Shown here: positions 1-64,000 of the stretch, one piece after another
How positions within the stretch are numbered: position 1 is the stretch's first letter
Layout of the letters: each line of letters opens with the position of its first letter
IMG/VR virus record: IMGVR_UViG_2974625740_000001
Location: 19,220 to 83,219 of that record
Length of the DNA stretch: 64,000 nucleotides
Source: a virus
Taxonomy: Duplodnaviria; Caudoviricetes
Strand: one strand, 5' to 3'
Position numbers and translations under genes: made by a program
The notes under the pieces: generated by a model
What the model was told of the DNA's origin: nothing
Databases searched by the model: none
What the model saw: only the letters and a program-made list of their open reading frames with translations

Positions 1-375
1 CCGCTCGACTTCGGCGTACCGGGGTCCAGCGGAAACATCGACGCGGCCAACTCGGGGGACGCGCCGACGCACCCGCATTTCGCGATCACCGGGCCCTGTT
101 CGCAGCCCTCGATCACGAATATCAACACGGGCGACCTGCTGGAGTACGACATCGACTTGAGCGCGTCCGATACGCTCTACGTCGACACCCTGCAGGGCAC
201 CGTGACGCTCAACGGCACCACGGCAAACCGCCTGTACACCGCCACCACCCGCAGCCAGCCGGAAGGGTCGTTCATCCTGAAGCCCGGTTCGTCGGCCCTG
301 GCGTTTCGATCCGACGATTCAGAACCCGACCCGGCGTCGACCCTGACGGTCACTTGGCGCTCGGCTTTTTGGTAG
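1..375 (+). CDS. distal tail (Dit-like) protein, 5'-truncated
   Basis: Frame open from base 1 (PLDFGVPGSSGNIDAANSGDAPTHP...TLTVTWRSAFW). The C-terminus is typical of actinophage Dit proteins; the tail genes follow. Confidence 0.7.
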   Translation, partial: PLDFGVPGSSGNIDAANSGDAPTHPHFAITGPCSQPSITNINTGDLLEYDIDLSASDTLYVDTLQGTVTLNGTTANRLYTATTRSQPEGSFILKPGSSALAFRSDDSEPDPASTLTVTWRSAFW

Positions 376-384
376 GAGGACCAA

Positions 385-1656
385 GTGACCATCCGCTCGG
401 TGTGGCACATCAACAACACGCAGACCCGGGAGGACACCCGGTTCGCCCCGCTGGGCATCATGACGCCGAACAGCACGTCGGCCCTGTCGACGGCGAACGG
501 TGTGGTTCCCACCTCGAACAACCCCATGAACTTGACCTCGACCGGAGCCATGACGGCCCAGGTCGAGATCGGGCGTGCGGTGGTTCAGGGCCTGCTCACC
601 CAGGGCTGTTACCCGGTGGTCATCACGGCCCCCGAAGCGCTCACGTTCGCGGACGGCGACGCCACCAACCCCCGCATCGACTCGGTGATGATCGTCATCC
701 GCGATGACCCCTACGACTCCAGCGGCTTCACGGATGTTCGGGTGATCGTCGAGCCGGGCACTCCGGCGGCCAGCCCGGTCGCCCCTGCTCTGCCGACCGA
801 GGCCAGCCTGAGGCTGTGGGACGTGCGCGTCGAGGCAGGCGTCAGCGCGGGTGGCGGTGGCATCGACTGGGGGACCAAGCTCACCGACCGCCGGTCGTAC
901 GCGGTCGCCCTCGGTGGCATCGGTGTTGGTAACAACCCGGGCGCGTACGCGGGGCAGTGGCGGGATTCGGGCGGCTCGGCTGGCACGCTGAGCCGGTACA
1001 ACGGGACGGCCTGGGAATCGTACGTCCGGCTCGACTCCGGTGGCCAGCTCCAGATCGGCGACGTCAACCTCCGGCGCGATTTCTCGAACGTGCTGGCGAC
1101 GGACGACCTGTTCCGGATCTACCGACCTGCGACCAGCGACAACGCTATCTCGCTGCGCCTGCCGACCGACACCAGCGCCAGCCGTTGGTACATCAACGCT
1201 GACGGCAACATGAACTGGGGTCCGGGCGGCACGACCTCGACGGACACCAATCTGTACCGCGCGGCGGCTGACACCCTCAAGACGGACTCGAAGTTCCGGT
1301 CAGAGGTCGAGGTGGTCACGTCCGGCATCACGGGGATGGCGTCCGGGTGGGCCCTCAACTCCTTCTTCGGTCGCCGAACGGCGCAGGTGGTGGTGCTCGA
1401 CCTGTACATCAACCGTACGGGCGCAGCCATCACGGTCAACCAGAACGACAACGTGACCGACATCAACCTGTGCACCGTTCCGGCGGGGTGGCGACCTCAG
1501 CACAGCACGATCTCGGGATTCTTCGACAACGGCGTTACCGGCATCGGTGGCGTGGTCGTCGGAACGGACGGCGTGGTAACGCTGAGGTCGTCCGCAGGCA
1601 CCATCGGAAACGACACGAACCTGCGCATGCAGTTCGTGTTCATTCAGGTCAACTAG
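385..1656 (+). CDS. minor tail protein
   Basis: RBS GGAGGA; RIDSVMIVIRDDPYD and DTNLYRAAADTLKTD motifs typical of actinophage minor tail proteins. Confidence 0.75.
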   Translation: MTIRSVWHINNTQTREDTRFAPLGIMTPNSTSALSTANGVVPTSNNPMNLTSTGAMTAQVEIGRAVVQGLLTQGCYPVVITAPEALTFADGDATNPRIDSVMIVIRDDPYDSSGFTDVRVIVEPGTPAASPVAPALPTEASLRLWDVRVEAGVSAGGGGIDWGTKLTDRRSYAVALGGIGVGNNPGAYAGQWRDSGGSAGTLSRYNGTAWESYVRLDSGGQLQIGDVNLRRDFSNVLATDDLFRIYRPATSDNAISLRLPTDTSASRWYINADGNMNWGPGGTTSTDTNLYRAAADTLKTDSKFRSEVEVVTSGITGMASGWALNSFFGRRTAQVVVLDLYINRTGAAITVNQNDNVTDINLCTVPAGWRPQHSTISGFFDNGVTGIGGVVVGTDGVVTLRSSAGTIGNDTNLRMQFVFIQVN

Positions 1657-1665
1657 GAGAAGCAC

Positions 1666-1926
1666 ATGCCCTACGTCGTCCCGCGTAGTCAGTCGGTGCA
1701 GTACACCGGGCAGAACATGGAGGCGATCCAGGCGATCGTCGACCAGTCCGACTACTGGCAGTCGGCCGAGTTCCTCGTGACCGAGGAGCGCATCAAGTGG
1801 TCGGCCGGTGAAGGCGACCGGATCAACATCCCGGTCGGTGGGTACCTGGTGTACAACACCGAAATGGGAACGTACCAGGGCCTGAGCCAGGCCGACTACG
1901 AGGCTCAGTATCACGAGATCGCCTGA
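1666..1926 (+). CDS. hypothetical protein (tail module)
   Basis: RBS AGGAG; tight packing with its neighbours. Confidence 0.7.
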   Translation: MPYVVPRSQSVQYTGQNMEAIQAIVDQSDYWQSAEFLVTEERIKWSAGEGDRINIPVGGYLVYNTEMGTYQGLSQADYEAQYHEIA

Positions 1927-1938
1927 GGGGGTTAAGGC

Positions 1939-3042
1939 ATGCCGGTGGCCAGCCCGTACCGGGTCATCATCTGCGACCTGCGCACGGACCAACTGCTCGA
2001 CGTCCTGCCGGTCACCGGCCTGTCGTTCGACGACTTCATCGGGAAGATGGGCACCTGCTCGGGGACCATCGAGATCACCGACACCCGAGTCGCCGCGCGA
2101 ATGCGGCTGAACTTCATCCCCGCGCGCACCGCCGTCTACGTGCAGCGCGGTGCTGACATCTGGTGGGGCGGTATCATGTGGACCCGCACCGTTCAGGTGG
2201 ACAGCCGGGGTTACGTGAAGGTCGCGTTCCAAGCCAGCACGTTCGATAGCTACTTCGACAAGCGCAAGATCTACGACACCCAGACGTTCGTCGGCGAGGA
2301 GCAACTGGAGATCGTCCGGAAGCTGCTCGACTACGCCCAGGGTCAGACCGGCGGCGACATCGGGATCACGTACGACACGCTATACTCGAACGTCGGCCGC
2401 GACCGCACGTACAACAGCTACGACCTGCTCAACATCCGGGAGCAGATCGACCTACTGAGCAACGTCGACAACGGCTTCGAGTGGCGCATGCGCGCGTACT
2501 CGGACGAGGCCGGACGCCGGGTGAGAAACCTCCAGCTCGGTTACCCCAAGATCGTGTCGAGCCGCAACGATGTAATGCTGTCGGCACCCGGCCAGATCAT
2601 CAGCTACTCGCTGCCGGAGGACGGCACCACCACGGCCAACTACTGGCAGTCCCGAGGCGCGTCGACCAACCAGGACGCATCCAGCGAGTCCGTCCCGCTG
2701 ATGTCTACGCGGTACTTCTACCCGACCGACCTTGACGCCGGGTGGCCCAGGCTCGACGGTAGCAGTGACTACAACACCGTTGAGGACCTGACCACCCTGG
2801 ACGCGCACGCGGTGGCGGATATCAAGAGGTTTCGTCGGCCGATCGTCATCCCGGACATCGAGGTTATGCTGGACGGCCGGAACATCACGCCGGGGCTGCT
2901 GGGGACCACCACCCGCCTGCGCATCAAGGACATCTGGTACTATGAAGGGATCACCCTCCGGTACCGGATCATCGGATTCAAAGTCAGCCCTCCGGACCGG
3001 GGTAAGCCCGAAACGGCCACGCTCTATCTGGAGGCCCTGTAA
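1939..3042 (+). CDS. minor tail protein (Gp37-like/Tal hub type)
   Basis: YRVIICDLRT..., WWGGIMW, GFEWRM..., LQLGYP motifs. Confidence 0.75.
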   Translation: MPVASPYRVIICDLRTDQLLDVLPVTGLSFDDFIGKMGTCSGTIEITDTRVAARMRLNFIPARTAVYVQRGADIWWGGIMWTRTVQVDSRGYVKVAFQASTFDSYFDKRKIYDTQTFVGEEQLEIVRKLLDYAQGQTGGDIGITYDTLYSNVGRDRTYNSYDLLNIREQIDLLSNVDNGFEWRMRAYSDEAGRRVRNLQLGYPKIVSSRNDVMLSAPGQIISYSLPEDGTTTANYWQSRGASTNQDASSESVPLMSTRYFYPTDLDAGWPRLDGSSDYNTVEDLTTLDAHAVADIKRFRRPIVIPDIEVMLDGRNITPGLLGTTTRLRIKDIWYYEGITLRYRIIGFKVSPPDRGKPETATLYLEAL

Positions 3043-3782
3043 TGGCAGCACCCAACACGCCGACCGACTTGATCGACCGCATTCGCGCGCTTGAGCGCAA
3101 GGTCGACGACCTGTCTGGGCGACTCAACATCCGTCCCGCTCTCAACACGATCGTCGGCGGCTCCGTCACGATCAAGGAGGGCGGCACGCTGCTGGTCGAA
3201 GACCACGACGGGACCGACGTGCTGAGCATCGGCCGCGTGTCCCCGGACGTCGACGGACAGCCGCAGATGGCCACGGTCGTTCGCCGGATGGACGGCTCTT
3301 TGGCGTTCGCGGTGTGGACCAGTGCCACCACGGGCGTGCAACCGGTGCGGATGTATGACAAGGGGTCGAACATCATCTTCGCTGACGACACGGCCAGCGC
3401 GGGTGGCGGTCTTGCGGTCCCGTGGCTCCCGTACAACGTGCCGCAGCCGATCCAACGTGCTGGATGGGGCACTACTGCCTCGACCTCGTACACCGCCGTC
3501 CTGCGTACGGTGTCGCCCATCATGCAACCCCGGATGTACGTCCAGGTCGTCCAGGGCGCAGCCTCGGGGTCGACCGCCACTGGCCAGCTACGCGTCATGG
3601 TCAACGGCGTGCAGATGGTCGAGGGCACGGACGGCGACAACATCGACGGCACGTTCGACGTGCCCAACTTCGTCTACGCCGGAACGCCACTGCACTGGAC
3701 CGTCGAGGTTCAGGCGAAGGTGACCGGCGGAACCGGGACCATGGCCGTTTCGGTCAGGTCGTGCTACGGAAGGCAGAGCTGA
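3042..3782 (+). CDS. minor tail protein
   Basis: Stop/start overlap; DLIDRIRALERKV N-terminus typical of Streptomyces phage minor tail proteins. Confidence 0.7.
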   Translation: MAAPNTPTDLIDRIRALERKVDDLSGRLNIRPALNTIVGGSVTIKEGGTLLVEDHDGTDVLSIGRVSPDVDGQPQMATVVRRMDGSLAFAVWTSATTGVQPVRMYDKGSNIIFADDTASAGGGLAVPWLPYNVPQPIQRAGWGTTASTSYTAVLRTVSPIMQPRMYVQVVQGAASGSTATGQLRVMVNGVQMVEGTDGDNIDGTFDVPNFVYAGTPLHWTVEVQAKVTGGTGTMAVSVRSCYGRQS

Positions 3783-4123
3783 TGCCCGAGAACCCGGTCC
3801 CCCACGAGCCTGAGGCCGACGTGCCGCTGGCTCCGATCGAGGGTGTTACCGACCCGCGCGTGCTCGAAGTCGCGCGGGTCGGCTTCAACTTCCAGCTTGC
3901 TATCCGCAATCAGCTTCCTGAGTGCCCGGAGGTGGAACTGGCTGCCCGCTATGTGGATCTGGCGGTGCAGGCAGCCCACCGGGCGGCCCAGGAGAACCCC
4001 CCGGCGGCCAGCGGAGAGCCTGGAGCACGCTCCCAGGCACCGACGGCCCCGGACAGCGCGAGAGGCCCCGGGATACACCGCCGGGAGCTTCAGGTACGAG
4101 AAAGCGGGAAAAGTGCCGGATGA
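3782..4123 (+). CDS. hypothetical protein
   Basis: ATG overlaps the previous stop (MPENPVPHE...). Confidence 0.55.
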   Translation: MPENPVPHEPEADVPLAPIEGVTDPRVLEVARVGFNFQLAIRNQLPECPEVELAARYVDLAVQAAHRAAQENPPAASGEPGARSQAPTAPDSARGPGIHRRELQVRESGKSAG

Positions 4124-4190
4124 TCATCTTCGGCCCCAGAGAGGGGCATTACATGCATCGACGAAGATAACAACCTGAAAGGTCCACCAC

Positions 4191-4550
4191 ATGGACTTCA
4201 GCAAACTTCCTCTCGCGACCGGCTCCGCCACCGCGCTGCTCGGTCTCGTCCTTCTGCTCGTCCTCCTCGGCAAGCTCGTTCCCCGATCGGCTCTCGACGA
4301 CGCCCGTAAGGACGCCGAACAGGTCCGCGCAGAGCGTGATCGTGCGTTGGACGAGAAGCAGCGGGAAGTCGAGCTGTGGCGATCCGCGTTCATGAACGAG
4401 GTGGGCACCACCCGAGAGTTGAGCAGCCAGAACAGCCAACTGATGGAGGTCGCCCGCACGGCCGACCGAGTGCTGCGCTCTCTCCCTTCTGGAGCAGGAG
4501 ATTCACCCAATGACGGGAGCAACAGCAGTGGTGTGGTTTCTCGGCCGTAA
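4191..4550 (+). CDS. membrane protein, lysis cassette
   Basis: One N-terminal TM helix followed by a coiled coil; upstream of the endolysin. Confidence 0.65.
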   Translation: MDFSKLPLATGSATALLGLVLLLVLLGKLVPRSALDDARKDAEQVRAERDRALDEKQREVELWRSAFMNEVGTTRELSSQNSQLMEVARTADRVLRSLPSGAGDSPNDGSNSSGVVSRP

Positions 4551-4767
4551 ACGAAAGACACACGACCGACCCTCGGCCCATGTTCCCCTCAAGAAGAACG
4601 AGGGCGAACTGGAGGCCCGGAGGGCAGTCCGTGAGTCGGCCGCTCGACAGGACGCGGTCACCGGTCAGCGAAGGATAGTGGAGCGGGTGGTGGACAGCCT
4701 CGCTGAGGTGCGCCGGAATAACCACTTCGGCGACAACATCAGGGCAGCAATGGGAGGGGACAAGTGA
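4510..4767 (+). CDS. small membrane-associated protein, lysis cassette
   Basis: RBS GGAG; hydrophobic N-terminus, basic tail. Confidence 0.55.
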   Translation: MTGATAVVWFLGRKRKTHDRPSAHVPLKKNEGELEARRAVRESAARQDAVTGQRRIVERVVDSLAEVRRNNHFGDNIRAAMGGDK

Positions 4768-5087
4768 CGGTCGCCGACGGGTCGCAGACGTGGAACGCCT
4801 GGGTCAGCCTGGGCACCGCCATCACCTGCTTCCTGTTCGTCACCGCGTACGCCGTCCTGGCGCGGTGGTGGCGAACCTACGAGGGTCGAGTCATGATGGG
4901 CAAAGCCACCGCCATCGGCCTGCTCGCCCTGTACACCTTCATCATCACCGAGGTCGCCCCCGATTCCGCGTCCGCACGCTGGGCCCGGGTCGTGCTAGTC
5001 GGCATCATCGGTGTGTTCATGGTGTTCCAGACCATTCGGCTGGTCACCAACCAGCTCGGTCGGACCTACGACAACAGGAGTGACTGA
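4764..5087 (+). CDS. holin-like protein (3 TM)
   Basis: Three hydrophobic segments; directly before the endolysin. Confidence 0.6.
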   Translation: MTVADGSQTWNAWVSLGTAITCFLFVTAYAVLARWWRTYEGRVMMGKATAIGLLALYTFIITEVAPDSASARWARVVLVGIIGVFMVFQTIRLVTNQLGRTYDNRSD

Positions 5088-5088
5088 C

Positions 5089-6063
5089 ATGGCCAAGAAG
5101 GGACCCCAGCAGTACCCGGGGGCGTCCAACAAGTACCGGTACGACGGGAAGTACCCGGGGTCGCCGATGGAGACCAACGTCATCGGCTGGCACTCGACCG
5201 AGGGCATATCGGTCCCCGGGTACCGAGGGGGTGCCGACGCGCCGAACCTCACCGTGGCACCGGACTTCAAGAACCGGCGCGCGGTCTGGTACCAGCACCA
5301 CGACTTCGACTCGTCGTCGCGGGCTGCGGTAAACATGGCGGGTGGCGTCGAGACCAACACCGCCAACATGTGCCAGGTCGAGATCGTCGGCACCTGCGAC
5401 CCCAAGCACAAGACGTCGTGGACCATCAGCGGCCGGACCTACAAGGCCGGGGTCGACTACCTGTACACGCCGGATCTGCCGGACTGGTTCATCGAAGAGC
5501 TGGCCGAGTTCAGCGCGTGGGCCCACATCCACCACGGCGTGCGGCTGGAGTCGAAGCGGCCGAACGGGTCGAAGCTGGTGTGGAAGCCGTACCCGTCGAG
5601 CTACGGTCGGCGCGACCAGAACGACGTGCGCCTGTCGAACAGCGAGTGGGGCGACTTCTACGGTCACTGCTCGCACCAGCACTTCCCCGAGAACCTGCAC
5701 GGCGACACCGGCAATATGGACATCGTCACCATCCTGTCGGTCGCCAAGGACATGGTCAAGGCGGGCAACACGCCCAAGCCCCCGGCGACCAGCCCGCAGC
5801 CGCCCAAGCCGAAGTACGAGCCCTTCCCCGGGGCGTCGTTCTTCAAGGACGGCCGGAAGTCCCCCATCGTCAAGGCGTGCCGCCAGCGGCTCATCGCGAT
5901 GGGCTGCAACAAGTACGAGTCGACCACGAACCAGGACGTGTGGGGTTCGGGAGACGAGGCCAGTTACGCGGCCTGGCAGCGCAAGTGCGGGTTCACCGGC
6001 AAGGGTGCCGACGGCACTCCGGGCAAGTCCTCGTGGGACGACCTGAAGGTCCCCAACGTCTGA
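5089..6063 (+). CDS. endolysin, Zn-amidase plus peptidoglycan-binding domain
   Basis: WHSTEG...QVEIVG...GHCSHQHFPEN.HGD amidase motifs; Pro/Lys linker; YEPFPGASFFK...GTPGKSSWD PGBD; ATG at 5089 with RBS AGGAG. Confidence 0.85.
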   Translation: MAKKGPQQYPGASNKYRYDGKYPGSPMETNVIGWHSTEGISVPGYRGGADAPNLTVAPDFKNRRAVWYQHHDFDSSSRAAVNMAGGVETNTANMCQVEIVGTCDPKHKTSWTISGRTYKAGVDYLYTPDLPDWFIEELAEFSAWAHIHHGVRLESKRPNGSKLVWKPYPSSYGRRDQNDVRLSNSEWGDFYGHCSHQHFPENLHGDTGNMDIVTILSVAKDMVKAGNTPKPPATSPQPPKPKYEPFPGASFFKDGRKSPIVKACRQRLIAMGCNKYESTTNQDVWGSGDEASYAAWQRKCGFTGKGADGTPGKSSWDDLKVPNV

Positions 6064-6079
6064 TCAGGAGGTCAACGTC

Positions 6080-6421
6080 ATGAGCACCAACACCACCGTA
6101 CCCTCGGTGTTCCCCTCGGTCATGCGGACCGTGGTTCCGCTCGTGGTCGGGTGGGTCATCACGGCCCTCGCCAGCGTGGGCGTCGACTTCGGGTCGGAGA
6201 AGACCACGGCGGCTGTCACGGTCATCATCTCGGCGGCGTACTACACGCTGTTCCGGCTGCTGGAGCGCGCGGCCCCCACGGGTGGTCGCGTCGAGAAGCT
6301 CTTCGGCCTGCTGCTCGGGTTCGTGCGTCCGCCGATCTACCCGCCCTCGGGTTCGGTCGCGGCTCCGGCTCGGGTCGAGACGCTGACGGCCCCGAACCCG
6401 CCGAACGACCACCGCCTGTAA
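6080..6421 (+). CDS. holin
   Basis: 2 TM helices, directly after the endolysin; RBS AGGAGG. Confidence 0.65.
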   Translation: MSTNTTVPSVFPSVMRTVVPLVVGWVITALASVGVDFGSEKTTAAVTVIISAAYYTLFRLLERAAPTGGRVEKLFGLLLGFVRPPIYPPSGSVAAPARVETLTAPNPPNDHRL

Positions 6422-6451
6422 CCGCTGGTAACGGTACCCGACCGGGAGGAC

Positions 6452-6481
6452 TAGCGCAGTACGCAAGTCCTGTGGTACACT
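6452..6481 (+). promoter_or_regulatory. dyad promoter (leaderless) for the XRE gene
   Basis: TAGCGC-N18-TACACT with CGCAAG half-site; predicted +1 falls on ATG 6488. Confidence 0.65.
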
Positions 6482-6487
6482 TTCGGT

Positions 6488-6793
6488 ATGGACAGCAACC
6501 AGGACACCGTTACGCTTGAAGCGTTCGCAGACCGGGTCGGATGCCACTTCACGACGGCGTCCCGACTGCGGTCCGGCGACAGGATGCCCAGCAAGGAACT
6601 GCTCGGGCGCATCGTTGAGGCTTACGGCCTCGACAAGGAATCGGCTTTCGACGTCTTCACCCAGGGCGACCCGACCCAGTTCGGGCGGTACCTGCGTGAG
6701 GAGGTCTTCAAGTCCGAGGCCGAGTCGGGGCCGGAGTCTCAGGAGACAGGGAACCGAACACATGACACAGACGCTCGCATCTCCGCCGCGTGA
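6488..6793 (+). CDS. XRE-family HTH transcriptional regulator
   Basis: TLEAFADRVGCHFTTASRLRSGDRMPSKELLGRI helix-turn-helix. Confidence 0.85.
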   Translation: MDSNQDTVTLEAFADRVGCHFTTASRLRSGDRMPSKELLGRIVEAYGLDKESAFDVFTQGDPTQFGRYLREEVFKSEAESGPESQETGNRTHDTDARISAA

Positions 6794-7064
6794 GACCGCT
6801 CACGCGGCGCGGGTCCAGCAGGTCGACCACCACATGGCGGATCTGGTCGCCCGGCTGAAGGGCCCCGAGTTCGAGCTGGTCCACCCGGCGCGGTGGCGGC
6901 ATCTCGACACGGGTCACCACGTGGAGACCGGATACTCTTACGGCGAGGGCCGTGTCCGTGTTTTCCTGGGTGGAGGTCGGACGGCAGATCACCTGTTCGT
7001 CCTCTCCGGTCGGGAAGACGACATGGACGCGTTCAACGCGCTGTTCCCTGTCTCCAGCGAGTAA
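6762..7064 (+). CDS. hypothetical protein
   Basis: MTQTLASPP...; phage-like codon usage; hairpin follows. Confidence 0.6.
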   Translation: MTQTLASPPRETAHAARVQQVDHHMADLVARLKGPEFELVHPARWRHLDTGHHVETGYSYGEGRVRVFLGGGRTADHLFVLSGREDDMDAFNALFPVSSE

Positions 7065-7087
7065 CGCAAGGTCCGCCGACCCCCCGT

Positions 7088-7132
7088 CGACGCCCCCACT
7101 CCGCAGCCAGCAGGGTGGGGGCGTCGGCGTGT
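7088..7132 (+). terminator. stem-loop terminator
   Basis: cgacgccccca / tgggggcgtcg, followed by gcgtgt. Confidence 0.6.
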
Positions 7133-7158
7133 CCGGCGCAACCGTCCTTATCCGGGAC

Positions 7159-7188
7159 TTGCGCTGTAGACAATCACCATGCTGTACT
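7159..7188 (+). promoter_or_regulatory. dyad promoter
   Basis: TTGCGC-N18-TGTACT, TTG-N9-CAA. Confidence 0.55.
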
Positions 7189-7222
7189 GGCGGGGACGAG
7201 ACAGGAACAAGGAGGTTCCACC

Positions 7223-7537
7223 ATGAGGCACAAGGGACAGTACACCACCCCCCAGCTCAAGCGGCTGGCGCTTCAGGGCAACGACGTGATCCCCGTCTTC
7301 GGCCGTCCGGTCGAGATGGTGACCCTCCGCCACCGCCCCCGCACCAAGTTCGACCCCAAGCCCTGGGTCTGGGGCACCGACGGCCTGCGCTACAGCGCGT
7401 GGGAACTGACCGTCGAGCCGCACAAGGCGACCGAGGGCGAGCTGGCCGAACTGCGTCACGAGGTCGAGGACACGACCGACTTCATCCGTGCCAACATGGT
7501 CTGTGCGGTCGGCGCACCGCAGGGGGTGGCGGCGTGA
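7223..7537 (+). CDS. hypothetical protein
   Basis: RBS AAGGAGG; MRHKGQYTT... Confidence 0.7.
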   Translation: MRHKGQYTTPQLKRLALQGNDVIPVFGRPVEMVTLRHRPRTKFDPKPWVWGTDGLRYSAWELTVEPHKATEGELAELRHEVEDTTDFIRANMVCAVGAPQGVAA

Positions 7538-7701
7538 CCTGTCGATGTTCGGTCGACAACCTGCGTCGGCTGTGCGAACCGTGTCGGGTTCGAGCCGGTC
7601 GGCCCTCGTGCGCCTGGTGCCTCGGCCGTGGGTTCCGCGTGTTGAACATGCGTTGGACCCGCTGCGACCACACACCGGCTCGGGTGGAGGTGGTGGCATG
7701 A
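7534..7701 (+). CDS. small Cys-rich (Zn-finger-like) protein
   Basis: GTGA overlap; CRC..CEPC..CAWC..C. Confidence 0.55.
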   Translation: MTCRCSVDNLRRLCEPCRVRAGRPSCAWCLGRGFRVLNMRWTRCDHTPARVEVVA

Positions 7702-7784
7702 ACCGCATCAGCGTGGCGTGGGCCCTCACCCTCTCGTACGGCGCTCTCGGCGTCGCGGCGTGCGTCGTGAAATTCCTCGGCTGA
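7698..7784 (+). CDS. 28-aa membrane peptide
   Basis: ATGA overlap, RBS GGAGG, single TM helix. Confidence 0.5.
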   Translation: MNRISVAWALTLSYGALGVAACVVKFLG

Positions 7785-7797
7785 CGCCTTCGAAGAC

Positions 7798-7840
7798 CAC
7801 TGACCCCCCGGGTTCCAAGGCCCTGCCCGGGGGGTCAGTG
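7798..7840 (+). terminator. stem-loop terminator
   Basis: cactgaccccccggg / cccggggggtcagtg. Confidence 0.65.
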
Positions 7841-7860
7841 CTGTGCCCGAACGAGGGTAC

Positions 7861-7890
7861 TTGCGCACCCCGCAAGTCGTGTGGTTTAAT
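7861..7890 (+). promoter_or_regulatory. dyad promoter, class I
   Basis: ACTTGCG-N5-CGCAAGT perfect dyad; TG-n-TTTAAT. Confidence 0.75.
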
Positions 7891-7919
7891 TGTACCAACG
7901 ACGAACGAGGGAGCAGGAA

Positions 7920-8924
7920 ATGCCGAAGCTCAGCCAGCCCGCCACCACCCGCAAGGTCCAGCCCGCCGCGCAGGACTCGATGTTCATCAGCTATTCCCCC
8001 AAGGGCGCGGTTCCCCCGAGCGAGAAGGCCGGGGTCGACTTCGAGATCGAGATGGTCCTGGACGCGATCGACTACCACGAGAACGGCGACGAGACCGACC
8101 CCGCGTGCTGCACGGGTGAGAACCCCTGCAAGACCCGGATCTTCCTGGTCGGTCGCCAGCGGGACCTCGCGAAGAAGGCCCTGGTCGCCCGTGACGAGAA
8201 GATCCTGGCGGAGCGCGAGGAGATCAAGGCGCAGACCTCCGGCGGATCGGGTCCGGCCCGGGTGGCGGACCCCGCGACCCCCGCCCAGATCGGGTACATC
8301 AACACCCTGGTCGGCCAGCACGACACCAGCCAGATCGGTACCTTCCCGGGCCGGACCCTCGCCCAGATCCAGAAGGGCGAGGAGGTCAGCAAGGGCCGTG
8401 CGTCCAAGCTGATCGAGGTCCTGAAGCGCCAGCCGAAGCAGGTCGAGGAGATCCACAACGCGGCGACCCCGGCGGGTCCGGCGGCCAGTGCCGCTCAGCT
8501 CGGGTTCCTCCGCCAGCTCACCAGCGAACAGGGCGAGGAGCTGCGGACCTCGTACACCAAGGCCGAAGCCAGCGCGGAGATCACGCGGCTCCTGAAGAAC
8601 CGCGAGGAGGGTCCGAAGACCCAGGTCCGGACCCCCGCGACCGAGGGCATGTACAAGAAGGACGGCCAGATCTACAAGGTCCAGATCGCGGTGCACGGGT
8701 CCGGCCGACCCTACGCCAAGAAGCTGGTCGAGGTCGACGGCGAGTGGGAGTTCGTCCGGGCCCCGGGAATGGTGAACCGTCTTACCTCCGCCGACAAGAT
8801 GAGCCTGGAGGAGGCCAAGGAGTTCGGCAAACTCTACGGCACCTGCTGCGTCTGCGGTCGGACCCTGACCAAGGAAGAGTCCATCGCCGAGGGAATCGGC
8901 CCGGTTTGCGCGGGGAAGATGTGA
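7920..8924 (+). CDS. modular protein with a C-terminal DUF6011-like Zn finger
   Basis: CCVCGRTLTKEESIAEGIGPVC; internal repeats ATPAQIGYI / ASAAQLGFL..TKAEAS. Confidence 0.7.
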   Translation: MPKLSQPATTRKVQPAAQDSMFISYSPKGAVPPSEKAGVDFEIEMVLDAIDYHENGDETDPACCTGENPCKTRIFLVGRQRDLAKKALVARDEKILAEREEIKAQTSGGSGPARVADPATPAQIGYINTLVGQHDTSQIGTFPGRTLAQIQKGEEVSKGRASKLIEVLKRQPKQVEEIHNAATPAGPAASAAQLGFLRQLTSEQGEELRTSYTKAEASAEITRLLKNREEGPKTQVRTPATEGMYKKDGQIYKVQIAVHGSGRPYAKKLVEVDGEWEFVRAPGMVNRLTSADKMSLEEAKEFGKLYGTCCVCGRTLTKEESIAEGIGPVCAGKM

Positions 8925-9607
8925 ACAAGGAACAGGCAGCGTGGGGTCGGCTCTTGGAGTCGGCCCCACGCGGGCGTTACGAGCACGCCCGTTCGTGGCA
9001 GAAGCGAGAAAAGCGACGTGCGAACTTCCGGGCCAAGGTGTCGCGCCAGCCCGGCGGCTGCTGGCTATGGGTCGGGCAGTCGCCGGTCCGGAGCGGCAAG
9101 CCGTACCCGCTGTGGGGCGTCAAGATCAAGGGCCGGAGTCAGCAGCGGTCGGCGTTCGTGTGGATGATCGGCGAGTTCTTCCCCGAGCTGGCCGCCACCC
9201 TCCCCCATCGCACGCAGCCCTCATGCGGTGAGTCGACGTGCATCGCGCCGACGCACCGTGTCAACGGCATGTTGACCAAGAACGTCATCACTCCCGAGCA
9301 GGCTATCGAGCTGTTCAGCTTGAAGGGCCACGCGGACTCGCAGGAGGTGGCGGAGCGCTTTGGCATCAGCCGCAACCAGGTGTTGTCGATATGGCGTGGT
9401 CGGAACTGGGGGAACGTGACCGGAGCAGTCAACCAGACGCGCCAGCGCAAGGTCACGCCGCCGGACATCGTGGACGCCATCAAGGATCGCCACGGTACGG
9501 CCAGCAGCCGGGCAGTGGCGGCTGAGTTCAACGTGAGTTACAAGACCGTGCTGCGCATCTGGAACGACGAACACCGTGGCTTGTCCCGGGAGCAAGCACC
9601 ATGCTAG
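8921..9607 (+). CDS. HNH endonuclease-like protein with two C-terminal HTH domains
   Basis: GCWLWVG...H..PSCGESTCIAPTH; QEVAERFGISRNQV and RAVAAEFNVSYKTV HTH motifs. Confidence 0.7.
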   Translation: MNKEQAAWGRLLESAPRGRYEHARSWQKREKRRANFRAKVSRQPGGCWLWVGQSPVRSGKPYPLWGVKIKGRSQQRSAFVWMIGEFFPELAATLPHRTQPSCGESTCIAPTHRVNGMLTKNVITPEQAIELFSLKGHADSQEVAERFGISRNQVLSIWRGRNWGNVTGAVNQTRQRKVTPPDIVDAIKDRHGTASSRAVAAEFNVSYKTVLRIWNDEHRGLSREQAPC

Positions 9608-9610
9608 GCT
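9581..9610 (+). promoter_or_regulatory. dyad promoter, class II
   Basis: TTGTCC-N18-TAGGCT, TTG-N9-CAA. Confidence 0.6.
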
Positions 9611-9643
9611 GGCGGTCCGTACGAGACACAGGAGGTCGGCACC

Positions 9644-10180
9644 ATGCCACTCAGTGAGGCCGCGAGGGCGTTGTTCCCTTGGACCGACGAGAGCCGCCAC
9701 GCCTGCACCGAGGTCATCGTGGAGGGCAACACCTTTCGGTGCCCGTGCCGCTGTGGCTACCGGGGCAAGCAGGTGACATCGAGCCCGTCGCACGCGTTCA
9801 ACGCTACGAAGGTACACGCCGAGAATGAGAACCGACGCGAGGGCGACGGTGGCCAGAAGGTCGAGGGGGACCAGTACCAGAACAACGGCGAGCCCCCGCG
9901 CGCCGTCCGGCGGGCAGCCACCGCCGCGAGTACCCCGTCCCGGCCCGGGACGGCCCCACGGAGGGCCTCCCAGGGTACGCCGGGCACTCCGTGCGGGTGC
10001 GGGTGCGGGGAGCCCTCCGGTGGCCTCTTCCGGCCCGGACACGACTCGAAGTTGCTGAGCCGCCTGCTCAACGAGGTCAGGTCCGGTGCCAAGACCCTGG
10101 CCGACGCACACGCCGAGATGACCACCATCGGCACCAGCGAGGTGCTCAAGGAGAAGCTGGCCAAGAAGGTGGCGGCATGA
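9644..10180 (+). CDS. Zn-binding protein, PGHD family (divergent member)
   Basis: CPCRCG..H..H and TPCGCGCGEPSGGLFRPGHDSKLL. Confidence 0.7.
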   Translation: MPLSEAARALFPWTDESRHACTEVIVEGNTFRCPCRCGYRGKQVTSSPSHAFNATKVHAENENRREGDGGQKVEGDQYQNNGEPPRAVRRAATAASTPSRPGTAPRRASQGTPGTPCGCGCGEPSGGLFRPGHDSKLLSRLLNEVRSGAKTLADAHAEMTTIGTSEVLKEKLAKKVAA

Positions 10181-10404
10181 CCGACCTGACGCCGGACGAG
10201 ATCACGCTGGTTCAGTTCGAGAACACCAAGGAGAACCTGATCAGCCAGATGGTCGTGTACGGAATCGACCGTGACCAGGCTCGCATCCAGGTCGAGGGCC
10301 TGGTCACGTGGACCATGCGAGCGAAGGAGGCCATCGACCGTGCCGTATCGGAAGGAAAAGCGGGGGTCCAAATGGGTCGTCGTCAAGATCAAGAAGGCAC
10401 CTGA
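10177..10404 (+). CDS. hypothetical protein
   Basis: ATGA overlap; MTDLTPDE... Confidence 0.6.
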   Translation: MTDLTPDEITLVQFENTKENLISQMVVYGIDRDQARIQVEGLVTWTMRAKEAIDRAVSEGKAGVQMGRRQDQEGT

Positions 10405-10501
10405 CGAGACCGAGTCGACCGAGGTGGTCGGCAAGCACGACACCGAGGACGAGGCCAAGAAGCAGCTGGCCGCCCTCAAAATCAACGTGGAGGACGCGTA
10501 A
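10340..10501 (+). CDS. small hypothetical protein
   Basis: GTG with RBS GAAGGAGG; MPYRKEKRGSKWVVV...KHDTEDEAKKQLAAL. Confidence 0.65.
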   Translation: MPYRKEKRGSKWVVVKIKKAPDETESTEVVGKHDTEDEAKKQLAALKINVEDA

Positions 10502-11466
10502 TGCTCAGAGCCGTTGACACGGTCGCTGGCAGGCCCGGGGCCATCGTCATCAGCTACTCCGAGTTGGACACGTTCAAGCAGTGTCCGCACAAACACGACC
10601 TCGGGTACGTCCAGCGGTGGACGCAACCCAAGGACGAACGCACTGCCGCCGGTCGCGGCACGATGTGGCACAAGATCCTCGACTCGCACTACACCGCCTT
10701 GAAACACGGGGGCGGCAAGCGCGAGGTCGCGACCGCCGTGGCGGAGCGTGTCCAGGACTTCCGCAACGTCGGCAAGGACCCGGACGTCATCGACCTCCTC
10801 ATGTGGATGTACGAGGGGTATCTGGAGAAGTGGGGGCTCGACGAGGAATGGGAGATCCTCAAGGTCGAGTACAAGACCATCGTCCCCCTGAAGTACCGGA
10901 ACGGCAAGCTGTCCCGGTTCGACCTCAAGATGGTCATCGACCTGGTCGTGCGCGACCGGCGCACGGGAAAGGTGTGGCTGATCGACCACAAGTCACACGC
11001 GGCTCTGCCCAAAGAGCGCGAGCTGGAGCTGGATGACCAGTTCGGCCTCTACACGTGGGGTCTGCGCGAGCTGGGTCACAAGGTGTTCGGTGCGATCTAC
11101 AACACCGCCCGAACTCAACGCAACAAGGGTGACTATCCCGAGGTCATCCGCGAGTGGGAGATCAAGAAGGCGAACGGCCAGACCAAGGCCGCGCGCCCGG
11201 TGCCGCAGGACCTCGACGCCCGATTCGACCGGTACCTCATGTCGAGGACGCCGATCGAGGTCGAGAACATCGCCCAGGACGCCCTCGCCACGGCGCGTTC
11301 GATGTACTCCAGGGAGAACCGCCGGGAGCGGCACACCAACAACGACACGTGCAAGTGGAAGTGCGATTTCACTGAAGCGTGCCTGCTCGGCCGGAAGACC
11401 GACGACGCCCGTGAACTCCAGTTCCTCAAGGACACGGGTTTCGCCCAGGACTTCACCCGGCACTGA
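10501..11466 (+). CDS. RecB-like PD-(D/E)XK exonuclease
   Basis: SYSELDTFKQCP, GTMWH, IDLVVRD..LIDHKS, QFGLY, C-terminal C..C...C. Confidence 0.85.
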   Translation: MLRAVDTVAGRPGAIVISYSELDTFKQCPHKHDLGYVQRWTQPKDERTAAGRGTMWHKILDSHYTALKHGGGKREVATAVAERVQDFRNVGKDPDVIDLLMWMYEGYLEKWGLDEEWEILKVEYKTIVPLKYRNGKLSRFDLKMVIDLVVRDRRTGKVWLIDHKSHAALPKERELELDDQFGLYTWGLRELGHKVFGAIYNTARTQRNKGDYPEVIREWEIKKANGQTKAARPVPQDLDARFDRYLMSRTPIEVENIAQDALATARSMYSRENRRERHTNNDTCKWKCDFTEACLLGRKTDDARELQFLKDTGFAQDFTRH

Positions 11467-11545
11467 ACGTTGAGGCATCTGAGGCCCGGACCACCACCCG
11501 CGTGGCACCGGGCCTCAGATGTATCGGGTGCCACATACACAGGGC

Positions 11546-11575
11546 TTGTCTCTGGCGCAAGCCACATGGTACAAT
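11546..11575 (+). promoter_or_regulatory. dyad promoter, class II
   Basis: TTGTCT-N18-TACAAT, TTG-N9-CAA. Confidence 0.7.
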
Positions 11576-11611
11576 CTTGTACGATGTGGTAGCAACCAGG
11601 GAGGTGGCGCA

Positions 11612-11881
11612 ATGGACCGCAGGGTCTGGCGCGCAAGGGCCCAGGGTGGATACACCCGGGTGTTCGAGATCGTCAACGGGGCGGAGAGGTCGCCCGAGAT
11701 CGCCGTCAACAAAAAGGTCTTCGGCGAGCAGATCGCCCGTAAGCTCAACGAGGCTTACGCGTGGGGGGTGGCGGATTCCAAGGCCGACCATGAGCGCGAG
11801 GCGAAGATCAAAATCGCCGAGCTGCTCAAGGAGATGGGCCACGACAAGGCCGCCGACCTGGTGCGACAGGCCCCGATCTAG
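11612..11881 (+). CDS. hypothetical protein
   Basis: RBS GGAGG; has its own promoter. Confidence 0.7.
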   Translation: MDRRVWRARAQGGYTRVFEIVNGAERSPEIAVNKKVFGEQIARKLNEAYAWGVADSKADHEREAKIKIAELLKEMGHDKAADLVRQAPI

Positions 11882-11886
11882 GGGGC

Positions 11887-11916
11887 TTGCGTGGGGGACA
11901 ACCCCCATGCTACGAT
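11887..11916 (+). promoter_or_regulatory. dyad promoter, class II (tRNA/terD locus)
   Basis: TTGCGT-N18-TACGAT, TTG-N9-CAA. Confidence 0.7.
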
Positions 11917-12008
11917 GGTTCTGCCAGCCGGGGAGAGCGTCCCCCCGTCGCCCCCCGGCTGGTGCAGAGGGCAGGTCCCCTAACCCCCCCGGGGGACCTG
12001 CCCGTCAA

Positions 12009-12080
12009 GCCCGGTTAGTGTAATTGGTAGCACGCGGTCCTCTCAAGGCCGTAGCGCGGGTTCGAATCCCGTACTGGGTA
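12009..12080 (+). tRNA. tRNA-Glu(CTC), CCA not encoded
   Basis: Acceptor gcccggt/actgggt; D arm gtg..cac; anticodon stem cggtc/ggccg with loop ctCTCaa; T arm gcggg-ttcgaat-cccgt. Confidence 0.9.
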
Positions 12081-12185
12081 CTGGGGCGGTGGCGGAATGC
12101 TCGCTGAGCATCGACACCCAAACAGAGGTGCGGCAGACGACAGGCCGCCACCATCCCCGGTCGTCACACGTCACGTGACAGGGAA

Positions 12186-12857
12186 GTGAACCTCAACGAC
12201 GGGAATAGCAAGATGCCTTTGAGCATGATGAAGGACACGCCGACCGCTGGCGGTAAGTGGCGGTTCCTGCTGAACTGGGACCAGAAGGTCGGCAAGCAGT
12301 CCCGAGCCGCACGGATGGCGGCCAGGGCGACCGGCGGCAAGGTCAACATCGGTGGCAAGCCGCAGGAGTCCGACGTGGACATCTGGGCGACCTTCTACCG
12401 CGACGGCCAGCCCAAGCGCACGGTCGTCGGCTGGAACCCGAACGCCGTCCCCGGTGCGGGACACACGGGCGACAACCAGACCGGTGCGGGCGACGACGAC
12501 GAGGCCGTCAGCATCGACTTCGACTCGGTTCCCGCGTGGGTGACCGAGGTCGTCGTGGGCGTCAGCACCAAGCCGAACGGCTCCTTCGGCGATGCCATGA
12601 ACGTGGGCGTCAAGGTGTTCGAGAACGGCACCGAGGTCGACGAGCTGATGCCGACCTTGGGTGCCAACGAGAACATCGCCGTCACGCTGCTGGCCACGCG
12701 CAACAAGGACGGCGACGGAAACGTCCTCGACGGCTGGCAGATCCGCGTGCTCGACTCGGCCGGTCGCTACCAGGCCCAGCAGCAGCAGGGGCAGTCGGCC
12801 AGCGACGCCGCCGACGCGGGCATCCTGTCGTTCGCGAAGTCCCGCGCGGGCTTCTAG
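12186..12857 (+). CDS. terD: TerD-family stress protein (start may be 12213)
   Basis: LNWD...DVDIWA...HTGDNQTGAGDDDEAVSIDFDSVPAWVTEVVVGV...SFGD TerD signature. Confidence 0.8.
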   Translation: MNLNDGNSKMPLSMMKDTPTAGGKWRFLLNWDQKVGKQSRAARMAARATGGKVNIGGKPQESDVDIWATFYRDGQPKRTVVGWNPNAVPGAGHTGDNQTGAGDDDEAVSIDFDSVPAWVTEVVVGVSTKPNGSFGDAMNVGVKVFENGTEVDELMPTLGANENIAVTLLATRNKDGDGNVLDGWQIRVLDSAGRYQAQQQQGQSASDAADAGILSFAKSRAGF

Positions 12858-12949
12858 TACAACCAGCGGGCCGGACGCCTAAGGCTACGCGCGCTTGACC
12901 CCCGGGCGCGTTACGAAACCATGGCGGGTAACAGTCAGTATTGCGAGTT

Positions 12950-13130
12950 AAGTCCGGATGAGGGTGGGGTAGCCCTCACAAACTCCCGAGACGACCCGTG
13001 AGTGGTCGACCCTCGGGGCATACGGCCCGGGGCCGAACGTGGGTGTCTGTCATACGCTCTATCGCCGCCTGTTTGAGCGGCAACGTTCGGTGGAGGTGAA
13101 GGCCCGGTAGTGGGAGGGAAACCCACACCT
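12950..13130 (+). ncRNA. candidate structured non-coding RNA
   Basis: ORF-poor region with nested hairpins (cccgag/ctcggg, gccgaacgt/acgttcggt, gccgc/gcggc, aggtg/cacct with a GAAA-capped stem). Confidence 0.35.
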
Positions 13131-13211
13131 GTCGATGGACGCCCAGGGTGGGCGACGCAGCTAACTGGCTCCGGCTGCGGGTAGCGGGTTCGAACCCCGT
13201 CATCGGCTCCA
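13131..13211 (+). ncRNA. tRNA-like RNA with a 14-nt anticodon loop and encoded CCA
   Basis: gtcgatg/catcggc acceptor plus T-CCA; cgcc/ggcg D stem; cgcag/ctgcg stem; gcggg-ttcgaac-cccgt T arm. Confidence 0.75.
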
Positions 13212-13272
13212 GGGCGCGAGCAGGCCCGACCATCCGGTCGAATTGCTCATAGAGTGGAAACGGAGTAGCTTA

Positions 13273-14217
13273 ATGGCGAAGTTGCAATCCCTGGAGGACT
13301 CGGAAGAGTTCGTCAACGTGCTGTACTACGGGGAACCGGGGTCGGGCAAGACCACGGACGCCGCGAGCATGGCCAAGCTCGGTACCATCGTCTACATCGA
13401 CGCCGAGGCCGGTCTGAAGCGCCAGCCGATGCAGCGTCTGAAGATCCCCACCACCCGCATCCTCCAGTACAAGGTGGAGACGTTCGACGACCTCCAGAGC
13501 CTGTACTGGCAGCTCAAGGCCAAGATCGAGAAGCAGCGCGAGGAGCGCGAAGCGGCCGAGGCCGCCGGTACGCCCCTGAGCGAGGAGGAGCTGGCCAAGC
13601 ACATCATCGGCGTCGTGTTCGACTCGATGACCGAGATCCAGAAGAAGCTCCTGGAGGGCATCACCAACGCGCGCTTCGAGAAGTCCAAGGCGCAGGCCGA
13701 GCGCGCGGGCATGGTGAACCAGGACGACCCGTTCGCCACGGACCGGGACGAGTGGGGCAAGATGACCGAGATGTGTCGTCGCGTCACCCGCCAGTTCCGC
13801 GACCTCGAATGCCACACGGCGTTCGTCTGCCTCGACCGGCGCGAGGTCGACAAGGAGGCCACCGAGGGCGGCGTGTTCTACCGTCCCGCGCTGACCCCCG
13901 CGTTCTCGACGGACCTCATGGGGTACGTCGACGTGGTGATCTACACCGGTCGCGAGGAGGTCGACGACCTCAAGGACGAGTCCCAGTTCGTCGGCACCAC
14001 GGTGGCCACGGGCAAGTACCGAGGCAAGGACCGGTACGGTGTCCTGCCGCCCGCGTTCCCCAACCCCACGTTCGATCGGGTCGTGAAGTTCGTCCGCGAG
14101 GCCGACGCCGACGACCCGCAGGCGTGGGCCCTGGAGGACGAGTTCGTTCGACGTCGGCTGATTCGCATCGGCGAATTGCCCGACCCCAAGGCCGAGGCCG
14201 CTGACGTCGGTCTCTGA
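13273..14217 (+). CDS. AAA_24 / Sak4-like ATPase (recombination)
   Basis: VLYYGEPGSGKTT, YIDAEAG, VVFDSMTE, GKDRYG. Confidence 0.8.
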   Translation: MAKLQSLEDSEEFVNVLYYGEPGSGKTTDAASMAKLGTIVYIDAEAGLKRQPMQRLKIPTTRILQYKVETFDDLQSLYWQLKAKIEKQREEREAAEAAGTPLSEEELAKHIIGVVFDSMTEIQKKLLEGITNARFEKSKAQAERAGMVNQDDPFATDRDEWGKMTEMCRRVTRQFRDLECHTAFVCLDRREVDKEATEGGVFYRPALTPAFSTDLMGYVDVVIYTGREEVDDLKDESQFVGTTVATGKYRGKDRYGVLPPAFPNPTFDRVVKFVREADADDPQAWALEDEFVRRRLIRIGELPDPKAEAADVGL

Positions 14218-14249
14218 ACCGCCAAGGTTCACAGGCGCAAACACCCTAC

Positions 14250-14279
14250 TTGCGCCAGGAACAACCCCCATGGTAGGGT
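14250..14279 (+). promoter_or_regulatory. dyad promoter, class II
   Basis: TTGCGC-N18-TAGGGT, TTG-N9-CAA. Confidence 0.65.
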
Positions 14280-14414
14280 AGTCACAGACGGGGCGGGCCG
14301 GACCGCACGGATCACGTGAGTTTCGACCCGCCCCAGCAACACCGGCGATGCCCAGTCGTCACGGGGCAGGGATAACATCAACCGCAGTACCAGACGAAAG
14401 CAAGAGGTGGCGTA

Positions 14415-14891
14415 ATGCCGAAGCTCGACGACAAGAAGGCCGCAGCGGTCGACCAGGCCGAGGACGGTTTCAAGCCGGTCCCCGAGGGCGTCTACATCGT
14501 CCAGCTCATGGAGGACGTGGACGTCAAGGAGGGTGACAAGGGCACGTACTGGCGCTGGACGTTCGAGGTCCCGAAGGAGCACGACGGCAAGGAGCTGGAC
14601 CACGCCGGTCGCCGCTTCTGGACGAACACGTCGCTCTCCGAGGCCGCGTTCTTCAAGCTGAAGGAGACGTTCGGCGCGTTCGGCGTCCCGACCAACACCG
14701 ACACCGCCGAGCTGGTCGGCCGCAAGGTCAAGGCCCTGATCACCCAGCGGACCATCCAGGGCGGCCAGCGCAAGGGCGAGATCGGCAACGAGATCTCGAA
14801 GCTCCTGCCGCTCTCGCACGACGAGTCGGCCGAGGCCGAGAAGGTCGCCGAGGCCGCCAAGAGCGGCAGCAGCGAAGAGCCGCTGTTCTGA
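14415..14891 (+). CDS. DUF669-like single-stranded DNA-binding protein
   Basis: FKPVPEGVY...GRRFW...FKLKE...LVGRKVKA OB-fold pattern; acidic tail ending in F; next to the Sak4-like ATPase. Confidence 0.75.
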   Translation: MPKLDDKKAAAVDQAEDGFKPVPEGVYIVQLMEDVDVKEGDKGTYWRWTFEVPKEHDGKELDHAGRRFWTNTSLSEAAFFKLKETFGAFGVPTNTDTAELVGRKVKALITQRTIQGGQRKGEIGNEISKLLPLSHDESAEAEKVAEAAKSGSSEEPLF

Positions 14892-14920
14892 TCGACCGCC
14901 ACCGCACAACCCGCTGAAGC

Positions 14921-14953
14921 CGACCCCCGCCACCGCCCCCGGTGCGGGGGTCG
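14921..14953 (+). terminator. stem-loop
   Basis: cgacccccgc / gcgggggtcg. Confidence 0.5.
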
Positions 14954-14974
14954 GTTCGTCTAAGGAGCCAGCAA

Positions 14975-17467
14975 ATGACAACAACCGCTGAGGGCGTCGC
15001 GATTCGCGACGTTTGGGCGGAATACTCCGGGCAGGGTCTGGAGGTGTTCCCCCTCAAGCGTGGTGGTAAGAACCCCGGCACCGACTTTGGTATCAAGTGG
15101 CTGCAAGACTGGCTGAAGCCGGGTCGCCGGACGTACCCGGACCTGTGCGACGTCTACGAAACCGGAACGTACGGCCTGTGGCTGGCGACCGGCCAGGTGT
15201 CCAAGCGCGTCGTCCTCGACCTGGACCGGCCGGAGGCCGAGGTCTACTGGCGCAAGCAGCTCGGTGAGGTCATCTTCGACCGAGCGCTGAAGGTCAAGAC
15301 GCGCAAGGGCCACCACCTGCACTTCAGGATTCGCGACGACGACAACCGCGCGTGGGAGTCGCACAGCGAGGAATCCGAGATCGGGTACGACTTCCGTGCG
15401 GACGGCACGGGCGTCGTGATGCCGCCCTCGGTCCACGCAACTGGGGTGATTTACGAGTGGGTCGGTGGCGAGCTGATGGACGCCCCCGATTCTCTTCGCA
15501 AGGAGAACCAGCCCAAGCAGGTGCAGGCCAGGCAGTCGGGACGAAACTCCGCTGCCTCGACGCTGGCCGACCTGCTGGCGCTGCCGCCGGACGATCCCGG
15601 ACGCGGGAACAACTGGCTTGCACGGGTGGCGGGACACATCGCGAAGATGTGCAAAGGCCGCTACTACGACCGTTACGTCGGGCTCCTTCAAAACATCAAC
15701 TGGGCCAGCGATGACCCGATTGACGAAGGGGACTTCATGAAGACGGTTGAGTCGATCTGGGCCAGCGAGTCCGGCCGGACCGAATCCCACAGCCAGGACA
15801 ACGGTTGGCTGATCGGAGACGGCGAGCGGCTGCACACCCTGGTCGAGATCGGGTCGGGCGACGAGAAGAAGCTGGTCGCTCAGGAGTGGGCCGACTTCGA
15901 CATCCGGGTCCGGTCGATCACCCGCGCGGCCGACGACACGATGGTCTACACGGTCGACCTGCACACGGACGGCCACGTTTACGAGGGCGTCCAGCTCGAC
16001 CCTGCCATCTTCTCGACCGACTCCAAGCTCACGCAGTGGCTGGCGGTCCGGGGCGCGACGATCCTGCCGCCCCCGTTCGACAAGTATGCCGGGCACAGCG
16101 CACGGGCGCGACTCGCCAAGTACATCAAAAACCAGGAGGCCGCAAGCTCGAACGCCGTTCGTCATCTGGGGTGGAATACCGAACTCGAAGAGTTCATCGT
16201 TCACGAGGGCGTGATCACGCCGGACCGGATCGTGCCGCATGATGGCTCGGTGCCGGACCCGATGCTGACCTCGTGGGCACCTTACATCTACGGAACCGTG
16301 CCGCAGATCGAAGCTATCAACGTCCTGCGCGAGGTGCTGACCTTCCAGGACGAGACCGTCACGTCGGTGTTCGGGTCGTGGTGGGTCATGACCCAGCTCA
16401 AGGGTCGGTTCCAAGCGTCGCAGTTCCCGTTCATGTCGATCGAGGCCCCCTCGGAGTCCGGCAAGACCACGGGTTTCTTCGCCCTCATGGTCGCCATGGC
16501 GGGCAACACGAGCGGCCACGGCCGGTACACCGCCCCCGCGTTCCGCGACGCGCTGGCGGGACACCGGAACGGCATCACCTGGCTCGACGACATGACCGAG
16601 ATCAGCGACCTTCAGGACACCATCCGCCAGGTCACGGCCGAGGGCCACACGAGCAAGAAGGGCACCGACCGCCGGGAAACCGAAACGGTGCAGCTCCTGT
16701 GCCCGTTGGTGGTCTCGGGCGAGGGCCTCGGCACGGTGATGTCGGAGAAGGCCATGCGCGACCGGGCCATCTCGCTGGAGGTCACCAGCCCGAAGGGTCG
16801 CCGGTCGTTCAAGGACCCGACGCGCCCTCAGTGGGACGACATCCAGGAGCTGATGGCTCGATACGGTGGCAAGCCGGAGAACCTGACGGCGGTGGCGGGG
16901 ACCCTGGTCAGCCTGATCCAGGCCAGGGCCGACATGCTGGGCGAAATGCGCGCGTTGCGTACCAGCTCGGGCCGACACGGCGACAAGATGGCGATCATGC
17001 GGATGGGAGCCCGGATTCTGGCCGACATCACCGAGGACGCCAGCCACATCGAGCGCGTCGACGCCTGGTGTGCGATGCAGCAGGACGAAGGATCGATCAA
17101 CTACGCGATCGGCGAGATCATCCCCTGGTTCCTGCGGTCCAACCTGATCCCGACCAGCGCGCGGGGTCACGTCGCCGCGTACTACGACTCGCGGGCTGAC
17201 ACGGTCTGGGTCGCGCCCCAGAAGCTGGCCGACGCGTGGCGAGGTCGCAACGGCCTTACCGCGCGGGAACGCCAGCTCGGGACCGAGGACGCCATCCGCC
17301 AGGAGCTGAAGGCGAACAGCGTCGACACCCAGGGCAAGCCCAAGTGGACCGACAAGGCGAACGGCCAGAAGTCACGTTACTGCGCGCTTGAGGGCGCGCT
17401 GGCCACGCTGATCATGGACCGAGTCGGCGCGAGCTTCGACGATCCGGAACCTGAGCCGACGGATTAG
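14975..17467 (+). CDS. bifunctional primase-polymerase / helicase
   Basis: VVLDLD, GHHLHF, GVVMPPSVH (prim-pol); GRGNNWLARVAG (PriCT); EAPSESGKTT Walker A; WLDD Walker B. Confidence 0.85.
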   Translation: MTTTAEGVAIRDVWAEYSGQGLEVFPLKRGGKNPGTDFGIKWLQDWLKPGRRTYPDLCDVYETGTYGLWLATGQVSKRVVLDLDRPEAEVYWRKQLGEVIFDRALKVKTRKGHHLHFRIRDDDNRAWESHSEESEIGYDFRADGTGVVMPPSVHATGVIYEWVGGELMDAPDSLRKENQPKQVQARQSGRNSAASTLADLLALPPDDPGRGNNWLARVAGHIAKMCKGRYYDRYVGLLQNINWASDDPIDEGDFMKTVESIWASESGRTESHSQDNGWLIGDGERLHTLVEIGSGDEKKLVAQEWADFDIRVRSITRAADDTMVYTVDLHTDGHVYEGVQLDPAIFSTDSKLTQWLAVRGATILPPPFDKYAGHSARARLAKYIKNQEAASSNAVRHLGWNTELEEFIVHEGVITPDRIVPHDGSVPDPMLTSWAPYIYGTVPQIEAINVLREVLTFQDETVTSVFGSWWVMTQLKGRFQASQFPFMSIEAPSESGKTTGFFALMVAMAGNTSGHGRYTAPAFRDALAGHRNGITWLDDMTEISDLQDTIRQVTAEGHTSKKGTDRRETETVQLLCPLVVSGEGLGTVMSEKAMRDRAISLEVTSPKGRRSFKDPTRPQWDDIQELMARYGGKPENLTAVAGTLVSLIQARADMLGEMRALRTSSGRHGDKMAIMRMGARILADITEDASHIERVDAWCAMQQDEGSINYAIGEIIPWFLRSNLIPTSARGHVAAYYDSRADTVWVAPQKLADAWRGRNGLTARERQLGTEDAIRQELKANSVDTQGKPKWTDKANGQKSRYCALEGALATLIMDRVGASFDDPEPEPTD

Positions 17468-17624
17468 GGACAGCCGCCACCGCCCCCGGAGCCCCCTTGT
17501 GGGCCCGGGGGCGTGGTGTGCCCGGGACGGCCCTCCGTGGGCCACGGGACGGCCTGGAGCCCCCGCCCCGGGCCCCGGTGCCAGCGCGCCCACGAGAGGC
17601 CGCCGGAGGGCCCACGGGAGCCCC

Positions 17625-17982
17625 CGCCCGGGTAACCCCCAGGGGTAACGGCGCAGGGTGTTACCCCCGCCGTTACCCCCCCTGACCTTAGCAACTCCGA
17701 GTAATCACATTTCAGGGGGGTAACACCCGCGAAAGGTGGGGGGTAACGGTCCGAAGAGGGGGTGTCGTTACCCCTACCGTTACCCATGAGCCAACCTTTT
17801 ATTACTGCCGAGTAACCCCCTCTGACCGGCCAGGCTTTTTTCTACAATAATCACACTTTAATAGGGGGGTAACGGGGGTAACACCCCCCGGGGGGTGTGG
17901 CTCAGGGCGTGTGCCGCTCGACTACTCCCCGTTACCGTTCCCCCATACCTGCGCCGCGCACTCCAGCCGCCGTTACCCCCCT
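17625..17982. repeat. origin-like iteron array 1
   Basis: About 13 GGGTAAC/GTTACCC copies in both orientations around an AT-rich core (ttttttctacaataatcacactttaata); directly after the primase/helicase. Confidence 0.75.
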
Positions 17983-17984
17983 GT

Positions 17985-18014
17985 TTGTACCCCCGACAAG
18001 CCCTGTGATATGCT
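17985..18014 (+). promoter_or_regulatory. dyad promoter, class II
   Basis: TTGTAC-N18-TATGCT, TTG-N9-CAA. Confidence 0.6.
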
Positions 18015-18078
18015 ACTGCCGTCCGGTGCTCCACAGAAACGGGTGGTTTGATTGACTACGATGTCTTCGGAGGACACG

Positions 18079-18231
18079 ATGCAACTCGTGCGTCCTCGCT
18101 GGGTTCGGCTGAAGCGGGCTCTCGCCTACTTCGTCGACCACGTTATGCCGCCGATGATCGGCGCGTTTGTCGGCCTGTCCATCGGCACGGCTCTCTGGCT
18201 GCTGGCTCTCCTCTGGTGGCTCAACGCATGA
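18079..18231 (+). CDS. 50-aa membrane protein
   Basis: RBS GGAGG; MQLVRPRW...WLLALLWWLNA; below the ORF-track length cutoff. Confidence 0.6.
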   Translation: MQLVRPRWVRLKRALAYFVDHVMPPMIGAFVGLSIGTALWLLALLWWLNA

Positions 18232-18482
18232 ACCCCTGGGACGATGAGGACATAACCCCGCACGACCTCGACCAGTGCGCCTGCCGCCACTCGCGCGACA
18301 TGCACAACGGCGAGGTCTGTTGGGCCTGTTATGTCATCACGCCGCAGATCCTGGCACCGGCTTACCCCTGGCACGCGTTCCACCTCGTCCGGCCCTGGTT
18401 GACCCCGGTTCAGACGTCGTCGGCCGCTGCCGACTACACACCGCCGCGCGGGTGGGACCGACCCGCTGTCAATCGTCAATAG
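18228..18482 (+). CDS. small Zn-binding hypothetical protein
   Basis: ATGA overlap; CACRH..H...CWAC. Confidence 0.6.
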   Translation: MNPWDDEDITPHDLDQCACRHSRDMHNGEVCWACYVITPQILAPAYPWHAFHLVRPWLTPVQTSSAAADYTPPRGWDRPAVNRQ

Positions 18483-18529
18483 TTGCCGTGGGCGACCCAA
18501 CGGCGGGGGTGGCGGCGTGCCCCCGGTAG

Positions 18530-18559
18530 TTGCGCCCGGGGCAAATCCCGTGTTTTACT
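18530..18559 (+). promoter_or_regulatory. dyad promoter, class I
   Basis: TTGCGC-N18-TTTACT, TTG-N9-CAA. Confidence 0.7.
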
Positions 18560-18619
18560 GGTGGTCCCGCCGGAACCCCGGCGGGTCCTTCAGACCCAGA
18601 TAGGTGGGGTGTTCCCCAA

Positions 18620-20473
18620 ATGATCGACGGAGTCTTCGAGCAGATGATGGAGTCGATGGGCCTTCCGCCCCGACCCCAGCAGCTCAAGTTGGTCGACTCG
18701 ATCCGTCAGGTTCTCCAGGTCGGCTCCGGCGTGAAGTTCGGCCAGTACGGCACGGGTACCGGTAAGTCCTTCGTGATCCTGCCGACCGCCCTGGAGGCCG
18801 CCCGGCAGACCGGCAAGCCCTCGCTGGTCGTCTGCCCCAACAACAGCCTGATCGACCAGTACGTCCTCAAGGACGCCCCCAAGGTCCGCGAGGCCGTGGG
18901 CGGCAAGATCGTGCACCTCAAGGGCCGGTCGAACTACGTCTGCGCCAACTCCAAGGCCCTCAGCGAACGAGGCGAGCGGCTCGCCCGTCAGCAGTTCGTC
19001 GAGCTGACCAAAGATGGCAACTTCGAGTGGGCCCAGCTCGGCCTCGACAACCTGTACGGGTGCCCCGGTTCTGGCGACTGCGACGCGAACAGCGCGTGGG
19101 TTCGTGACGACCACTGCCCGACCCACTCCGGCCACGCGTCCACCTGCGAGGACGTCCACAGCACGCCCCCGTGGAAGTGCCCGTGCAAGGGCCCGAACCC
19201 GGGTTGCTCGTGCCGCTTCTACTGCGGTGCGATCATGGCCAAGCGGATGGCGGAGACGGCCGACGTGATCATCACGAACGGGCACGTCCTGACGTACAAC
19301 TACCTCGTCGACGCGTGGTCGGGCGGCGTGGTCCAGCTCCTGCCCCAGATCGGCGCGCTGTTCGTCGACGAGTGCCACGAGCTGGAGGCCATCGCCCGTG
19401 GCTGCCAGTCCGACGAGATCAAGCCGGGCAGCAAGGTGTACGACTACATCGATGGCCTGCGCGAGTGGGTCGACGCCAAGACCCTGGAGATGGTCGAGAC
19501 CAACCAGACCGAGGGCCTGCTGGCGCGCGACGACACGGTCATGAAGATGGCCACTGACGCCAAGGCTCTGGCCCAGGACCTGGAGGACCGCGCGGACGCG
19601 GTCGGCCAGGACCCCGACCTTGCCAAGCAGTACCGCAAGGAGGCCAAGCAGCTGATGCGCTTCGTGGACTTCGTCGAGGAGTCCGAGGAGCACATCTCGA
19701 CCATCGAGCTGCAGCCGGTCGGCCCGTACGACGACCCGGTTTCGCACCTCAAGCGCATCTGCGTCGACACCGCCCTGGTGTACCGCGACATCCTGACCGA
19801 GCAGCCCTCGTTCCTGGTGTCCGGCACGATCCCGCAGACCGACCCGCGCCGTCTGGGCGTCGGCGACTTCGGCCGGATCGAGGTGGGCGGCCACCCCTTC
19901 GACTACTCGAAGTCCCGGCTCGTCATCAGCCAGCACAGCCCCAAGGTCCCGACCTCGCTGGGCGAGCGCGCCAAGCAGGTAGCGGCGGCCATCAACGCCA
20001 AGGGCGGTGGTGCGCTGATCCTGTTCACCTCGTGGAAGGACGTCGACAGCGTCCTGCCGCTGATCGTCCAGCACCTCAAGCCGGAGATCGCGGCCGAGGT
20101 CTACGTGCAGGACAAGCACGACAAGGCGTCGCTGAAGCAGGACATCGAGGACTTCAAGGCGCACGGCTCGGCGGTGCTGGCGGGGGTGGCGTCGCTCTGG
20201 ACCGGCCTCGACATCCCGGGTCCGGCCCTCCGCACCGTGATCGTCTGGAAGCTGCCCTACGGGGTGCCGACCCTGGAGTCGAAGGCGATCGAGCGCAAGC
20301 ACGGGCGCGAGGTCTACTGGGATTCGATGCTGTGCCGTCTGGTCCAGGGCATCGGTCGGCTCGTCCGCACCACGGAGGACGCCGGAACGGTCTTCATCTG
20401 CGACTCGCGCGCCAAGTCGCAGAAGTGGGGAAACAACCCCATGACGCGCCACCTCAACGAGTTCAGCAAGTAA
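18620..20473 (+). CDS. DinG/XPD-family SF2 helicase
   Basis: PRPQQ Q-motif, GTGTGKS, LKGRSNYVC, VDECHEL, ILFTSW, WTGLDIPG, QGIGRLVR. Confidence 0.9.
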   Translation: MIDGVFEQMMESMGLPPRPQQLKLVDSIRQVLQVGSGVKFGQYGTGTGKSFVILPTALEAARQTGKPSLVVCPNNSLIDQYVLKDAPKVREAVGGKIVHLKGRSNYVCANSKALSERGERLARQQFVELTKDGNFEWAQLGLDNLYGCPGSGDCDANSAWVRDDHCPTHSGHASTCEDVHSTPPWKCPCKGPNPGCSCRFYCGAIMAKRMAETADVIITNGHVLTYNYLVDAWSGGVVQLLPQIGALFVDECHELEAIARGCQSDEIKPGSKVYDYIDGLREWVDAKTLEMVETNQTEGLLARDDTVMKMATDAKALAQDLEDRADAVGQDPDLAKQYRKEAKQLMRFVDFVEESEEHISTIELQPVGPYDDPVSHLKRICVDTALVYRDILTEQPSFLVSGTIPQTDPRRLGVGDFGRIEVGGHPFDYSKSRLVISQHSPKVPTSLGERAKQVAAAINAKGGGALILFTSWKDVDSVLPLIVQHLKPEIAAEVYVQDKHDKASLKQDIEDFKAHGSAVLAGVASLWTGLDIPGPALRTVIVWKLPYGVPTLESKAIERKHGREVYWDSMLCRLVQGIGRLVRTTEDAGTVFICDSRAKSQKWGNNPMTRHLNEFSK

Positions 20474-20528
20474 CCGACCGGGCCCGGGTGCGAACGCGCA
20501 CCCGGGCCCCCGCGTGTGGAGGCACGAC

Positions 20529-20738
20529 GTGAGTTTGATCAACGTGTGGGACGACGCCCAGGACGGTTCGTCCGGCGACGAGGACGAGGTGCGTGTGCGC
20601 AACGTCCACAAGAAGGACGGCTCTCACCAGTCGTTCGAGACCGATAGCGAGATGCTGGCCGCCGTCCAGCACATCCTCAAGGTCATCGACGACGCCGACA
20701 ACGGCGACGTTATCGTGATCACGAAGGATGTGTGGTGA
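20529..20738 (+). CDS. hypothetical protein
   Basis: Phage-like codon usage; overlaps the next gene. Confidence 0.55.
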   Translation: MSLINVWDDAQDGSSGDEDEVRVRNVHKKDGSHQSFETDSEMLAAVQHILKVIDDADNGDVIVITKDVW

Positions 20739-21418
20739 CCGTGGGCGACAAGCGCGACCCGAAGCGGGACCAGCCGCTACCCGAGAAGGGCGAACTCAAC
20801 GTACAGGAGATCCTGTCGAAGGTCGTCATCGAGCGGATGCGATACGGCATCGAGAAATACGGCTCGCCGCTGGAGACGTTCAACGGGCGCGACCCGATCC
20901 GCGACGTCTGGGAAGAGCTGATCGACGCGCTCGTGTACATGACCCAGGTCCGACTCGAACGGGGCGATCGGCTGCCCGGCATGGAGCCGACCGACCGCGT
21001 ACGCACCACTGACCTGACGCTCCCGGTCGTGCGCTGCAACACGTGCGGTGGCGTTCGTTCCAAGTCGGCGTACGACGCGGCCGACGCCCTCGAACGTCAG
21101 GTCTGGATCTTGCAGGCCCTGCGCAAGCTGGCCAACGACTCGGTCACTGGCTCCATCCGGGTCAACGTCATCGAGCAGGTTCTGGACGGCGAGATCTCGC
21201 TGGCGTTCCACCCGCTCCGCGAGAACGCCGACGGACCGACGCCGATCCCCGAGGGGCACCCGGCGTACAGCCTGGTTCAGGACCTGATCGAGGGTGACGG
21301 CCCCACTCAAGACGCTGCCCGCGAGAAGCTGGCCAAGATCTGGCCGACCAACGTGTCTCAACACGGCGAGGACCTGTCGGCCGCGTACTCGCCGCAGGAA
21401 CCGCCGGACCAGGACTAA
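20732..21418 (+). CDS. MazG/dimeric-dUTPase-fold nucleotide pyrophosphohydrolase-like protein
   Basis: R..YGIEKYG..L.TFNGRD..RDVWEELIDALVY all-alpha motif; CNTC knuckle. Confidence 0.55.
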   Translation: MVTVGDKRDPKRDQPLPEKGELNVQEILSKVVIERMRYGIEKYGSPLETFNGRDPIRDVWEELIDALVYMTQVRLERGDRLPGMEPTDRVRTTDLTLPVVRCNTCGGVRSKSAYDAADALERQVWILQALRKLANDSVTGSIRVNVIEQVLDGEISLAFHPLRENADGPTPIPEGHPAYSLVQDLIEGDGPTQDAAREKLAKIWPTNVSQHGEDLSAAYSPQEPPDQD

Positions 21419-21497
21419 ACGGCGGGTAATTGCCCGTGCTACAATCACCGGAGGTCGGCCCACTGGGGGTCGGCCTCTCGGCTTATGCGGGGTCATC

Positions 21498-21863
21498 ATG
21501 CGGCGTACCGTCTCCGGGGTCTTCGTGGCCCTTCTCTTGGCCTCCGGCTGCTCCGGCGGGGGTGAGGACCAGCCCGCCAGCGAGAGGCCCGGGAAGACGT
21601 CCTCTCTGGACTTCGCAGGCAAGTCCGCATGCAACGAGTTCGCCCGGTGGCTCGCTGGCGATGAGGACCCCACCACCCGCGCTGACGTCGCCGCCCGGGT
21701 TGACGACCTGGCGCGTGACTCGAAGTCCGGTGCCCTCGCCGACAAGTCCGAGCTTTTGCGCAAAGCAGACGTCATCAACTCCAACGAGAACTGGGCATTG
21801 GCCGCCGACGCGTTCGCCTACGAGTGCGACGTATTGGGCTGGACCCCGGCCGACGCCCAGTAA
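21498..21863 (+). CDS. lipoprotein
   Basis: MRRTVSGVFVALLLASG-C lipobox. Confidence 0.7.
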   Translation: MRRTVSGVFVALLLASGCSGGGEDQPASERPGKTSSLDFAGKSACNEFARWLAGDEDPTTRADVAARVDDLARDSKSGALADKSELLRKADVINSNENWALAADAFAYECDVLGWTPADAQ

Positions 21864-21941
21864 TACCCGCCACCGCCGCTGGCGTGGTACCATCGACCCA
21901 GGTTCCTACACCCGCAGGACACGAGACAGGACGGTATTAAC

Positions 21942-22226
21942 ATGATGGACGCGCCGATGGGCGGTGGCGGTGGGCTTTCGAGCCTCGATGCCGACTTCCT
22001 CGACGGGATGCTCGCCCTTTCGCAGCAGGTCAGCGCTCTGTGTACCACGTACATCAAGGACTCCGACGCGTCCAGCTCGATGGGCGTGGTGGACATGGCC
22101 CGGGGCACGCTGGAGCAGACCAACTACATGACCGAGGCCCTCAAGTCGATGCGCGGTCACGCGGACGGCGACGAGCTGCGCAACGCGGAGCACGTGGAGA
22201 ACGTCGAGGTCGTCGCCGCGTACTGA
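21942..22226 (+). CDS. hypothetical protein
   Basis: ORF followed by a strong hairpin. Confidence 0.55.
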   Translation: MMDAPMGGGGGLSSLDADFLDGMLALSQQVSALCTTYIKDSDASSSMGVVDMARGTLEQTNYMTEALKSMRGHADGDELRNAEHVENVEVVAAY

Positions 22227-22240
22227 CCCGCCACCCCCGC

Positions 22241-22279
22241 CGACGCCCCCTCTGTTGAAACTTGACAGAGGGGGCGTCG
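22241..22279 (+). terminator. stem-loop terminator
   Basis: 15-bp stem cgacgccccctctgt / acagagggggcgtcg. Confidence 0.7.
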
Positions 22280-22285
22280 CTGTGC

Positions 22286-22315
22286 TTGCGCCGCGCGCAA
22301 CTACCATGCTAGGAT
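22286..22315 (+). promoter_or_regulatory. dyad promoter, class II (polymerase operon)
   Basis: TTGCGC-N18-TAGGAT, TTG-N9-CAA. Confidence 0.75.
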
Positions 22316-22374
22316 GGTGGCACACCACGCCGGGCCGTTAGTCCCCGGCGGAAGACGAGAATAAGGAGGGCCCC

Positions 22375-23307
22375 GTGGGCAAGCTGGATCAGCTGCTCGA
22401 CCAGGGCGACATCTGGGTTGACAAGAACGAGGTCATCCACCAGATCGAAGCGATGGACGGCCGGTACGCGCTCAACGTGTACAACTGGCTGAAGTCCCGC
22501 GCGATGCAGATCGGCTTTCACTACGCCCTCAACCTCGCGGGCATGCGCCTGCCGGACGAGGACACCGTGGCTTACCTGCACGTCACCGACGCCATCGAGC
22601 GTGAGCAGGAGCGCATCAGCAACGACCCGGAAGGGTGGATCAAGGACAAGCCGCTGATGCGCGCACTCATCGCGCGAGTGGCGGTCGACCGGATCACCCG
22701 TGACCAGGCTGGCTACATCCCGCCGACCTCGCCGCTCCCGGCCAAGTTCACCAAGTACGAGGCCAAGCCGTTCGAGCAGCAGCACGTGCGCGACCTCGAC
22801 ACCGAGCGGTTCGGCCAGCGACCGGGAGACGAGACCCGGGTCTTCCTGGTCATCGAACCGGGCGGGTATGACGACAAAGACACCATCCTCGCGTGCTTCG
22901 TCGGCAACCGGCTGGCCGCGTACCGGTTCGAGGTCGAGGCCGAGCTGTACGGCGGGTACGCCGAGGTCATCGAGCTGGACGACAACCACGCAGGCAAGAC
23001 CGAGGGCATGTACGGTCAGATCCGGCGGTACCGCGACCCGTGGACCGAGGTGGAGTACCGCACCCTGGTCAACCTGGAAAACGCGGCGATCATTCGCGAT
23101 GACGACGTCGTGACCCGCGTCCGCAACGACATCGACCCGACTATGGGCACGACCAAGGAGGCGGACGGCCTGCGCGGTCGGTATAACGTCTGGGTCAAGA
23201 CCACCGGCCCGGACCTCGACATCGACGCCGTCCGCAGCTACCACAGCAACGCCGTGAACACCATCCGGGCCAACGTGCTCGCCGACCTCACGAAGGATAT
23301 GCCGTGA
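22375..23307 (+). CDS. hypothetical protein
   Basis: RBS AAGGAGG; phage-like codon usage. Confidence 0.75.
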   Translation: MGKLDQLLDQGDIWVDKNEVIHQIEAMDGRYALNVYNWLKSRAMQIGFHYALNLAGMRLPDEDTVAYLHVTDAIEREQERISNDPEGWIKDKPLMRALIARVAVDRITRDQAGYIPPTSPLPAKFTKYEAKPFEQQHVRDLDTERFGQRPGDETRVFLVIEPGGYDDKDTILACFVGNRLAAYRFEVEAELYGGYAEVIELDDNHAGKTEGMYGQIRRYRDPWTEVEYRTLVNLENAAIIRDDDVVTRVRNDIDPTMGTTKEADGLRGRYNVWVKTTGPDLDIDAVRSYHSNAVNTIRANVLADLTKDMP

Positions 23308-25694
23308 TTCCTGCTCAGCACCCCGAGCTGAAGATCCCCGAGGGCTGGAACGCGACCCAGGTCGGAAACGACCTACTGCCCGACCTTCCGCCCGGGTGGC
23401 CGGTCGCGTGGGACACCGAGGGCTCCGGCCTGGCCGTGGACGGCGAGCCGTTCGTCACGGCCGGTCGGCCCGCGCACCCCGAGGCCCGCATCAGTGCGGT
23501 CTCCGTGTCCTTCCGCTGGCCCAACCCGGACGGTACCCCGGGCGAGATCGTCGACTTCGCGTGGCCGTTCGATCAGGGCCCCGTGCTGGGCAAGCCGGGT
23601 CACCCTCAGAAGGACCCCGTCACCGGTATCGTCACCTTCAAGCCGATCGACGAGGCCGACCAGGCGAAGATCCTGGCCCAGCACTCGAAGTCGCTCGGGT
23701 ACACCGTGACGCCCGAGATGGCCATGCCCAACCTGCACCCGGACGAGTACGGCGTGCTGGTGATGTGGCTCGACTTCCGGGACAACCTCGCCGCGCACAA
23801 CAGCGTTCACGACATGCACCAGGAGCGGGTCGGCCTGCGCGCCGACGCTGGCGGGTTCGGCGGACCCGAGGGCCTGTGGGCCTGGGACCCGGACACCGAA
23901 CCCGGCTCGCTGGCCAAGTCGATCATGGACGGCAGCACGCCCAAGCTCCACATGATGGAGCCGACCCGGGTACCGCTGTCGTTCTCGAAGTCGCGCCGGA
24001 ACATCTGGTGCACCATGGTCGTGCAGAAGCAGGTCGTCGACCCGCTCCAGCCCGCTGCTCTCAAGCCGACTGCGCGTCGGCTGTGGGGTGACGACTCGAC
24101 CGACGAAGAGACCGCGCTGGCGGAGGAGCTGAAGCGCCAGGGGGTCGGCCTCACCAAGCGGTACGACCTGCTGCCTTGGTGCGGTGCGGTCGGCGTCTAC
24201 GCGGCCAAGGACACCAACCTGTGCTACCGGCTCTGGGAGTACCAGGAGAACGTCGGCGAAGAGGGCCTGATCCCGAAGTATTGGGAGCTGGTCAACACCG
24301 AGATGGAGCTTCGCACGACCCTGTACCGGATGGAACGGCGCGGGGTGGCGTACAACGCCGAGGAGTCGTTCGCCGAGGGCAAGCGCGTCCGGGCGATCAA
24401 CGCGGAGAAGGCCCGCGAGCTGCCGTTCAACCCCTCCAAGCGACTGGAGGCCGCACGGTTCTACTTCGGCCCCGTCTGCCTGAACGAGATCAACCGCACC
24501 CGACGGAACGTCAAGCCGCAAGAGACCGTGTGGTCGGCGTTCTTCTGCGCCAAGTCGTGCACCGAGTGTGAGGGCAAGAACGGCCTGGGCCTGGAGCCGA
24601 CCGAGCGCACGCCGACCGGACAGCCCAAGCTCGACATCCCGGAGAAGATCCGGCTGGACGAGGCAGGCCACCCGTTCGCGGCCGAGCTGATGGCGTGGAC
24701 CAAGCGCCGTGACGCTGACTCGAAGTGGTACACCGGATGGGCCGCGCGGGTCGGCCGTGACGGTCGCATCCGGACCTCGTTCAAGCAGTGCAAGAACGAC
24801 AAGGAGCGCGCCGGAGCGGCCGAGGGCGGCACCAAGTCCGGCCGTCTCGCGGTCGGCCGCTGGCAGTGCCAGGCGATCCCGCACATCGAGTTGGTGCCCA
24901 AGGACGCCAAGCCGGTGCGGCCGATGATTGGCCAGGTCCCGCCGGGCACCATGGTCACCCGCTGGGACGGCACCAAGGAGCCCACCCCGGTTCGCCGCAT
25001 CCAGTTCGAGCACGACCTGTCGGCTGGTGAGGTCCGAGTGGTCACCGTGATCAGCGGTTCCACCAAGTTCTGGGACGCCCTCGACGCGGGCATGGACATG
25101 CACGCCCTCAACGCCAAGTCGCTGTTCGGCGTCGACGAGTCCCACCCCCAGTTCAAGTACCTGCGGTCGGCCGCCAAGCGCGGTACCTTCGGCATCATCT
25201 ACCTGGGTGGCGTGAAGGCCATCCAGACCCAGATGGAAGCCGCGTCCGGCATGAAGATGAAGACCACCGACGTCCAGAAGGCCAAAGACAACTTCTGGGC
25301 CGAGAACCCCGAGATCAAGGCGTTCAGCGACCGGGCCGTGCAGCGGGTCACCCGGTGGATGGGCGGACCTGGCTACCTCAAGATGCTGGACGGGTGGCGT
25401 CGCTGGTACGCGGTCGACGAGAAGACCGTCAGCGCGCCGAACCAGGTCATCCAGGGCAACCTCGCCCGAGCCATGATCTACTGGATGACGGCGGTCGAGC
25501 GCGAGGTCCCGGGGTGCCTTCTCCTCCAGGTGCACGACTCCCTCGTGACCGAGCACGACGACACGCCCGAGGGTCACGCCGAGGCCAAGCTGGTGAGCGA
25601 GATCGGTCAGCGCGTCTTCCAAGAGTACTTCAACGTGCGAGGCCGCGTGATGGACTTCGGCATCGCTCCCGACCGATGGGACGAGAAGGCATGA
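23304..25694 (+). CDS. family A DNA polymerase with 3'-5' exonuclease (candidate DpoZ)
   Basis: WDTEGSGL, AHNSVHD, YAAKDT (exo I-III); TKSGRL; HDLSAGEVR (motif A); RSAAKRGTFGIIY (motif B); QVHDSLV (motif C). Confidence 0.9.
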   Translation: MIPAQHPELKIPEGWNATQVGNDLLPDLPPGWPVAWDTEGSGLAVDGEPFVTAGRPAHPEARISAVSVSFRWPNPDGTPGEIVDFAWPFDQGPVLGKPGHPQKDPVTGIVTFKPIDEADQAKILAQHSKSLGYTVTPEMAMPNLHPDEYGVLVMWLDFRDNLAAHNSVHDMHQERVGLRADAGGFGGPEGLWAWDPDTEPGSLAKSIMDGSTPKLHMMEPTRVPLSFSKSRRNIWCTMVVQKQVVDPLQPAALKPTARRLWGDDSTDEETALAEELKRQGVGLTKRYDLLPWCGAVGVYAAKDTNLCYRLWEYQENVGEEGLIPKYWELVNTEMELRTTLYRMERRGVAYNAEESFAEGKRVRAINAEKARELPFNPSKRLEAARFYFGPVCLNEINRTRRNVKPQETVWSAFFCAKSCTECEGKNGLGLEPTERTPTGQPKLDIPEKIRLDEAGHPFAAELMAWTKRRDADSKWYTGWAARVGRDGRIRTSFKQCKNDKERAGAAEGGTKSGRLAVGRWQCQAIPHIELVPKDAKPVRPMIGQVPPGTMVTRWDGTKEPTPVRRIQFEHDLSAGEVRVVTVISGSTKFWDALDAGMDMHALNAKSLFGVDESHPQFKYLRSAAKRGTFGIIYLGGVKAIQTQMEAASGMKMKTTDVQKAKDNFWAENPEIKAFSDRAVQRVTRWMGGPGYLKMLDGWRRWYAVDEKTVSAPNQVIQGNLARAMIYWMTAVEREVPGCLLLQVHDSLVTEHDDTPEGHAEAKLVSEIGQRVFQEYFNVRGRVMDFGIAPDRWDEKA

Positions 25695-25933
25695 GACACC
25701 CCGACATGCTCCCGATGACCGACGGCGAACGTCGCGCCGACCTGGCTCGTCTGTTCCGGATCGTCATCCCGGAGACGCGCGAGGTCGCGCGCACGGCCCT
25801 TGCCAACATGCTGGAGATGGGCACGCTTCGGCAGTCGTCGGCAACCCGGCTCTTCCAGGACCTGTGGCAGGACCCGGCCGACTACTTCAGCAACATCCGC
25901 GAGACTTGGCGCGCACGCGCCGAGGGCAACTAA
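25691..25933 (+). CDS. hypothetical protein
   Basis: ATGA overlap with the polymerase gene. Confidence 0.6.
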   Translation: MRHPDMLPMTDGERRADLARLFRIVIPETREVARTALANMLEMGTLRQSSATRLFQDLWQDPADYFSNIRETWRARAEGN

Positions 25934-25940
25934 ACACCAC

Positions 25941-25970
25941 TTGCCTGCTGGGCACACCTCGGGGTACCAT
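25941..25970 (+). promoter_or_regulatory. promoter, class II (partial dyad)
   Basis: TTGCCT-N18-TACCAT. Confidence 0.5.
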
Positions 25971-26029
25971 GGGGGCGGTGGCGGTACAGGCCGCCACCGC
26001 CCCCCGCGCATCCTTGAGAGTGAGTCAAA

Positions 26030-26272
26030 GTGAGTCGTCTGTTCAGTCTCCCGGAGTGCCTCGAAACCAAGGTCAAGATCAACGTCTGCGCAGAGCATCG
26101 GCACCATTGCGTGCAATGCGGAGCGCCGTCTTCGGCCGGTGGGCACTTCGTGGGTGGGTCACGTCCGGACGCCCGGACGATCTGTGACCCGACTGACCGA
26201 GCCGCTTACGTGGCCCTGATCAAGGACACCGCCAGCCCTGGTCGACGTTACAGGGAAGAAGGAGGTGTTTGA
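26030..26272 (+). CDS. small Cys/His hypothetical protein
   Basis: CAEH..HCVQC. Confidence 0.5.
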   Translation: MSRLFSLPECLETKVKINVCAEHRHHCVQCGAPSSAGGHFVGGSRPDARTICDPTDRAAYVALIKDTASPGRRYREEGGV

Positions 26273-26274
26273 CC

Positions 26275-26469
26275 ATGGCACAGCAGGACGAGATCAACCG
26301 CAAGTTCGAAGAGATGATGACTGCGTTGGGCTACGTGCCTTCGATCGCCCGTACGCTGGCGGGTTACCTGTGGGCAGCCCCCGGTCAGCACCGTGCGAAC
26401 GAGCAGGCCGTCGACTACGCTCTCAGTCAGTTGTGGGTCAAGAACCCCAAGAAGGGCTCCGTCACATGA
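26275..26469 (+). CDS. hypothetical protein
   Basis: RBS AAGGAGG. Confidence 0.6.
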   Translation: MAQQDEINRKFEEMMTALGYVPSIARTLAGYLWAAPGQHRANEQAVDYALSQLWVKNPKKGSVT

Positions 26470-26873
26470 AGCGTAACCAGACCCTGCGAACCCCGTGGAG
26501 TGCCTCGGGTTCTCAGTTGCTGCATTACCCCGACCGCAATTTGCATCCCGACATGCAGTGGCGGGAGAACACGGTGTTCGCGCTCAAGCTCAAGATGCTG
26601 GGCACCGAGCGCGGTCGGTCGGCCGCGTACTTCCGGTGGGAGGTCCAAGAGGGGGACCTTCCCAAGGGCACGCTGCTGCCGATGTTCATCACCGACGTCG
26701 GGCACGTCATCATGCAGGGCCTTCCTCGACCCGGCGGGGTGATCGAGGGCGAGTTCTTCGTGGTGAAGCGCGGGCAGAACTACGGGATCACGCCACAGGC
26801 CCCAGCGGAGGACGTGGCCCCCCGGGGCCAGGAGCAGCCCACGGAGACCACCGGAGCCCCGGCCAGCTCCTGA
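26466..26873 (+). CDS. hypothetical protein
   Basis: ATGA overlap; MKRNQTLRTPW...VKRGQNYG. Confidence 0.65.
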   Translation: MKRNQTLRTPWSASGSQLLHYPDRNLHPDMQWRENTVFALKLKMLGTERGRSAAYFRWEVQEGDLPKGTLLPMFITDVGHVIMQGLPRPGGVIEGEFFVVKRGQNYGITPQAPAEDVAPRGQEQPTETTGAPASS

Positions 26874-26969
26874 GCCCCCCGGGCCTCGCGAGAGGCTGCC
26901 GGAGACCCCACAGAAGCCCTCGGGCCCACCAACACGGTGACCCGGGGGCTTCGCCATGTCGACTACCAG

Positions 26970-26999
26970 TTGCCCCGGCCGCAAACCCCGTGATACCCT
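26970..26999 (+). promoter_or_regulatory. dyad promoter, class II
   Basis: TTGCCC-N18-TACCCT, TTG-N9-CAA. Confidence 0.6.
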
Positions 27000-27031
27000 A
27001 GTATTTTCAGGGCACGGAGGACGGAGGACCT

Positions 27032-28036
27032 ATGCCCACACCAACACCTCGTGAACGTCTCCAAGATCGGGTCGAATCGCGGCTGCTGGCCCAGGGCTTC
27101 AACCCGGACCGGGTGCACGCGATGGCGGTTCTGTCGGTCGAGGCGTTCTACGCCGAGAATCAGGACGACCCGAACTACGCGCTCGCTGCCGAGGAGGCGG
27201 TGCGCATTCTGATGGACGTCATGCCGCCGTTCGTCGTGCACATGCGCGCGGCGTTCGAGCAGGTCGCCCAGGCATTCGAGAACGTCACCCGAGCGGCTGC
27301 ATCGGCAGGCCCTTATGTCGACCTGGCGCAGCGGCTCCAGCGCGCCGAGCAGAACCAGATGACCCCCGAATTCGACGCGTCCGGCCTGCCGATTACCGAC
27401 CACCCGGACGAGATCGAGCTGGCTGGCCTGATGGTCGACACCGGGGGTCCGTACCGTGTCCTGGTTCCGGCCGAGGAGGAAACGACCAGCTTCCTGCCGA
27501 CCGCGCATGAGCGGCTCGCACCGCCCGAAGTGATCGAGCTGACGACGCGCGAATGGCATCTGGGCGTTGCGCGCCGTCTGCGTCAACTGGGGTGCACGTA
27601 CAGTCAGCTCAAGGCCATGCACGACAACCGCGATTTCGAGACCAGCCAGCACCATGCCGCGTGGTTCGCGTTCGGTGACACGGTCGACGATCGCCAGCTC
27701 GACCGCGCGAACTTCGTCCTCGAAAACCTCGAACGTGGCGACGCGTTCGGCATCGACATGGACGACGAGGCCATCGCCCGAGCTGAGGAGCGATACCCCG
27801 AGGACCGGCTGACGGGTGCCCCCCACCACCTGCTGGTCAACGGTGATCATTCGGGCTGCGGCTGCGGGGGTCACCTGGTCGAGTGCGAGACCTGGAACGA
27901 CCCGACCTGGAAGCACGCCGCCAGCATCTGCGGCATCCGGCGCACCAACTGCCGACACACCCCCGCTCACGCGTATCGGGAGCCTTGCCCCAACGATTAC
28001 GTGGACACCCTGGGGGGTGGCGGTGCCAGCGCTTGA
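27032..28036 (+). CDS. hypothetical protein with a Cys/His-rich C-terminus
   Basis: RBS GGAGG; CGCGGH..C..C..C.H..H..C. Confidence 0.7.
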   Translation: MPTPTPRERLQDRVESRLLAQGFNPDRVHAMAVLSVEAFYAENQDDPNYALAAEEAVRILMDVMPPFVVHMRAAFEQVAQAFENVTRAAASAGPYVDLAQRLQRAEQNQMTPEFDASGLPITDHPDEIELAGLMVDTGGPYRVLVPAEEETTSFLPTAHERLAPPEVIELTTREWHLGVARRLRQLGCTYSQLKAMHDNRDFETSQHHAAWFAFGDTVDDRQLDRANFVLENLERGDAFGIDMDDEAIARAEERYPEDRLTGAPHHLLVNGDHSGCGCGGHLVECETWNDPTWKHAASICGIRRTNCRHTPAHAYREPCPNDYVDTLGGGGASA

Positions 28037-28517
28037 CGAGTACCGAGACAAGCACGTCAACAACATCAACAGCCTGCCCGTGTACTGGTGGTCCGTCGAC
28101 CCGGGGGACCGCAACGTCGGCATTAGCTGGTGGTGGGGTGCTTTCTGCATCAGGTCGTACCACACCGACCCCGACGACTGCGTTGATACGCTGGTCCGCG
28201 AGGTTCGGTACCTCGACCTGCTGGTACACGAACAGTTCACGTTGCGTGGTTCGCAGATGGGCATGCAGCAGGGGTCGGAGTTCCTGACCTCGCAGCTCAT
28301 CGGGGCCATGCGCCACATCTGTCGGCGCGCGGGTGTTCCGGTCAAGTCGTACCAGGCCGGAAACCACAAGCCGATCTACAGGAAACCGGAGTTCAAACCG
28401 CCCCAGCGAGCCCACAGCGAGTGGGTCTCATTCGGTGAAGGCCCCCACGCCAAAGACTCCGAATGCTTGGGCGAGTACTACGTCCGAACAGTCATCTTGA
28501 AAGGCAAGGGCTACTGA
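28023..28517 (+). CDS. RuvC-like Holliday junction resolvase
   Basis: WSVDPGDRNVG, LVHEQF, HAKDS RNase H-fold acidic triad. Confidence 0.65.
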   Translation: MPALDEYRDKHVNNINSLPVYWWSVDPGDRNVGISWWWGAFCIRSYHTDPDDCVDTLVREVRYLDLLVHEQFTLRGSQMGMQQGSEFLTSQLIGAMRHICRRAGVPVKSYQAGNHKPIYRKPEFKPPQRAHSEWVSFGEGPHAKDSECLGEYYVRTVILKGKGY

Positions 28518-28945
28518 TGCCGAACCCCACGCCGCTGCCCAGTGCGCCCCCTCGAAGTCAAGCTCAACGGATCGGAGACCTCACCCGCGAACGCGACCGA
28601 ATCGCCGCCGACCTCATCCGAACGAAGCGCATCCTCGGTGCCATCCGCGACGCCGTGTTCAACGTCGCATGGGGCCAAGAGCAAATGGTCCAGGCCGTCA
28701 AGCAATACCTGGTCGACGACTGGGACGCCACCACGCCCCCCGGTTGCGCGTTCGACCTGATGCGCTCCCACGACGGTTCGGGCGTGTCTGGCTCGGGGCG
28801 GGTGGCGGAGGGCTTCGAGTTCGAAAATGGCAAGGTCGCCCTGTGTTGGCTGGGCAAGTTCAGCTCGGTCAACGTGTACGACTCGATCGACCACGTCCGG
28901 GCCATCCACGGCCACGGCGGTTCTACGGAGGTTGTGTACCGATGA
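28517..28945 (+). CDS. hypothetical protein
   Basis: Overlap; FDLMRSHDGSGVSGSGRVAEGFEF..GKVALCW. Confidence 0.65.
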   Translation: MPNPTPLPSAPPRSQAQRIGDLTRERDRIAADLIRTKRILGAIRDAVFNVAWGQEQMVQAVKQYLVDDWDATTPPGCAFDLMRSHDGSGVSGSGRVAEGFEFENGKVALCWLGKFSSVNVYDSIDHVRAIHGHGGSTEVVYR

Positions 28946-29529
28946 GCAAGCCCCACCACCGCACGCTCGTCAGAGATCTTCACCTCAAGCCGGGTGACGT
29001 GATCCTGCTGCGCATAGAAGGGTTCGTCGGCCTCATGGTCGACGTCATGCAGCGCATCAACCGCGACACCTCGTACTGGACTCACGCCGCCATGGTGCTG
29101 GACGATGACACGGTCTTCGAGGCTCAGCCCGGGGGTGCCGTGATCACGCCGCTGTCGAAGTACCTGGACCGTCCCGGCACCGTGGTCAGCTACTACCAGA
29201 AGCCCAAGCCGGGCAACCCCCACGAGTACGAGCTTACCCCCATCGCCAACTTCATGACCGACACCCGGCGTGCGAGCATCGTCCGTGACGCTCGGGTCGC
29301 ATTCGAGCGGGGTTACCGGTACGCGTGGTCGACGTACCTGTACCTCGCGCTGTACCGGTTCGGTATTCACAGCAACTGGGTGAAGTGGGCCGTCCAGCAG
29401 CCGGACCAGGGCATCTGCTCGCAGGTGTGCGACCTGCTGCTGGCCGACAATGGCATCCACCTGTTCGCGGATGGCCGCCTGCCATACGACGTCACCCCGG
29501 GCGACCTGGCCACGCTGGCGCTGCCGTAA
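28942..29529 (+). CDS. permuted NlpC/P60 (YiiX/YaeF-like) papain-fold enzyme
   Basis: LKPGDVIL, WTHAAM (His), EAQPGG, ICSQVC (Cys after His = permuted order). Confidence 0.7.
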   Translation: MSKPHHRTLVRDLHLKPGDVILLRIEGFVGLMVDVMQRINRDTSYWTHAAMVLDDDTVFEAQPGGAVITPLSKYLDRPGTVVSYYQKPKPGNPHEYELTPIANFMTDTRRASIVRDARVAFERGYRYAWSTYLYLALYRFGIHSNWVKWAVQQPDQGICSQVCDLLLADNGIHLFADGRLPYDVTPGDLATLALP

Positions 29530-29538
29530 CCCCGGTAC

Positions 29539-29568
29539 TTGCGCACCAGACAACGGTCATGATACGGT
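29539..29568 (+). promoter_or_regulatory. dyad promoter, class II
   Basis: TTGCGC-N18-TACGGT, TTG-N9-CAA. Confidence 0.65.
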
Positions 29569-29612
29569 ATGACCCTGGCCGCCGCTCGGGTGGCCAGGGA
29601 ACGGAGCCAGTA

Positions 29613-29948
29613 ATGCGCGTAACGATCACGTCGGACGTCCTGGAGCACGAGCACGACGGCCAGCCGGTGAACAGCAACTTCGCCACCGCGTACATCGCGG
29701 GGGCCGAGCCGTACATCGTCCCGGGCGTCACCTCCTGGGACAACGTGCAGGCCGAGATGCCCGACCCGAACACGGTCGTCATCACGGCCGACCTCACCAC
29801 GCTGGACACCGTACCCAAGGACGACGCGAGCACCCACGGGGACACGCCCGTGACCACGGACTGGGTGCGCGACTACGTCACCGGAGCCGACGCCTACTGG
29901 CTGGCCCCGGGCGTCCTGCGAGCCACCGAGGTCACGTTCGCCGACTGA
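29613..29948 (+). CDS. hypothetical protein
   Basis: RBS GGAG; has its own promoter. Confidence 0.6.
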   Translation: MRVTITSDVLEHEHDGQPVNSNFATAYIAGAEPYIVPGVTSWDNVQAEMPDPNTVVITADLTTLDTVPKDDASTHGDTPVTTDWVRDYVTGADAYWLAPGVLRATEVTFAD

Positions 29949-29996
29949 GCCGCCGGGGGCGGTCCCGATGCACCACGTCGGGACCGCCCCCGCTGC

Positions 29997-30026
29997 TTGC
30001 GCGGGCAGCAACTACCGTGCTACGAT
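29997..30026 (+). promoter_or_regulatory. dyad promoter, class II (purZ operon)
   Basis: TTGCGC-N18-TACGAT, TTG-N9-CAA. Confidence 0.75.
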
Positions 30027-30067
30027 GGGTATCCGGCGGTCACCCTGGCCGCTGGGGGAGGGCAAGC

Positions 30068-30538
30068 ATGAACCTGATCGGGACCCCCAGCAACGACGAC
30101 GTCCCCGCGTCGGACATGATGGACGAGATCCATCGTGTGAATCGGGCGATGTCGCAGCACCCCGACCCCGAGTGGGTGAACGTGACCGTGGGCTACCGGC
30201 TCTCGGGCTGTGACACGATCTTCCGCGAGGAGCCGCTGGTACAGCAGGCCCCCGAGGTCGCGGAGATCCTCGCGCGGCTGGCGCGACACGTGAAGCTGGC
30301 GTACGGCCAGATGTCCGCCGAGGTCACCACGCCGCACGGCAAGCGACGTCGCTTCCTCACGTTCGACATCGCCGACCTGCTGTACGTGGAGGTCATCACC
30401 GAGCCCCACGAGCCCGAGCACACGGACGAGGACAAGCGACGCGCCAAGCTGCACGGCTCCGCGCGCCGACGCACCTCGGACGGCCGGGTCACCCGCCAGC
30501 CGGACACCGAAATCGACATGACCGTCTTCGAGCAGTAA
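30068..30538 (+). CDS. hypothetical protein (first gene of the purZ operon)
   Basis: RBS GGAGG. Confidence 0.65.
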   Translation: MNLIGTPSNDDVPASDMMDEIHRVNRAMSQHPDPEWVNVTVGYRLSGCDTIFREEPLVQQAPEVAEILARLARHVKLAYGQMSAEVTTPHGKRRRFLTFDIADLLYVEVITEPHEPEHTDEDKRRAKLHGSARRRTSDGRVTRQPDTEIDMTVFEQ

Positions 30539-30580
30539 ACACCAACACCCGAGCAACAACGAAACAGAAGGGGGTTTGCC

Positions 30581-31696
30581 GTGGGTGGCAAGCTTCTGGT
30601 AGTGGCCGGAGCCCAGTACGGTTCCGAGGCCAAGGGACACGTCGCTGACCAGCTCAGCCGACCGGCCGTCGCGAGTGACAACGTGGTCGTCATGCGGGTG
30701 GCGGGACCGAACGCGGGTCACACCGTGTACGGCCTGTGCCCCAACGACTGCACCCCGGACGACTCGCACATGTCCGGCGAGAACTGGATCGGGCACCCGT
30801 GGCGGCTGCGCACCGTGCCGGTGGGGGCCGTCAGCAACCCCGATGCCGACCTGGTCATCGCCGCCGGTTCCGAGATCGACTACAACGTGCTCATGTCGGA
30901 GGTCGTCGCGCTAGACGCCGCCGGATACAAGGTCAGCCAGCGGCTGGTCATCGACACCCAAGCGACGCTGCTCGAACCGCGTCACATCCAGGAGGAGGTC
31001 GACGCCAAGATCCAGGAGCGTCTCGGCTCCACCGCCAAGGGCATCGGGGCGGCTCGCGCCGACCGCATCTGGCGACTGGCCAAGACCTGGGGTGACCACA
31101 TCCAAGACGAGGGCCGGATCGAGTCCGCCGAGTTCGTGCGGGGTCGGCTGGCCGACGGCGCTACGGTCGTGATCGAGGGGACCCAGGGGTTCGGCCTCGG
31201 GCTGCACGCGGGTCACTACCCCCAGTGCACCTCGTCCGACTGCCGCGCGATCGACTTCCTGTCCATGGCTGGCCTCAGCCCGTGGATGCGCGAGGTCGAC
31301 GAGTTCGGCGTCTGGCTGGCCGCCCGGGTCCGCCCGATCCGCGTGGCGGGCAACTCCGGCCCGATGAAGAACGAGACCACCTGGCAGGACCTGCGTCTGC
31401 CGGAGGAGTACACGACCGTGACCAAGAAGGTCCGGCGCGTGGGCGAGTGGGACGGCGAACTCGTCGCCCGCGCCGTGATCGCCAACGGCGGTGCTCCGGC
31501 CGTCCGGGTCGCGCTGACCATGGTCGACAGCATCTTCGACGAGATCCGCAACGCCGAGGGCATGTTCGACGACGTCGACTGGACGCACGAGGTTGCACCC
31601 CCGCTGCCCAAGATCGTGACCAACATCGAGCGCGAGATCGGGGCCCCGATCCGCATGATCACCACCTCGCCGACCACTGCCCTCTGGAGGCCGTGA
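30581..31696 (+). CDS. purZ: PurZ/PurZ0-type 2-amino-deoxyadenylosuccinate synthetase
   Basis: PurA fold (GPNAGHT, GSTAKGIGAA, EGTQG, TTVTKKVRRVG); Ser15 in GAQYGSEAKG replaces the PurA catalytic Asp; TMVD at the PurA TKLD site. Confidence 0.85.
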   Translation: MGGKLLVVAGAQYGSEAKGHVADQLSRPAVASDNVVVMRVAGPNAGHTVYGLCPNDCTPDDSHMSGENWIGHPWRLRTVPVGAVSNPDADLVIAAGSEIDYNVLMSEVVALDAAGYKVSQRLVIDTQATLLEPRHIQEEVDAKIQERLGSTAKGIGAARADRIWRLAKTWGDHIQDEGRIESAEFVRGRLADGATVVIEGTQGFGLGLHAGHYPQCTSSDCRAIDFLSMAGLSPWMREVDEFGVWLAARVRPIRVAGNSGPMKNETTWQDLRLPEEYTTVTKKVRRVGEWDGELVARAVIANGGAPAVRVALTMVDSIFDEIRNAEGMFDDVDWTHEVAPPLPKIVTNIEREIGAPIRMITTSPTTALWRP

Positions 31697-32958
31697 CCAT
31701 GGGTGCTGACTTCCACATCCACCTCCCCAAGCGGGACGACCCCGACCACTGCGGTCGCGAGGGGTGCGCCCGTCACTACAGCCACCCCGTCCACGCGCCC
31801 TCGGAGGCCCTCCGGAGGCTCTCGGAGCTGCCGCCGGACCTCCGCCCCCTGGAGCACCACGAGAGGGCTTCCGGAGCCCCCTACGTGCCCGCGCAGAGGG
31901 ACGCGGCCCCCGCCACCCACACCGGCCGTCCGGCCATGCACCCGGGAACTACCATCCGGGTGGCCAAGATGGGCGAGCCGCAGCGCGACGCCACCCCCGC
32001 CGAAATCGCCGCGTACCTCAAGGCGAATCCGCACATGAACCAGGACCCCGACCTGTACTGCTCGCACCCCAACGGGTTCGGCCCGAACGGGTGCCCGTGC
32101 GGCAAGGGCCAGCCGGGTGAGGACGACCCCGAGACCGTGCGCAACATCGATACGGGCGAGGACGTTCCCGCCACCCGCTGCCCCGAGTGTCAGGAGGCGG
32201 TGCCGACCGACCAGCTCCTGGCGCACATGCGCGACGTCGAGGCGTCCGATCAGGAGGACATCGACGCGATGGCCGAGCTGCTCGGTCTGCCGACGCTGCC
32301 GCCCCCCAACATGACCATCAACACGGTCGGGGAGGACTCGCCCATCTGGGGTCGTCCGATCGGCTGCCCGGTTCGCGAGAGGGAGCTGGCCGAGGGTGTG
32401 CCTACCTCGTGCCCGGGTCGTGCTGGCCACACCAAGGGAACCATCCGGCGGCATCTCCAGACCGTTCACTCGTGGAACGGCGACCAGTGGAACGACTGGG
32501 CCGAGTCGGTCAACTTCCTGGAGCTGCCCAGCGTCCCGAAGTCCATCCTCGACGAGATGGAGGCCCTGGGGAAGCGCGTCGACGCCTTCCTGGACCCTGA
32601 CATCACGATGGAGCAGATCATGTCCGACGCGCAGCAGAACGGCACCGAGATCCTGACCGAGTGGTGGCTGAAGCGAGCCGCCGCAGAGGCCGAGGGCGTG
32701 GTGCCCAAGTCGATCGAGTACGGGTCGAACAGCCTGATGCAGCTCGGTCGCAAGATGGCCCAGCTCCAGGGTCGCGAGGTGTCCGAGGCCGAGGCCCTGG
32801 AACTCGGCTGCTGGGCCAACTGCATCCAGAAGATCGAGCGCTGGACGGACGCCGTGATGCGGGGTGAGCGTCCCTCGGACGACACGATCCTCGACGCGGG
32901 GGTCTACCTCAAGATGGTCCAGCGCATCCGCGACTCGGGGTCCTGGCCCGGAGTCTGA
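31693..32958 (+). CDS. Zn-finger array fused to a C-terminal DUF1599/Nmad1-like (all-alpha NTP-PPase-like) domain
   Basis: Four Cys/His knuckles; KSIEYG...KIERW...DDTILDAGVYLKM. Confidence 0.55.
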   Translation: MTMGADFHIHLPKRDDPDHCGREGCARHYSHPVHAPSEALRRLSELPPDLRPLEHHERASGAPYVPAQRDAAPATHTGRPAMHPGTTIRVAKMGEPQRDATPAEIAAYLKANPHMNQDPDLYCSHPNGFGPNGCPCGKGQPGEDDPETVRNIDTGEDVPATRCPECQEAVPTDQLLAHMRDVEASDQEDIDAMAELLGLPTLPPPNMTINTVGEDSPIWGRPIGCPVRERELAEGVPTSCPGRAGHTKGTIRRHLQTVHSWNGDQWNDWAESVNFLELPSVPKSILDEMEALGKRVDAFLDPDITMEQIMSDAQQNGTEILTEWWLKRAAAEAEGVVPKSIEYGSNSLMQLGRKMAQLQGREVSEAEALELGCWANCIQKIERWTDAVMRGERPSDDTILDAGVYLKMVQRIRDSGSWPGV

Positions 32959-33030
32959 GTCAATCCGTCAATCCGAGCACAACCAACGGCGGGGGTGGCG
33001 GTGCTGCCCCCGCCCGGCTGGAGGGCCGAC

Positions 33031-33909
33031 ATGAAGAACGACCGACTGATCTACCTGGCACACCCGATCGACATGGGCCGCGCGTGCCCCGACCTGCTCA
33101 ACTACGCGGTCGGCGAACTCCAGGCCCTGGGCCTGCCGACGTACAACCCGCTGACCGCGTTCAACGTGAGCGGTCAGCCGTCTGGGGTGATCAACCGCGT
33201 GAACGAGGCCGCCATGCTCGCCAGCTCGGGGGCGGTGGCGTTCCTGCCGAAGGACACCCCGACCATCGGCACCCCGGCCGAGATCTCGTGGCTGATGACG
33301 CACGGCAAGCCGGTCCTGATCCTGACCGACATCGACACCTCATGGGTCGTCGCGGGCTGGCGCGGTCAGCTCTTCACCGAGGTGCACCATCTGGACGAGG
33401 AGGGCGTCAGCGCGGGCATCGACTGGCTGACCGACCGGATGTCGTACCTGGACGACAACCCCGAGTTCGGCGACGTCGAGCCGATCGTGTTCGAGAAGGC
33501 CAAGCAGGACGCCACTCTCCCGACCAAGGGGTACGCCGACGACGCCGGATACGACCTGTACGCCAGCGACGAGGTCGTCGTTCCGGCTCGGGGTCAGGCC
33601 ACGGTGCCGCTCGGCGTCAAGGTGGACATCCCCGAGGGTCTGTGGGCCCAGATCACTGGCCGAAGCTCGACGCTCAAGAACCTCAACCTGATGGTCGCCC
33701 CCACGGTCGGCGTGATCGACGAGGGGTACACGGGCGAGCTGTTCGCTCCCGTGGTCAGTAACGCGGACGAGGACGTGAAGATCGAGCGCGGGCAGCGGAT
33801 CGCCCAGCTCATCCTTCACGAGGCCCCGGGCCAGCGCTTCACGCCCGTGTGGGGCGTCGCCCGCCGGAAGGAGCGGGGAGCGAACGGCTTCGGATCTACC
33901 GGTCGCTGA
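33031..33909 (+). CDS. dut: nucleoside deoxyribosyltransferase-like domain fused to a trimeric dUTPase
   Basis: IYLAHP...GTPAEI...GKPV (NDT/DNPH1-like); AGYDL, GRSS, GVIDEGYTGE, RIAQL, RGANGFGSTG (dUTPase motifs 1-5). Confidence 0.85.
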   Translation: MKNDRLIYLAHPIDMGRACPDLLNYAVGELQALGLPTYNPLTAFNVSGQPSGVINRVNEAAMLASSGAVAFLPKDTPTIGTPAEISWLMTHGKPVLILTDIDTSWVVAGWRGQLFTEVHHLDEEGVSAGIDWLTDRMSYLDDNPEFGDVEPIVFEKAKQDATLPTKGYADDAGYDLYASDEVVVPARGQATVPLGVKVDIPEGLWAQITGRSSTLKNLNLMVAPTVGVIDEGYTGELFAPVVSNADEDVKIERGQRIAQLILHEAPGQRFTPVWGVARRKERGANGFGSTGR

Positions 33910-33919
33910 CCGCACCCGC

Positions 33920-33955
33920 CACGGCCCCCACCCAGCGCACAGGGTGGGGGCCGTG
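33920..33955 (+). terminator. stem-loop terminator of the purZ operon
   Basis: cacggcccccaccc / gggtgggggccgtg. Confidence 0.65.
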
Positions 33956-34001
33956 CGCTGTCTTCCGCCACCACGCGCCACCCCTGTGCGCTCTTGTGCC
34001 G

Positions 34002-34031
34002 TTGCGGAGGGCGCAATTACCGTGGTAGTAC
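34002..34031 (+). promoter_or_regulatory. dyad promoter (weak -10)
   Basis: TTGCGG-N18-TAGTAC, TTG-N9-CAA. Confidence 0.45.
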
Positions 34032-34057
34032 AACTCCCGACCGGAGGTTTGAGCACC

Positions 34058-34249
34058 GTGGTTCTGAACGTTGACGACTGGGTGGAGACAAAAAACGGCA
34101 ACATCGCGTTGGTGGTCGCTCGCAAGAGCCGACGCGTGGTCACCCTGTACACGATCGAAGATCACGAGCTGCACGAGGACGTCAGCGTCGACGTGATCAG
34201 CGGGTGTTTTCCGAACGTGTACAGGTTGCGCAACGCGGCCCCCGTATGA
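34058..34249 (+). CDS. hypothetical protein
   Basis: GTG with RBS GGAGG. Confidence 0.55.
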   Translation: MVLNVDDWVETKNGNIALVVARKSRRVVTLYTIEDHELHEDVSVDVISGCFPNVYRLRNAAPV

Positions 34250-34255
34250 TTTAAT
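34226..34255 (+). promoter_or_regulatory. promoter, class I -10
   Basis: TTGCGC-N18-TTTAAT; CAA half-site absent. Confidence 0.55.
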
Positions 34256-34336
34256 CGCCGATCGGATCCCGCTTGTCCCAACGGCAACAGGGTGGTACAC
34301 TTGTGCCCAGTTGCAAGAGACCTGGAGGGCTCCCCG

Positions 34337-34582
34337 GTGGTTACCGCTGTGATTGTACTGGCGACGTTGATCGCTCTCGTACTCATCGTCATGGGTTTCG
34401 TGTCGGTGTTTCGCGAGCAGACCATGCGCACGCCCTGGTTTTACTGGACCTGGGCGGTCGTCGCCGTCCTGATCATGTCGATGCTGATCGACCTGCCGAT
34501 GTGGGTCAGGGTCGCCAACTTCGTCGTCCTGCTGGCGTCCGCCGTCCTGTGGACCCGGGACATCAAGGAGGTCGCCCGATGA
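34337..34582 (+). CDS. membrane protein (3 TM)
   Basis: RBS GGAGG; hydrophobic segments. Confidence 0.65.
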   Translation: MVTAVIVLATLIALVLIVMGFVSVFREQTMRTPWFYWTWAVVAVLIMSMLIDLPMWVRVANFVVLLASAVLWTRDIKEVAR

Positions 34583-34878
34583 GCGACGTTCAGCAGCGGA
34601 TCTTTGAGGACATCCGCAACGAGAGAGCGGCCCAAGACCTCAAGTGGGGCAAGCAGATGCACCCCAACGGCACGTCGATCCGGTTCAAGCCGATGGCCGA
34701 CGCTGCCCGGAACGCCACCCGCAAGGCCGACGCGAACAACCAGCAGACGTGGACCAACATCCTGCGCGAGGAGTTCTGGGAGGCCCTGTCGGAAACCGAC
34801 CGCGCGGCCCTGCGCGCCGAGCTGATCCAGGTCGGTGCCGTGGTCGTCGCGTGGGTCGAGTGCCTCGACGAGAGCTGA
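34579..34878 (+). CDS. MazG-like nucleotide pyrophosphohydrolase
   Basis: ERAAQDLKWG...WTNILREEFWE...ELIQVGAVVVAW EE..E/E helix pattern. Confidence 0.7.
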   Translation: MSDVQQRIFEDIRNERAAQDLKWGKQMHPNGTSIRFKPMADAARNATRKADANNQQTWTNILREEFWEALSETDRAALRAELIQVGAVVVAWVECLDES

Positions 34879-34958
34879 CCGCCACCCCCCCCTGACGCCC
34901 CCTCACCCAAATTCCCGCGCTCCGGTCCGGGTGAGGGGGCTCACGCTTGCCCGGGTGA

Positions 34959-34988
34959 TTGCGCTGCGAGCAAGTCCCATGGTAGGAT
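34959..34988 (+). promoter_or_regulatory. dyad promoter, class II (purB operon)
   Basis: TTGCGC-N18-TAGGAT, TTG-N9-CAA. Confidence 0.75.
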
Positions 34989-35011
34989 AAGCTCGGAATA
35001 AGGAGGTGCAC

Positions 35012-35374
35012 ATGCACCGTTGGGAATACGCCGTCGGCCACCAGAGGCTCGACGACACGTGGACCAACGACACGGACCCGGCCACGTTCGAAGTCGCGCG
35101 CCGTGATCTGATCATCCAGCAGATCCAGCACGGTGACGAGGACTGGGCACACGATCTGCGCGTCATCAAGCGCGGTGACCACCAGCTCGACTGGACCCCG
35201 GTGTACGACCACGCGGCCGAGTTGCTGGTGGAGGTCCTGGAGGGCGTCCGGCTCGACTTCGCCACGATCGGCTCGGGGATCGTCCAGGGCAGCGACGTCG
35301 CCCGGATCTTCAAGAAGCGTGCCCAGGTCCTTCGTAACACCCTGCCCAACCAGAACCAGGAGTACGACTCGTGA
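35012..35374 (+). CDS. hypothetical protein
   Basis: RBS AAGGAGG. Confidence 0.7.
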   Translation: MHRWEYAVGHQRLDDTWTNDTDPATFEVARRDLIIQQIQHGDEDWAHDLRVIKRGDHQLDWTPVYDHAAELLVEVLEGVRLDFATIGSGIVQGSDVARIFKKRAQVLRNTLPNQNQEYDS

Positions 35375-35964
35375 CGTACCATCACTACATCAAGCTCATG
35401 AGAGACGCGTCGGTCCCGCTCGACAACGTCATCCATCGGCTGACGGACGAGGGCCACGCCCTCACCCTCCGCCGGACGCAGGTCACGTTCGACCAGGCCA
35501 ACATCTTCGTCACGCCGCATCCGGACGACCGGGACGTCGTTTTCGGCGTGTACATCGAGGAGTTCAGCAAGGCCGGATGGGCGTACGGGTCGCAGACGGC
35601 CCCCGCCAGCGAGGACCCCGCGCGCCCCGTGATCTCGATGTCGTTCGGGCACCCGCGCACCAAGACCCGGCTGGGTGAGCGTCCGCCGATCCGGCCCCGG
35701 GCCATCGGGTTCGAGATCCCGATGCCGGACCCGTCGCTGCCGATCACCACGGACCTGATCGAGTACTACGCCCAGCGCGCGGCCGACATCACCCGGGGCC
35801 TGATGGCGCAGCAGGTCGTCGACGAAGAGGGCAAGATGCCCGGCACCCCGGGCCAGGGCGGACCGCAGTTCAGGTCGCCCGACTGGCAGCCCACCGTGAC
35901 CAAGGTCGAGCCCAGGCCGCTGAACGAGATCTTCAACGACGAGGACGAGGAGGACGACGCGTGA
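35371..35964 (+). CDS. hypothetical protein
   Basis: GTGA overlap; acidic tail. Confidence 0.7.
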   Translation: MTYHHYIKLMRDASVPLDNVIHRLTDEGHALTLRRTQVTFDQANIFVTPHPDDRDVVFGVYIEEFSKAGWAYGSQTAPASEDPARPVISMSFGHPRTKTRLGERPPIRPRAIGFEIPMPDPSLPITTDLIEYYAQRAADITRGLMAQQVVDEEGKMPGTPGQGGPQFRSPDWQPTVTKVEPRPLNEIFNDEDEEDDA

Positions 35965-36068
35965 ACGTGCTGGCCGCGTTCGCCATCAGCCTGGCGGGGT
36001 TGGGGTTCGCCCTGGCCCTGCTGGGCTGGCACGGATGGAAGTTTCTCGCACCCCAAGGAGCGTGCTAA
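35961..36068 (+). CDS. 35-aa membrane peptide
   Basis: GTGA overlap; stop abuts the purB start. Confidence 0.5.
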   Translation: MNVLAAFAISLAGLGFALALLGWHGWKFLAPQGAC

Positions 36069-37442
36069 GTGCAAACCGAACTCGACCGATACACCACCCC
36101 CCAGATGGACACCATCTGGTCACCGGACTGGAAGCTCCGGCGGTGGGCCGAGATCGAGCTGGCCGCTGCGGAGGCCCTCGGTGCCCCCTCGGAGGCCCTC
36201 GCGCAGATCAGCCGGGCATCGGTCCCGTCGGCGCAGGCCGTGGCCACGGAGGAGGCCACGACGCGCCACGACGTGATCGCCTTCCTGAACCTCTGGCGCA
36301 CGGGCATGGGCCCGGAGGGTCGGGCCTGGTCGCACAAGGGCCTGACCAGCTCGGACGTCGTCGACACCGCGAACGCCCTCCGCATGAAGGCCAGCACCGA
36401 CGCCATCCGCGTGAACCTGGGTCGGCTGTCCAAGGCGGTCGGCCAGAACGCCCTCCTGTACAAGGACGCGGTCCGGGTCGGTCGCACCCACGGTCAACAC
36501 GCGGAGGTCACAACGTGGGGGTGGCGGCTGGCCGTTTCGTTCTACGACCTTCAGCGCGCCGAGCGGCGGCTGTCGATGCTGGCCGAGCTGTACGAGGTCG
36601 GCAAGCTGTCGGGACCGGTCGGCGACTACAAGTCGATGACCCCGGCGGCTGAGCTGACCGCGCTTCAGGGCCTGGGCCTGCGACCGGCCGGAGCCACCAC
36701 CCAGGTGGTCACCCGGGACGTCTACGTCGACTACCTGCACGCTCTCGCGCAGATCGCCAACGTGGTCGAGTCGCTGGCGCTGGAGATCCGGCTGTCCTCG
36801 CGGTCCGAGGTCGCCGAGATGCGCGAGGGCTTCAGCTCCGGCCAACGCGGTTCGTCGGCGATGCCGCACAAGCGGAACCCGATCGGGTCGGAACAGCTCT
36901 GCGGACTCGCCCGGCTGGTGCGGGCTCAGGTGGAACCGGTCGCGCAGGGGGTGGCGTTGCACCACGAGCGCGACATCTCGCACTCGTCGGTCGAGCGGGT
37001 CGCGTTGTCCACCGCCAGCCGCGTGGTCGACTACATGCTCGAAACCGCCACCGCCCTCGTTAACAACCTGCGGGTCGACGTCGACCGGATGCGCGCGAAC
37101 GTGGTCGATAACCCGAGCCTGCTCAGCTCGCTGATCAAGAACGCGCTGACCGAGCAGCACAACATCGACCCGCACTGGGCGTACGAGGTCGTGTTCTACG
37201 GGTTCGAGGACTGGGGTCGGCCGGACCACGGCGGGTTCGACACGCTGGCCGACGCCCTGGCCGACGCGTGGTACCGGCTGGCCGAGACGCAGCACCTCGA
37301 CGCGCACGTCCCGGGCCTCGACTTCGAGGACCTGGTGGCCATCGGGGACGACATCACGACGCTGACCGGCGGGACTGACCCCGTGTTCAAGGAGATCGAG
37401 TTCCTGATCAGCGACCAGAAGGGCGACCCGTCCGCCTGGTGA
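36069..37442 (+). CDS. purB: adenylosuccinate lyase
   Basis: TRHDV, HKGLTSSDVVD, GRTHGQHA, GSSAMPHKRNP fumarate-lyase signature, HERDISHSSVER. Confidence 0.92.
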   Translation: MQTELDRYTTPQMDTIWSPDWKLRRWAEIELAAAEALGAPSEALAQISRASVPSAQAVATEEATTRHDVIAFLNLWRTGMGPEGRAWSHKGLTSSDVVDTANALRMKASTDAIRVNLGRLSKAVGQNALLYKDAVRVGRTHGQHAEVTTWGWRLAVSFYDLQRAERRLSMLAELYEVGKLSGPVGDYKSMTPAAELTALQGLGLRPAGATTQVVTRDVYVDYLHALAQIANVVESLALEIRLSSRSEVAEMREGFSSGQRGSSAMPHKRNPIGSEQLCGLARLVRAQVEPVAQGVALHHERDISHSSVERVALSTASRVVDYMLETATALVNNLRVDVDRMRANVVDNPSLLSSLIKNALTEQHNIDPHWAYEVVFYGFEDWGRPDHGGFDTLADALADAWYRLAETQHLDAHVPGLDFEDLVAIGDDITTLTGGTDPVFKEIEFLISDQKGDPSAW

Positions 37443-37455
37443 CCCCCGAACACAG

Positions 37456-37490
37456 CGGAACCCCCCGCCACTCCCCGGCGGGGGGTTCCG
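37456..37490. terminator. bidirectional stem-loop
   Basis: cggaaccccccgcc / ggcggggggttccg between convergent genes. Confidence 0.7.
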
Positions 37491-37497
37491 TGTTGTC

Positions 37498-37797
37498 TCA
37501 GCCCTGCGAGCACCAGATCGACTCCTGCCAGCGGTCGAAGTCCGCGCTGAGTGCCGCCGCGCGACGCTCGTCCTCCTCGCACTCCCACCGGTACCGGTCG
37601 TTGGTCTCCAGGAACCGCTCGTACCCGACCTCGGCCGCGATTTCGGCCTCGGCGTCGAGCCGCTCCTGTTCCCACTGGGCGGCCAGCGCGCGGGTCGGGG
37701 CGGTGTCCCCGTCCAGCTCCCAGACGAAGTAGCTGGGGCCGGTGAAACCGTCCGCCATCCGAGCTTCGCCGACCTTGCCACGGTTGAAAGCTGCCAT
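37498..37797 (-). CDS. acidic hypothetical protein
   Basis: RBS GAGGGAG; has its own class I promoter. Confidence 0.7.
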   Translation of the reverse strand: MAAFNRGKVGEARMADGFTGPSYFVWELDGDTAPTRALAAQWEQERLDAEAEIAAEVGYERFLETNDRYRWECEEDERRAAALSADFDRWQESIWCSQG

Positions 37798-37856
37798 GGT
37801 CTTGGCTCCCTCTTGAGTTGTGGGGGCGGTGTTGCCCCCGCCGTCGTTCTAATTCA

Positions 37857-37885
37857 ATTAAATCACGGCCTTGTCGACCGCGCAA
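37857..37885 (-). promoter_or_regulatory. dyad promoter, class I
   Basis: TTGCGC-N17-TTTAAT-TGAATTA. Confidence 0.75.
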
Positions 37886-37921
37886 GTCCCCTCCGTCGTA
37901 ACGTTATCGCTGGGGCTGGAC

Positions 37922-37950
37922 TTGCGCCCGGAGCAAGCCTGTGATTTACT
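37922..37950 (+). promoter_or_regulatory. dyad promoter, class I
   Basis: TTGCGC-N17-TTTACT. Confidence 0.75.
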
Positions 37951-37992
37951 GGGGTTGTGGCCGGACGCACCGGCCCGGACAGGAGCCAGCAC

Positions 37993-38361
37993 ATGATCAC
38001 GGACCAGCAGCCCACCAAGGTCGGCCAGCGGGTGGCGGACATCTTCGCGGACACGCGGGGCACCATCACCTATCTCAACGAGAACAACGAGGCTCACGTC
38101 GACTGGGACGAGAAGCCGGTCGGCAACGAGGACGAGGTTTTCCCGCTCGACGCGCTGCGCGTGGTTCAGCAGATCCAGATCGACGCCGACTGGTACGAGG
38201 ACCCCGCGCTGCACCCGATCGTCGAGGTCAGCTACACCCCCGAGGACGGCGTCACCAACTACGTGGTGAACACGCCGACCATCGGTCAGCACACCCTCCG
38301 GGGGATCGACCAGATCAGGCTCTACCTGCTCGGATACCACCTGGTGCCGAACAAGCGCTAG
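37993..38361 (+). CDS. hypothetical protein
   Basis: RBS AGGAG. Confidence 0.7.
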   Translation: MITDQQPTKVGQRVADIFADTRGTITYLNENNEAHVDWDEKPVGNEDEVFPLDALRVVQQIQIDADWYEDPALHPIVEVSYTPEDGVTNYVVNTPTIGQHTLRGIDQIRLYLLGYHLVPNKR

Positions 38362-38514
38362 AGCACCCGGGCGGGGGTGCCCCCCACCACCCCCGCCGTG
38401 GGCTCCCGTGGGGTCTCCCGGGCCCTGGGGGGCGTGCGCCGGTACTCGTGGCCGGTAGCGTGCTCCCAGGGTTCCGGAGGGGCCACGGAAGGCTCCGAGA
38501 CAGGAGGCAGTAAC

Positions 38515-38742
38515 GTGATCTTGATTCTAGTCGGCTCGGCCGTTGTGTGGGCCCTGGTGACGACGTCGACCGGCGGTAACTGGCAGGCCGGTTTGGTCGT
38601 CGCGGGGGTGGTGTTCTGCACGACGATGGGCGGCATGCGACGTCGGCGCGAGGAGCTGCACCGCGAGGAGCGCGCCCAGGCCGCACGCGAGGTGATGGAC
38701 GCCCTGTACGCGCCGGAGCCGCGCCGGAGGTGGTTCCGATGA
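38515..38742 (+). CDS. membrane protein
   Basis: RBS AGGAGG; 2 TM. Confidence 0.6.
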   Translation: MILILVGSAVVWALVTTSTGGNWQAGLVVAGVVFCTTMGGMRRRREELHREERAQAAREVMDALYAPEPRRRWFR

Positions 38743-38912
38743 GGATGCCGCCGAAGGGGTCGATCGAACGCCACCTGCTGTGGGCGATGATCGTTACCGG
38801 GGGCGTGTTCGCCCTGCTGCTGCCGCTGGTCGGTTCGCTTTACGCGTTCGGGTCGGCTGCTGCCGCGTTCATCCTGTACTGGGTCACCGTGTTCTCCCTC
38901 GGGGGACGCTGA
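38739..38912 (+). CDS. membrane protein
   Basis: ATGA overlap; 2 TM. Confidence 0.55.
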   Translation: MRMPPKGSIERHLLWAMIVTGGVFALLLPLVGSLYAFGSAAAAFILYWVTVFSLGGR

Positions 38913-38923
38913 CCTGAACAAGC

Positions 38924-38962
38924 CCGAGGGCCCGGACCGATTCACGCGGTCCGGGCCCTCGG
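38924..38962. terminator. bidirectional stem-loop
   Basis: ccgagggcccggaccg / cggtccgggccctcgg. Confidence 0.7.
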
Positions 38963-38974
38963 TGTGTCACCCCC

Positions 38975-39076
38975 TCAGAACCCCAGCGAATTTGCCGGGA
39001 GCAGCATGAGCAGAACGAACGCCCCGAGCAGGCAGGTCAGCCCGATGAACAGCATCCAGGGCGACGGCTCTTTCAT
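38975..39076 (-). CDS. 33-aa single-TM peptide
   Basis: MKEPSPWMLFIGLTCLLGAFVLLMLLPANSLGF; RBS GAAGGAG; own promoter. Confidence 0.65.
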   Translation of the reverse strand: MKEPSPWMLFIGLTCLLGAFVLLMLLPANSLGF

Positions 39077-39123
39077 TTTGGTGCTCCTTCCGGCGGGGAG
39101 GTCCGTCCTCCCCGCTAATTTCA

Positions 39124-39152
39124 ATTAAATCACAACCTTGCGTTCAACGCAA
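39124..39152 (-). promoter_or_regulatory. dyad promoter, class I
   Basis: TTGCGT-N17-TTTAAT. Confidence 0.75.
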
Positions 39153-39189
39153 GTCAAAGCGGGTGATCTGCGTCACATGACCTGGCTAC

Positions 39190-39218
39190 TTGCGCTGCGG
39201 ACAAGCCGGTGCTTTACT
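39190..39218 (+). promoter_or_regulatory. dyad promoter, class I
   Basis: TTGCGC-N17-TTTACT. Confidence 0.75.
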
Positions 39219-39265
39219 GGTAATAGACAGGGCGGGACACCGCCCCGGAGCCAGCAGGAGGAACC

Positions 39266-39454
39266 ATGGCGTTCGACTCGATCAAGGCCGGTCTGAAGGT
39301 CATCACCCGCATCGGTGGCAAGGCCGGAGCGATCCACTCGATCACCCGCCACCCCGTGACCCGTTCGGTCCTCGCGGTGATCATCGCCCCCGAGGGCGTC
39401 ATCGACCCGAACGACTTCATCGTCACCTCGGCCCGGAACCTTCGCACCGCCTGA
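39266..39454 (+). CDS. hypothetical protein
   Basis: RBS AGGAGG. Confidence 0.65.
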   Translation: MAFDSIKAGLKVITRIGGKAGAIHSITRHPVTRSVLAVIIAPEGVIDPNDFIVTSARNLRTA

Positions 39455-39548
39455 CCCCTGGGGTGCACGTCGGCCGTCACTTCCGCACTGGCGGGGGTGG
39501 CGGCCATTCGGGGTGAAAGCACACCGCGATAAACGGGAGATAAACGCC

Positions 39549-39875
39549 ATGGACGACGCCACCCGCCACCGCTACTACGTCGAGTCGACATACGCCCTGG
39601 GCATGCTGGCCACGGACCCGGTCGGCCTGCTGACCGAACGCGGCATCAAGGGCCAGCGATCCAACCGCGACGACTGCATCGTGAGGATGCTCAACGCGGA
39701 GGTCCCGCCCCCGGAGGGTTACCGGTGGCTGTCGAACAAGGACCACGTCCGGCTGCAGCTCACCGCTGACCTGGAGTCGGTGCTGATCGTCTTCACGCCG
39801 GACCCGCTGCGTGACTTCGGCGAGAAGTTTGACAAGGGACGGTACCCGGAGCTGCTCGACGAAGAACTTGCGTAA
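39549..39875 (+). CDS. hypothetical protein
   Basis: RBS GGGAG. Confidence 0.6.
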   Translation: MDDATRHRYYVESTYALGMLATDPVGLLTERGIKGQRSNRDDCIVRMLNAEVPPPEGYRWLSNKDHVRLQLTADLESVLIVFTPDPLRDFGEKFDKGRYPELLDEELA

Positions 39876-39897
39876 CCCGCAAGCCCTGTGCTTTAAT
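39868..39897 (+). promoter_or_regulatory. dyad promoter, class I
   Basis: TTGCGT-N18-TTTAAT. Confidence 0.75.
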
Positions 39898-39947
39898 TGA
39901 GGTATCGGGGCGGGAACAACCCGCCCCCCACTCCTAAGGAGCCGACC

Positions 39948-40412
39948 ATGGCGACCTTCTTCCACCGCACCGACACCTTCAACGGTCGCGTCGTCACCGA
40001 GGGCCCCCGGGTCTACACGGTGTTCACCGACGGCGCGTTCCTGGGGTGGGTCTCCGGGGGCGAGCGCTCGTTCCGCTTTTTCCCCGAGGGCGGTTTCGAG
40101 TGGGGGCCGTCCGCCACCACCCGCGCGAAGGCGGTCGACGCCTACTACGCCCGGAAGGCGAAGGAGGAGGCCGCGCGTGCCTGGCGTTCGCAGCAGGTCC
40201 CGGTTTCGACGTACACCGTGCGTCTGACGGTCGAGAACCTGGCCGACGAACTGCCCAACCTGGTCGGCTGCCTGCTCGACGGAGCCGAGGACCTGGGCGA
40301 GGTCGTGAACGTTCGGGTCACCCGGGACGGATACGAGAACGCCATGATCGTCGGCACCAACGGGCGCGACATCCTCGGCCTGCCCTCCCAGGTCACCGCG
40401 TACAAGCTGTGA
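39948..40412 (+). CDS. hypothetical protein
   Basis: RBS AAGGAG; own promoter and hairpin. Confidence 0.7.
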   Translation: MATFFHRTDTFNGRVVTEGPRVYTVFTDGAFLGWVSGGERSFRFFPEGGFEWGPSATTRAKAVDAYYARKAKEEAARAWRSQQVPVSTYTVRLTVENLADELPNLVGCLLDGAEDLGEVVNVRVTRDGYENAMIVGTNGRDILGLPSQVTAYKL

Positions 40413-40417
40413 CCCCC

Positions 40418-40454
40418 CGCAGGAACCCCGCCACCCCCCGGCGGGGTTCCTGCG
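40418..40454 (+). terminator. stem-loop terminator
   Basis: cgcaggaaccccgcc / ggcggggttcctgcg, followed by tgtcc. Confidence 0.65.
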
Positions 40455-40464
40455 TGTCCGGTAC

Positions 40465-40494
40465 TTGCGCGGTGAGCAAGCCGTGTGATTTACT
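40465..40494 (+). promoter_or_regulatory. dyad promoter, class I
   Basis: TTGCGC-N18-TTTACT. Confidence 0.75.
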
Positions 40495-40531
40495 GGTTGT
40501 AGAACGAGGACGGAACACACCGGAGGTTACG

Positions 40532-40888
40532 ATGCGCAAGGCAACCGCGAACACGCTGGTTCACCTGCTGGGGGCCATGGCCGCCGGTCGCTCCGTGACC
40601 ATTCGGTACGTCAAGGAAAACGGCGAGGTCAGCCGACGCCGGATCGACATCTACTCGGTCCAGGTCACCAAGGCCGGTAACGTCACGCTCACCACGTGGG
40701 ACCATCGGGACCAGGAGCTGACCACGTTCCGCCTGGACCGCATCACGCATTACACCCTGCACCGGTCGGCGAAGCTCACCGCTTACGCGCGGCCGGTCGT
40801 CCCCTGCGACGACCCGATCATCGACGCCGACACCGACGAGGTTGTCGGGTTCAGCGCGTGGGACGACGCTTACAAGCTGACCGCCTGA
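40532..40888 (+). CDS. stand-alone WYL-domain protein
   Basis: AMAAGRSVTIRY....SRRRIDIY......LTTWDHRDQELTTFRLDRI. Confidence 0.8.
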   Translation: MRKATANTLVHLLGAMAAGRSVTIRYVKENGEVSRRRIDIYSVQVTKAGNVTLTTWDHRDQELTTFRLDRITHYTLHRSAKLTAYARPVVPCDDPIIDADTDEVVGFSAWDDAYKLTA

Positions 40889-40897
40889 GGAGGGCCC

Positions 40898-41137
40898 GTG
40901 AACCAGGACTACCACCCGAACTCGGTGCATCACCCGGACAACGTCCGCCGAGCCAAGATCGAGGCGGACCACCTGGAGGCCCTGGCCGAGCACGTCCGGC
41001 GCGAGGTGATGGCCCTGGTCGACTCGTACGGGTTCGACATCGAGATCGACCACTGGGGCACCGAACAGGTCATGTTGCGGCACAGGACGCCGCGAGGTGG
41101 CTACGACTACGAGATCCCGCTGGGGGAATCATGCTGA
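40898..41137 (+). CDS. hypothetical protein
   Basis: RBS GAGGAGG. Confidence 0.6.
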   Translation: MNQDYHPNSVHHPDNVRRAKIEADHLEALAEHVRREVMALVDSYGFDIEIDHWGTEQVMLRHRTPRGGYDYEIPLGESC

Positions 41138-41577
41138 GCAAGGTTGCACGAAACGACGTCGTCCGCGTCACCCGGACCGGCGAGGTCGGTCTGGTGAAGG
41201 GGTGGGCCGACCACGAGAAGATCGACGAGAACGGCACGATCGTCGACGTCGAGCTGAGCCTGGGCAAGACCGTTCAGGCGAACGGGCTGGCGCTGGAGTT
41301 CGTCGCCGACGCCAAGCCGAAGTTCAGCAAGGCCAAGAGTGCGTGGGTCCTGCTGGCCGCCCTCATCGCCCTGTCGAACGGCGTGTGGGTCGGGATCGAC
41401 CTCACCTCGCGCTACGGGATGACCTGGTGGGCGTCGTTCTCGCTGGCGGTCGGCTCGACCATGCTGGTGTGGAAGGCCCTGTACCTGCTGACCATCCGAC
41501 CGCGCAAGACGTCGATCCGTCTGCCTCGCAAGCAGGTTCCGCACCCGTCGGTCGGTCGGCCATCTGTCCACAAGTAA
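41131..41577 (+). CDS. SH3-like domain plus 2 TM membrane protein
   Basis: VARNDVVRV..TGEVGLV; hydrophobic C-terminal half. Confidence 0.6.
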   Translation: MLSKVARNDVVRVTRTGEVGLVKGWADHEKIDENGTIVDVELSLGKTVQANGLALEFVADAKPKFSKAKSAWVLLAALIALSNGVWVGIDLTSRYGMTWWASFSLAVGSTMLVWKALYLLTIRPRKTSIRLPRKQVPHPSVGRPSVHK

Positions 41578-41639
41578 AACCACCGCGCGGGGGTGGCGGC
41601 TTCGGTCGCTGCCCTCGCGCCGACGTGTTTGGAGACACG

Positions 41640-41885
41640 GTGAGCAAGAAGGTGTACAAGGTCAAGTTCCTGGGCGGCGTCGACGCGTTCGAGCCCGAGC
41701 AGCTCAGCGAGGCCGTCCGTGCGGCTGCGGGGGCCCTCGCGGACCCCAGCACGCCCGAGGTGACCGACGACGAGCGCGAGGCCCTCCGAGACGTCTTCGG
41801 AGCCCTCGGGCTGGTGCGCCCGTGCGACCCCGGCACCCAGATGGGTGGCCGGACGCTGTCCGACCTCAGGCCCGTGAGCGACTGA
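41640..41885 (+). CDS. hypothetical protein
   Basis: GTG with RBS GGAG. Confidence 0.55.
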   Translation: MSKKVYKVKFLGGVDAFEPEQLSEAVRAAAGALADPSTPEVTDDEREALRDVFGALGLVRPCDPGTQMGGRTLSDLRPVSD

Positions 41886-41953
41886 CTTGCGCCGAGCGCG
41901 CGGGTGTGGTTAGATTGCTCCTGCGCCGCTTCCACTTACCGGACCCAGGGGAC

Positions 41954-41983
41954 TTGACCCCGGAGCAAGGGCCATGGTACAAT
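41954..41983 (+). promoter_or_regulatory. dyad promoter, class II
   Basis: TTGACC-N18-TACAAT, TTG-N9-CAA. Confidence 0.75.
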
Positions 41984-42029
41984 GGAACCACGACAGAGCA
42001 CGAAGTCCCCTTTTCTGGAGGTAAGCATC

Positions 42030-42701
42030 ATGAGCGAGACCGCAGTCGAGACGCCCGAGGTCGAGGCCGAGGCCGTCGAGGAGAAGCCGAAGCGCGAGAA
42101 GAAGGTCGTCGTCGCGACCCCCTGCGCCTGCCAGTTCTACACCGGCAAGGACAAGAGCGGGAACGACCTGTCGACCGGCTGCAACGGCGAGAACGTCCGG
42201 ACCTTCCTGCCGGGTCACGACGCCAAGCTCAAGTCGCTCCTGATCCAGGTCGGCGTCGCGGGTGGCCAGGTCACCAAGGCCACGGACGACGAGGACGTCC
42301 TGATGGACCCGCTGCACGCGGCCGAGGAGTACGGGTTCCGCAACCTCGTCGAGCAGTCCATCGACAAGGCCAAGGTCAAGGAGGAGGCTCGCGCGGCCAA
42401 GGCCCAGGAGCGCGCCGACGCCAAGGCCAAGAAGGAGCAGGAGAAGGCCGCCGCGAAGGCCAAGCGCGAGCAGGCCGCCAAGGCGAAGAAGGCGCACGCC
42501 GAGGCCGTCGCCAAGGCCGCCGAGGACGCCAAGGGCAAGCCGGGTCCGGCCAAGGCCAAGGTCGGCCGCACCACGGTCGAGGGCGAGATCCTCGCCGACG
42601 GAACGTTCAAGTACAAGAAGGGCGACGAGGACGTCGAGACCACGAACTACACCGTGGTGATCGACCCGGCGTCCGTCCCGGTTCCCGACGTCGAGGCCTG
42701 A
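42030..42701 (+). CDS. PGHD-family paralog
   Basis: TPCAC..STGC..TFLPGHDAKLK; Lys/Ala helix; AKVGRTTVEG C-domain. Confidence 0.75.
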   Translation: MSETAVETPEVEAEAVEEKPKREKKVVVATPCACQFYTGKDKSGNDLSTGCNGENVRTFLPGHDAKLKSLLIQVGVAGGQVTKATDDEDVLMDPLHAAEEYGFRNLVEQSIDKAKVKEEARAAKAQERADAKAKKEQEKAAAKAKREQAAKAKKAHAEAVAKAAEDAKGKPGPAKAKVGRTTVEGEILADGTFKYKKGDEDVETTNYTVVIDPASVPVPDVEA

Positions 42702-42793
42702 CCCGACCTGCGACGCGCGTAACAGCCCGACCCCGGGCCCTCTGCGGAGGGTGCCGGGGTCGACGCATGTCTGAGGTCAGCCGACCCGGGTAC

Positions 42794-42823
42794 TTGCGCC
42801 AGCCGCAAGTGCCATGATAAGAT
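42794..42823 (+). promoter_or_regulatory. dyad promoter, class II
   Basis: ACTTGCG-N5-CGCAAGT; TAAGAT. Confidence 0.75.
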
Positions 42824-42853
42824 GGTGGTACACCGAGGGAAGGAACCGCACCA

Positions 42854-43111
42854 ATGGCGACCGAGAGCTGGAAGATCACCACGAGCCGGAACGCGAACGG
42901 CGACCTGCCGAAGGTCAACGACCGGATCGAGGTCGACGGAATCCCGGCGGACGTGATCCAGGTCCACACGTTTCACGGCATCCAGTACCAGATCCTGATT
43001 CCGGGCCTCGTGGTCGACGGGAAGCAGCAGTTCATCACCGACTGGATCCCGTGGGAGATCGTCCTGGACCTGCGCAAGGTCGAGCCTACCGACGAGGTCA
43101 TCAACCTCTGA
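42854..43111 (+). CDS. hypothetical protein
   Basis: RBS AAGGA. Confidence 0.65.
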   Translation: MATESWKITTSRNANGDLPKVNDRIEVDGIPADVIQVHTFHGIQYQILIPGLVVDGKQQFITDWIPWEIVLDLRKVEPTDEVINL

Positions 43112-43198
43112 GACTCCCCGGGGGTCGGCGGACTGAGACGCCACCGGCCCCCGGGTGAACCTCCTTCCTTTCAACCCATCAAACCCCCAGGGGGAACC

Positions 43199-43714
43199 AT
43201 GAACCGCAAGACATCGGCCGCAGTCGCCGGAACCGCCACCGCCCTGGTGCTCGGTCTCGTCGGCTGCGGTGGCTCGGGCGAACCGAGTACCGTGGACGGC
43301 CTGCGCGACGACTTCAAGACCAAGGCCGCTGTCGCCGAGGTCGCGCACTTCGAGACCAAGCCGAAGACCAAGCGCGTCTGCGCCGCGAAGAACAACAAGG
43401 GGACGTGCACCCGGTACGAGGACCGACCCAACGGCACGAAGCGCGTCAAGGTCGTCGACAAGCCGGGCAAGCCCGCGCTGTACTGCGTCGAGCTGGACGA
43501 CGTCAACGGCTCCAAGAGCGACGACGACGCCTGGTACACGGTCACGCTGGCGACGTACGCCAAGGTGTCCGGCCAGGACGAGGGCAGCAAGGTCAAGAAC
43601 ATGACGTTCCTGCACCCCGGTTGCGGCTCCGACAAGCAGCGGCCCCCGCACCCGGTAACCCGGGTCGGGGGCCGCTGCTTGTCGGAGCCGCAACCGGGGT
43701 GGTACCCTTGGTAG
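43199..43714 (+). CDS. lipoprotein
   Basis: MNRK...LVLGLVG-C lipobox; the 3' end runs through a long palindrome. Confidence 0.7.
   Translation: MNRKTSAAVAGTATALVLGLVGCGGSGEPSTVDGLRDDFKTKAAVAEVAHFETKPKTKRVCAAKNNKGTCTRYEDRPNGTKRVKVVDKPGKPALYCVELDDVNGSKSDDDAWYTVTLATYAKVSGQDEGSKVKNMTFLHPGCGSDKQRPPHPVTRVGGRCLSEPQPGWYPW
43613..43701. repeat. perfect 35-bp inverted repeat
   Basis: caccccggttgcggctccgacaagcagcggccccc at 43613-43647 and its exact reverse complement at 43667-43701. Confidence 0.95.
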
Positions 43715-43769
43715 ACCACGCCAGCCGCCGGGAGGTCCTCGGCGGTTTTGCGTATCTGGAGGCAGGGAC

Positions 43770-44489
43770 ATGTATCGACCAGGCAGCGCGGGTTATTCCG
43801 CGTTAAGGCAGGCGGTTCGCCTGTGGGTCAAGCACGCGAAGGACGCAGCAACCTGGTGCGGTTGCTCGTGGGCGGGTGGCGGTGTAGGCTTCGCCCTGGC
43901 CCCGGGAAGCCTCTCCGTGGTATCTCTCGTGGCCGGAGGAGCCGCCGGGGTCACTCTGGCCGTCTGGCGCTGGCGGAGGCCGTCCCAGTGGCGCTCGTGG
44001 CTTCAGGGCGCACGGGCCGAGTACCGCACCGGTCGCCAGCTCAACCGACTGAAGCGAGAGGGGTGGGGCGTTCTGCACGACCGACGCATACCGCGCTCGC
44101 GCGCCAACCTCGACCACGTCCTCGTGCACCCCTCGGGCGAGTTCCTGGTGTACGTCGACACGAAAGCCTGGCACGCCAAGAAGGCCATCGTTCGCGTTAA
44201 CCAAGGTCGCCTGATGTATGGGCCGTGGTCGCAGGCGCAGAAGGTCGAAACAGTCGCGTGGGAAGCGTCGAGGCTCCAGGAGCTGATCGGCCTGCCGACG
44301 TACGCGGTGATCGCCGTGGACGGCGGCAAGGTCAACGGAGGGACGTTGATCTTCAACGGCGTTCGAGTGACCGAGTCGGCCAGCCTGGTGGAGACGCTCG
44401 ACTCGTTCAGCTCTCGGCTGCTGCCCTGCCGGGACGTGGTCGACGGTGTCACCAGAAACATCCGGCGCGACTTCGCTGTCGCGCGCTAA
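43770..44489 (+). CDS. NERD-domain nuclease-like protein with an N-terminal membrane segment
   Basis: WGVLHDRRIPRSRANLDHVLVHPSG..YVDTK. Confidence 0.8.
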   Translation: MYRPGSAGYSALRQAVRLWVKHAKDAATWCGCSWAGGGVGFALAPGSLSVVSLVAGGAAGVTLAVWRWRRPSQWRSWLQGARAEYRTGRQLNRLKREGWGVLHDRRIPRSRANLDHVLVHPSGEFLVYVDTKAWHAKKAIVRVNQGRLMYGPWSQAQKVETVAWEASRLQELIGLPTYAVIAVDGGKVNGGTLIFNGVRVTESASLVETLDSFSSRLLPCRDVVDGVTRNIRRDFAVAR

Positions 44490-44506
44490 CTGAAACCGGA
44501 GCAACA

Positions 44507-45238
44507 TTGAACAACGACAGGCCAAGGTGTGTCGGATGCCGTCGCGTGTTGAGGCCCGAGGAACAGGACCTCGCGCGGATCGTGTGCTTCCTGTGTGAAG
44601 ATGGTGTGAAGGACCACCTCAACGCGCTGGCGGGACCTGACGGCCTGTTCGCTCAACTCGTGTGGAAGGGCACCGACGCCCTCACCCCGGGGTCACGCCG
44701 GAGCAGCTCGGACCCGGTCGTCAAGATGTCCAAGGTCACCGCGCCCTCGCCCGTCAACCTGGGTGCAGCGAACCTGCTCGGGGCGGGTGGCGTCGTCCAG
44801 ACCCTGCAACGCTGGGTCAGGATGTGGTACGCCGAACTCGGGTTCCGCGAGCCGATCTGGCGGGGTCAGCTTCATTACGTCGTGCTGCTGGCACCGGGGG
44901 GCGACCAGGTGCGCCGACCGGGCCAGCTCGACAACACGGTCAAGGCCCTGCTGAACAACCTGCCGTGGGCGTGCGAGCACCGGGCCGACTTCGGCGACTT
45001 CCGGCACGAGGTGCGCAAGTTCGTCGAGGATGCCGAGATGGCGGTCGACCCGACTCGGGAGAAGCGCGCTCGGGTGCAGGTCGGCAAGTGCCCGGCTGAC
45101 GTCGACGGGCTAGTCTGCGGTCACATGCTGGAGGCCGACCCGATGGCTCCGGCCATCCGCTGCCCGAACTGCGGGACGCGCTGGCAGCGCAACCAGTGGG
45201 TCGACCTCGCGCAGGTCGTCCGCAACAACCTGGGGTGA
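44507..45238 (+). CDS. Zn-finger hypothetical protein
   Basis: TTG start with RBS GGAG; CVGC..CFLC and CP..CG..CPNCG. Confidence 0.65.
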   Translation: MNNDRPRCVGCRRVLRPEEQDLARIVCFLCEDGVKDHLNALAGPDGLFAQLVWKGTDALTPGSRRSSSDPVVKMSKVTAPSPVNLGAANLLGAGGVVQTLQRWVRMWYAELGFREPIWRGQLHYVVLLAPGGDQVRRPGQLDNTVKALLNNLPWACEHRADFGDFRHEVRKFVEDAEMAVDPTREKRARVQVGKCPADVDGLVCGHMLEADPMAPAIRCPNCGTRWQRNQWVDLAQVVRNNLG

Positions 45239-45245
45239 AACACGC

Positions 45246-45280
45246 CGACGCCCCCGACCCGGTGAAGGTCGGGGGCGTCG
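45246..45280. terminator. bidirectional stem-loop
   Basis: cgacgcccccgacc / ggtcgggggcgtcg. Confidence 0.65.
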
Positions 45281-45286
45281 TGTTGC

Positions 45287-45571
45287 TCAGACGAGGTGGT
45301 CGACCAGGTAGATCCGGGCGAGAGCCGCCGCGTGCTGATCGGTCTTCGGCATCGTCCGGCCGAGGTTCTTGCCGTTGATGACGTCCGCGTTGTGCGACTT
45401 CCGGATGACCTCCAGGGCGTTCGCGATGGGGAGCGGGCTGGTGAAGGTGACGAACGATCCGTCCTCGTCCTTGACCCGGACCTCGCCGAGGGTGTCGGCA
45501 CCCCGGTGGATCAGCGTCAGGATGTGGTTCTCCTTGTTGAACCCGGCTTCCTTGAGGGCCTTGATCGCCAT
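45287..45571 (-). CDS. hypothetical protein
   Basis: MAIKALKEAG...; RBS GGAG; own promoter. Confidence 0.7.
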   Translation of the reverse strand: MAIKALKEAGFNKENHILTLIHRGADTLGEVRVKDEDGSFVTFTSPLPIANALEVIRKSHNADVINGKNLGRTMPKTDQHAAALARIYLVDHLV

Positions 45572-45616
45572 GGTTTGTCTCCCATCTCCGGGGGCCGTGT
45601 GCCCCGCTGTGATTCC

Positions 45617-45646
45617 ATTAAAGCACACGGCTTGCCCAACGCGCAA
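45617..45646 (-). promoter_or_regulatory. dyad promoter, class I
   Basis: TTGCGC-N18-TTTAAT. Confidence 0.75.
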
Positions 45647-45690
45647 GTACACCTCGGGCCCCGACCTTTCGGCCAGGGCCCGAGGGCGTG

Positions 45691-45960
45691 TCACCAGTGG
45701 AGGCCGAAGCCCCGGTGCCGGTAGTTGTCGATGCGCTCCTGTGCGTCGCGCTGGTTCCGGCGTGCCAGCCACGCGATGGCCAGCGCGATTCCGGCGGTCG
45801 CCCCACCGGGGGCCGACAGGGCGACCCCGAGCAGGCTCCCGGTCAGCTTGCCGACCAGGACCCCCAGGGCGACGAGGGCGAACCCGCCCCACATCACCCC
45901 GAGGGCGATCTTCACGTCGCGGGTGGCGCGGTTCAGGTCGCGCCGGTAGCTCTCGATCAC
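45691..45960 (-). CDS. membrane protein
   Basis: 2 TM; RBS AGGAGG. Confidence 0.6.
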   Translation of the reverse strand: MIESYRRDLNRATRDVKIALGVMWGGFALVALGVLVGKLTGSLLGVALSAPGGATAGIALAIAWLARRNQRDAQERIDNYRHRGFGLHW

Positions 45961-45962
45961 GG

Positions 45963-46139
45963 TCAGACCTCCTCGCCCGCTGCACGAGCCGCGATGCGCG
46001 CCAGCCGCGCCTTCTGCTCCTCCTTGCGCTTCGCGATCGCCGCGCGCTCCTCGTCGTTCAGCTCGCGGTTCTCGACCTTCACGACCGGGCTCGCGCCCAT
46101 GTTGTTGAGAGTGCGGCCGAGGTGGCGGGGCTTGCGCAT
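45963..46139 (-). CDS. small basic/coiled-coil protein
   Basis: MRKPRHLG...; RBS GAAGGAG. Confidence 0.65.
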   Translation of the reverse strand: MRKPRHLGRTLNNMGASPVVKVENRELNDEERAAIAKRKEEQKARLARIAARAAGEEV

Positions 46140-46188
46140 TTCGGGCTCCTTCCGGGGGGCCGGTCCGTCCGGCCCCCGCTCTAATTCC

Positions 46189-46217
46189 ATTAAATCACGA
46201 GCTTGCCCGGGGCGCAA
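46189..46217 (-). promoter_or_regulatory. dyad promoter, class I
   Basis: TTGCGC-N17-TTTAAT. Confidence 0.75.
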
Positions 46218-46234
46218 TGCCCCGGGCGGGTCGG

Positions 46235-46435
46235 TCAGTGGCGGTTGCGAGCCTCGATGTACGCGGCGAACTCGTCGTCGGTCGCGGACTCCAGCAGCTC
46301 GGCGCGGTCCTCCTGCGCCTTGCGGATGGTGTTCCGGGCGGTGACCCGGGTGATGTCGGCCTGGGCGTTGCGCAGGTTCCGGCGGGCCTGGCGGCTGACG
46401 TGGTCCAGCTCCAGCAGCTTCTCGACGACGGTCAT
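46235..46435 (-). CDS. small helical hypothetical protein
   Basis: RBS GAGGAG; own promoter. Confidence 0.65.
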   Translation of the reverse strand: MTVVEKLLELDHVSRQARRNLRNAQADITRVTARNTIRKAQEDRAELLESATDDEFAAYIEARNRH

Positions 46436-46478
46436 TTCGGGCTCCTCTCGACGGGACCGTGTGCCCCGTTCTGATTCT

Positions 46479-46507
46479 ATTAAAGCACAACCTTGCCCGA
46501 CGCGCAA
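46479..46507 (-). promoter_or_regulatory. dyad promoter, class I
   Basis: TTGCGC-N17-TTTAAT. Confidence 0.75.
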
Positions 46508-46520
46508 ATCCCCAACCCAG

Positions 46521-46536
46521 TGTGACGAGCGTCACA
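46521..46536. promoter_or_regulatory. CRP-like box
   Basis: TGTGA-cgagcg-TCACA. Confidence 0.55.
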
Positions 46537-46567
46537 CCTCGAGAGTTTACCGTCGCACCATGCCCAC

Positions 46568-46597
46568 TTGTCGAAGGAGCAATCCCCATGATAAGAT
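46568..46597 (+). promoter_or_regulatory. dyad promoter, class II (transfer module)
   Basis: TTGTCG-N18-TAAGAT, TTG-N9-CAA. Confidence 0.7.
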
Positions 46598-46650
46598 GGT
46601 AATCCACCCGGTGCGGAAGCACCGGCCCTAAACTGATAGAGGTGAATCCG

Positions 46651-47922
46651 ATGGCGGAGAGGAAGCAGGCTCCCGTGAGTGACCCGGTTGAGCCGCGCAC
46701 CCGCCGGGGTCGCCGCAAGCTGGACGACGTTGCGGCCGAGGCAGCGCGCACCGCTGCCCGTACCACCGGCAAGGCCACCGCTGCCAAGACGGCGGCACGC
46801 ACCAAAACGGCCCTGCTCACCGAGCAGGAGAAGCAGGCGCAGGTCATCGCGCGACAGAAGGAGCGCAAGGCCAAGGAGCGCAAGGAGCGGAACGCACGGC
46901 GCTGGGCCGACTTCAAGGTTAAGGCCGCGTCGTTCGGTCGCACCGCGATGATCGTCGGTCCCATCACCGCGCCGATGTCGATCGCCTGGACCGGCCAGAT
47001 CGGGTTCGCCCAGGGCATTCTCAAGTGGCCGTTCGCTGGCGGCGTGATGTACGCGGCGGCTTACGAGCTGTCGATCATCTTCTGCGCCTGGATGTACCAC
47101 GAGGCACGCAAGGACGGCGACAGCGGGACGTACTACCGCGCGCTTACCTGGATGTTCGCCGTGGCCAACGGCGTGCAGCAGTGGTGGCACTGGGCCGACG
47201 ACTGGAAGGCAACGCCCCGATCGGTCACGTACTCGGTCATGACGGCGGTCGGCATCCTGATCTGGGAGGCGTACGCCAAGCTGATCCACCGCCGGAAGCT
47301 GCGCGCGGACGGCCGGATCTCGAACCCGCGACCCCGGATCAACCTGGTGCGCTGGCTGCGCTACCCCCGGATCTCGTTCACCGCGTGGAGCGGATCGATC
47401 CGGCACAGCTTCGACGACTTCAACGACATGTGGATCTGGGCCGAGGTCGAGCGCGAGGGCAAGCAGACCCGACGCAACAAGGTCAAGGAGCTGCGCGCGG
47501 AGGTCAAGGACCTGAAGGCGCAACTGGCCGACCTGACCGACCCGAAGAGGGCCAAGGTGATCAAGGCCGAGGTCGAGCGCGTAGTGACCCCGGACCCGGC
47601 ACCCGTCGCGCCGGACCCCAAGCCCATCGACCCCGGACCCCGCCCGGAGCTGGAGGCCCCCAAGGAGGCCGACCCCGGATCTCCGGAGGCCAACCCGGGT
47701 GACGCCGATCACAGCTTCGAGCCGACCGACGCCGAGATCCAGGCTCTTCAGGAGATGGTCGAGGCCGACCAGCGGCTGAACCGCGAGAACGTCATGGCGT
47801 ACATGCGGGACGACGACAACCGCCACCGCCTGGGCCAGCCGGAGGGCATCGCGACCAAGCGCGCTGCTCTGGTTGCCAAGTGGGGACGGGACAACTACTC
47901 GAAGATCAAGGCGGTTAGCTGA
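46651..47922 (+). CDS. DUF2637-like (Spd/transfer) membrane protein with a coiled coil
   Basis: 4 TM core (YAAAYELSII...WMFAVANGV...EAY); RPRINLVRWLRYP; Pro-rich linker. Confidence 0.65.
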   Translation: MAERKQAPVSDPVEPRTRRGRRKLDDVAAEAARTAARTTGKATAAKTAARTKTALLTEQEKQAQVIARQKERKAKERKERNARRWADFKVKAASFGRTAMIVGPITAPMSIAWTGQIGFAQGILKWPFAGGVMYAAAYELSIIFCAWMYHEARKDGDSGTYYRALTWMFAVANGVQQWWHWADDWKATPRSVTYSVMTAVGILIWEAYAKLIHRRKLRADGRISNPRPRINLVRWLRYPRISFTAWSGSIRHSFDDFNDMWIWAEVEREGKQTRRNKVKELRAEVKDLKAQLADLTDPKRAKVIKAEVERVVTPDPAPVAPDPKPIDPGPRPELEAPKEADPGSPEANPGDADHSFEPTDAEIQALQEMVEADQRLNRENVMAYMRDDDNRHRLGQPEGIATKRAALVAKWGRDNYSKIKAVS

Positions 47923-48200
47923 TGCGCACGTTCTACTGGCTCGCGGTGTTCGGGACGGCCGAGGTCGTCCCGGTTCCGCAACCCGTCCCCCAGGGTGACG
48001 ACCCGCTTTCGATCAACCAGGTGTTCGGGCAGCGCGTGACCCGCTCGGGCACCGTGGACATCGCCGAGGACCAGCCGACGGACGAGGTCATCAAGGGCAT
48101 CGTCGCGGGGTGCAAGGGCAGCGGGGGCGTCCACGCCGACGCTCTGTTGCTCGGGATCACGCTTTTGCCGAACGTCCTGGTTCCCGGTTACGGAACGTAA
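47922..48200 (+). CDS. hypothetical protein of the transfer module
   Basis: Stop/start overlap. Confidence 0.6.
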   Translation: MRTFYWLAVFGTAEVVPVPQPVPQGDDPLSINQVFGQRVTRSGTVDIAEDQPTDEVIKGIVAGCKGSGGVHADALLLGITLLPNVLVPGYGT

Positions 48201-48282
48201 GTGTTGCACGCCACAGTCACAGCCGTGACACCCCCCTCCTGTCGGCTTCCTTGGCCGGTGGGAGGGGGTCCCGAGGACCCGA

Positions 48283-48318
48283 GTCACAATCACAGTCACG
48301 ATCACAGTCACAGTCGAC
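48283..48318. repeat. 6-bp tandem repeat (RTCACR) x6
   Basis: gtcaca atcaca gtcacg atcaca gtcaca gtcgac. Confidence 0.8.
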
Positions 48319-48340
48319 GATAACAGGAGGTGACAGACAG

Positions 48341-50065
48341 ATGGCGGACGCCAAGGCAACAGAAGCGGAAAAGGTCGACACGTCGGCTGCGCCGGAGCCC
48401 GAGAAGGTATCTCCCGGGGCCTCGGAGGGCGCGGCCGGTCCTGAGGCCCCCGCCACTGCCCCCAGTGGCTCCCGTGGGCCGTCCCGGGCCAGGACGAGGG
48501 GCCTCCCGGCGGCACCCACAGCCGTAGCCACGGTGAACACCATCGCGGTCACCAGCGCTGCGGCTGCCAAGGCAGGCACTCCGGCGCTGGGCGTCGCGGT
48601 TGCGGTTGCCGAGGTCGTTGGCCTGGCCGCTCTCGGCCTCAGCCAGCGTCGCAAGGTCAAGCGCAACAACCGCGCTCGGCAGTTGCGCGAGCAGGCTCGC
48701 CAGCGCGGTCTCGGTCAGTCGCCGACGTCGCTCCGCTCGGGTCGCTGGACGCCCTCGGGTTCCGGGTCCGGCGGTGGGTCGCGCCGAAACAACGGGTCGG
48801 GATCGACCAACAACCGGGGCGGTGGCGGCACTCGACCGACCGGGCCGAGGTCTGTCAATACCGGGTCCCGATCGACCCCCACGCGGTCCGGGTCTGGAGG
48901 TCCGGGCACCGGAGGAGGTCGGCACCGCCGGAACAACGGGTCCGGATCGGGCGGAGGTCGAGGTCTGCTCGACCGCAAGCGCCGGAACGGATCGGGGTCC
49001 GGGTCCGGATCGGGCGGATCGACCTCCCCCAGGTCGAGGCGGCTGAATCGGCAGAATCAGAGGTCGGGCAACAACGGATCTGGATCGAACCGACACCAGA
49101 ACCGGACCCCCACGCTGTTCAGCAAGCCGGGTCAGCCGAGTCGGCTCCGGCAGGCGATCGGACCCCGACCCGCTGGCCAGCGTCGAGGTGGCCTGATCCG
49201 GAACGGCAATGGTCAGCGACGCCGACCTTTCGCCGCGATCGGCCGAGGGGTCGGTCACGTCCGCAACGGTGGACGTCGGATCGGGCGCGGTGTGGTTCGG
49301 GCTGCTGGCCGGATCAACCGAGCCGCGAGGGCGGTCGGCCGAGGTGCGCGCAGGGTCTGGAACGCTCGGCCGACCAGGGCCGCGCGACGTTGGACCATCG
49401 GCAGTTTGCGGAGGGCCTGGGGCATCCTGGGTCCGGCGGTCGGCGCGGTTCTGGCTGGCGTTGGCGCAGCGGTCCGGCGTCGAGGTTGGCGAGGTATCTG
49501 GACCGCGATGACCACCACCTGGGGGCGACTGCGCGCCAGGTGGGGACCGAAGAACGGCAAGCACGCAAAGGCGGCAGCAGCAGCAACGCCACCGCCCCCG
49601 GTAACACCCGCAACAACGATCAAGCGACCGGCTCACATGATCGGCGCAACTCCGTCCGCAACTGGCGGACCGACTGGACTCACTGGAGGTAACAGCATGG
49701 CTATGGCACGAATCATCGAGCAGTCGCGTGAGATGGTCGGCGCGGCGATGATGTACAACCCCGACGAGGGGATGATGCAGATCGGCAACGACATCGCGTC
49801 GATCGAAGAGGTCCTGCTCAACGTCGCCACCGCGATTCAGGCGATGACCCGGCAGGTGCAGGAGGGCGAGACCCCGATGCACCCTGCGATCGTGGACAAG
49901 GTCAAGGCCATCCACGGTGGCATCGTCAACCTGTCGCAGGAGGCGAAGGAGCTGAAGCCCGCGTTCGAGAACCTGCACAACGTGGACATCAACCGCATTC
50001 GCAACCCGCGACCGGGCGAGCAGCGGTGGGACCTGTCCGCCAACCGCGACTACGTCGGCCGATAG
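48341..50065 (+). CDS. TraA-like plasmid transfer protein
   Basis: RBS AGGAGG; TM segment, Gly/Ser/Arg-rich disordered region, helical C-domain (YNPDEGM...H.VDINRIRNPR..E..WD) as in Streptomyces plasmid/AICE tra operons. Confidence 0.6.
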   Translation: MADAKATEAEKVDTSAAPEPEKVSPGASEGAAGPEAPATAPSGSRGPSRARTRGLPAAPTAVATVNTIAVTSAAAAKAGTPALGVAVAVAEVVGLAALGLSQRRKVKRNNRARQLREQARQRGLGQSPTSLRSGRWTPSGSGSGGGSRRNNGSGSTNNRGGGGTRPTGPRSVNTGSRSTPTRSGSGGPGTGGGRHRRNNGSGSGGGRGLLDRKRRNGSGSGSGSGGSTSPRSRRLNRQNQRSGNNGSGSNRHQNRTPTLFSKPGQPSRLRQAIGPRPAGQRRGGLIRNGNGQRRRPFAAIGRGVGHVRNGGRRIGRGVVRAAGRINRAARAVGRGARRVWNARPTRAARRWTIGSLRRAWGILGPAVGAVLAGVGAAVRRRGWRGIWTAMTTTWGRLRARWGPKNGKHAKAAAAATPPPPVTPATTIKRPAHMIGATPSATGGPTGLTGGNSMAMARIIEQSREMVGAAMMYNPDEGMMQIGNDIASIEEVLLNVATAIQAMTRQVQEGETPMHPAIVDKVKAIHGGIVNLSQEAKELKPAFENLHNVDINRIRNPRPGEQRWDLSANRDYVGR

Positions 50066-50078
50066 GAGGCTACGCACC

Positions 50079-52175
50079 ATGGGTAAGGTAATCGACTGGG
50101 ACGCTGGGCACGGTCCCGTCACGGGCACGCTCAACGCGGCGTATTCAGCGCTGGGCGTTGCTGCGGTCGGCCATGAGGCCGGGTTGCCTCCCGTCTGGGC
50201 CCTGGGTGCATCCGCTGTGGGTGCGCTCGGGGCCGGAATCGCGGGGGCATCAGCCGAGGAGCCGCTTAGCAAGGGCGCGATCCTTGCGCGCACGGGCGGC
50301 TGGCTGGCGGGTGGCGGCTGGGTGACCTACGCGCTGACAACCGACACGATCTGGTCGTGGTCGGTCATCGGACCGCTGGCGGCGTGTACGTGCGGTTTCG
50401 CCAGCCTGGCCGGAGCGATCGGCCGGAAGCGACGTCGCCAGCTTGAGCGCGAAGAGCGCGCGTTCATGGCGCTGACCCGCACGCGCATCGGCCTGGAGTG
50501 GGTCGCGCGCATTGAGCGGGTGTGCGGCATCAAGGGGTGCGTGGTCGAGGGCGTCGAGCAGTGGGTCGACGAGAACGGCAACGAGACCGGGGCCGGATAC
50601 GACCTCGAAATCCTGATGCCCGAGGGCGGTGCGAACTGGCGTCAGCTCGCCGGAGCCAACGAGCAGTTGGCCTCAGACGCCGACCTGCCCGAGGGGTGTG
50701 GCGTCGAGGTGTTCAGCGGCACCTCGCGCCGTCGCGCCATCATCAAGGTGCAGCTGGTCAACAACATGCTGAGCGAAGACCAGGAGGTGCCGCTGGATGC
50801 GTCGCCGCTCGACTTCAACGATTTCTTCGACATCGGCAAGCTGCGTGACGGCGGTGTCGCCAAGATCCACATTCGCGAGTTCTCCGCGATGCTGGTCGGC
50901 GCGAAGCGAACCGGTAAGACGAACCAGCTCCTTGCGATCATCACACGACTGCTCCGGATGCCCAACCTGCGGGTGTGGGTGATCGACTTCAACGGGGGTG
51001 GCGTCGCCCTTCAGTGGCTGCGCGCGTGGGAAGCCCTCGGGAAGCCTGGACGGCCTCCGATCGACTGGGTGGCCGCCGACGTCGACGAGGCCGCCCGGAT
51101 GGCCAACGCGGCTGTCCGCGTGGCCAAGGCACGCAAGGTCGAGTACCAGCAGCTCATGGCTGAGGCTGACACCGACCTGCTGCCGCTTACCGCCGAAATC
51201 CCGGGCATCCTCATCATCACCGACGAGGGGGCCGAGGTCTACGCGAACCCCAAGCACCGGGTTGCAGCTGAGCCGATGAAGGAGGTCCTTCGGATCGCTG
51301 GCGCGTCCGGCGTGAACCAGCTCAACTGCTTCTTGCGAGGCACCGCCGACACGACGGGCGACACGATCATCAAGAGCCAGTCGACCGTGCGCATCGGCAT
51401 GCGGATGTCGGACGAGCAGGAGATGTCGTACCTACTCGGCTGGCGTTCCGGCGTCACCCCGGCGGACATGCCCGAGCAGGGGTTCGGCGCGCTGTCGATG
51501 GACGAGGCCAAACCGGCGCAGATCTTCAGGGGGTGGCGGGTCAAGCCGAGCCACATCAAGTGGTTCGTCGAGCACACGGCCGGATATCGCCAGAACGAGG
51601 CGTTCGACGAGGTCAGCTTGAAGGCGATGGGCGAGGTCTACGCCACCCGCTGGGAGCGTGCCGAGTTCGTGTTCAACTCGGCTGTCCCCGCTCCCCAGGT
51701 GACCACGACGATGGTCCTCGACAAGGACGACGAGGGCGAGAGCTGGGGTGCCAGCGTCGACCCCAAGCAGGCGTCCGAGAACCTCTCGAAGGCCATCGAA
51801 GAGGCCAAGGCGGCACGGGGCACCCCGGAGCAGTCCGAGGCCGACGAATGGGCCTCCCTGGTGCAGGGCGGGGGTCTCTCCGACCTGGAGCAGTACTCGT
51901 TCGACAACCCCCCGCCGGAGCCGCCCCCGATCGACCCGGACGACCCCCAGTCGGACGAGCAGGAGGCCAACGACATCAGGGACGTCGCGGTCGGCATGGT
52001 CAAGGCCATGGGGTCCGAGGGAATCACCGTGGCTGAGGTCGTCAAGGCCCTTCAGCGTCAGTACGGTGACGACGCCCCGGTCCGCGAGACCGTGTTCCGC
52101 TGGTTCAAGAAGGACGACCGGATCGAGAAGATCGGCCACGGTCGATACGCCTGGAAGCAGGAGGAGGGCAACTGA
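50079..52175 (+). CDS. traB: TraB-like FtsK/SpoIIIE conjugative dsDNA translocase
   Basis: N-terminal TM helices, Walker A GAKRTGKT, Walker B IITDE, RIGMR, C-terminal winged helix (VRETVFRWF..IEKIGHGRY). Confidence 0.8.
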   Translation: MGKVIDWDAGHGPVTGTLNAAYSALGVAAVGHEAGLPPVWALGASAVGALGAGIAGASAEEPLSKGAILARTGGWLAGGGWVTYALTTDTIWSWSVIGPLAACTCGFASLAGAIGRKRRRQLEREERAFMALTRTRIGLEWVARIERVCGIKGCVVEGVEQWVDENGNETGAGYDLEILMPEGGANWRQLAGANEQLASDADLPEGCGVEVFSGTSRRRAIIKVQLVNNMLSEDQEVPLDASPLDFNDFFDIGKLRDGGVAKIHIREFSAMLVGAKRTGKTNQLLAIITRLLRMPNLRVWVIDFNGGGVALQWLRAWEALGKPGRPPIDWVAADVDEAARMANAAVRVAKARKVEYQQLMAEADTDLLPLTAEIPGILIITDEGAEVYANPKHRVAAEPMKEVLRIAGASGVNQLNCFLRGTADTTGDTIIKSQSTVRIGMRMSDEQEMSYLLGWRSGVTPADMPEQGFGALSMDEAKPAQIFRGWRVKPSHIKWFVEHTAGYRQNEAFDEVSLKAMGEVYATRWERAEFVFNSAVPAPQVTTTMVLDKDDEGESWGASVDPKQASENLSKAIEEAKAARGTPEQSEADEWASLVQGGGLSDLEQYSFDNPPPEPPPIDPDDPQSDEQEANDIRDVAVGMVKAMGSEGITVAEVVKALQRQYGDDAPVRETVFRWFKKDDRIEKIGHGRYAWKQEEGN

Positions 52176-52660
52176 TGGAGATCAACGCGTTGTTGGCCGT
52201 GTTCGTCGCTCTGTTCGTCGGGCACAGCGTGGCCGACCACTGGGTGCAGACCTCGTGTCAGGCCGTTGAGAAAGCGTACGGAGCCCCGGGCACGTCGAGG
52301 GAGCTTCGACGTCGCGGACAGCTCGCTTGCCTGCGGCACGTCCTCACGCTGACGGCCACGAAGTGGCTGCTCGTGCTGGTCGTCGTGGTCCCGTTTCACG
52401 TGAAACTGAACTGGTGGCAGGCCCTCGCTGGCCTCACCCTCGACGCCGTGTCGCACTACTGGGCCGACCGTCGATGGACCCTGGAGGAACTGGCGCGGTA
52501 CGTCGGCAAGGGCGAGTTCTACGACCAGGGCACGGACCTGGTCGACTGCGCTGGCGAGAAGCGTCCCCACATCGGCACCGGTCGGTACGCGCTCGACCAG
52601 AGCTGGCACCACCTGTGGTTGCTGATCGGCGCGTGGATCGCCACGGTCCCACTGCCCTGA
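52175..52660 (+). CDS. DUF3307-like membrane protein
   Basis: HSVADHWVQT, SHYWADRR, LDQSWH. Confidence 0.7.
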   Translation: MEINALLAVFVALFVGHSVADHWVQTSCQAVEKAYGAPGTSRELRRRGQLACLRHVLTLTATKWLLVLVVVVPFHVKLNWWQALAGLTLDAVSHYWADRRWTLEELARYVGKGEFYDQGTDLVDCAGEKRPHIGTGRYALDQSWHHLWLLIGAWIATVPLP

Positions 52661-52670
52661 CCCGACACAC

Positions 52671-52707
52671 GACGAGGCCCCCGCCACTCCCCGGCGGGGG
52701 CCTCGTC
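52671..52707. terminator. bidirectional stem-loop
   Basis: gacgaggcccccgcc / ggcgggggcctcgtc. Confidence 0.7.
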
Positions 52708-52712
52708 TGTGT

Positions 52713-53015
52713 TCAGTCCATCAGCATCGCCGCGACCAGCTCAGCCGGGATGGTGTTGGCCTCGATCGCGTCGCGCCACTCCTGGTCGATTCGGGCGACC
52801 TCTTCAGCGTCGGCCCACCAGGCGATGTTCTTGACCTCGCCGTCGACCACGCGCTGCCCGGTCCCGAGGACCTTGTCCCCGACCGGCTCCTTGGCGAACA
52901 GCCGGACCAGGTCGGTCGGCCGCTGCGGCAGGACCGGGAACCGGACCCCCACGATCTCGACGACCGCGAGACGGCTGTCGATGTTGCCCAGGACGAACTT
53001 CACGCGCTCCGTCAT
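52713..53015 (-). CDS. hypothetical protein
   Basis: RBS GAGGGAG; own promoter. Confidence 0.7.
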   Translation of the reverse strand: MTERVKFVLGNIDSRLAVVEIVGVRFPVLPQRPTDLVRLFAKEPVGDKVLGTGQRVVDGEVKNIAWWADAEEVARIDQEWRDAIEANTIPAELVAAMLMD

Positions 53016-53080
53016 TGGAAGCTCCCTCTTGAGTTTTCAACGGGGGCGGTGCGGTTGCCCGCCCCCTCCCTGCTAATTCT

Positions 53081-53109
53081 ATTAAATCATAGCCTTGCCA
53101 ACCGCGCAA
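53081..53109 (-). promoter_or_regulatory. dyad promoter, class I
   Basis: TTGCGC-N17-TTTAAT. Confidence 0.75.
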
Positions 53110-53178
53110 GTACCCAACCCGAAACACGCCGACGCCCTCCGCCGTGGGGGTGGCGGAGGGCGTCGGCTGGCGGTGCGG

Positions 53179-53568
53179 TCAGGGCATCAGCTCGCCCACG
53201 GCGACCTCGTCCGTGTGGCCGTTCTGGTCGGCCCGCTCGGACTCGGCGCGCTGGCGCTCCTGGGCGACCACGTACGGGTCGAGGTACTCGGCGTTCGGCT
53301 TGATGTCGAAGAACATCGCGACCTTCGTGCCCACCTGGCCCGGGGCCTGTTGGCGCGCGAATTCCAGGATGTCCTCGACGATCTGGCCGTACTGGGCCTT
53401 GTGACGAGGGGCGACGAGCCCGGATGTCGACATGTGCCCGAAGCCGTTGGGCACCTGGTACGACACGGTGACCATGTAGTACCAGAAGCCTTCCTGATGC
53501 GGCGTGATGCTGTTCGCGCCCGGCCAGATCTGGTGGCCCTTGAACTCCGTCGACTGCACACTCGGCAT
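53179..53568 (-). CDS. hypothetical protein
   Basis: MPSVQSTEF...; RBS GGAGG. Confidence 0.65.
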   Translation of the reverse strand: MPSVQSTEFKGHQIWPGANSITPHQEGFWYYMVTVSYQVPNGFGHMSTSGLVAPRHKAQYGQIVEDILEFARQQAPGQVGTKVAMFFDIKPNAEYLDPYVVAQERQRAESERADQNGHTDEVAVGELMP

Positions 53569-53614
53569 TTCGAACCTCCCCGGGGGCCAGCCTGTCCGGC
53601 CCCCTTCTGATACC

Positions 53615-53644
53615 AGTAAAGCAGAGGGCTTGTCCGGCGCGCAA
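53615..53644 (-). promoter_or_regulatory. dyad promoter, class I
   Basis: TTGCGC-N18-TTTACT. Confidence 0.75.
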
Positions 53645-53658
53645 GTCCCCTCACCGAC

Positions 53659-53687
53659 TTGCGCGCCGGACAAGGCCGTGATTTACT
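53659..53687 (+). promoter_or_regulatory. dyad promoter, class I
   Basis: TTGCGC-N17-TTTACT; back-to-back with the minus-strand promoter. Confidence 0.75.
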
Positions 53688-53733
53688 GGTCTCAGACCGG
53701 GAGGACACGCCCCCCGGTCGGAAGGAGCCAGCA

Positions 53734-54039
53734 ATGGAGCAGCCCAGCACGCCGGACCGCCCGCGTTACCTGCACAACGACGACCACAAGGTCGAGCTGT
53801 ACGACACCGACGCGTACCGGGAGCGGACCTACGAGATCGGCAAGTCGGCGCGTGCCGACCGGCTGGCGGACGTCCGCCTGAGGTCGGTCGAGGTGGCGTT
53901 CAAGGTGTACAAGGAGGACCCGGCGGTGTTCGGCCTCGACGACGTCCTGAAGCTGGCCGACCGCATCGCCAGGTTCGTGGGCGACGGCGAGCCGGTCCAG
54001 GACGGCGCAGACAGCTTCCGCTTCTACGGTCGTAAGTGA
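53734..54039 (+). CDS. hypothetical protein
   Basis: RBS GAAGGAG. Confidence 0.7.
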   Translation: MEQPSTPDRPRYLHNDDHKVELYDTDAYRERTYEIGKSARADRLADVRLRSVEVAFKVYKEDPAVFGLDDVLKLADRIARFVGDGEPVQDGADSFRFYGRK

Positions 54040-54048
54040 GGGCCTGAC

Positions 54049-54474
54049 ATGCGAGTCTGGATCTTGGAAGCCACGCCCGACTACGAGCAGGGGACGCGAC
54101 ACGGCGTGTACGCCTCTGCGCTGGCCGCGTGGGATGACCTGTTCACGCTGGTCGACGCCCAGGTGTTCCCGCTGTGGAAGTTCGACATGTACGTCGGTGG
54201 GGACGAGGAGGAGCAGGGCGACACCCGGGCGATCCTGGTCCGGCTGACGTACAACTCGAACGATCAGGTCACGCTCAGGGGTGAGTACGTCAAGGGGAGC
54301 GCAGCGGGTGGCGGGGTCGCCCCGACCCTGGGCGACTGGCGCGACCTCCAGCAGGTCGCGGGGTTGCTCCGGCAGCACGCGGTGCAGGTCGTCGGCTTCC
54401 GGCCGGAGGGCGAGCACCCGAACCACCTCGCGACCGGGTCGTGGTCATTCGCCAAGCCCGATCTTCCGTTCTGA
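54049..54474 (+). CDS. hypothetical protein
   Basis: RBS GAGG. Confidence 0.6.
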   Translation: MRVWILEATPDYEQGTRHGVYASALAAWDDLFTLVDAQVFPLWKFDMYVGGDEEEQGDTRAILVRLTYNSNDQVTLRGEYVKGSAAGGGVAPTLGDWRDLQQVAGLLRQHAVQVVGFRPEGEHPNHLATGSWSFAKPDLPF

Positions 54475-54523
54475 CCCCCCGCGCGCACGCCCCCGCTGGC
54501 CTCGGCTGGCGGGGGCGTCGACG

Positions 54524-54539
54524 TGTGACGCAGGTCACA
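54524..54539. promoter_or_regulatory. CRP-like box
   Basis: TGTGA-cgcagg-TCACA. Confidence 0.55.
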
Positions 54540-54552
54540 TTGCCAAAGGTAC

Positions 54553-54582
54553 TTGCGCGTTGAGCAAGCGGTGTGGTTTAAT
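54553..54582 (+). promoter_or_regulatory. dyad promoter, class I
   Basis: TTGCGC-N18-TTTAAT. Confidence 0.75.
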
Positions 54583-54635
54583 TGTATTAGCGGCAAGGGG
54601 GAACGGCCCCCAAGCCCCACACCGAGGAGAACGAA

Positions 54636-55088
54636 ATGAACGCCACCGCCAAGATCGCGAAGACCGCCACCGCCCCCTGCGCCTGCTCCCTCGTCGTCGC
54701 CATCGACGCCGCTGGCCGCGAGACCCGCACCGGTTGCACCGCGACCACCCGCCGGACGTTCGCCCCGGGTCACGACGCCCGTCTCAAGGGGTTCCTGATC
54801 CGCGCTGGCCGCGAGAACCTGCACGTCCGCGAGGTCGGTCGGGGCGTCGCCCACGAGACCACCGCCGCGAAGTTCGCCGAGCGCTACGGGTTCGGCCACA
54901 TGGTCCGCGAGGGCATCGCCCGGACCAAGGCCCCCCGCAAGGCCAAGGCGCAGGCCCCCGCGAAGGTCGTCGGCAAGGTCGGTCGCTGGACCTACGAGGG
55001 TACCGTGACGGCCGGTGGCAAGATCTTCACCTACACCGACCGCCAGGGCCGTACGCTGATGGCGGAGAAGTTCACGATCGTCGGCTGA
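54636..55088 (+). CDS. PGHD-family paralog
   Basis: PCAC..TGC..TFAPGHDARLK; KVGRWTYEG. Confidence 0.8.
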   Translation: MNATAKIAKTATAPCACSLVVAIDAAGRETRTGCTATTRRTFAPGHDARLKGFLIRAGRENLHVREVGRGVAHETTAAKFAERYGFGHMVREGIARTKAPRKAKAQAPAKVVGKVGRWTYEGTVTAGGKIFTYTDRQGRTLMAEKFTIVG

Positions 55089-55155
55089 GGCCGACCCCGG
55101 CGGGGGGCGACGAGCCCCCCGCCCAACGTGGCACAGGTCACATCGCACAGGGTAC

Positions 55156-55184
55156 TTGCGCAGCCCGCAAGGGCATGATTTAAT
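55156..55184 (+). promoter_or_regulatory. dyad promoter, class I
   Basis: TTGCGC-N17-TTTAAT. Confidence 0.75.
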
Positions 55185-55237
55185 AGAATTACGAGGTCGG
55201 GGGAACAGCCCCCCGGCCCCCACCGAAGGAGCCCGAA

Positions 55238-55723
55238 ATGAACGCCACCGCCGCGAAGATCGCCAAGGCCGTCAAGCCCTGCACCTGCTCCAAGGTCGTC
55301 GCCCGCACCGAGACCGGCGAGCTGGTCAGCACCGGTTGCCAGGCCACCACCAAGCGGACGTTCGCCCCCGGGCACGACGCGCGGCTGAAGGGCTTCCTGA
55401 TCCGGGCGGGCATCGAGGGTCACGACGTGAAGGTCGGCGACGACGCCCCCCGCACGGCGCAGCAGGTGGCGGACCAGTTCGGTTTCGGGTACATGGTCGC
55501 CGAGGGCATCAAGACCGGCACGGAGCGCGCGTTCAAGAAGGAGCTGCGCGACCTGGCCAAGGCCGCGAAGAAGACCCACGAGACCCCCAAGCAGGTCACC
55601 TGCAAGGTCGGCCGGTGGACGTACGAGGGCGTCGTGACCGACAGCCCGAACCACGGCCCCCAGTTCACCTACACGAACGCCAAGGGCGTGCAGGTCACCA
55701 CCACCAAGTTCACCCGGGTCTGA
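55238..55723 (+). CDS. PGHD-family paralog
   Basis: PCTC..TGC..TFAPGHDARLK; KVGRWTYEG. Confidence 0.8.
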   Translation: MNATAAKIAKAVKPCTCSKVVARTETGELVSTGCQATTKRTFAPGHDARLKGFLIRAGIEGHDVKVGDDAPRTAQQVADQFGFGYMVAEGIKTGTERAFKKELRDLAKAAKKTHETPKQVTCKVGRWTYEGVVTDSPNHGPQFTYTNAKGVQVTTTKFTRV

Positions 55724-55786
55724 CCGACCCGACCGGCGGGGGCCCAACCCGGGCCCCCGCCCCGTTCCCCAGAGAGGCAGGCAGTC

Positions 55787-55963
55787 ATGAGCCGCAAGGC
55801 GATTCGCCCGAGCAACCGGGTGCAGGTCGGCGCGTCCCAGACCGGGCGCGTGGTGATGACCGGGAAGCACAAGCAGGGCGGGACCTGGGTCCGGACCTAC
55901 AAGGTCCGTTTCGACACCGACGCCATCCGCACCGTGCGCGGGCACCTCGTCCAGCCGGTGTGA
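55787..55963 (+). CDS. 58-aa basic SH3-like protein
   Basis: MSRKAIRPSNRVQVG...YKVRFD; RBS GAGG. Confidence 0.55.
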   Translation: MSRKAIRPSNRVQVGASQTGRVVMTGKHKQGGTWVRTYKVRFDTDAIRTVRGHLVQPV

Positions 55964-55974
55964 CGCAGGTCACA
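55959..55974. promoter_or_regulatory. CRP-like box
   Basis: TGTGA-cgcagg-TCACA, identical to 54524-54539. Confidence 0.55.
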
Positions 55975-55995
55975 CAGCCAAGGAACCCGAGGGAC

Positions 55996-56025
55996 TTGCG
56001 CCAACCGCAAGCGACGTGATTTAAT
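55996..56025 (+). promoter_or_regulatory. dyad promoter, class I
   Basis: TTGCGC-N18-TTTAAT. Confidence 0.75.
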
Positions 56026-56082
56026 AAAATTACGAGGTCGGGGGGCGGTCCCCCGGCCCGGACCCCAGACGGGAGCAAGAAA

Positions 56083-56793
56083 ATGACGAAGACCACCGAG
56101 GCCATCGAGACCACCGCCACCCCCTGCGAGTGCAGCCGGTACGACGCGGTCCCGGGCGACCTCAGCGAGAAGCAGATCGCCGACGGCGACTACCCGATCT
56201 GGAACACGGGCTGCACCGCGACCACGAAGCGCGAGTTCGCCCCCGGTCACGACGCCAAGCTGAAGTCGGCGCTGATCGCCTGGGGTGCCATCGACGCCGA
56301 CGTCCGCCGAGGCATCGAGCACGACTCGGCGCAGGGGTGGGCCAAGCGGTACACCTTCGGTTACATGATCACCGAGGGCATCGAGAAGGCCAAGGCGAAG
56401 CTGGCGGCCAAGGCCGAGCGCGAGGCCGCTCGCAAGGCCAAGAAGGACGCCAAGGGCAAGCCCGCCGAGCGCAAGCTGGCCGAGGGTGCCGGGGTCGTGA
56501 AGCTGGCCGACGTGGTCGCCGACGAGGAGGCCGCGCACGCCGAGGCCGAGGCCCGCAAGGTCGCCGAGCGCGAGCAGTCGGCCGAGTGGGACGACGCCCC
56601 CGCGACGCCGATCCTGGAGGACGAGGCCGCGATGAACACCCGGGCCCGCGAGGAGCGCGAGCGGGACGAGGTTCAGGCCAAGATCGGCCGCTGGACGTAC
56701 AAGGGGATCGTCAGCGAGGACGGAACGTTCTCGTACCGCACCCCCAAGGGCGAGCTGAAGACCGCCAGCGAGGGCAAGTACAAGCTGGTCTGA
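56083..56793 (+). CDS. PGHD-family paralog
   Basis: TPCEC..TGC..EFAPGHDAKLK; KIGRWTYKG. Confidence 0.8.
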   Translation: MTKTTEAIETTATPCECSRYDAVPGDLSEKQIADGDYPIWNTGCTATTKREFAPGHDAKLKSALIAWGAIDADVRRGIEHDSAQGWAKRYTFGYMITEGIEKAKAKLAAKAEREAARKAKKDAKGKPAERKLAEGAGVVKLADVVADEEAAHAEAEARKVAEREQSAEWDDAPATPILEDEAAMNTRAREERERDEVQAKIGRWTYKGIVSEDGTFSYRTPKGELKTASEGKYKLV

Positions 56794-56995
56794 TCGGCCG
56801 GACAGGGCCCCGGGAACCCCGAGAGGGGGGCACCGGGGCCCTTCTGTGTGTCCGGCGGCACCAGAGCACCCCGGCGGCACGAGAGGCCGTCCGAGACCCC
56901 ACGGAAGGCCGCGCCAGGTGTCACCGCGCAACCTCGTTGCCGTGGGCTGCTCGTGGGGCGGTGGCGGCTTGTGCGCACGAGGTGCGCCAACCCAC

Positions 56996-57025
56996 TTGCG
57001 CTCAACGTGGTCAACATGGTTTAAT
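56996..57025 (+). promoter_or_regulatory. promoter, class I
   Basis: TTGCGC-N18-TTTAAT. Confidence 0.7.
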
Positions 57026-57070
57026 TGTATTAAGAGGCCGGGGGGTCCGGTCTCGCGAAAGGGGAACCCG

Positions 57071-57259
57071 ATGTTCAAGCTCCAGTTCCGTCAGAACGGC
57101 CGACTCGTCACCTTCCGCGACCTGACCGAGGAGCAGGCCCGCGCTGGCGTTGCGTTCGCCCGGACCCTGGGCGACGCGAGCGTCGTCGAGCTTCGGGTGC
57201 AGACCCCGGCGGTGGACCGCTTCGGCCCGGTCTGGGCCGACGTCACCGACCAGTTCTGA
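57071..57259 (+). CDS. hypothetical protein
   Basis: MFKLQFRQNG...; own promoter and hairpin. Confidence 0.7.
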   Translation: MFKLQFRQNGRLVTFRDLTEEQARAGVAFARTLGDASVVELRVQTPAVDRFGPVWADVTDQF

Positions 57260-57309
57260 GCCGACCGGCCCCCGTCCGAAAGGACGGGGGCCGACCCGTG
57301 CGAGGGGAC

Positions 57310-57339
57310 TTGCGCTCAACGCAAATCGTGTGATTTAAT
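57310..57339 (+). promoter_or_regulatory. dyad promoter, class I
   Basis: TTGCGC-N18-TTTAAT. Confidence 0.75.
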
Positions 57340-57383
57340 GGAATTACGCAAGGGGGAAACGCCCCCAGCGGAAGGAGCCCAAG

Positions 57384-57674
57384 ATGGACATCACGGTCGG
57401 CGTCAAGGTCGAGGCGAACGAAGAGGGCTGGAACCACGTCTACGGTGGCGGGTGGGCCCCGACCCCGGAGAACGTCCGTCAGGCCGTCGAGGACGGGCTT
57501 TACGCGGGTGAGTCCCCCTTCGACTTCGTGACCGTCGACGCGGACGGCATCGGCGTCCGGGTGAACCTGGAGGGGTGGGCGTTCCTGATGGGCGACGAGG
57601 AGCCCAGCGAGGAGGCCGTGATCCGGTTCGTCAAGGAGGCCATCACGGCGGACGGAACGATCAAGCTGGCCTGA
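57384..57674 (+). CDS. acidic hypothetical protein
   Basis: RBS GAAGGAG. Confidence 0.7.
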   Translation: MDITVGVKVEANEEGWNHVYGGGWAPTPENVRQAVEDGLYAGESPFDFVTVDADGIGVRVNLEGWAFLMGDEEPSEEAVIRFVKEAITADGTIKLA

Positions 57675-57723
57675 CGGCCCCAGGCCCCTTCCGAAAGGAG
57701 GGGGCCGACGCGTTCCCGGGAAC

Positions 57724-57752
57724 TTGCGCGAGACGCAAGGTTGTGATTTAAT
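57724..57752 (+). promoter_or_regulatory. dyad promoter, class I
   Basis: TTGCGC-N17-TTTAAT. Confidence 0.75.
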
Positions 57753-57796
57753 TGAAATTAGAGGGGGCAGGGAGCCCCCGCCGGAAGGAGCCCAAA

Positions 57797-58159
57797 ATGG
57801 CGAACCGCGAATTCAGCGACCACGGTCGGCCGGACCTCTTCGACGAGGACGGCGAGTTCATCGGGTCGGCTTCTGACTACGACTTCTGGACCTGCCGCAA
57901 CTGCGGCGAGAGCAACCAGGGGATCAGCCTCCAGGACGCCCAGGAGAACCACGACCTGTGGGGCGACTGCGAGGAGTTCGAGGTCATGGCCCAGATCGAG
58001 GACGACGTGATTGACCCCGAGGGCAAGGCCGCGACCGTGACCCAGATCGGCGAGGGCGGCGAGGTCGCGCTGGTTCGCTACGAGGACGGCACCGAGGGCG
58101 AGTGGGACCTGGTCGACCTCCTGGTGAAGCCGGAGGAGGACGCCGACGAGGCGTTCTGA
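57797..58159 (+). CDS. very acidic protein with a CxxC knuckle
   Basis: RBS GAAGGAG; WTCRNCG; D/E-rich. Confidence 0.7.
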   Translation: MANREFSDHGRPDLFDEDGEFIGSASDYDFWTCRNCGESNQGISLQDAQENHDLWGDCEEFEVMAQIEDDVIDPEGKAATVTQIGEGGEVALVRYEDGTEGEWDLVDLLVKPEEDADEAF

Positions 58160-58189
58160 CCCCCAGCGAGGTTGCCCCGGACGCGGGAC

Positions 58190-58218
58190 TTGCGTCCGGG
58201 GCAAAGCTGTGATTTAAT
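58190..58218 (+). promoter_or_regulatory. dyad promoter, class I
   Basis: TTGCGT-N17-TTTAAT. Confidence 0.75.
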
Positions 58219-58263
58219 TGAATTACAGCAGGGGGACGGGCCCCCGGGACGAAGGAGCACAAA

Positions 58264-58536
58264 ATGAGCAGCTTCCGGAAGATCGAGACGGACGAGCTGG
58301 CCGAGGTCGTGGCGGCAGTCATCGCCGACGCCGACCTGGTGTGGTACGACCGGCTGAACGGCCTGGAGGGCAAGACGGCGTTCGTCAGCGTCAAGCACAC
58401 GCAGTACCGGGTGCGCTTCAACGGGAAGAACCTCCCGTACGTCGACGTCGCCGAGGGCTGGGGCGGGCACGAGATCCTCAGCAACGGGAGCTTCACCAAC
58501 GAGGAGTACCGGCAGATCGCCCGTCGCCTCCGCTGA
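58264..58536 (+). CDS. hypothetical protein
   Basis: RBS GAAGGAG. Confidence 0.7.
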   Translation: MSSFRKIETDELAEVVAAVIADADLVWYDRLNGLEGKTAFVSVKHTQYRVRFNGKNLPYVDVAEGWGGHEILSNGSFTNEEYRQIARRLR

Positions 58537-58555
58537 AGGAACCGCGCCCCGGGAC

Positions 58556-58585
58556 TTGCGCCCGGGGCAAGCGGTGTGGTTTAAT
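58556..58585 (+). promoter_or_regulatory. dyad promoter, class I
   Basis: TTGCGC-N18-TTTAAT. Confidence 0.75.
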
Positions 58586-58632
58586 TGAATTACACGGGGG
58601 CGCACCGCCCCCGCTGACCGAGGAGCCAGCAC

Positions 58633-59055
58633 ATGACCGACACCACGCCCGCAACGCCCGAGTGGCTGAAGTTCATCAACTTCGAGGGCCGCATCACCGG
58701 GCCCACCGCGCAGGTCATCAAGGACGTCGCCGAGTCCCGGGGGCTCACCCCCGAGCAGGTCCTGACCGAGGCCCTGTGCGCCGGTCTCAACGTCATCGGG
58801 TGGGGCAACCCGGGCCGGTCCGAGGTCGACGCCCAGATCACCCCCTGGACGCCGAACGAGGGGTGCGGCGGGTTCCACGTCGTGACCGTGGTCGCCGACG
58901 GGTACGGGTTCATCGTGGCCGAGGACCAGAACGGCAAGGAGCGCGCCCGGGTCGCGTGCCAGGACCCGGACGAGGCCGACGCGAACCCCGGCAAGGACCT
59001 GGCCGACCTGATGGCCAAGTTCACCGAGGTCGTGGAGGCCGAGCGCAACGGCTGA
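58633..59055 (+). CDS. hypothetical protein
   Basis: RBS GAGGAG. Confidence 0.7.
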   Translation: MTDTTPATPEWLKFINFEGRITGPTAQVIKDVAESRGLTPEQVLTEALCAGLNVIGWGNPGRSEVDAQITPWTPNEGCGGFHVVTVVADGYGFIVAEDQNGKERARVACQDPDEADANPGKDLADLMAKFTEVVEAERNG

Positions 59056-59110
59056 CCCGCCCAACCCGACGCCCCCGGTCGCCAGCCGGGGGCGTCGGCG
59101 TGTCGGGAAC

Positions 59111-59140
59111 TTGCGCCGACCGCAAGCCGTGTGGTTTAAT
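59111..59140 (+). promoter_or_regulatory. dyad promoter, class I
   Basis: TTGCGC-N18-TTTAAT. Confidence 0.75.
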
Positions 59141-59185
59141 TGAATTAGAGCAGGGGGACACGCCCCCTGCGGAACGGAGCCTGCC

Positions 59186-59437
59186 GTGTTCACCCACTTC
59201 GAATTCCCGGACATCGACGAGACCGACTCGGAGCTGGTCGCCGACGCGCTGCTGGCCGCCGAGGGCGTTGGGCCGATCTTCGGCTTCCGCTGTGACCCTC
59301 GGTTCGGCCCGTTCCTGGTGACCGTGGTCGAGGGCAACTGGGTGGCCCTGGCGACCGGCGAGTCGCCGACCGCCGAGGACGTCAAGGCGTACGTGTTGAA
59401 GCGGCTCGCCGAGGTGCGCGCCGAGCGCAACGCCTGA
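59186..59437 (+). CDS. hypothetical protein
   Basis: GTG with RBS GGAG. Confidence 0.65.
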   Translation: MFTHFEFPDIDETDSELVADALLAAEGVGPIFGFRCDPRFGPFLVTVVEGNWVALATGESPTAEDVKAYVLKRLAEVRAERNA

Positions 59438-59484
59438 CCGAACCCCGACCCGGGTGGTGTGACACGCGCCACCCGGGTCGGGAC

Positions 59485-59513
59485 TTGCGCGACGGACAAG
59501 CCCGTGATTTAAT
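59485..59513 (+). promoter_or_regulatory. dyad promoter, class I
   Basis: TTGCGC-N17-TTTAAT. Confidence 0.75.
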
Positions 59514-59560
59514 AGAATTACGCAAGGGGGCACCGGGCCCCCGGCGGGGAGGAGCCAGAA

Positions 59561-60436
59561 ATGAGCAGCATCAAGATCGGCGAGACGGTCCGCTTCCGGA
59601 TCGACGGCAAGCGGGTTTTCGGGGTCGTCCGCACGGAGGCCGTCCTGACCGCCAGCGGCAACCTGGTGAAGGTCCAGCTTCTGCCGGACTTCGCGCACCT
59701 CCTGCCGACCGGCTGGACCGACGCCAGCGTCGACGAGCTGACGATCGTCAAGGTCTGCGCCTGCGCGCACCTCGCGTACCGGCCGATCTGGGGTGACCGC
59801 AAGGGCGAGCTGTTCACCACGGGCTGCGACTTCAGCCGGATGCCGTCCCGCAACAGCAAGTTCCTGCCGGGGCACGACGCCCGAGCCAAGTCGTTCCTGA
59901 TCAAGGCGAGCGGGTTCGCCCAGACCCTGGAGAACGGCAAGGGCGCGCTGGAGCAGGCCCGCGAGTTCAGTGACAAGATCTCGCTGGCGGTCGCCAAGGG
60001 CATCGACAACGCCCGGAAGCGCGACGCGCAGGCCGCCCGGAGCAAGCGGCCGAGCCGCAAGCCGGAGCCCGCCCCCGCGACCCGCGAGGACGAGCTGACC
60101 GAACCGCAGAAGATCCACCGCCGGATCGGCCTTACCGAGCCGATGTTGCGGGTGTTGGTCCGGGGCGCGCTGAACGACACCAAGGGCTTCCGGGGTTGGG
60201 TCTCCGGCCCGGCTGGCACCGAGGTCGCCCTGATGAAGCGCGGGTGCACCTCGTGGGGTCGGGTGACCGACCTGGGCTACCAGGCGTGCGGTCTGCCGAC
60301 CTTCGCCGAGGAACACCCCGACCTGGTCGTCTGCAAGGACGACGAGGGCAGCTACGAGGACCACGCGCCGAAGTGGGACGAGGAGACGTTCGTCCGGGTC
60401 TGCAAGCGGTGCGGTGCCGAGGTGGAAGACAACTGA
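59561..60436 (+). CDS. PGHD-family protein with extra N-terminal SH3-like and C-terminal domains
   Basis: KVCAC..TTGC..KFLPGHDARAK; C-terminal C..H..CKRC. Confidence 0.75.
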   Translation: MSSIKIGETVRFRIDGKRVFGVVRTEAVLTASGNLVKVQLLPDFAHLLPTGWTDASVDELTIVKVCACAHLAYRPIWGDRKGELFTTGCDFSRMPSRNSKFLPGHDARAKSFLIKASGFAQTLENGKGALEQAREFSDKISLAVAKGIDNARKRDAQAARSKRPSRKPEPAPATREDELTEPQKIHRRIGLTEPMLRVLVRGALNDTKGFRGWVSGPAGTEVALMKRGCTSWGRVTDLGYQACGLPTFAEEHPDLVVCKDDEGSYEDHAPKWDEETFVRVCKRCGAEVEDN

Positions 60437-60597
60437 CACGCCGCCACCGCCCCCAAGGCCGCCCACGGCCACGATTGACGCGGTGACGACCCACGAGGGC
60501 CCCGGGGACAGCCTCCCGGGGCCCTCGGGTGCGTCCGGGCCCGGGGCCAGCCGAGAGGCCGCGAGAGCCCCCACGACAGCCCTCCGGAGCGGGTCAG

Positions 60598-60962
60598 CCG
60601 GGGGGTAACGGCAGGGGGTACAGGGGGGTACGCTGCAGGCCGTTACCCCCACTGTTACCCCTCTGACCTTTGTAACTGTGGGTGACGAAATTTAGCAGGG
60701 GTAACGGCGCTCCAGGGTGGGGGGTAACGGCCCCGAAATGCCCTGCTGTTACCCCTGCTGTTACCCCTCGGCCAAAGTGCAATTACCGACCAGTAACCCC
60801 CTCTGACCGGCAGATTTCTACTTTTTCTACATACAATTTTAATAGGGGGGTAACGGGGGTAACGGCCCCGTACCCTCCGTGGCCCAGGTGGGGGGCCATG
60901 ATTACGCTCCGTGGTCGTCCCCCCGTAGCTGCCCCGCGCACCCCGGTGGCCGTTACCCCCCC
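60598..60962. repeat. origin-like iteron array 2 (homologous to 17625-17982)
   Basis: Same order of GGGTAAC/GTTACCC copies; identical 20-nt and 26-nt blocks flanking an AT-rich core. Confidence 0.8.
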
Positions 60963-60988
60963 TCGTGCGGGCCCTCCAGCCTTATGAC

Positions 60989-61018
60989 TTGCGCTAACCC
61001 GCTGACCTGTGATTTAAT
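60989..61018 (+). promoter_or_regulatory. promoter, class I
   Basis: TTGCGC-N18-TTTAAT. Confidence 0.7.
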
Positions 61019-61064
61019 TGAATTAGCGAGGACGACCGGGCCTCACGGAGCAGGGGAGACCGAC

Positions 61065-61178
61065 ATGGACTGGAACAGCGACAAGGCGTACCAGCAGCCG
61101 GGCGAGACCGAAGAGGAGTACCTCAGCCGGATCGAGGCGGCGACGGACCGCGACGCCTGGTACAGCCAGGACGCGTAA
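61065..61178 (+). CDS. 37-aa acidic peptide
   Basis: RBS GGGGAG; MDWNSDKAYQQPGETEEEYL... Confidence 0.6.
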   Translation: MDWNSDKAYQQPGETEEEYLSRIEAATDRDAWYSQDA

Positions 61179-61196
61179 GGTCCCCCGGGGGCGGGG

Positions 61197-61226
61197 TTGC
61201 GTTAACCCGCCCCCCTGTGGTTTAAT
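61197..61226 (+). promoter_or_regulatory. promoter, class I
   Basis: TTGCGT-N18-TTTAAT. Confidence 0.7.
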
Positions 61227-61276
61227 TGCATTACGAGGTCGGGGGGTCCGGCCTCAAGCGAGACAGGGAGCACCTC

Positions 61277-61456
61277 ATGAACTTCACCCTCTTCACCGTG
61301 GAGCGCAACGGCTCGGTCTACGAGGTCAAGGACGGCGAGGGCAACACGCTGGACGCCTGCCCGGTGCCCAACCCCGAGACCCCCGAGGCGTACAAGGCCG
61401 CGATCACCGACATGGTCGCCCACGTCATTGAAGTGCAGTCGCAGTTCCTCGGCTGA
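61277..61456 (+). CDS. hypothetical protein
   Basis: RBS GGGAG. Confidence 0.65.
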   Translation: MNFTLFTVERNGSVYEVKDGEGNTLDACPVPNPETPEAYKAAITDMVAHVIEVQSQFLG

Positions 61457-61564
61457 CCAGCCCACCGGCCCCCACAGCCCGCAAGGGAGGTGGGGGCCGA
61501 CCCATGTGTCAATCGTCAATTGTGCGCAGCGAGGACCGGGGGAGGTGGCGGTGTGCCAACCTAC

Positions 61565-61593
61565 TTGCGCCCCGAGCAAGCCGGTGCTTTAAT
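61565..61593 (+). promoter_or_regulatory. dyad promoter, class I
   Basis: TTGCGC-N17-TTTAAT. Confidence 0.75.
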
Positions 61594-61625
61594 GGAACCA
61601 ACGAACTGAACAGGGGAGGCACAAC

Positions 61626-61838
61626 ATGGCACACCTGGACCTGCGCGCAGCAGCCCGAGCCCAGCACACCGAGCAGAAGGCCGGACACGCGGCGGCAACG
61701 CTGGAGACGACCCGGATGCACATGGAGGCGGACGCGGCCGAGGAACGCGGCGAGTACTACACCGCCGACCTGACCCGACGCGCAGCCGACGAGCAGCAGG
61801 CCGCCGCAAACCGGCGCTGGCGACCGCTGAGCAACTGA
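61626..61838 (+). CDS. small helical hypothetical protein
   Basis: RBS GGAGG. Confidence 0.65.
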   Translation: MAHLDLRAAARAQHTEQKAGHAAATLETTRMHMEADAAEERGEYYTADLTRRAADEQQAAANRRWRPLSN

Positions 61839-61999
61839 GACCCCACGGCCCCCGTCCCGGGTGGGGACGGGGGCCGAGCCATGCCCACGACGGCCCGGGA
61901 CGGTACCACGGAGCGCACGAGACCCCGTCCCGGGCCCAGAGGACCGGCGGCCAGCCGAGAGGCCCCGGAAGACCCCAGAGAAGGGCGCGGCCCCGGTAA

Positions 62000-62029
62000 T
62001 TGCGTAAGGAGCACACACCATGCTTTACT
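62000..62029 (+). promoter_or_regulatory. promoter, class I
   Basis: TTGCGT-N18-TTTACT. Confidence 0.6.
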
Positions 62030-62085
62030 TGTCCCAGACGCAAGGCCGCCGGGCAGGCCCCGGTCGGCCGGAAGGAGCCAGCACA

Positions 62086-62412
62086 ATGGGTGGACACCCC
62101 GTCACACCGCGCGTTCTCGCGCTGCTCAACACGAAGTTCAACGGCAAGGCCGTCACGCTCGACCAGCTCGTCGCCGGAACGGGCCTCGACGGCAAGCAGA
62201 TCCAGTCGGCCATGTCGCGGCTGGTCGCCGACACCAACATCGAGTGCGTGGTCGTGAACCGGGGCCAGATGTGGAAGTACGGCGGACCGGCCAGCAACGA
62301 CGCCGAGATCAGCGACACGCTGTTCGAGGTCGTCGGCACGGCGGCCAAGGGCGGCGACACGATCGTCCGGGGCGACCACACCGGCAAGCTCTACAAGGTG
62401 GTGGCGCTGTGA
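62086..62412 (+). CDS. winged-helix-like DNA-binding protein
   Basis: VTLDQLVAGTGLDGKQIQSAMSRL...VNRGQMWKY. Confidence 0.6.
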   Translation: MGGHPVTPRVLALLNTKFNGKAVTLDQLVAGTGLDGKQIQSAMSRLVADTNIECVVVNRGQMWKYGGPASNDAEISDTLFEVVGTAAKGGDTIVRGDHTGKLYKVVAL

Positions 62413-62807
62413 AGGGCGAACCGATGGAGGCGCAGTTCTCTTGCGTCTACCGCACGCACGGGGGCGACCGCGAAATCCGGCTGACGGTCGGGTCCGAGGA
62501 CCTGGCCGCGTGGCAGCGCGGGGAAGGCCACATTCAGGACATCTTCCCGTACTTGACCCCGGCGGAGCGCGAGATGTTCCAGTCGGGCATCTGCGGGGAC
62601 TGCTGGAACGTGGTCTTCCCGCCCGAGGAGGAAGAGGAGCCGCCCACGGTCGACTGGTACGACCTGCCGACCTGGGTCAAGGGCAGCTACCGCACCAACG
62701 CCGAGATGGACACGCTCAAGTCGTACACCTGGCGCAAGACCGGTGAAGACGAGTTCCAGGCGTACGACCTGCAAGGCCGGTACGTGGGCCTATGGGCCCG
62801 CGAGTGA
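62409..62807 (+). CDS. hypothetical phage protein
   Basis: HIQDIFPYLTPAEREMFQSGICGDCW. Confidence 0.65.
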   Translation: MKGEPMEAQFSCVYRTHGGDREIRLTVGSEDLAAWQRGEGHIQDIFPYLTPAEREMFQSGICGDCWNVVFPPEEEEEPPTVDWYDLPTWVKGSYRTNAEMDTLKSYTWRKTGEDEFQAYDLQGRYVGLWARE

Positions 62808-62986
62808 GCTGGGAGGAACTGCCCCAGGAGGCCCGGGACGCCATCACGGAGCGCTTCCCGGGCCTCGCTGGTCCCTCGGGGGCGGGGGTGCTCTGGAAGG
62901 CCGCCGGAGACCCCACGACGAGCTTCACGGGCTTCGAGGGCGGAAGGTTGATCGCGGTCGTGTCAATCGTCAACCCGTTGCCGTAG
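62804..62986 (+). CDS. hypothetical protein
   Basis: GTGA overlap. Confidence 0.5.
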   Translation: MSWEELPQEARDAITERFPGLAGPSGAGVLWKAAGDPTTSFTGFEGGRLIAVVSIVNPLP

Positions 62987-63024
62987 GCGCACCGGGGGCA
63001 GTGGCGGCCAGCGCGCAATGGGGA

Positions 63025-63054
63025 TTGCGCCCGAGACAAAGGGTGTGTTTTACT
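63025..63054 (+). promoter_or_regulatory. dyad promoter, class I
   Basis: TTGCGC-N18-TTTACT, TTG-N9-CAA. Confidence 0.7.
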
Positions 63055-63084
63055 GGGAAGTGCTCCGAAGGGAGGTGATAGAGA

Positions 63085-63609
63085 GTGAGTAAGCTCTATG
63101 ACCTGGAGGCTGACGGCGGCTGGACGTCCCGTCAGGCTCAGGTGGCCGAACCGACCGAGCGGGAATGGCGCGAAAGCTACATGCCCCGCCGGTCGGCCCA
63201 GGTCGCCACGCGTCAAGGCCACACGGTCAACCCGGTCAACGGGCACGCGCTCGACTGCGCGTGCGTCAAGTGCCCGGGTTGGTACGAGGCCAGGGCGCGA
63301 ATGGCGGTGGCAGCGCAGGCGTACGCCGAGCCCACCGTGAAGCCCGTCGCACCTCGGCCCTTGACGGACCAGGTCGTGCCGGTGGCCATCCTGATGGTCG
63401 TCTTCACGTTGTGCGCGCTGGTTCTGCTGCCCGTGGTGATGCCGTTCGTCGCGATGGGTGTCGCGTTGACGGGGTTCATCGTTGTGTGCATGTGCATCCT
63501 CAGCGGACTCGGTCTGATCGGGTTCGGGATGGTGCGTCGTGCGGCTCGTGAGGCACAGGACGGCTCACGAGGCACGACCGTACGCGGCAAGGTGCTGCGA
63601 CGGCGCTAA
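63085..63609 (+). CDS. membrane protein with a Cys/His knuckle
   Basis: RBS GGAGG; H..C.C..C; 2 TM. Confidence 0.7.
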   Translation: MSKLYDLEADGGWTSRQAQVAEPTEREWRESYMPRRSAQVATRQGHTVNPVNGHALDCACVKCPGWYEARARMAVAAQAYAEPTVKPVAPRPLTDQVVPVAILMVVFTLCALVLLPVVMPFVAMGVALTGFIVVCMCILSGLGLIGFGMVRRAAREAQDGSRGTTVRGKVLRRR

Positions 63610-63629
63610 AATCCGGTGGCTTATTGGTA

Positions 63630-63659
63630 TTGACGAGCAGGCCGGGTACGAAGTAAAAT
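63630..63659 (+). promoter_or_regulatory. canonical sigma70/HrdB-type promoter without the dyad
   Basis: TTGACG-N18-TAAAAT. Confidence 0.55.
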
Positions 63660-63798
63660 CCTGATTAGATAGTTTCAGGATGTCAAGCGAGAGGGCCTCT
63701 GGTTCACGCGGCGGCGTTGCAACACGCCGAGGTGGACTGGGGGCCCTCTCGCTATGTCCGCTTGACTGAACCAACATTTAACCGCCCTTGGGGGTGTC

Positions 63799-64000
63799 GT
63801 GGAGCCGCTGCTGGTCAGCGCCGACGTAGCTGCTGTTTGGGCTGGACGCCCGATAGGCACCATTTACAGGTGGGCATCCGAAGGGCGGCAAGGCGTACAC
63901 CGGACGGACTCCGGCACGCTTTACGACCTCCGCGTGATTCCACCCAAGAACGACGATGGTCCCGGACAGCCGCCCCCGTTGAAGAAGACGGAGAACGCGG
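63799..64000 (+). CDS. MerR/excisionase-like HTH protein, 3'-truncated
   Basis: MEPLLVSADVAAVWAGRPIGTIYRWASEG...TLYDL; runs off the window. Confidence 0.65.
   Translation, partial: MEPLLVSADVAAVWAGRPIGTIYRWASEGRQGVHRTDSGTLYDLRVIPPKNDDGPGQPPPLKKTENA

Follow-up and report, generated by a model that had tools for sequence, protein, structure and literature searches.

The window analysed here covers bases 19220-83219 (64,000 nt) of a virus record of 83,219 bp that was judged to be complete, and it has a G+C content of ~66% throughout. On its plus strand, the window encodes a family-A DNA polymerase (PolA; 23304-25694), a predicted PurZ0-type N6-succino-2-amino-2'-deoxyadenylate synthase (30581-31696), a gene coupled to the latter (31699-32958), a putative DmtZ-DutZ-type fusion (33031-33909), and an adenylosuccinate lyase (PurB; 36069-37442). 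The PurZ0 gene is closest at the DNA level to that of Streptomyces phage Spocter (97.8% identity), followed by those of Keanu (84%) and Galactica (82%), the last two being classified in the genus Hiyaavirus; the gene order of the PurZ0 cluster is common to the window and all three of these phages. Spocter, Keanu, and Galactica are already represented in GenBank, where the PurZ0 gene is annotated as "PurA-like adenylosuccinate synthetase", and a literature search returned no paper on 2-aminoadenine (Z) in Hiyaavirus-like Streptomyces phages and no base-composition data for this phage or its relatives. PurZ0 is already well described as a kind of enzyme (Tong et al. 2023 as cited in PMC12884076; PMC12884076), and the cluster in the window is a further, predicted example of the gene set already described for the replacement of adenine (A) by Z. 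Between the polymerase and PurZ0 genes, an ORF at 28669-29529 matches PHROG 1128 ("enoyl-CoA hydratase/carnithine racemase-like", E 3e-23); its counterparts in the related phages are annotated as peptidase or cysteine protease.

The PurZ0 gene encodes a protein of 371 aa from a GTG start located eight bases 3' of AAGGGGG, and the identical start is annotated in Spocter. The original prediction for this gene drew on two motifs, a P-loop whose Ser replaces the catalytic Asp of PurA and a TMVD at the site of the PurA TKLD, and both are borne out by translation and by a 102-sequence L-INS-i alignment. The P-loop GAQYGSEAKG lies at 30608-30637, with the Ser15 codon at 30623-30625, and Ser15 aligns with Asp13 of Escherichia coli PurA (GTQWGDEGKG). 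The T-M-V-D sequence (T313-M-V-D316; 31517-31528) lies at the PurA (N/T)KxD guanine-specificity site, within nucleotides 31511-31534 that translate to ALTMVDSI; it aligns with T-K-L-D of E. coli PurA and N-F-C-N of phiVC8 PurZ, and the Asp (Asp316) is kept. Neither Ser15 nor Asp316 varies among 25 diverse PurZ0-clade representatives. The protein also keeps the catalytic His47 (NAGHT) and the GTQG, IRVAGNSG, and TTVT motifs. Unlike the PurZ0 of Wayne (Arthrobacter phage) and Archimedes (Gordonia phage), in which it is missing from the alignment, the window PurZ0 has after NAGHTVY a lineage-specific insert of ~20 residues, GLCPNDCTPDDSHMSGENWI (30731-30790), that includes Cys53, Cys57, and His63; alignment with Keanu and Galactica gives the pattern G-x-C-P-x-D-C-x-P-D-x-S-H-M-S-G-x-x-W-I, which all four Streptomyces phage enzymes have in common. 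The two Cys and the single His of this insert could form a small metal-binding knuckle.

Searches against family models and solved structures place the protein with PurZ0. It matches Pfam PF00709 (Adenylsucc_synt; E 3e-33) and PHROG 1211 ("2-aminooxy adenylosuccinate synthetase"; E 9e-82), and scores 374.2 bits against the cut-off of 300 for the NCBIfam PurZ model NF038379, which covers PurZ in the broad sense. Every NCBIfam PurA model scored below its cut-off, including the bacterial (TIGR00184; 131.6 vs 395.55) and archaeal-type (NF003295; 184.8 vs 368) equivalogs. The best solved relative is PDB 7VF6 (E 1e-83, aligned over residues 1-328), which is the PurZ0 of Gordonia phage Archimedes (PMC12884076), followed by the short PurA of Pyrococcus horikoshii (1e-31), phiVC8 PurZ (6e-23), and S-2L PurZ (3e-15). 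The P. horikoshii enzyme (5K7X) is of similar length, aligns end to end with the window protein, and has T-M-L-D at the GTP site, but its substrate is IMP and its P-loop (GGQWGDEGKG) retains the catalytic Asp, where the window PurZ0 has Ser. Against phage genomes, identity is 44-49% to the PurZ0 of Arthrobacter, Gordonia, Microbacterium, and Micrococcus phages, and 25-33% to the PurZ of Vibrio, Acinetobacter, Salmonella, and Burkholderia phages. The closest of the Gordonia and Arthrobacter phage enzymes (48-49% identity) have in common with the window protein the Ser P-loop (GxQ[FY]GSEAKG), the (T/S)-M-x-D site, and a clade. The ATP/dATP-dependent PurZ of phiVC8 and S-2L resemble it in fold and in the Asp-to-Ser change, and the same reaction on dGMP and aspartate would be expected; however, they differ in having QFGSTGKG and N-F-x-(N/Q), and they form a separate clade.

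An exhaustive HMMER search retrieved 301 cluster representatives at E <= 1e-30 among 1.84 billion, which shows that the PurZ0 clade is large in metagenomes. We constructed a maximum-likelihood tree of 102 rows, comprising the window protein, Spocter gp66, the PurZ0 of Archimedes and Wayne, four PurZ, E. coli PurA, 13 metagenomic representatives, and 80 loci from species-representative genomes. In this tree, a clade of 21-22 rows (SH-aLRT 96 and 97) unites the window PurZ0 and Spocter gp66 with the Archimedes and Wayne enzymes. The four PurZ group by themselves (support 100), and a further, separate clade holds 72 rows of cellular homologues that carry Ser or Gly. The tree is weakly rooted, because the search was quick and the sole canonical PurA (E. 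coli) is a long branch, but the grouping of the window protein with PurZ0 is independent of the root. The agreement between the HMM match, the closest structure, the phylogeny, both diagnostic residues, and the gene neighbourhood supports the prediction that this gene encodes a protein of the PurZ0 branch, and the original assignment as PurZ0-type therefore stands on NF038379, 7VF6, the PurZ0 clade, Ser15 and Asp316, and the neighbouring genes.

Several homologues in these data have features of their own. A large clade of short PurA homologues with GSEGKG or GGEGKG and with L-N-H-x-D-Y or H-G-x-D-Y (loci L025-L093) is encoded chromosomally in many phyla of bacteria and in some archaea. At 53 of the 80 PurA-like loci there is a homologue of a ~630-800-aa fusion of RNase_H_2 (DEDDh-like) and P-loop (AAA_18) domains (e.g., L078:587-4056 and L046:1084-4029), which nearly always ends just 5' of the PurA-like gene; PADLOC returned only partial "dCTPase" and DEDDh matches for this partner. 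In a 737-aa metagenomic PurZ0 (P0070), Hint and LAGLIDADG matches interrupt the sequence near GTQG, indicating an apparent intein.

The neighbourhood of the gene resembles that of Gordonia and Arthrobacter PurZ0 phages in the order of PurZ0, a small coupled gene, and DmtZ/DutZ, with the polymerase upstream; the window phage differs in having a Streptomyces host and a genome of 83 kb, against ~43-45 kb. The putative DmtZ-DutZ fusion (33031-33909, or from an alternative upstream GTG at 32995) combines an NDT-like dAMP N-glycosidase/transferase domain with a Dut-like dNTP pyrophosphatase domain. The Dut domain (33508-33906) matches Pfam dUTPase (E 6e-27) and scores above the cut-off for TIGR00576; N-terminal to it there is a weak Pfam match to Nuc_deoxyrib_tr. 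The fusion is colinear with the DmtZ-DutZ of Wayne (32% identity over the full length, E 6e-40), sharing with it the order of the two domains and a similar length (292-304 aa in the window, 306 aa in Wayne) (PMC12884076), although the window sequence is divergent. The Tyr, Asp, Pro, Asn, and Glu residues of DmtZ that were mutagenised in Ghobes (Y6, D12, P57, N77, and E103; PMC12884076 section 23) are all conserved (5/5). In described PurZ0 genomes, dutZ is present in 98 of 98 and dmtZ in 85, in 77 of which it is fused to dutZ (PMC12884076).

The PurB of the window phage (457 aa; 36069-37442) passes TIGR00928 (335 bits, cut-off 326), matches the adenylosuccinate lyase of Thermotoga maritima (1C3U; E 4e-76), and keeps the TSSDV, GRTHGQHAE, and GSSAMPHKRNP motifs. 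The lyase step is usually given in papers as a host function; with its own PurB, both steps from dGMP to dZMP would be phage-encoded. We considered a phage-borne PurB as a novelty and rejected it, since PurB-like lyases are already annotated in Gordonia PurZ0 phages. The Gordonia copies are, however, shorter, aligning at 33-37% identity over 55-58% of the length, whereas the window PurB is full length and closer to bacterial PurB.

PurZ0 phages rely on DutZ, DmtZ, and DUF5664-1 in place of DatZ and MazZ (PMC12884076 sections 24-26). A six-frame Pfam search of the whole 83-kb genome gave no match for HD/DatZ (PF01966), MazG (PF03819), DUF550 (PF04447), DUF5664 (PF18909), or DUF1599; positive controls matched for HD and MazG only, and the DUF5664 and DUF550 results are without a positive control. 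The helpers of PurZ, namely DatZ and MazZ/DUF550, were thus not matched in the window phage genome, and eight other candidate "MazG-like" ORFs in the 28.0-36.0 kb region had no Pfam match at E <= 0.01. The predicted helper set fits the PurZ0-type toolkit rather than the PurZ-type (PMC12884076 section 25).

The gene coupled to PurZ0 (31699-32958; 419 aa) starts 2 nt after the PurZ0 stop at 31696, with a TGA-cc-ATG junction. Its product has an N-terminal part that is variable and rich in Cys and His, and ends in a conserved helical domain of ~100 aa (32653-32958). The long variable N-terminal part sets it apart from the product of the small coupled gene in the Gordonia and Arthrobacter PurZ0 phages. 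This part (31699-32650) contains Cys/His pairs (e.g., CPCGKG, RCPECQ, and SCPGRAGH...HLQTVH), and its length differs strongly among relatives, the proteins having 419 aa in the window, 437 aa in Spocter, 450 aa in Keanu, and 315 aa in Galactica. The coupled protein has no Pfam, PHROG, NCBIfam, or PADLOC match, leaving a MazG/Nmad1-like identity for it unsupported.

For the helical domain we identified 29 homologues at E <= 1e-25 among 5.8 billion proteins, none of which (0/29) carries a Pfam domain; the C-terminal 120 aa of the coupled protein and 28 homologues likewise had no Pfam match. Invariant positions are K38, YGSNSL, E69, K79, R82, W83, D85, D96, and D100, and an AlphaFold2 model predicts four helices (pLDDT 91). 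Comparisons with DUF5664 were negative: BLASTP of the coupled protein found no match to the Wayne DUF5664, and hhalign gave a probability of <=1% against each of two DUF5664 alignments (0.05% for the one of 22 sequences). Foldseek returned no PDB match at E <= 0.001, a wide VIA-align search retrieved only generic helical hairpins (Z ~6), and the sole lead, a weak one to DUF1599, came from the ESM Atlas (14% of one cluster, score 0.93).

The helical domain is linked to PurZ0. It was found in 29 records of the phage collection, from phages of Microbacterium (18), Gordonia (6), Streptomyces (3), Micrococcus (1), and Curtobacterium (1); for the first three genera, the number of PurZ0-bearing records is the same. 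Outside Arthrobacter, every PurZ0 phage of this collection has the domain following PurZ0. It is found in none of the 105 Arthrobacter PurZ0 phages of the same collection, and in Arthrobacter PurZ0 phages a DUF5664-1 gene lies directly 3' of PurZ0 (also PMC12884076). The helical-domain gene is directly 3' of PurZ0 in Archimedes, Ghobes, and all four metagenomic contigs examined (4/4). Among the best 150 PurZ0 metagenomic representatives, an HMM of the domain detected at least 15 (including P0092, P0073, P0031, P0033, and P0114) in which it is joined to the C-terminal end of PurZ0, and one fusion protein of 1367 aa reads PurZ0, helical domain, HIRAN, dUTPase, and SAP. The domain is probably a physical partner of PurZ0. 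From its distribution, complementary to that of DUF5664-1, we would guess at a dGTP/dATP pyrophosphohydrolase or a regulatory subunit.

The family-A DNA polymerase (23304-25694; PF00476) is a candidate Z-incorporating replicase. It has 28% identity to the DpoZ-1 of Wayne (E 9e-61), and its best matches outside the cluster are the PolA of PurZ0 phages (Wayne, E 4e-53; Archimedes, 7e-39; PermaG, 9e-33), followed by those of non-PurZ Streptomyces phages (LazerLemon, 3e-25). In a 15-row tree, the window PolA lies within an actinophage PolA clade (support 100/99) that holds the DpoZ-1 references, where it is the long-branch sister (87/89) to these references together with the non-Z Streptomyces phage LazerLemon; the DpoZ-1 references alone are monophyletic in 38% of bootstrap trees. 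Membership of DpoZ-1 was therefore not demonstrated: the window PolA cannot be called DpoZ-1, given its sister position with LazerLemon inside and the 38% monophyly of the references, and its Z-selectivity is unproven, since the LazerLemon PolA, from a non-PurZ phage, is at least as close to those references. The long-branch position may instead reflect a separate recruitment of PolA into the Z pathway.

We consider that the phage most probably operates a PurZ0-type pathway by which most or all A in its DNA would be present as Z, and we assign this reading a probability of roughly 0.8; the presence of PurZ0-type accessory genes makes Z-containing DNA likely. Reasoning at every enzymatic step from characterised homologues, DutZ would convert dATP and dGTP to their monophosphates, removing dATP and supplying dGMP, while DmtZ would cleave dAMP to adenine, with a deoxyribose phosphate transferable to free Z base for salvage into dZMP. 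PurZ0 would combine dGMP and aspartate, with GTP, to form N6-succino-2-amino-dAMP (dSMP), from which the phage PurB would release fumarate to give dZMP. Host kinases would phosphorylate dZMP to dZTP, and the phage polymerase would then place Z opposite T. The 20-residue insert in the window PurZ0, as a lineage-specific feature, was counted against this explanation.

The gene might encode a genuine PurZ0 and yet the substitution be partial or conditional, should the polymerase not be Z-selective and the clearance of dATP by DutZ and DmtZ be incomplete. The position of the window PolA outside the DpoZ-1 references and the lack of a DatZ-type dATP triphosphohydrolase in the genome would be compatible with this; however, PurZ0 phages in general are without DatZ and use DutZ/DmtZ (PMC12884076 sections 24-26), the DmtZ catalytic residues are intact in the window fusion, and S-2L achieves full substitution with a non-selective polymerase via dATP depletion (PMC8342488). 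We therefore regard partial substitution as unlikely.

The choice of phosphate donor in the predicted PurZ0 reaction depends on the specificity site, which reads L-T-K-L-D in PurA, L-(T/S)-M-x-D in PurZ0, and L-N-F-(C/A)-N in PurZ in the alignment. The last of these, in phiVC8, DMU1, PMBT28, and BCSR129, agrees with the earlier expectation of Asn/Phe at this site in ATP-type PurZ. In phiVC8, NFCN corresponds to residues 294-297, the last N being N297, which is the residue named in PMC8342488. Because the PurZ, PurA, and PurZ0 motifs line up at this site, the alignment behind the original structural case for GTP use is correct, and from the invariant Asp316 and the kinship with a characterised PurZ0 (7VF6) we infer that GTP would be the phosphate donor of the window enzyme. 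Production of dSMP with ATP or dATP in place of GTP seems quite improbable; in its favour, the Lys of PurA T-K-L-D is Met in the window PurZ0, so that the pocket differs from that of PurA, and one sentence of PMC12884076 section 24 gives PurZ0 a preference for ATP, but that sentence reverses the ATP/GTP preferences stated in the paper's own introduction and in bioRxiv 10.1101/2025.10.22.683976, both of which treat ATP use as a derived state of PurZ, and it is probably an inversion. An ordinary PurA acting as an auxiliary metabolic gene, boosting AMP synthesis with the phage PurB while the DNA stays canonical, would account for the PF00709 match, the full PurB in the same region, and the GTP-site Asp retained as in PurA, but is highly improbable in view of the Ser at the catalytic Asp13 equivalent, scores far below the PurA equivalog cut-offs with the PurZ model passed, a position inside the PurZ0 clade, and an adjoining DmtZ-DutZ fusion related to characterised enzymes that break down dATP and dAMP (PMC12884076).

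Within the cluster for the favoured PurZ0-type pathway, the helical domain alone lacks an assigned function, and its natural fusions to PurZ0 clearly recommend it for biochemical study. We tentatively entertain, as a reading that is possible but on balance doubtful, that the domain would be a core subunit of the PurZ0 pathway, feeding dGMP to PurZ0 or regulating it in the place that DUF5664-1 occupies in Arthrobacter phages, and that the lineage would have its own PurB and a PolA recruited independently of DpoZ-1/DpoZ-2. Of practical interest are the lineage's own PurB and its PolA, which could not be placed in either described DpoZ group. The hosts of the Hiyaavirus-like phages are genetically tractable, so the prediction of Z should be easy to check. 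If Z is present in their DNA, the Hiyaavirus-like Streptomyces phages (Spocter, Keanu, Galactica, and the phage of the window record) would represent a second, larger-genome lineage of actinophages with Z-DNA.

Follow-up and report, generated by a model that had tools for sequence, protein, structure and literature searches.

What does a set of genes resembling a Streptomyces conjugation module do in the genome of a virion-forming tailed phage? We addressed this question for positions 46568-52707 of the window, the 64,000-nucleotide stretch of viral DNA that was analysed. This region is a single plus-strand operon with a promoter, an upstream CRP-type dyad, a terminal 15-bp hairpin and five encoded proteins (g1 to g5). 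It is carried by an 83-kb tailed Streptomyces phage of the PurZ0 type (Z-base) with polymerase, primase and helicase genes of its own. The phage is apparently non-temperate, and no lysogeny genes were recognisable on the basis of three Pfam families and the annotation of the related phage Spocter. The operon is conserved and combines a membrane DNA pump with helper proteins of the kind by which actinomycete plasmids move double-stranded DNA from hypha to hypha. A sequence-only reading had described it as one transcription unit with its own promoter, dyad and terminal hairpin, which both our reading of the sequence and conservation in related phages bear out. All of the elements in that reading were found at their positions, with the DUF2637 and DUF3307 matches sub-threshold and "TraA-like" serving as a label.

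The translocase and its partner protein

The fourth gene (g4; 50079-52175, plus strand) encodes a 698-aa TraB-type dsDNA translocase. It contains four N-terminal TM helices (residues 13-115), a long helix and an alpha/beta domain (155-225). These precede a RecA-like ATPase (250-505) with Walker A at G274-T281 and Walker B at D382-E383, a disordered linker and a winged helix (627-692). The AF2 model (pLDDT 83) contains the four TM helices, the RecA-type ATPase and the winged helix at the C-terminus. In the PDB, the folds closest to it are those of TcpA, a conjugation coupling protein (E = 1e-15), and of the FtsK motor (E = 1e-14), in agreement with the earlier description of a TraB with TM, FtsK ATPase and winged-helix parts. 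The three parts by which a Streptomyces TraB-type pump can be recognised from sequence, namely a membrane anchor, an FtsK-like ATPase and a C-terminal winged helix, are all present in g4. Pfam FtsK_SpoIIIE gave no match to g4 at E<0.1; phrog_31069 ("FtsK/SpoIIIE-like") matched at E = 1e-102, and the g4 family profile matched TcpA among PDB sequences at E = 9e-4. The Walker A and B residues do not vary among 37 g4 homologues, and some g4 relatives carry an FtsK-gamma domain (PF09397).

The preceding gene (g3; 48341-50065, plus strand) encodes a 574-aa membrane protein consisting of a TM segment (~82-100), a basic low-complexity stretch of ~260 aa rich in Arg, Gly and Ser, a second TM segment (~360-378) and a 115-aa C-terminal domain. 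This domain is conserved and all-helical, with H..D..R...PR.GE..WD as its last motif, and comprises 328 representative clusters. It has no Pfam match, and a PDB fold search with its AF2 model (pLDDT 92) returned no match. The g3 frame is open in the related phages Keanu and Galactica, with in-frame indels only and a dN/dS of ~0.35; a rival minus-strand ORF over g3 is broken in both phages and was rejected. A g3-type partner always precedes g4 homologues, and a DUF2637 membrane protein in the SpdB2 position often does. The g3-type gene lies directly upstream of the translocase gene in the Frankia plasmid pFQ12, NBC_01177, pZL12 (pZL12.72c), phage P1312 (P1312_064) and 10 of 10 chromosomal copies. 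In this translocase subfamily, g3 is the obligate partner encoded upstream, and it carries no family name. The "TraA-like" designation did not hold up, as no tie to any named TraA was found.

Relatives of the g3-g4 pair

Loci with homology and synteny to the g3-g4 pair are found on pFQ12, in AICE-like islands and prophages, in Thermobifida phage P1312 and in the plasmid-phage pZL12. The g4 protein is 34% identical to its pFQ12 counterpart (E = 2e-92) and 35% identical to that of NBC_01177 (E = 6e-120), and matches pZL12.71c at E = 8e-21, while g3 matches pZL12.72c at E = 3e-6 (hhalign, 97.5%). Scored with the g4 family profile, pZL12.71c reaches 166 bits, compared to 35 for pIJ101 Tra, 12 for chromosomal FtsK and 9 for EccC. 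In a g4 tree, from which P1312 was left out, one clade (SH-aLRT 99) unites g4, pFQ12, pZL12 and the chromosomal copies, with chromosomal FtsK and EccC outside. Within it, the Streptomyces phage-borne copies (the Hiyaavirus group, NBC_01177 and the G001 prophage) form a subclade (SH-aLRT 97). The tree does not settle the deep branching order because pIJ101 Tra is equally close to chromosomal FtsK and the g4 family. The phylogeny thus places g4 with plasmid, AICE, prophage and pZL12 translocases. Because its genes match those of plasmids, AICEs and pZL12 in both sequence and order, the operon is very likely a dsDNA transfer module of the Streptomyces/actinomycete type.

Outside phages, the pair has its closest relatives in pFQ12 and chromosomal AICE-like islands. 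One chromosomal copy adjoins RepAM/DUF3631 and a tyrosine integrase, which together with a transfer gene make up the AICE triad (PMC3218068), and related elements occur in 37 of 201 Streptomyces genomes. Rep and Int genes are part of these elements, and in pFQ12 and one AICE copy the translocase gene is followed by short repeat arrays, whereas the phage module adjoins neither an Int nor a Rep gene. No clt (cis site) was identified in the phage, and no clt-like repeat array follows g4.

pZL12 has the same order of a membrane protein, a large protein with the g3-type domain, an FtsK-like translocase and a small protein, and its locus likewise lies inside a virion-forming tailed phage genome. Its proteins are only ~25% identical to those of the present phage, and the ORFs of its locus are the putative traA-traC. 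pZL12 has been described as a circular plasmid-prophage with ParA/ParB partitioning genes (PMC4487206), whereas searches of the whole 83-kb genome of the present phage gave zero matches to integrase, resolvase or ParB. Transfer of pZL12 reportedly requires one major tra gene and two neighbours, according to 2010 work as cited in PMC3583192.

TraB of pSVH1 and Tra of pIJ101 share the g4 architecture of membrane anchor, FtsK-like ATPase and C-terminal winged helix (pIJ101 Tra has FtsK_SpoIIIE and MarR-type HTH domains), and the spd operon, like the phage module, includes a multi-TM membrane protein and small ORFs with translational coupling (PMC4447253). However, pIJ101 Tra and g4 share only weak similarity (~26% over 145 aa; 35 bits with the family profile), pIJ101 has no counterpart of the g3 partner, and hhalign probabilities for KilB and SpdB are below 1%. 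The module also differs from Streptomyces plasmids in having no adjoining clt or GntR-type repressor (TraR/KorA) and in having a phage as its replicon.

Among phages, a g3-type gene paired with a g4-type gene is found in Spocter, Keanu and Galactica (whose copies are labelled "FtsK-like DNA translocase" in GenBank), P1312, the 51.7-kb NBC_01177 phage-plasmid and the Streptomyces G001 prophage, and for none of these did the literature searched contain a study of the module. Both P1312 and NBC_01177 have recombinase genes, whereas none was matched in the present phage group. The G001 phage is presumed temperate because its copy is chromosomally integrated.

Accompanying proteins

The first gene (g1; plus strand, from an ATG at 46651 or an alternative GTG at 46642 to 47922) encodes a membrane protein of 423 aa, or 426 aa from the GTG, with a charged N-terminal region, a hydrophobic core (~100-290) and a C-terminal domain. 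Its match to Pfam DUF2637 (E = 1.2e-3) is below the cut-off and its match to phrog_10376 reaches E = 9e-10; PF10935 is present in family members that are 41-56% identical. The g1 core is 43-53% identical to large Streptomyces plasmid proteins encoded ~5 kb from a TraB-like gene, and the DUF2637 protein at the equivalent module position in NBC_01177 is 66% identical to VWB gp24. These matches make g1 a divergent member of the DUF2637 family that occupies the SpdB2 position, corresponding to the DUF2637/Spd-like protein named previously.

The small ORF in the earlier description is g2 (47922-48200, plus strand; 92 aa), which overlaps g1 by ATGA, an arrangement of translational coupling. ORFs at the equivalent position encode 85 aa in NBC_01177 and 76 aa in pFQ12, and g2 has no family match in Pfam, PHROGs or NCBIfam. 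The DUF3307-like protein is present as g5 (52175-52660, plus strand), a 161-aa small membrane protein that is coupled to g4 by another ATGA overlap. It matches phrog_2470 at E = 3e-15 and DUF3307 below the cut-off (E = 1.4e-3). g5 is an accessory member of the module, being missing from Galactica and only 60 aa long in one metagenomic relative. Its dN/dS relative to Keanu is 0.15.

Regulatory sequences

The promoter and leader (46568-46625, plus strand) comprise a -35 element (TTGTCG, 46568-46573), an 18-nt spacer, a -10 element (TAAGAT, 46592-46597) and, 3' of the -10, a 5' hairpin read from the sequence (CCGGTGC-ggaa-GCACCGG, 46608-46625, plus strand). This block is near-invariant among the window, Spocter, Keanu and Galactica; the intergenic DNA around it varies. 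The claim that the module uses the phage's own promoter motif stands in part: the operon promoter retains TTG-N9-CAA, the signature of the phage's ~20 consensus promoters, but is otherwise a diverged variant and no copy of the consensus.

A perfect, unstranded CRP-type dyad, TGTGA-N6-TCACA (46521-46536, within the 18-bp GTGTGACGagCGTCACAC at 46520-46537), sits ~30 nt upstream of the -35 element and is a probable regulator binding site. Exact boxes occur only at 46521, 54524 and 55959, each upstream of a promoter, and boxes with at most one mismatch number five, against 1.24 expected. The dyad is partly kept in Keanu and Galactica. At the other end, a bidirectional, unstranded terminator hairpin (52671-52707; stem 52671-52685/52693-52707, 15-bp G+C, 7-nt loop) separates g5 from a convergent minus-strand gene (52713-53015) and is kept in Keanu and Galactica with an altered loop. 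Simple generic sigma-70 and terminator scanners flagged neither the promoter nor the hairpin.

Maintenance in the phage lineage

The module is found in three of three sequenced relatives (Spocter, Keanu and Galactica), in all of which g1, g3 and g4 are intact. These genes are under purifying selection (dN/dS 0.25-0.43), and amino-acid identity among relatives is 79-83% for g4, compared to 85-86% for DNA polymerase. The presence in all three relatives, the dN/dS values, the conserved promoter with TTG-N9-CAA, the lack of an adjoining Int or Rep gene and the genome-wide lack of integrase, resolvase and ParB matches make the module look like a long-standing phage part rather than a passenger AICE, consistent with the domestication proposed from sequence. 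An inert passenger, or a decaying AICE or plasmid remnant captured by an ancestor of the phage group, would fit the weak constraint on g2 (dN/dS 0.56-0.78), the loss or shortening of g5 and the failure to find clt, but is improbable given that g1, g3 and g4 are intact everywhere at nearly the conservation of DNA polymerase, that promoter and terminator are conserved, and that many metagenomic relatives keep full length at 47-92% identity. We found no support for an assembly chimera of phage and plasmid contigs, the error the sequence-only reading had raised. Three independently sequenced phages and one 81.7-kb metagenomic contig share the identical arrangement and flanks, G+C content is even across the module junctions and the promoter has phage-specific features, which rules out mis-assembly for practical purposes.

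Possible roles of the module

We lean, by a small measure, towards a plasmid/AICE-type dsDNA transfer and spreading module that is now a stable, self-regulated part of the phage lineage and pumps unpackaged phage DNA; its spreading function, taken alone, we hold at slightly under even. After infection, the operon's own conserved promoter would drive its transcription, which a Crp-like regulator may control from the TGTGA-N6-TCACA box. g4 hexamers would enter the membrane at cross-walls or where hyphae touch. There the winged helix would select a putative repeated phage sequence and ATP hydrolysis would drive unpackaged phage dsDNA into an adjacent compartment or hypha, with g1 and g3 perhaps supplying a channel or wall-spanning part. 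The phage may thus also spread without virus particles, and capsid-free DNA spread is plausible. We infer from this scheme that phage DNA could pass from cell to cell, bypassing receptors and extracellular inhibitors. If so, one infection would extend through the mycelium with the extracellular step skipped. Against this reading, a lytic phage kills the compartment of its replication, so that the gain from pumping DNA is an argument rather than an observation.

A membrane anchor combined with an FtsK-like motor and a winged helix is equally compatible with a pump that works only inside the infected mycelium. Such a pump would carry phage genomes through sporulation or vegetative septa as these close, in the way that FtsK, SpoIIIE and SffA handle chromosomes, so that spores or adjacent compartments end up with phage DNA and hypha-to-hypha transfer is absent. 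Without an integrase or ParB match the phage has no other recognisable persistence route, and the possible Crp-type box could tie expression to host physiology. We nevertheless consider this unlikely, since the closest relatives lie in plasmids, AICE-like islands and pZL12, where the known trait is intermycelial transfer; septal pumping also overlaps with intramycelial spreading, differing from the favoured transfer-and-spreading module only in its target. Somewhat less likely still is a competitive role, in which the module excludes or hijacks resident plasmids, AICEs or superinfecting phages, or mobilises host DNA from the dying cell. PHROGs places the g4 and g5 families in "moron, auxiliary metabolic gene and host takeover", and related elements with which to interact are frequent in Streptomyces, but nothing defence-like was found in Pfam, PHROGs or NCBIfam. 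The full plasmid-like gene set and a sequence-reading winged helix instead favour the movement of specific DNA, most simply the phage's own.

A putative five-gene DNA-transfer operon in a siphovirus genome

The window covers the right-hand 64 kb of an IMG/VR virus record of 83,219 bp, and the region studied here is 98% identical to Streptomyces phage Spocter, 83% identical to Keanu and 79% identical to Galactica (genus Hiyaavirus). The annotation of the near-identical Spocter, whose isolation host is S. lividans, is that of a siphovirus (portal, capsid, tape measure and endolysin genes) that also encodes DNA polymerase I, a primase, a helicase, and PurA-like and PurB-like proteins; the phage gene set is of the PurZ0-type aminoadenine kind. 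No integrase, repressor or partition gene is present in the Spocter annotation, and the Phage_integrase, Resolvase and ParB_N profiles gave 0 matches across the whole 83-kb record. A search of bacterial isolate assemblies for close relatives in a carrier or plasmid state yielded one contig of metagenomic origin and one assembly of phage alone. A literature search found no paper on Hiyaavirus phages or on a transfer module in them.

Five plus-strand ORFs occupy 46651-52660 and encode a DUF2637-like membrane protein (g1), a small ORF product (g2), a 574-aa membrane protein (g3), a TraB-type translocase (g4, whose orthologues carry the GenBank label 'FtsK-like DNA translocase') and a DUF3307-like protein (g5). 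The genes are tightly packed, with ATGA overlaps at g1/g2 and g4/g5 and a 13-nt gap between g3 and g4. Together with a promoter, a dyad and a terminal hairpin, these ORFs confirm the observation of a sequence-only reading that had placed a TraB conjugation module at 46568-52707. Coding of g1, g2, g4 and g5 is clearly backed by frame-specific G+C (GC3 0.87-0.90), and the flat signal across most of g3 is attributable to its low-complexity sequence.

The g3 locus has a competing gene model. At this place the Spocter GenBank annotation gives a minus-strand gene 97 and a short plus-strand gene 98, and a minus-strand ORF at 48308-50293 overlaps the plus-strand g3 (48341-50065) in the window. In both Keanu and Galactica the plus-strand ORF keeps its colinearity, all indels being in frame, and the minus-strand ORF is broken; on this evidence we reject a minus-strand gene in place of g3. 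Since g3 also has a dN/dS of ~0.35 over its whole length, we regard it as a real gene and the Spocter call at this locus as probably wrong.

The translocase groups with those of conjugative elements

The g4 protein matches the PHROGs family phrog_31069 ('FtsK/SpoIIIE-like') at E 1e-102. The Pfam FtsK_SpoIIIE model (PF01580) detects nothing in g4 at E<0.1 and nothing elsewhere in the phage genome, and it reaches E 0.003-0.02 with g4 relatives; given the fold result, we attribute the missing g4 match to limited model sensitivity. In an AF2 model (alignment of 37 homologues, pLDDT 83), four predicted transmembrane helices at the N terminus are followed by an alpha/beta domain and a RecA-like ATPase, from which a disordered linker leads to a winged helix at the C terminus. 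The membrane anchor is present as AF2 helices 13-34, 38-58, 65-85 and 94-115, with hydropathy maxima at 39-57 and 96-114, and the Walker A and B residues G274, G279, K280, D382 and E383 are invariant among the homologues. Foldseek places the model closest to TcpA, the conjugation coupling protein of pCW3 (E 1e-15), and to the FtsK motor (E 1e-14); EccC/EssC and HerA come next, and the family profile also finds TcpA in the PDB (E 9e-4). The predicted winged helix (helices 627-647, 651-665 and 669-678, strands 682-685 and 689-692; pLDDT ~90) overlaps a weak Pfam HTH_48 match at 648-678, and some g4 relatives contain FtsK-gamma (PF09397).

The g4 family profile scores 166 bits with pZL12.71c, the translocase of the plasmid-phage pZL12, 35 with pIJ101 Tra, 16-26 with four ~500-aa FtsK/SpoIIIE paralogues of one Streptomyces genome, 12 with chromosomal FtsK and 9 with EccC. 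A quick-search tree of 22 rows (support by SH-aLRT alone, without the named TraB proteins of pSVH1, pSG5, pSN22, SCP2, SLP1 and pSAM2) recovers a clade with a support of 99 that contains the translocases of the Frankia plasmid pFQ12, pZL12 (pZL12.71c), chromosomal copies and phage copies including g4. Within this clade, the Hiyaavirus copies group with those of the Streptomyces replicon NBC_01177 and the G001 prophage (support 97). FtsK, EccC, pIJ101 Tra and other paralogues fall outside it in an order that the tree does not settle, with pIJ101 Tra about equidistant from FtsK and the g4 family. Tree and profile scores agree that g4 does not group with non-conjugative FtsK-like proteins, the placement that the sequence-only reading had named as counting against it. 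The link from g4 to the classic TraB proteins is more by architecture and context than by sequence.

A tblastn search against plasmids matched 33 from actinomycetes, among them the 22-kb pFQ12, 16-18-kb plasmids of Nocardiopsis and Actinomadura and several pZL12-sized replicons, and 37 of the 201 Streptomyces species genomes sampled encode a member of the g4 family (E<=1e-40). In pFQ12, NBC_01177, pZL12 and chromosomal copies the genes come in a common order, with a multi-TM protein first, then a small ORF, a large protein, the translocase and a small protein. One chromosomal copy lies in a prophage, 13 kb from a Terminase_6 gene; a second adjoins RepAM/DUF3631 and tyrosine integrase genes; and a third is in an island with host genes on its borders within ~10 kb. 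HK97 capsid and portal families were sought near five chromosomal copies and none was nearby; apart from the prophage copy, others are in AICE-like or small islands. The second copy has the Int-Rep-Tra triad by which actinomycete integrative conjugative elements are defined (AICEs; PMC3218068). Because PF01580 does not detect the g4 subfamily, it would be overlooked in AICE surveys that use this model.

An undescribed partner domain upstream of the translocase

The last ~115 residues of g3 (49703-50062) form a predicted all-helical domain (AF2 pLDDT 92) with the tail H..D..R...PR.GE..WD. An exhaustive HMMER search collected 328 representative clusters containing this domain, some of whose proteins carry two or more copies; a word-index search with the same region returned 0 matches, missing even Keanu's protein, and was set aside. 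Pfam, NCBIfam and PHROGs have no match to g3, and the C-terminal domain lacks a Pfam family. A fold search of the domain against solved structures gave nothing at E 0.001 (EsxB/WXG100-like helical hairpins at E ~2 were not counted), and an ESM Atlas search returned unnamed clusters only.

All the elements examined (pFQ12, NBC_01177, pZL12 as pZL12.72c, and the Thermobifida phage P1312 as P1312_064) and 10/10 further chromosomal copies encode a g3-type domain immediately upstream of the translocase. Gene callers in other assemblies often give only the C-terminal domain (the last ~120 codons), since they miss the Arg/Gly/Ser low-complexity stretch that precedes it. The sequence-only reading had labelled g3 TraA-like, a name that its lack of Pfam, NCBIfam and PHROGs matches and its only relatives, the unnamed partners of the g4 translocase subfamily, do not bear out. 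Comparison with pIJ101 KilB and SpdB shows no relationship to the g3 domain, which likewise leaves the label unsupported; in pWTY27, the name 'TraA' belongs to the translocase itself. The g3 C-terminal domain is an undescribed candidate, and possibly new, component of actinomycete conjugation.

The membrane proteins g1 and g5

The g1 protein scores 19.3 bits with Pfam DUF2637 (PF10935; cut-off 22.8), and PF10935 is present in members of its family with 41-56% identity. The core of g1 shares 43-53% identity with proteins of large Streptomyces plasmids whose genes are ~5 kb away from a TraB-like gene. In NBC_01177, the DUF2637 protein encoded at the g1 position shares 66% identity with gp24 of VWB, one of two phages cited for SpdB2 homologues (PMC4447253), and this statement together with VWB gp24 provides the only link by which DUF2637 may be tied to SpdB2 of pSVH1. 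A kinship of g1 with pIJ101 SpdB was also considered, and comparison shows no relationship.

The g5 product, a small membrane protein, scores 19.1 bits with DUF3307 (PF11750; cut-off 23) and matches phrog_2470 ('membrane protein') at E 3e-15. Galactica lacks g5 (8051-8108 of its locus) and an 81.7-kb metagenomic relative retains only 60 codons (5099-5281 of its locus), so g5 is dispensable in the operon.

Regulatory sequences of the operon

The phage has a very regular consensus promoter, ACTTGCGC-N5-GCAAG-N4-TGATTTAAT-N2-AATTA, with ~20 copies on both strands (for example, at 37862 on the minus strand and at 54577, 55179, 56020, 57334, 57747, 58213, 58580, 59135 and 59508 of the window), with a GGGGG...CCCCC hairpin and a GGAGG ribosome-binding site downstream of each. 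The plus-strand operon promoter (TTGTCG at 46568-73, an 18-nt spacer, TAAGAT at 46592-97 and a hairpin at 46608-25) keeps TTG-N9-CAA and the general layout of this consensus and has otherwise diverged. This block is near-invariant across the window, Spocter, Keanu and Galactica, and the neighbouring intergenic DNA is variable. At the other end, a hairpin with a 15-bp stem (52671-52707), conserved in relatives, terminates the operon against a convergent gene. Generic promoter and terminator scanners did not flag the operon sites; the case for them is made from conservation and the phage's own motif.

A perfect CRP-type dyad, TGTGA-N6-TCACA, lies at 46521-46536, ~30 nt upstream of the operon promoter. 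The only further exact boxes are at 54524-54539 and 55959-55974, each upstream of a promoter, so the transfer operon and some right-arm genes may share control by a Crp-like regulator encoded by either host or phage. A half-conserved copy of the box is present near 55130.

Candidate recognition sites for the translocase

Past the translocase stop codon, pFQ12 and one AICE copy each have an 8-10-mer repeated four times within ~230 bp, a layout reminiscent of clt, the short-repeat cis site that a translocase reads and that is usually located at the 3' end of its gene or past it. Unlike these elements, the phage has no such repeat array just after g4, where g5 occupies the place, and a clt was not found. 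Strong repeat arrays occur in the window only as two homologous sets of GGGGTAACGG iterons at 17642-17980 and 60602-60960, in both orientations, each ~350 bp with ~8-10 iterons and an AT-rich spacer. The 17.6-kb array adjoins the primase and helicase genes and the 60.6-kb array sits close to the right end, in a gap that holds no genes. Both look like origins, and they are the sole candidates seen for a translocase recognition site.

Copies of GACCCGGA, which we take to be the pSVH1 TraB site, occur in the low-complexity region of g3 (3 in the window, 5 in Keanu and 0 in Galactica). We dismissed these repeats as clt because they are accounted for by Ser-Gly-Ser codons.

A possible role in capsid-free spread

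Streptomyces grows as connected, compartmented hyphae. In pSVH1, TraB is the only transfer protein that is essential, and spread within the mycelium is directed by Spd proteins. Like Streptomyces TraB, g4 combines a membrane anchor, an FtsK-like ATPase and a predicted winged helix. On the best reading of the operon, it encodes a sequence-directed membrane pump that, with channel or partner proteins, would move dsDNA of the phage, in unpackaged form, through cross-walls or points of hyphal contact. The comparisons above establish the protein parts of the operon, their relatives and their persistence in the phage, and from there we infer where the pump sits, its cis site, its timing and any spread phenotype. 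The interpretation of the sequence-only reading is therefore upheld in part: tree, profiles and synteny favour a translocase of conjugative-element type, and the TraA label falls.

The one experimental precedent is pZL12, a plasmid-prophage whose transfer serves the plasmid state. Like pZL12, the phage carries a homologous translocase and its upstream partner, in the same order, within a tailed-phage genome. The replicon of pZL12 is a plasmid-prophage with replication and partition functions; the 83 kb of the phage give no ParB_N, Phage_integrase or Resolvase match, and the Spocter annotation includes no such gene. Since the machine sits in a phage without visible lysogeny or plasmid functions, whether the pump serves lytic infection itself becomes testable in S. 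lividans.

Our fullest proposal, which we put forward tentatively and consider rather unlikely to hold as a whole, is that a PurZ0-type phage without recognisable lysogeny or plasmid-maintenance genes uses a TraB/SpdB2-type machine and g3 to drive its genome, as it replicates, across hyphal cross-walls and into hyphae in contact. A single adsorption would then start a capsid-free infection that spreads, perhaps switched by a host Crp-like regulator at TGTGA-N6-TCACA. If true, a virulent virus of a multicellular bacterium would have a second route of transmission, one that resembles conjugation. A virus moving as naked dsDNA between compartments would alter views of plaque formation, of the containment of phage by development, of receptor-based resistance and of secreted anti-phage molecules in Streptomyces. 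Useful by-products are the PF01580-escaping translocase subfamily and the undescribed g3 partner domain.

A temperate phage replicon with the same module

The NBC_01177 replicon (NZ_CP108596.1; Streptomyces sp. NBC_01177 'plasmid unnamed1', 51.7 kb, circular) is a complete temperate siphophage with the same transfer module, encoding a terminase, portal, HK97 capsid, tape measure and serine recombinase. Because a complete temperate siphophage genome here carries a transfer module, NZ_CP108596.1 is likely a phage-plasmid or an excised prophage.
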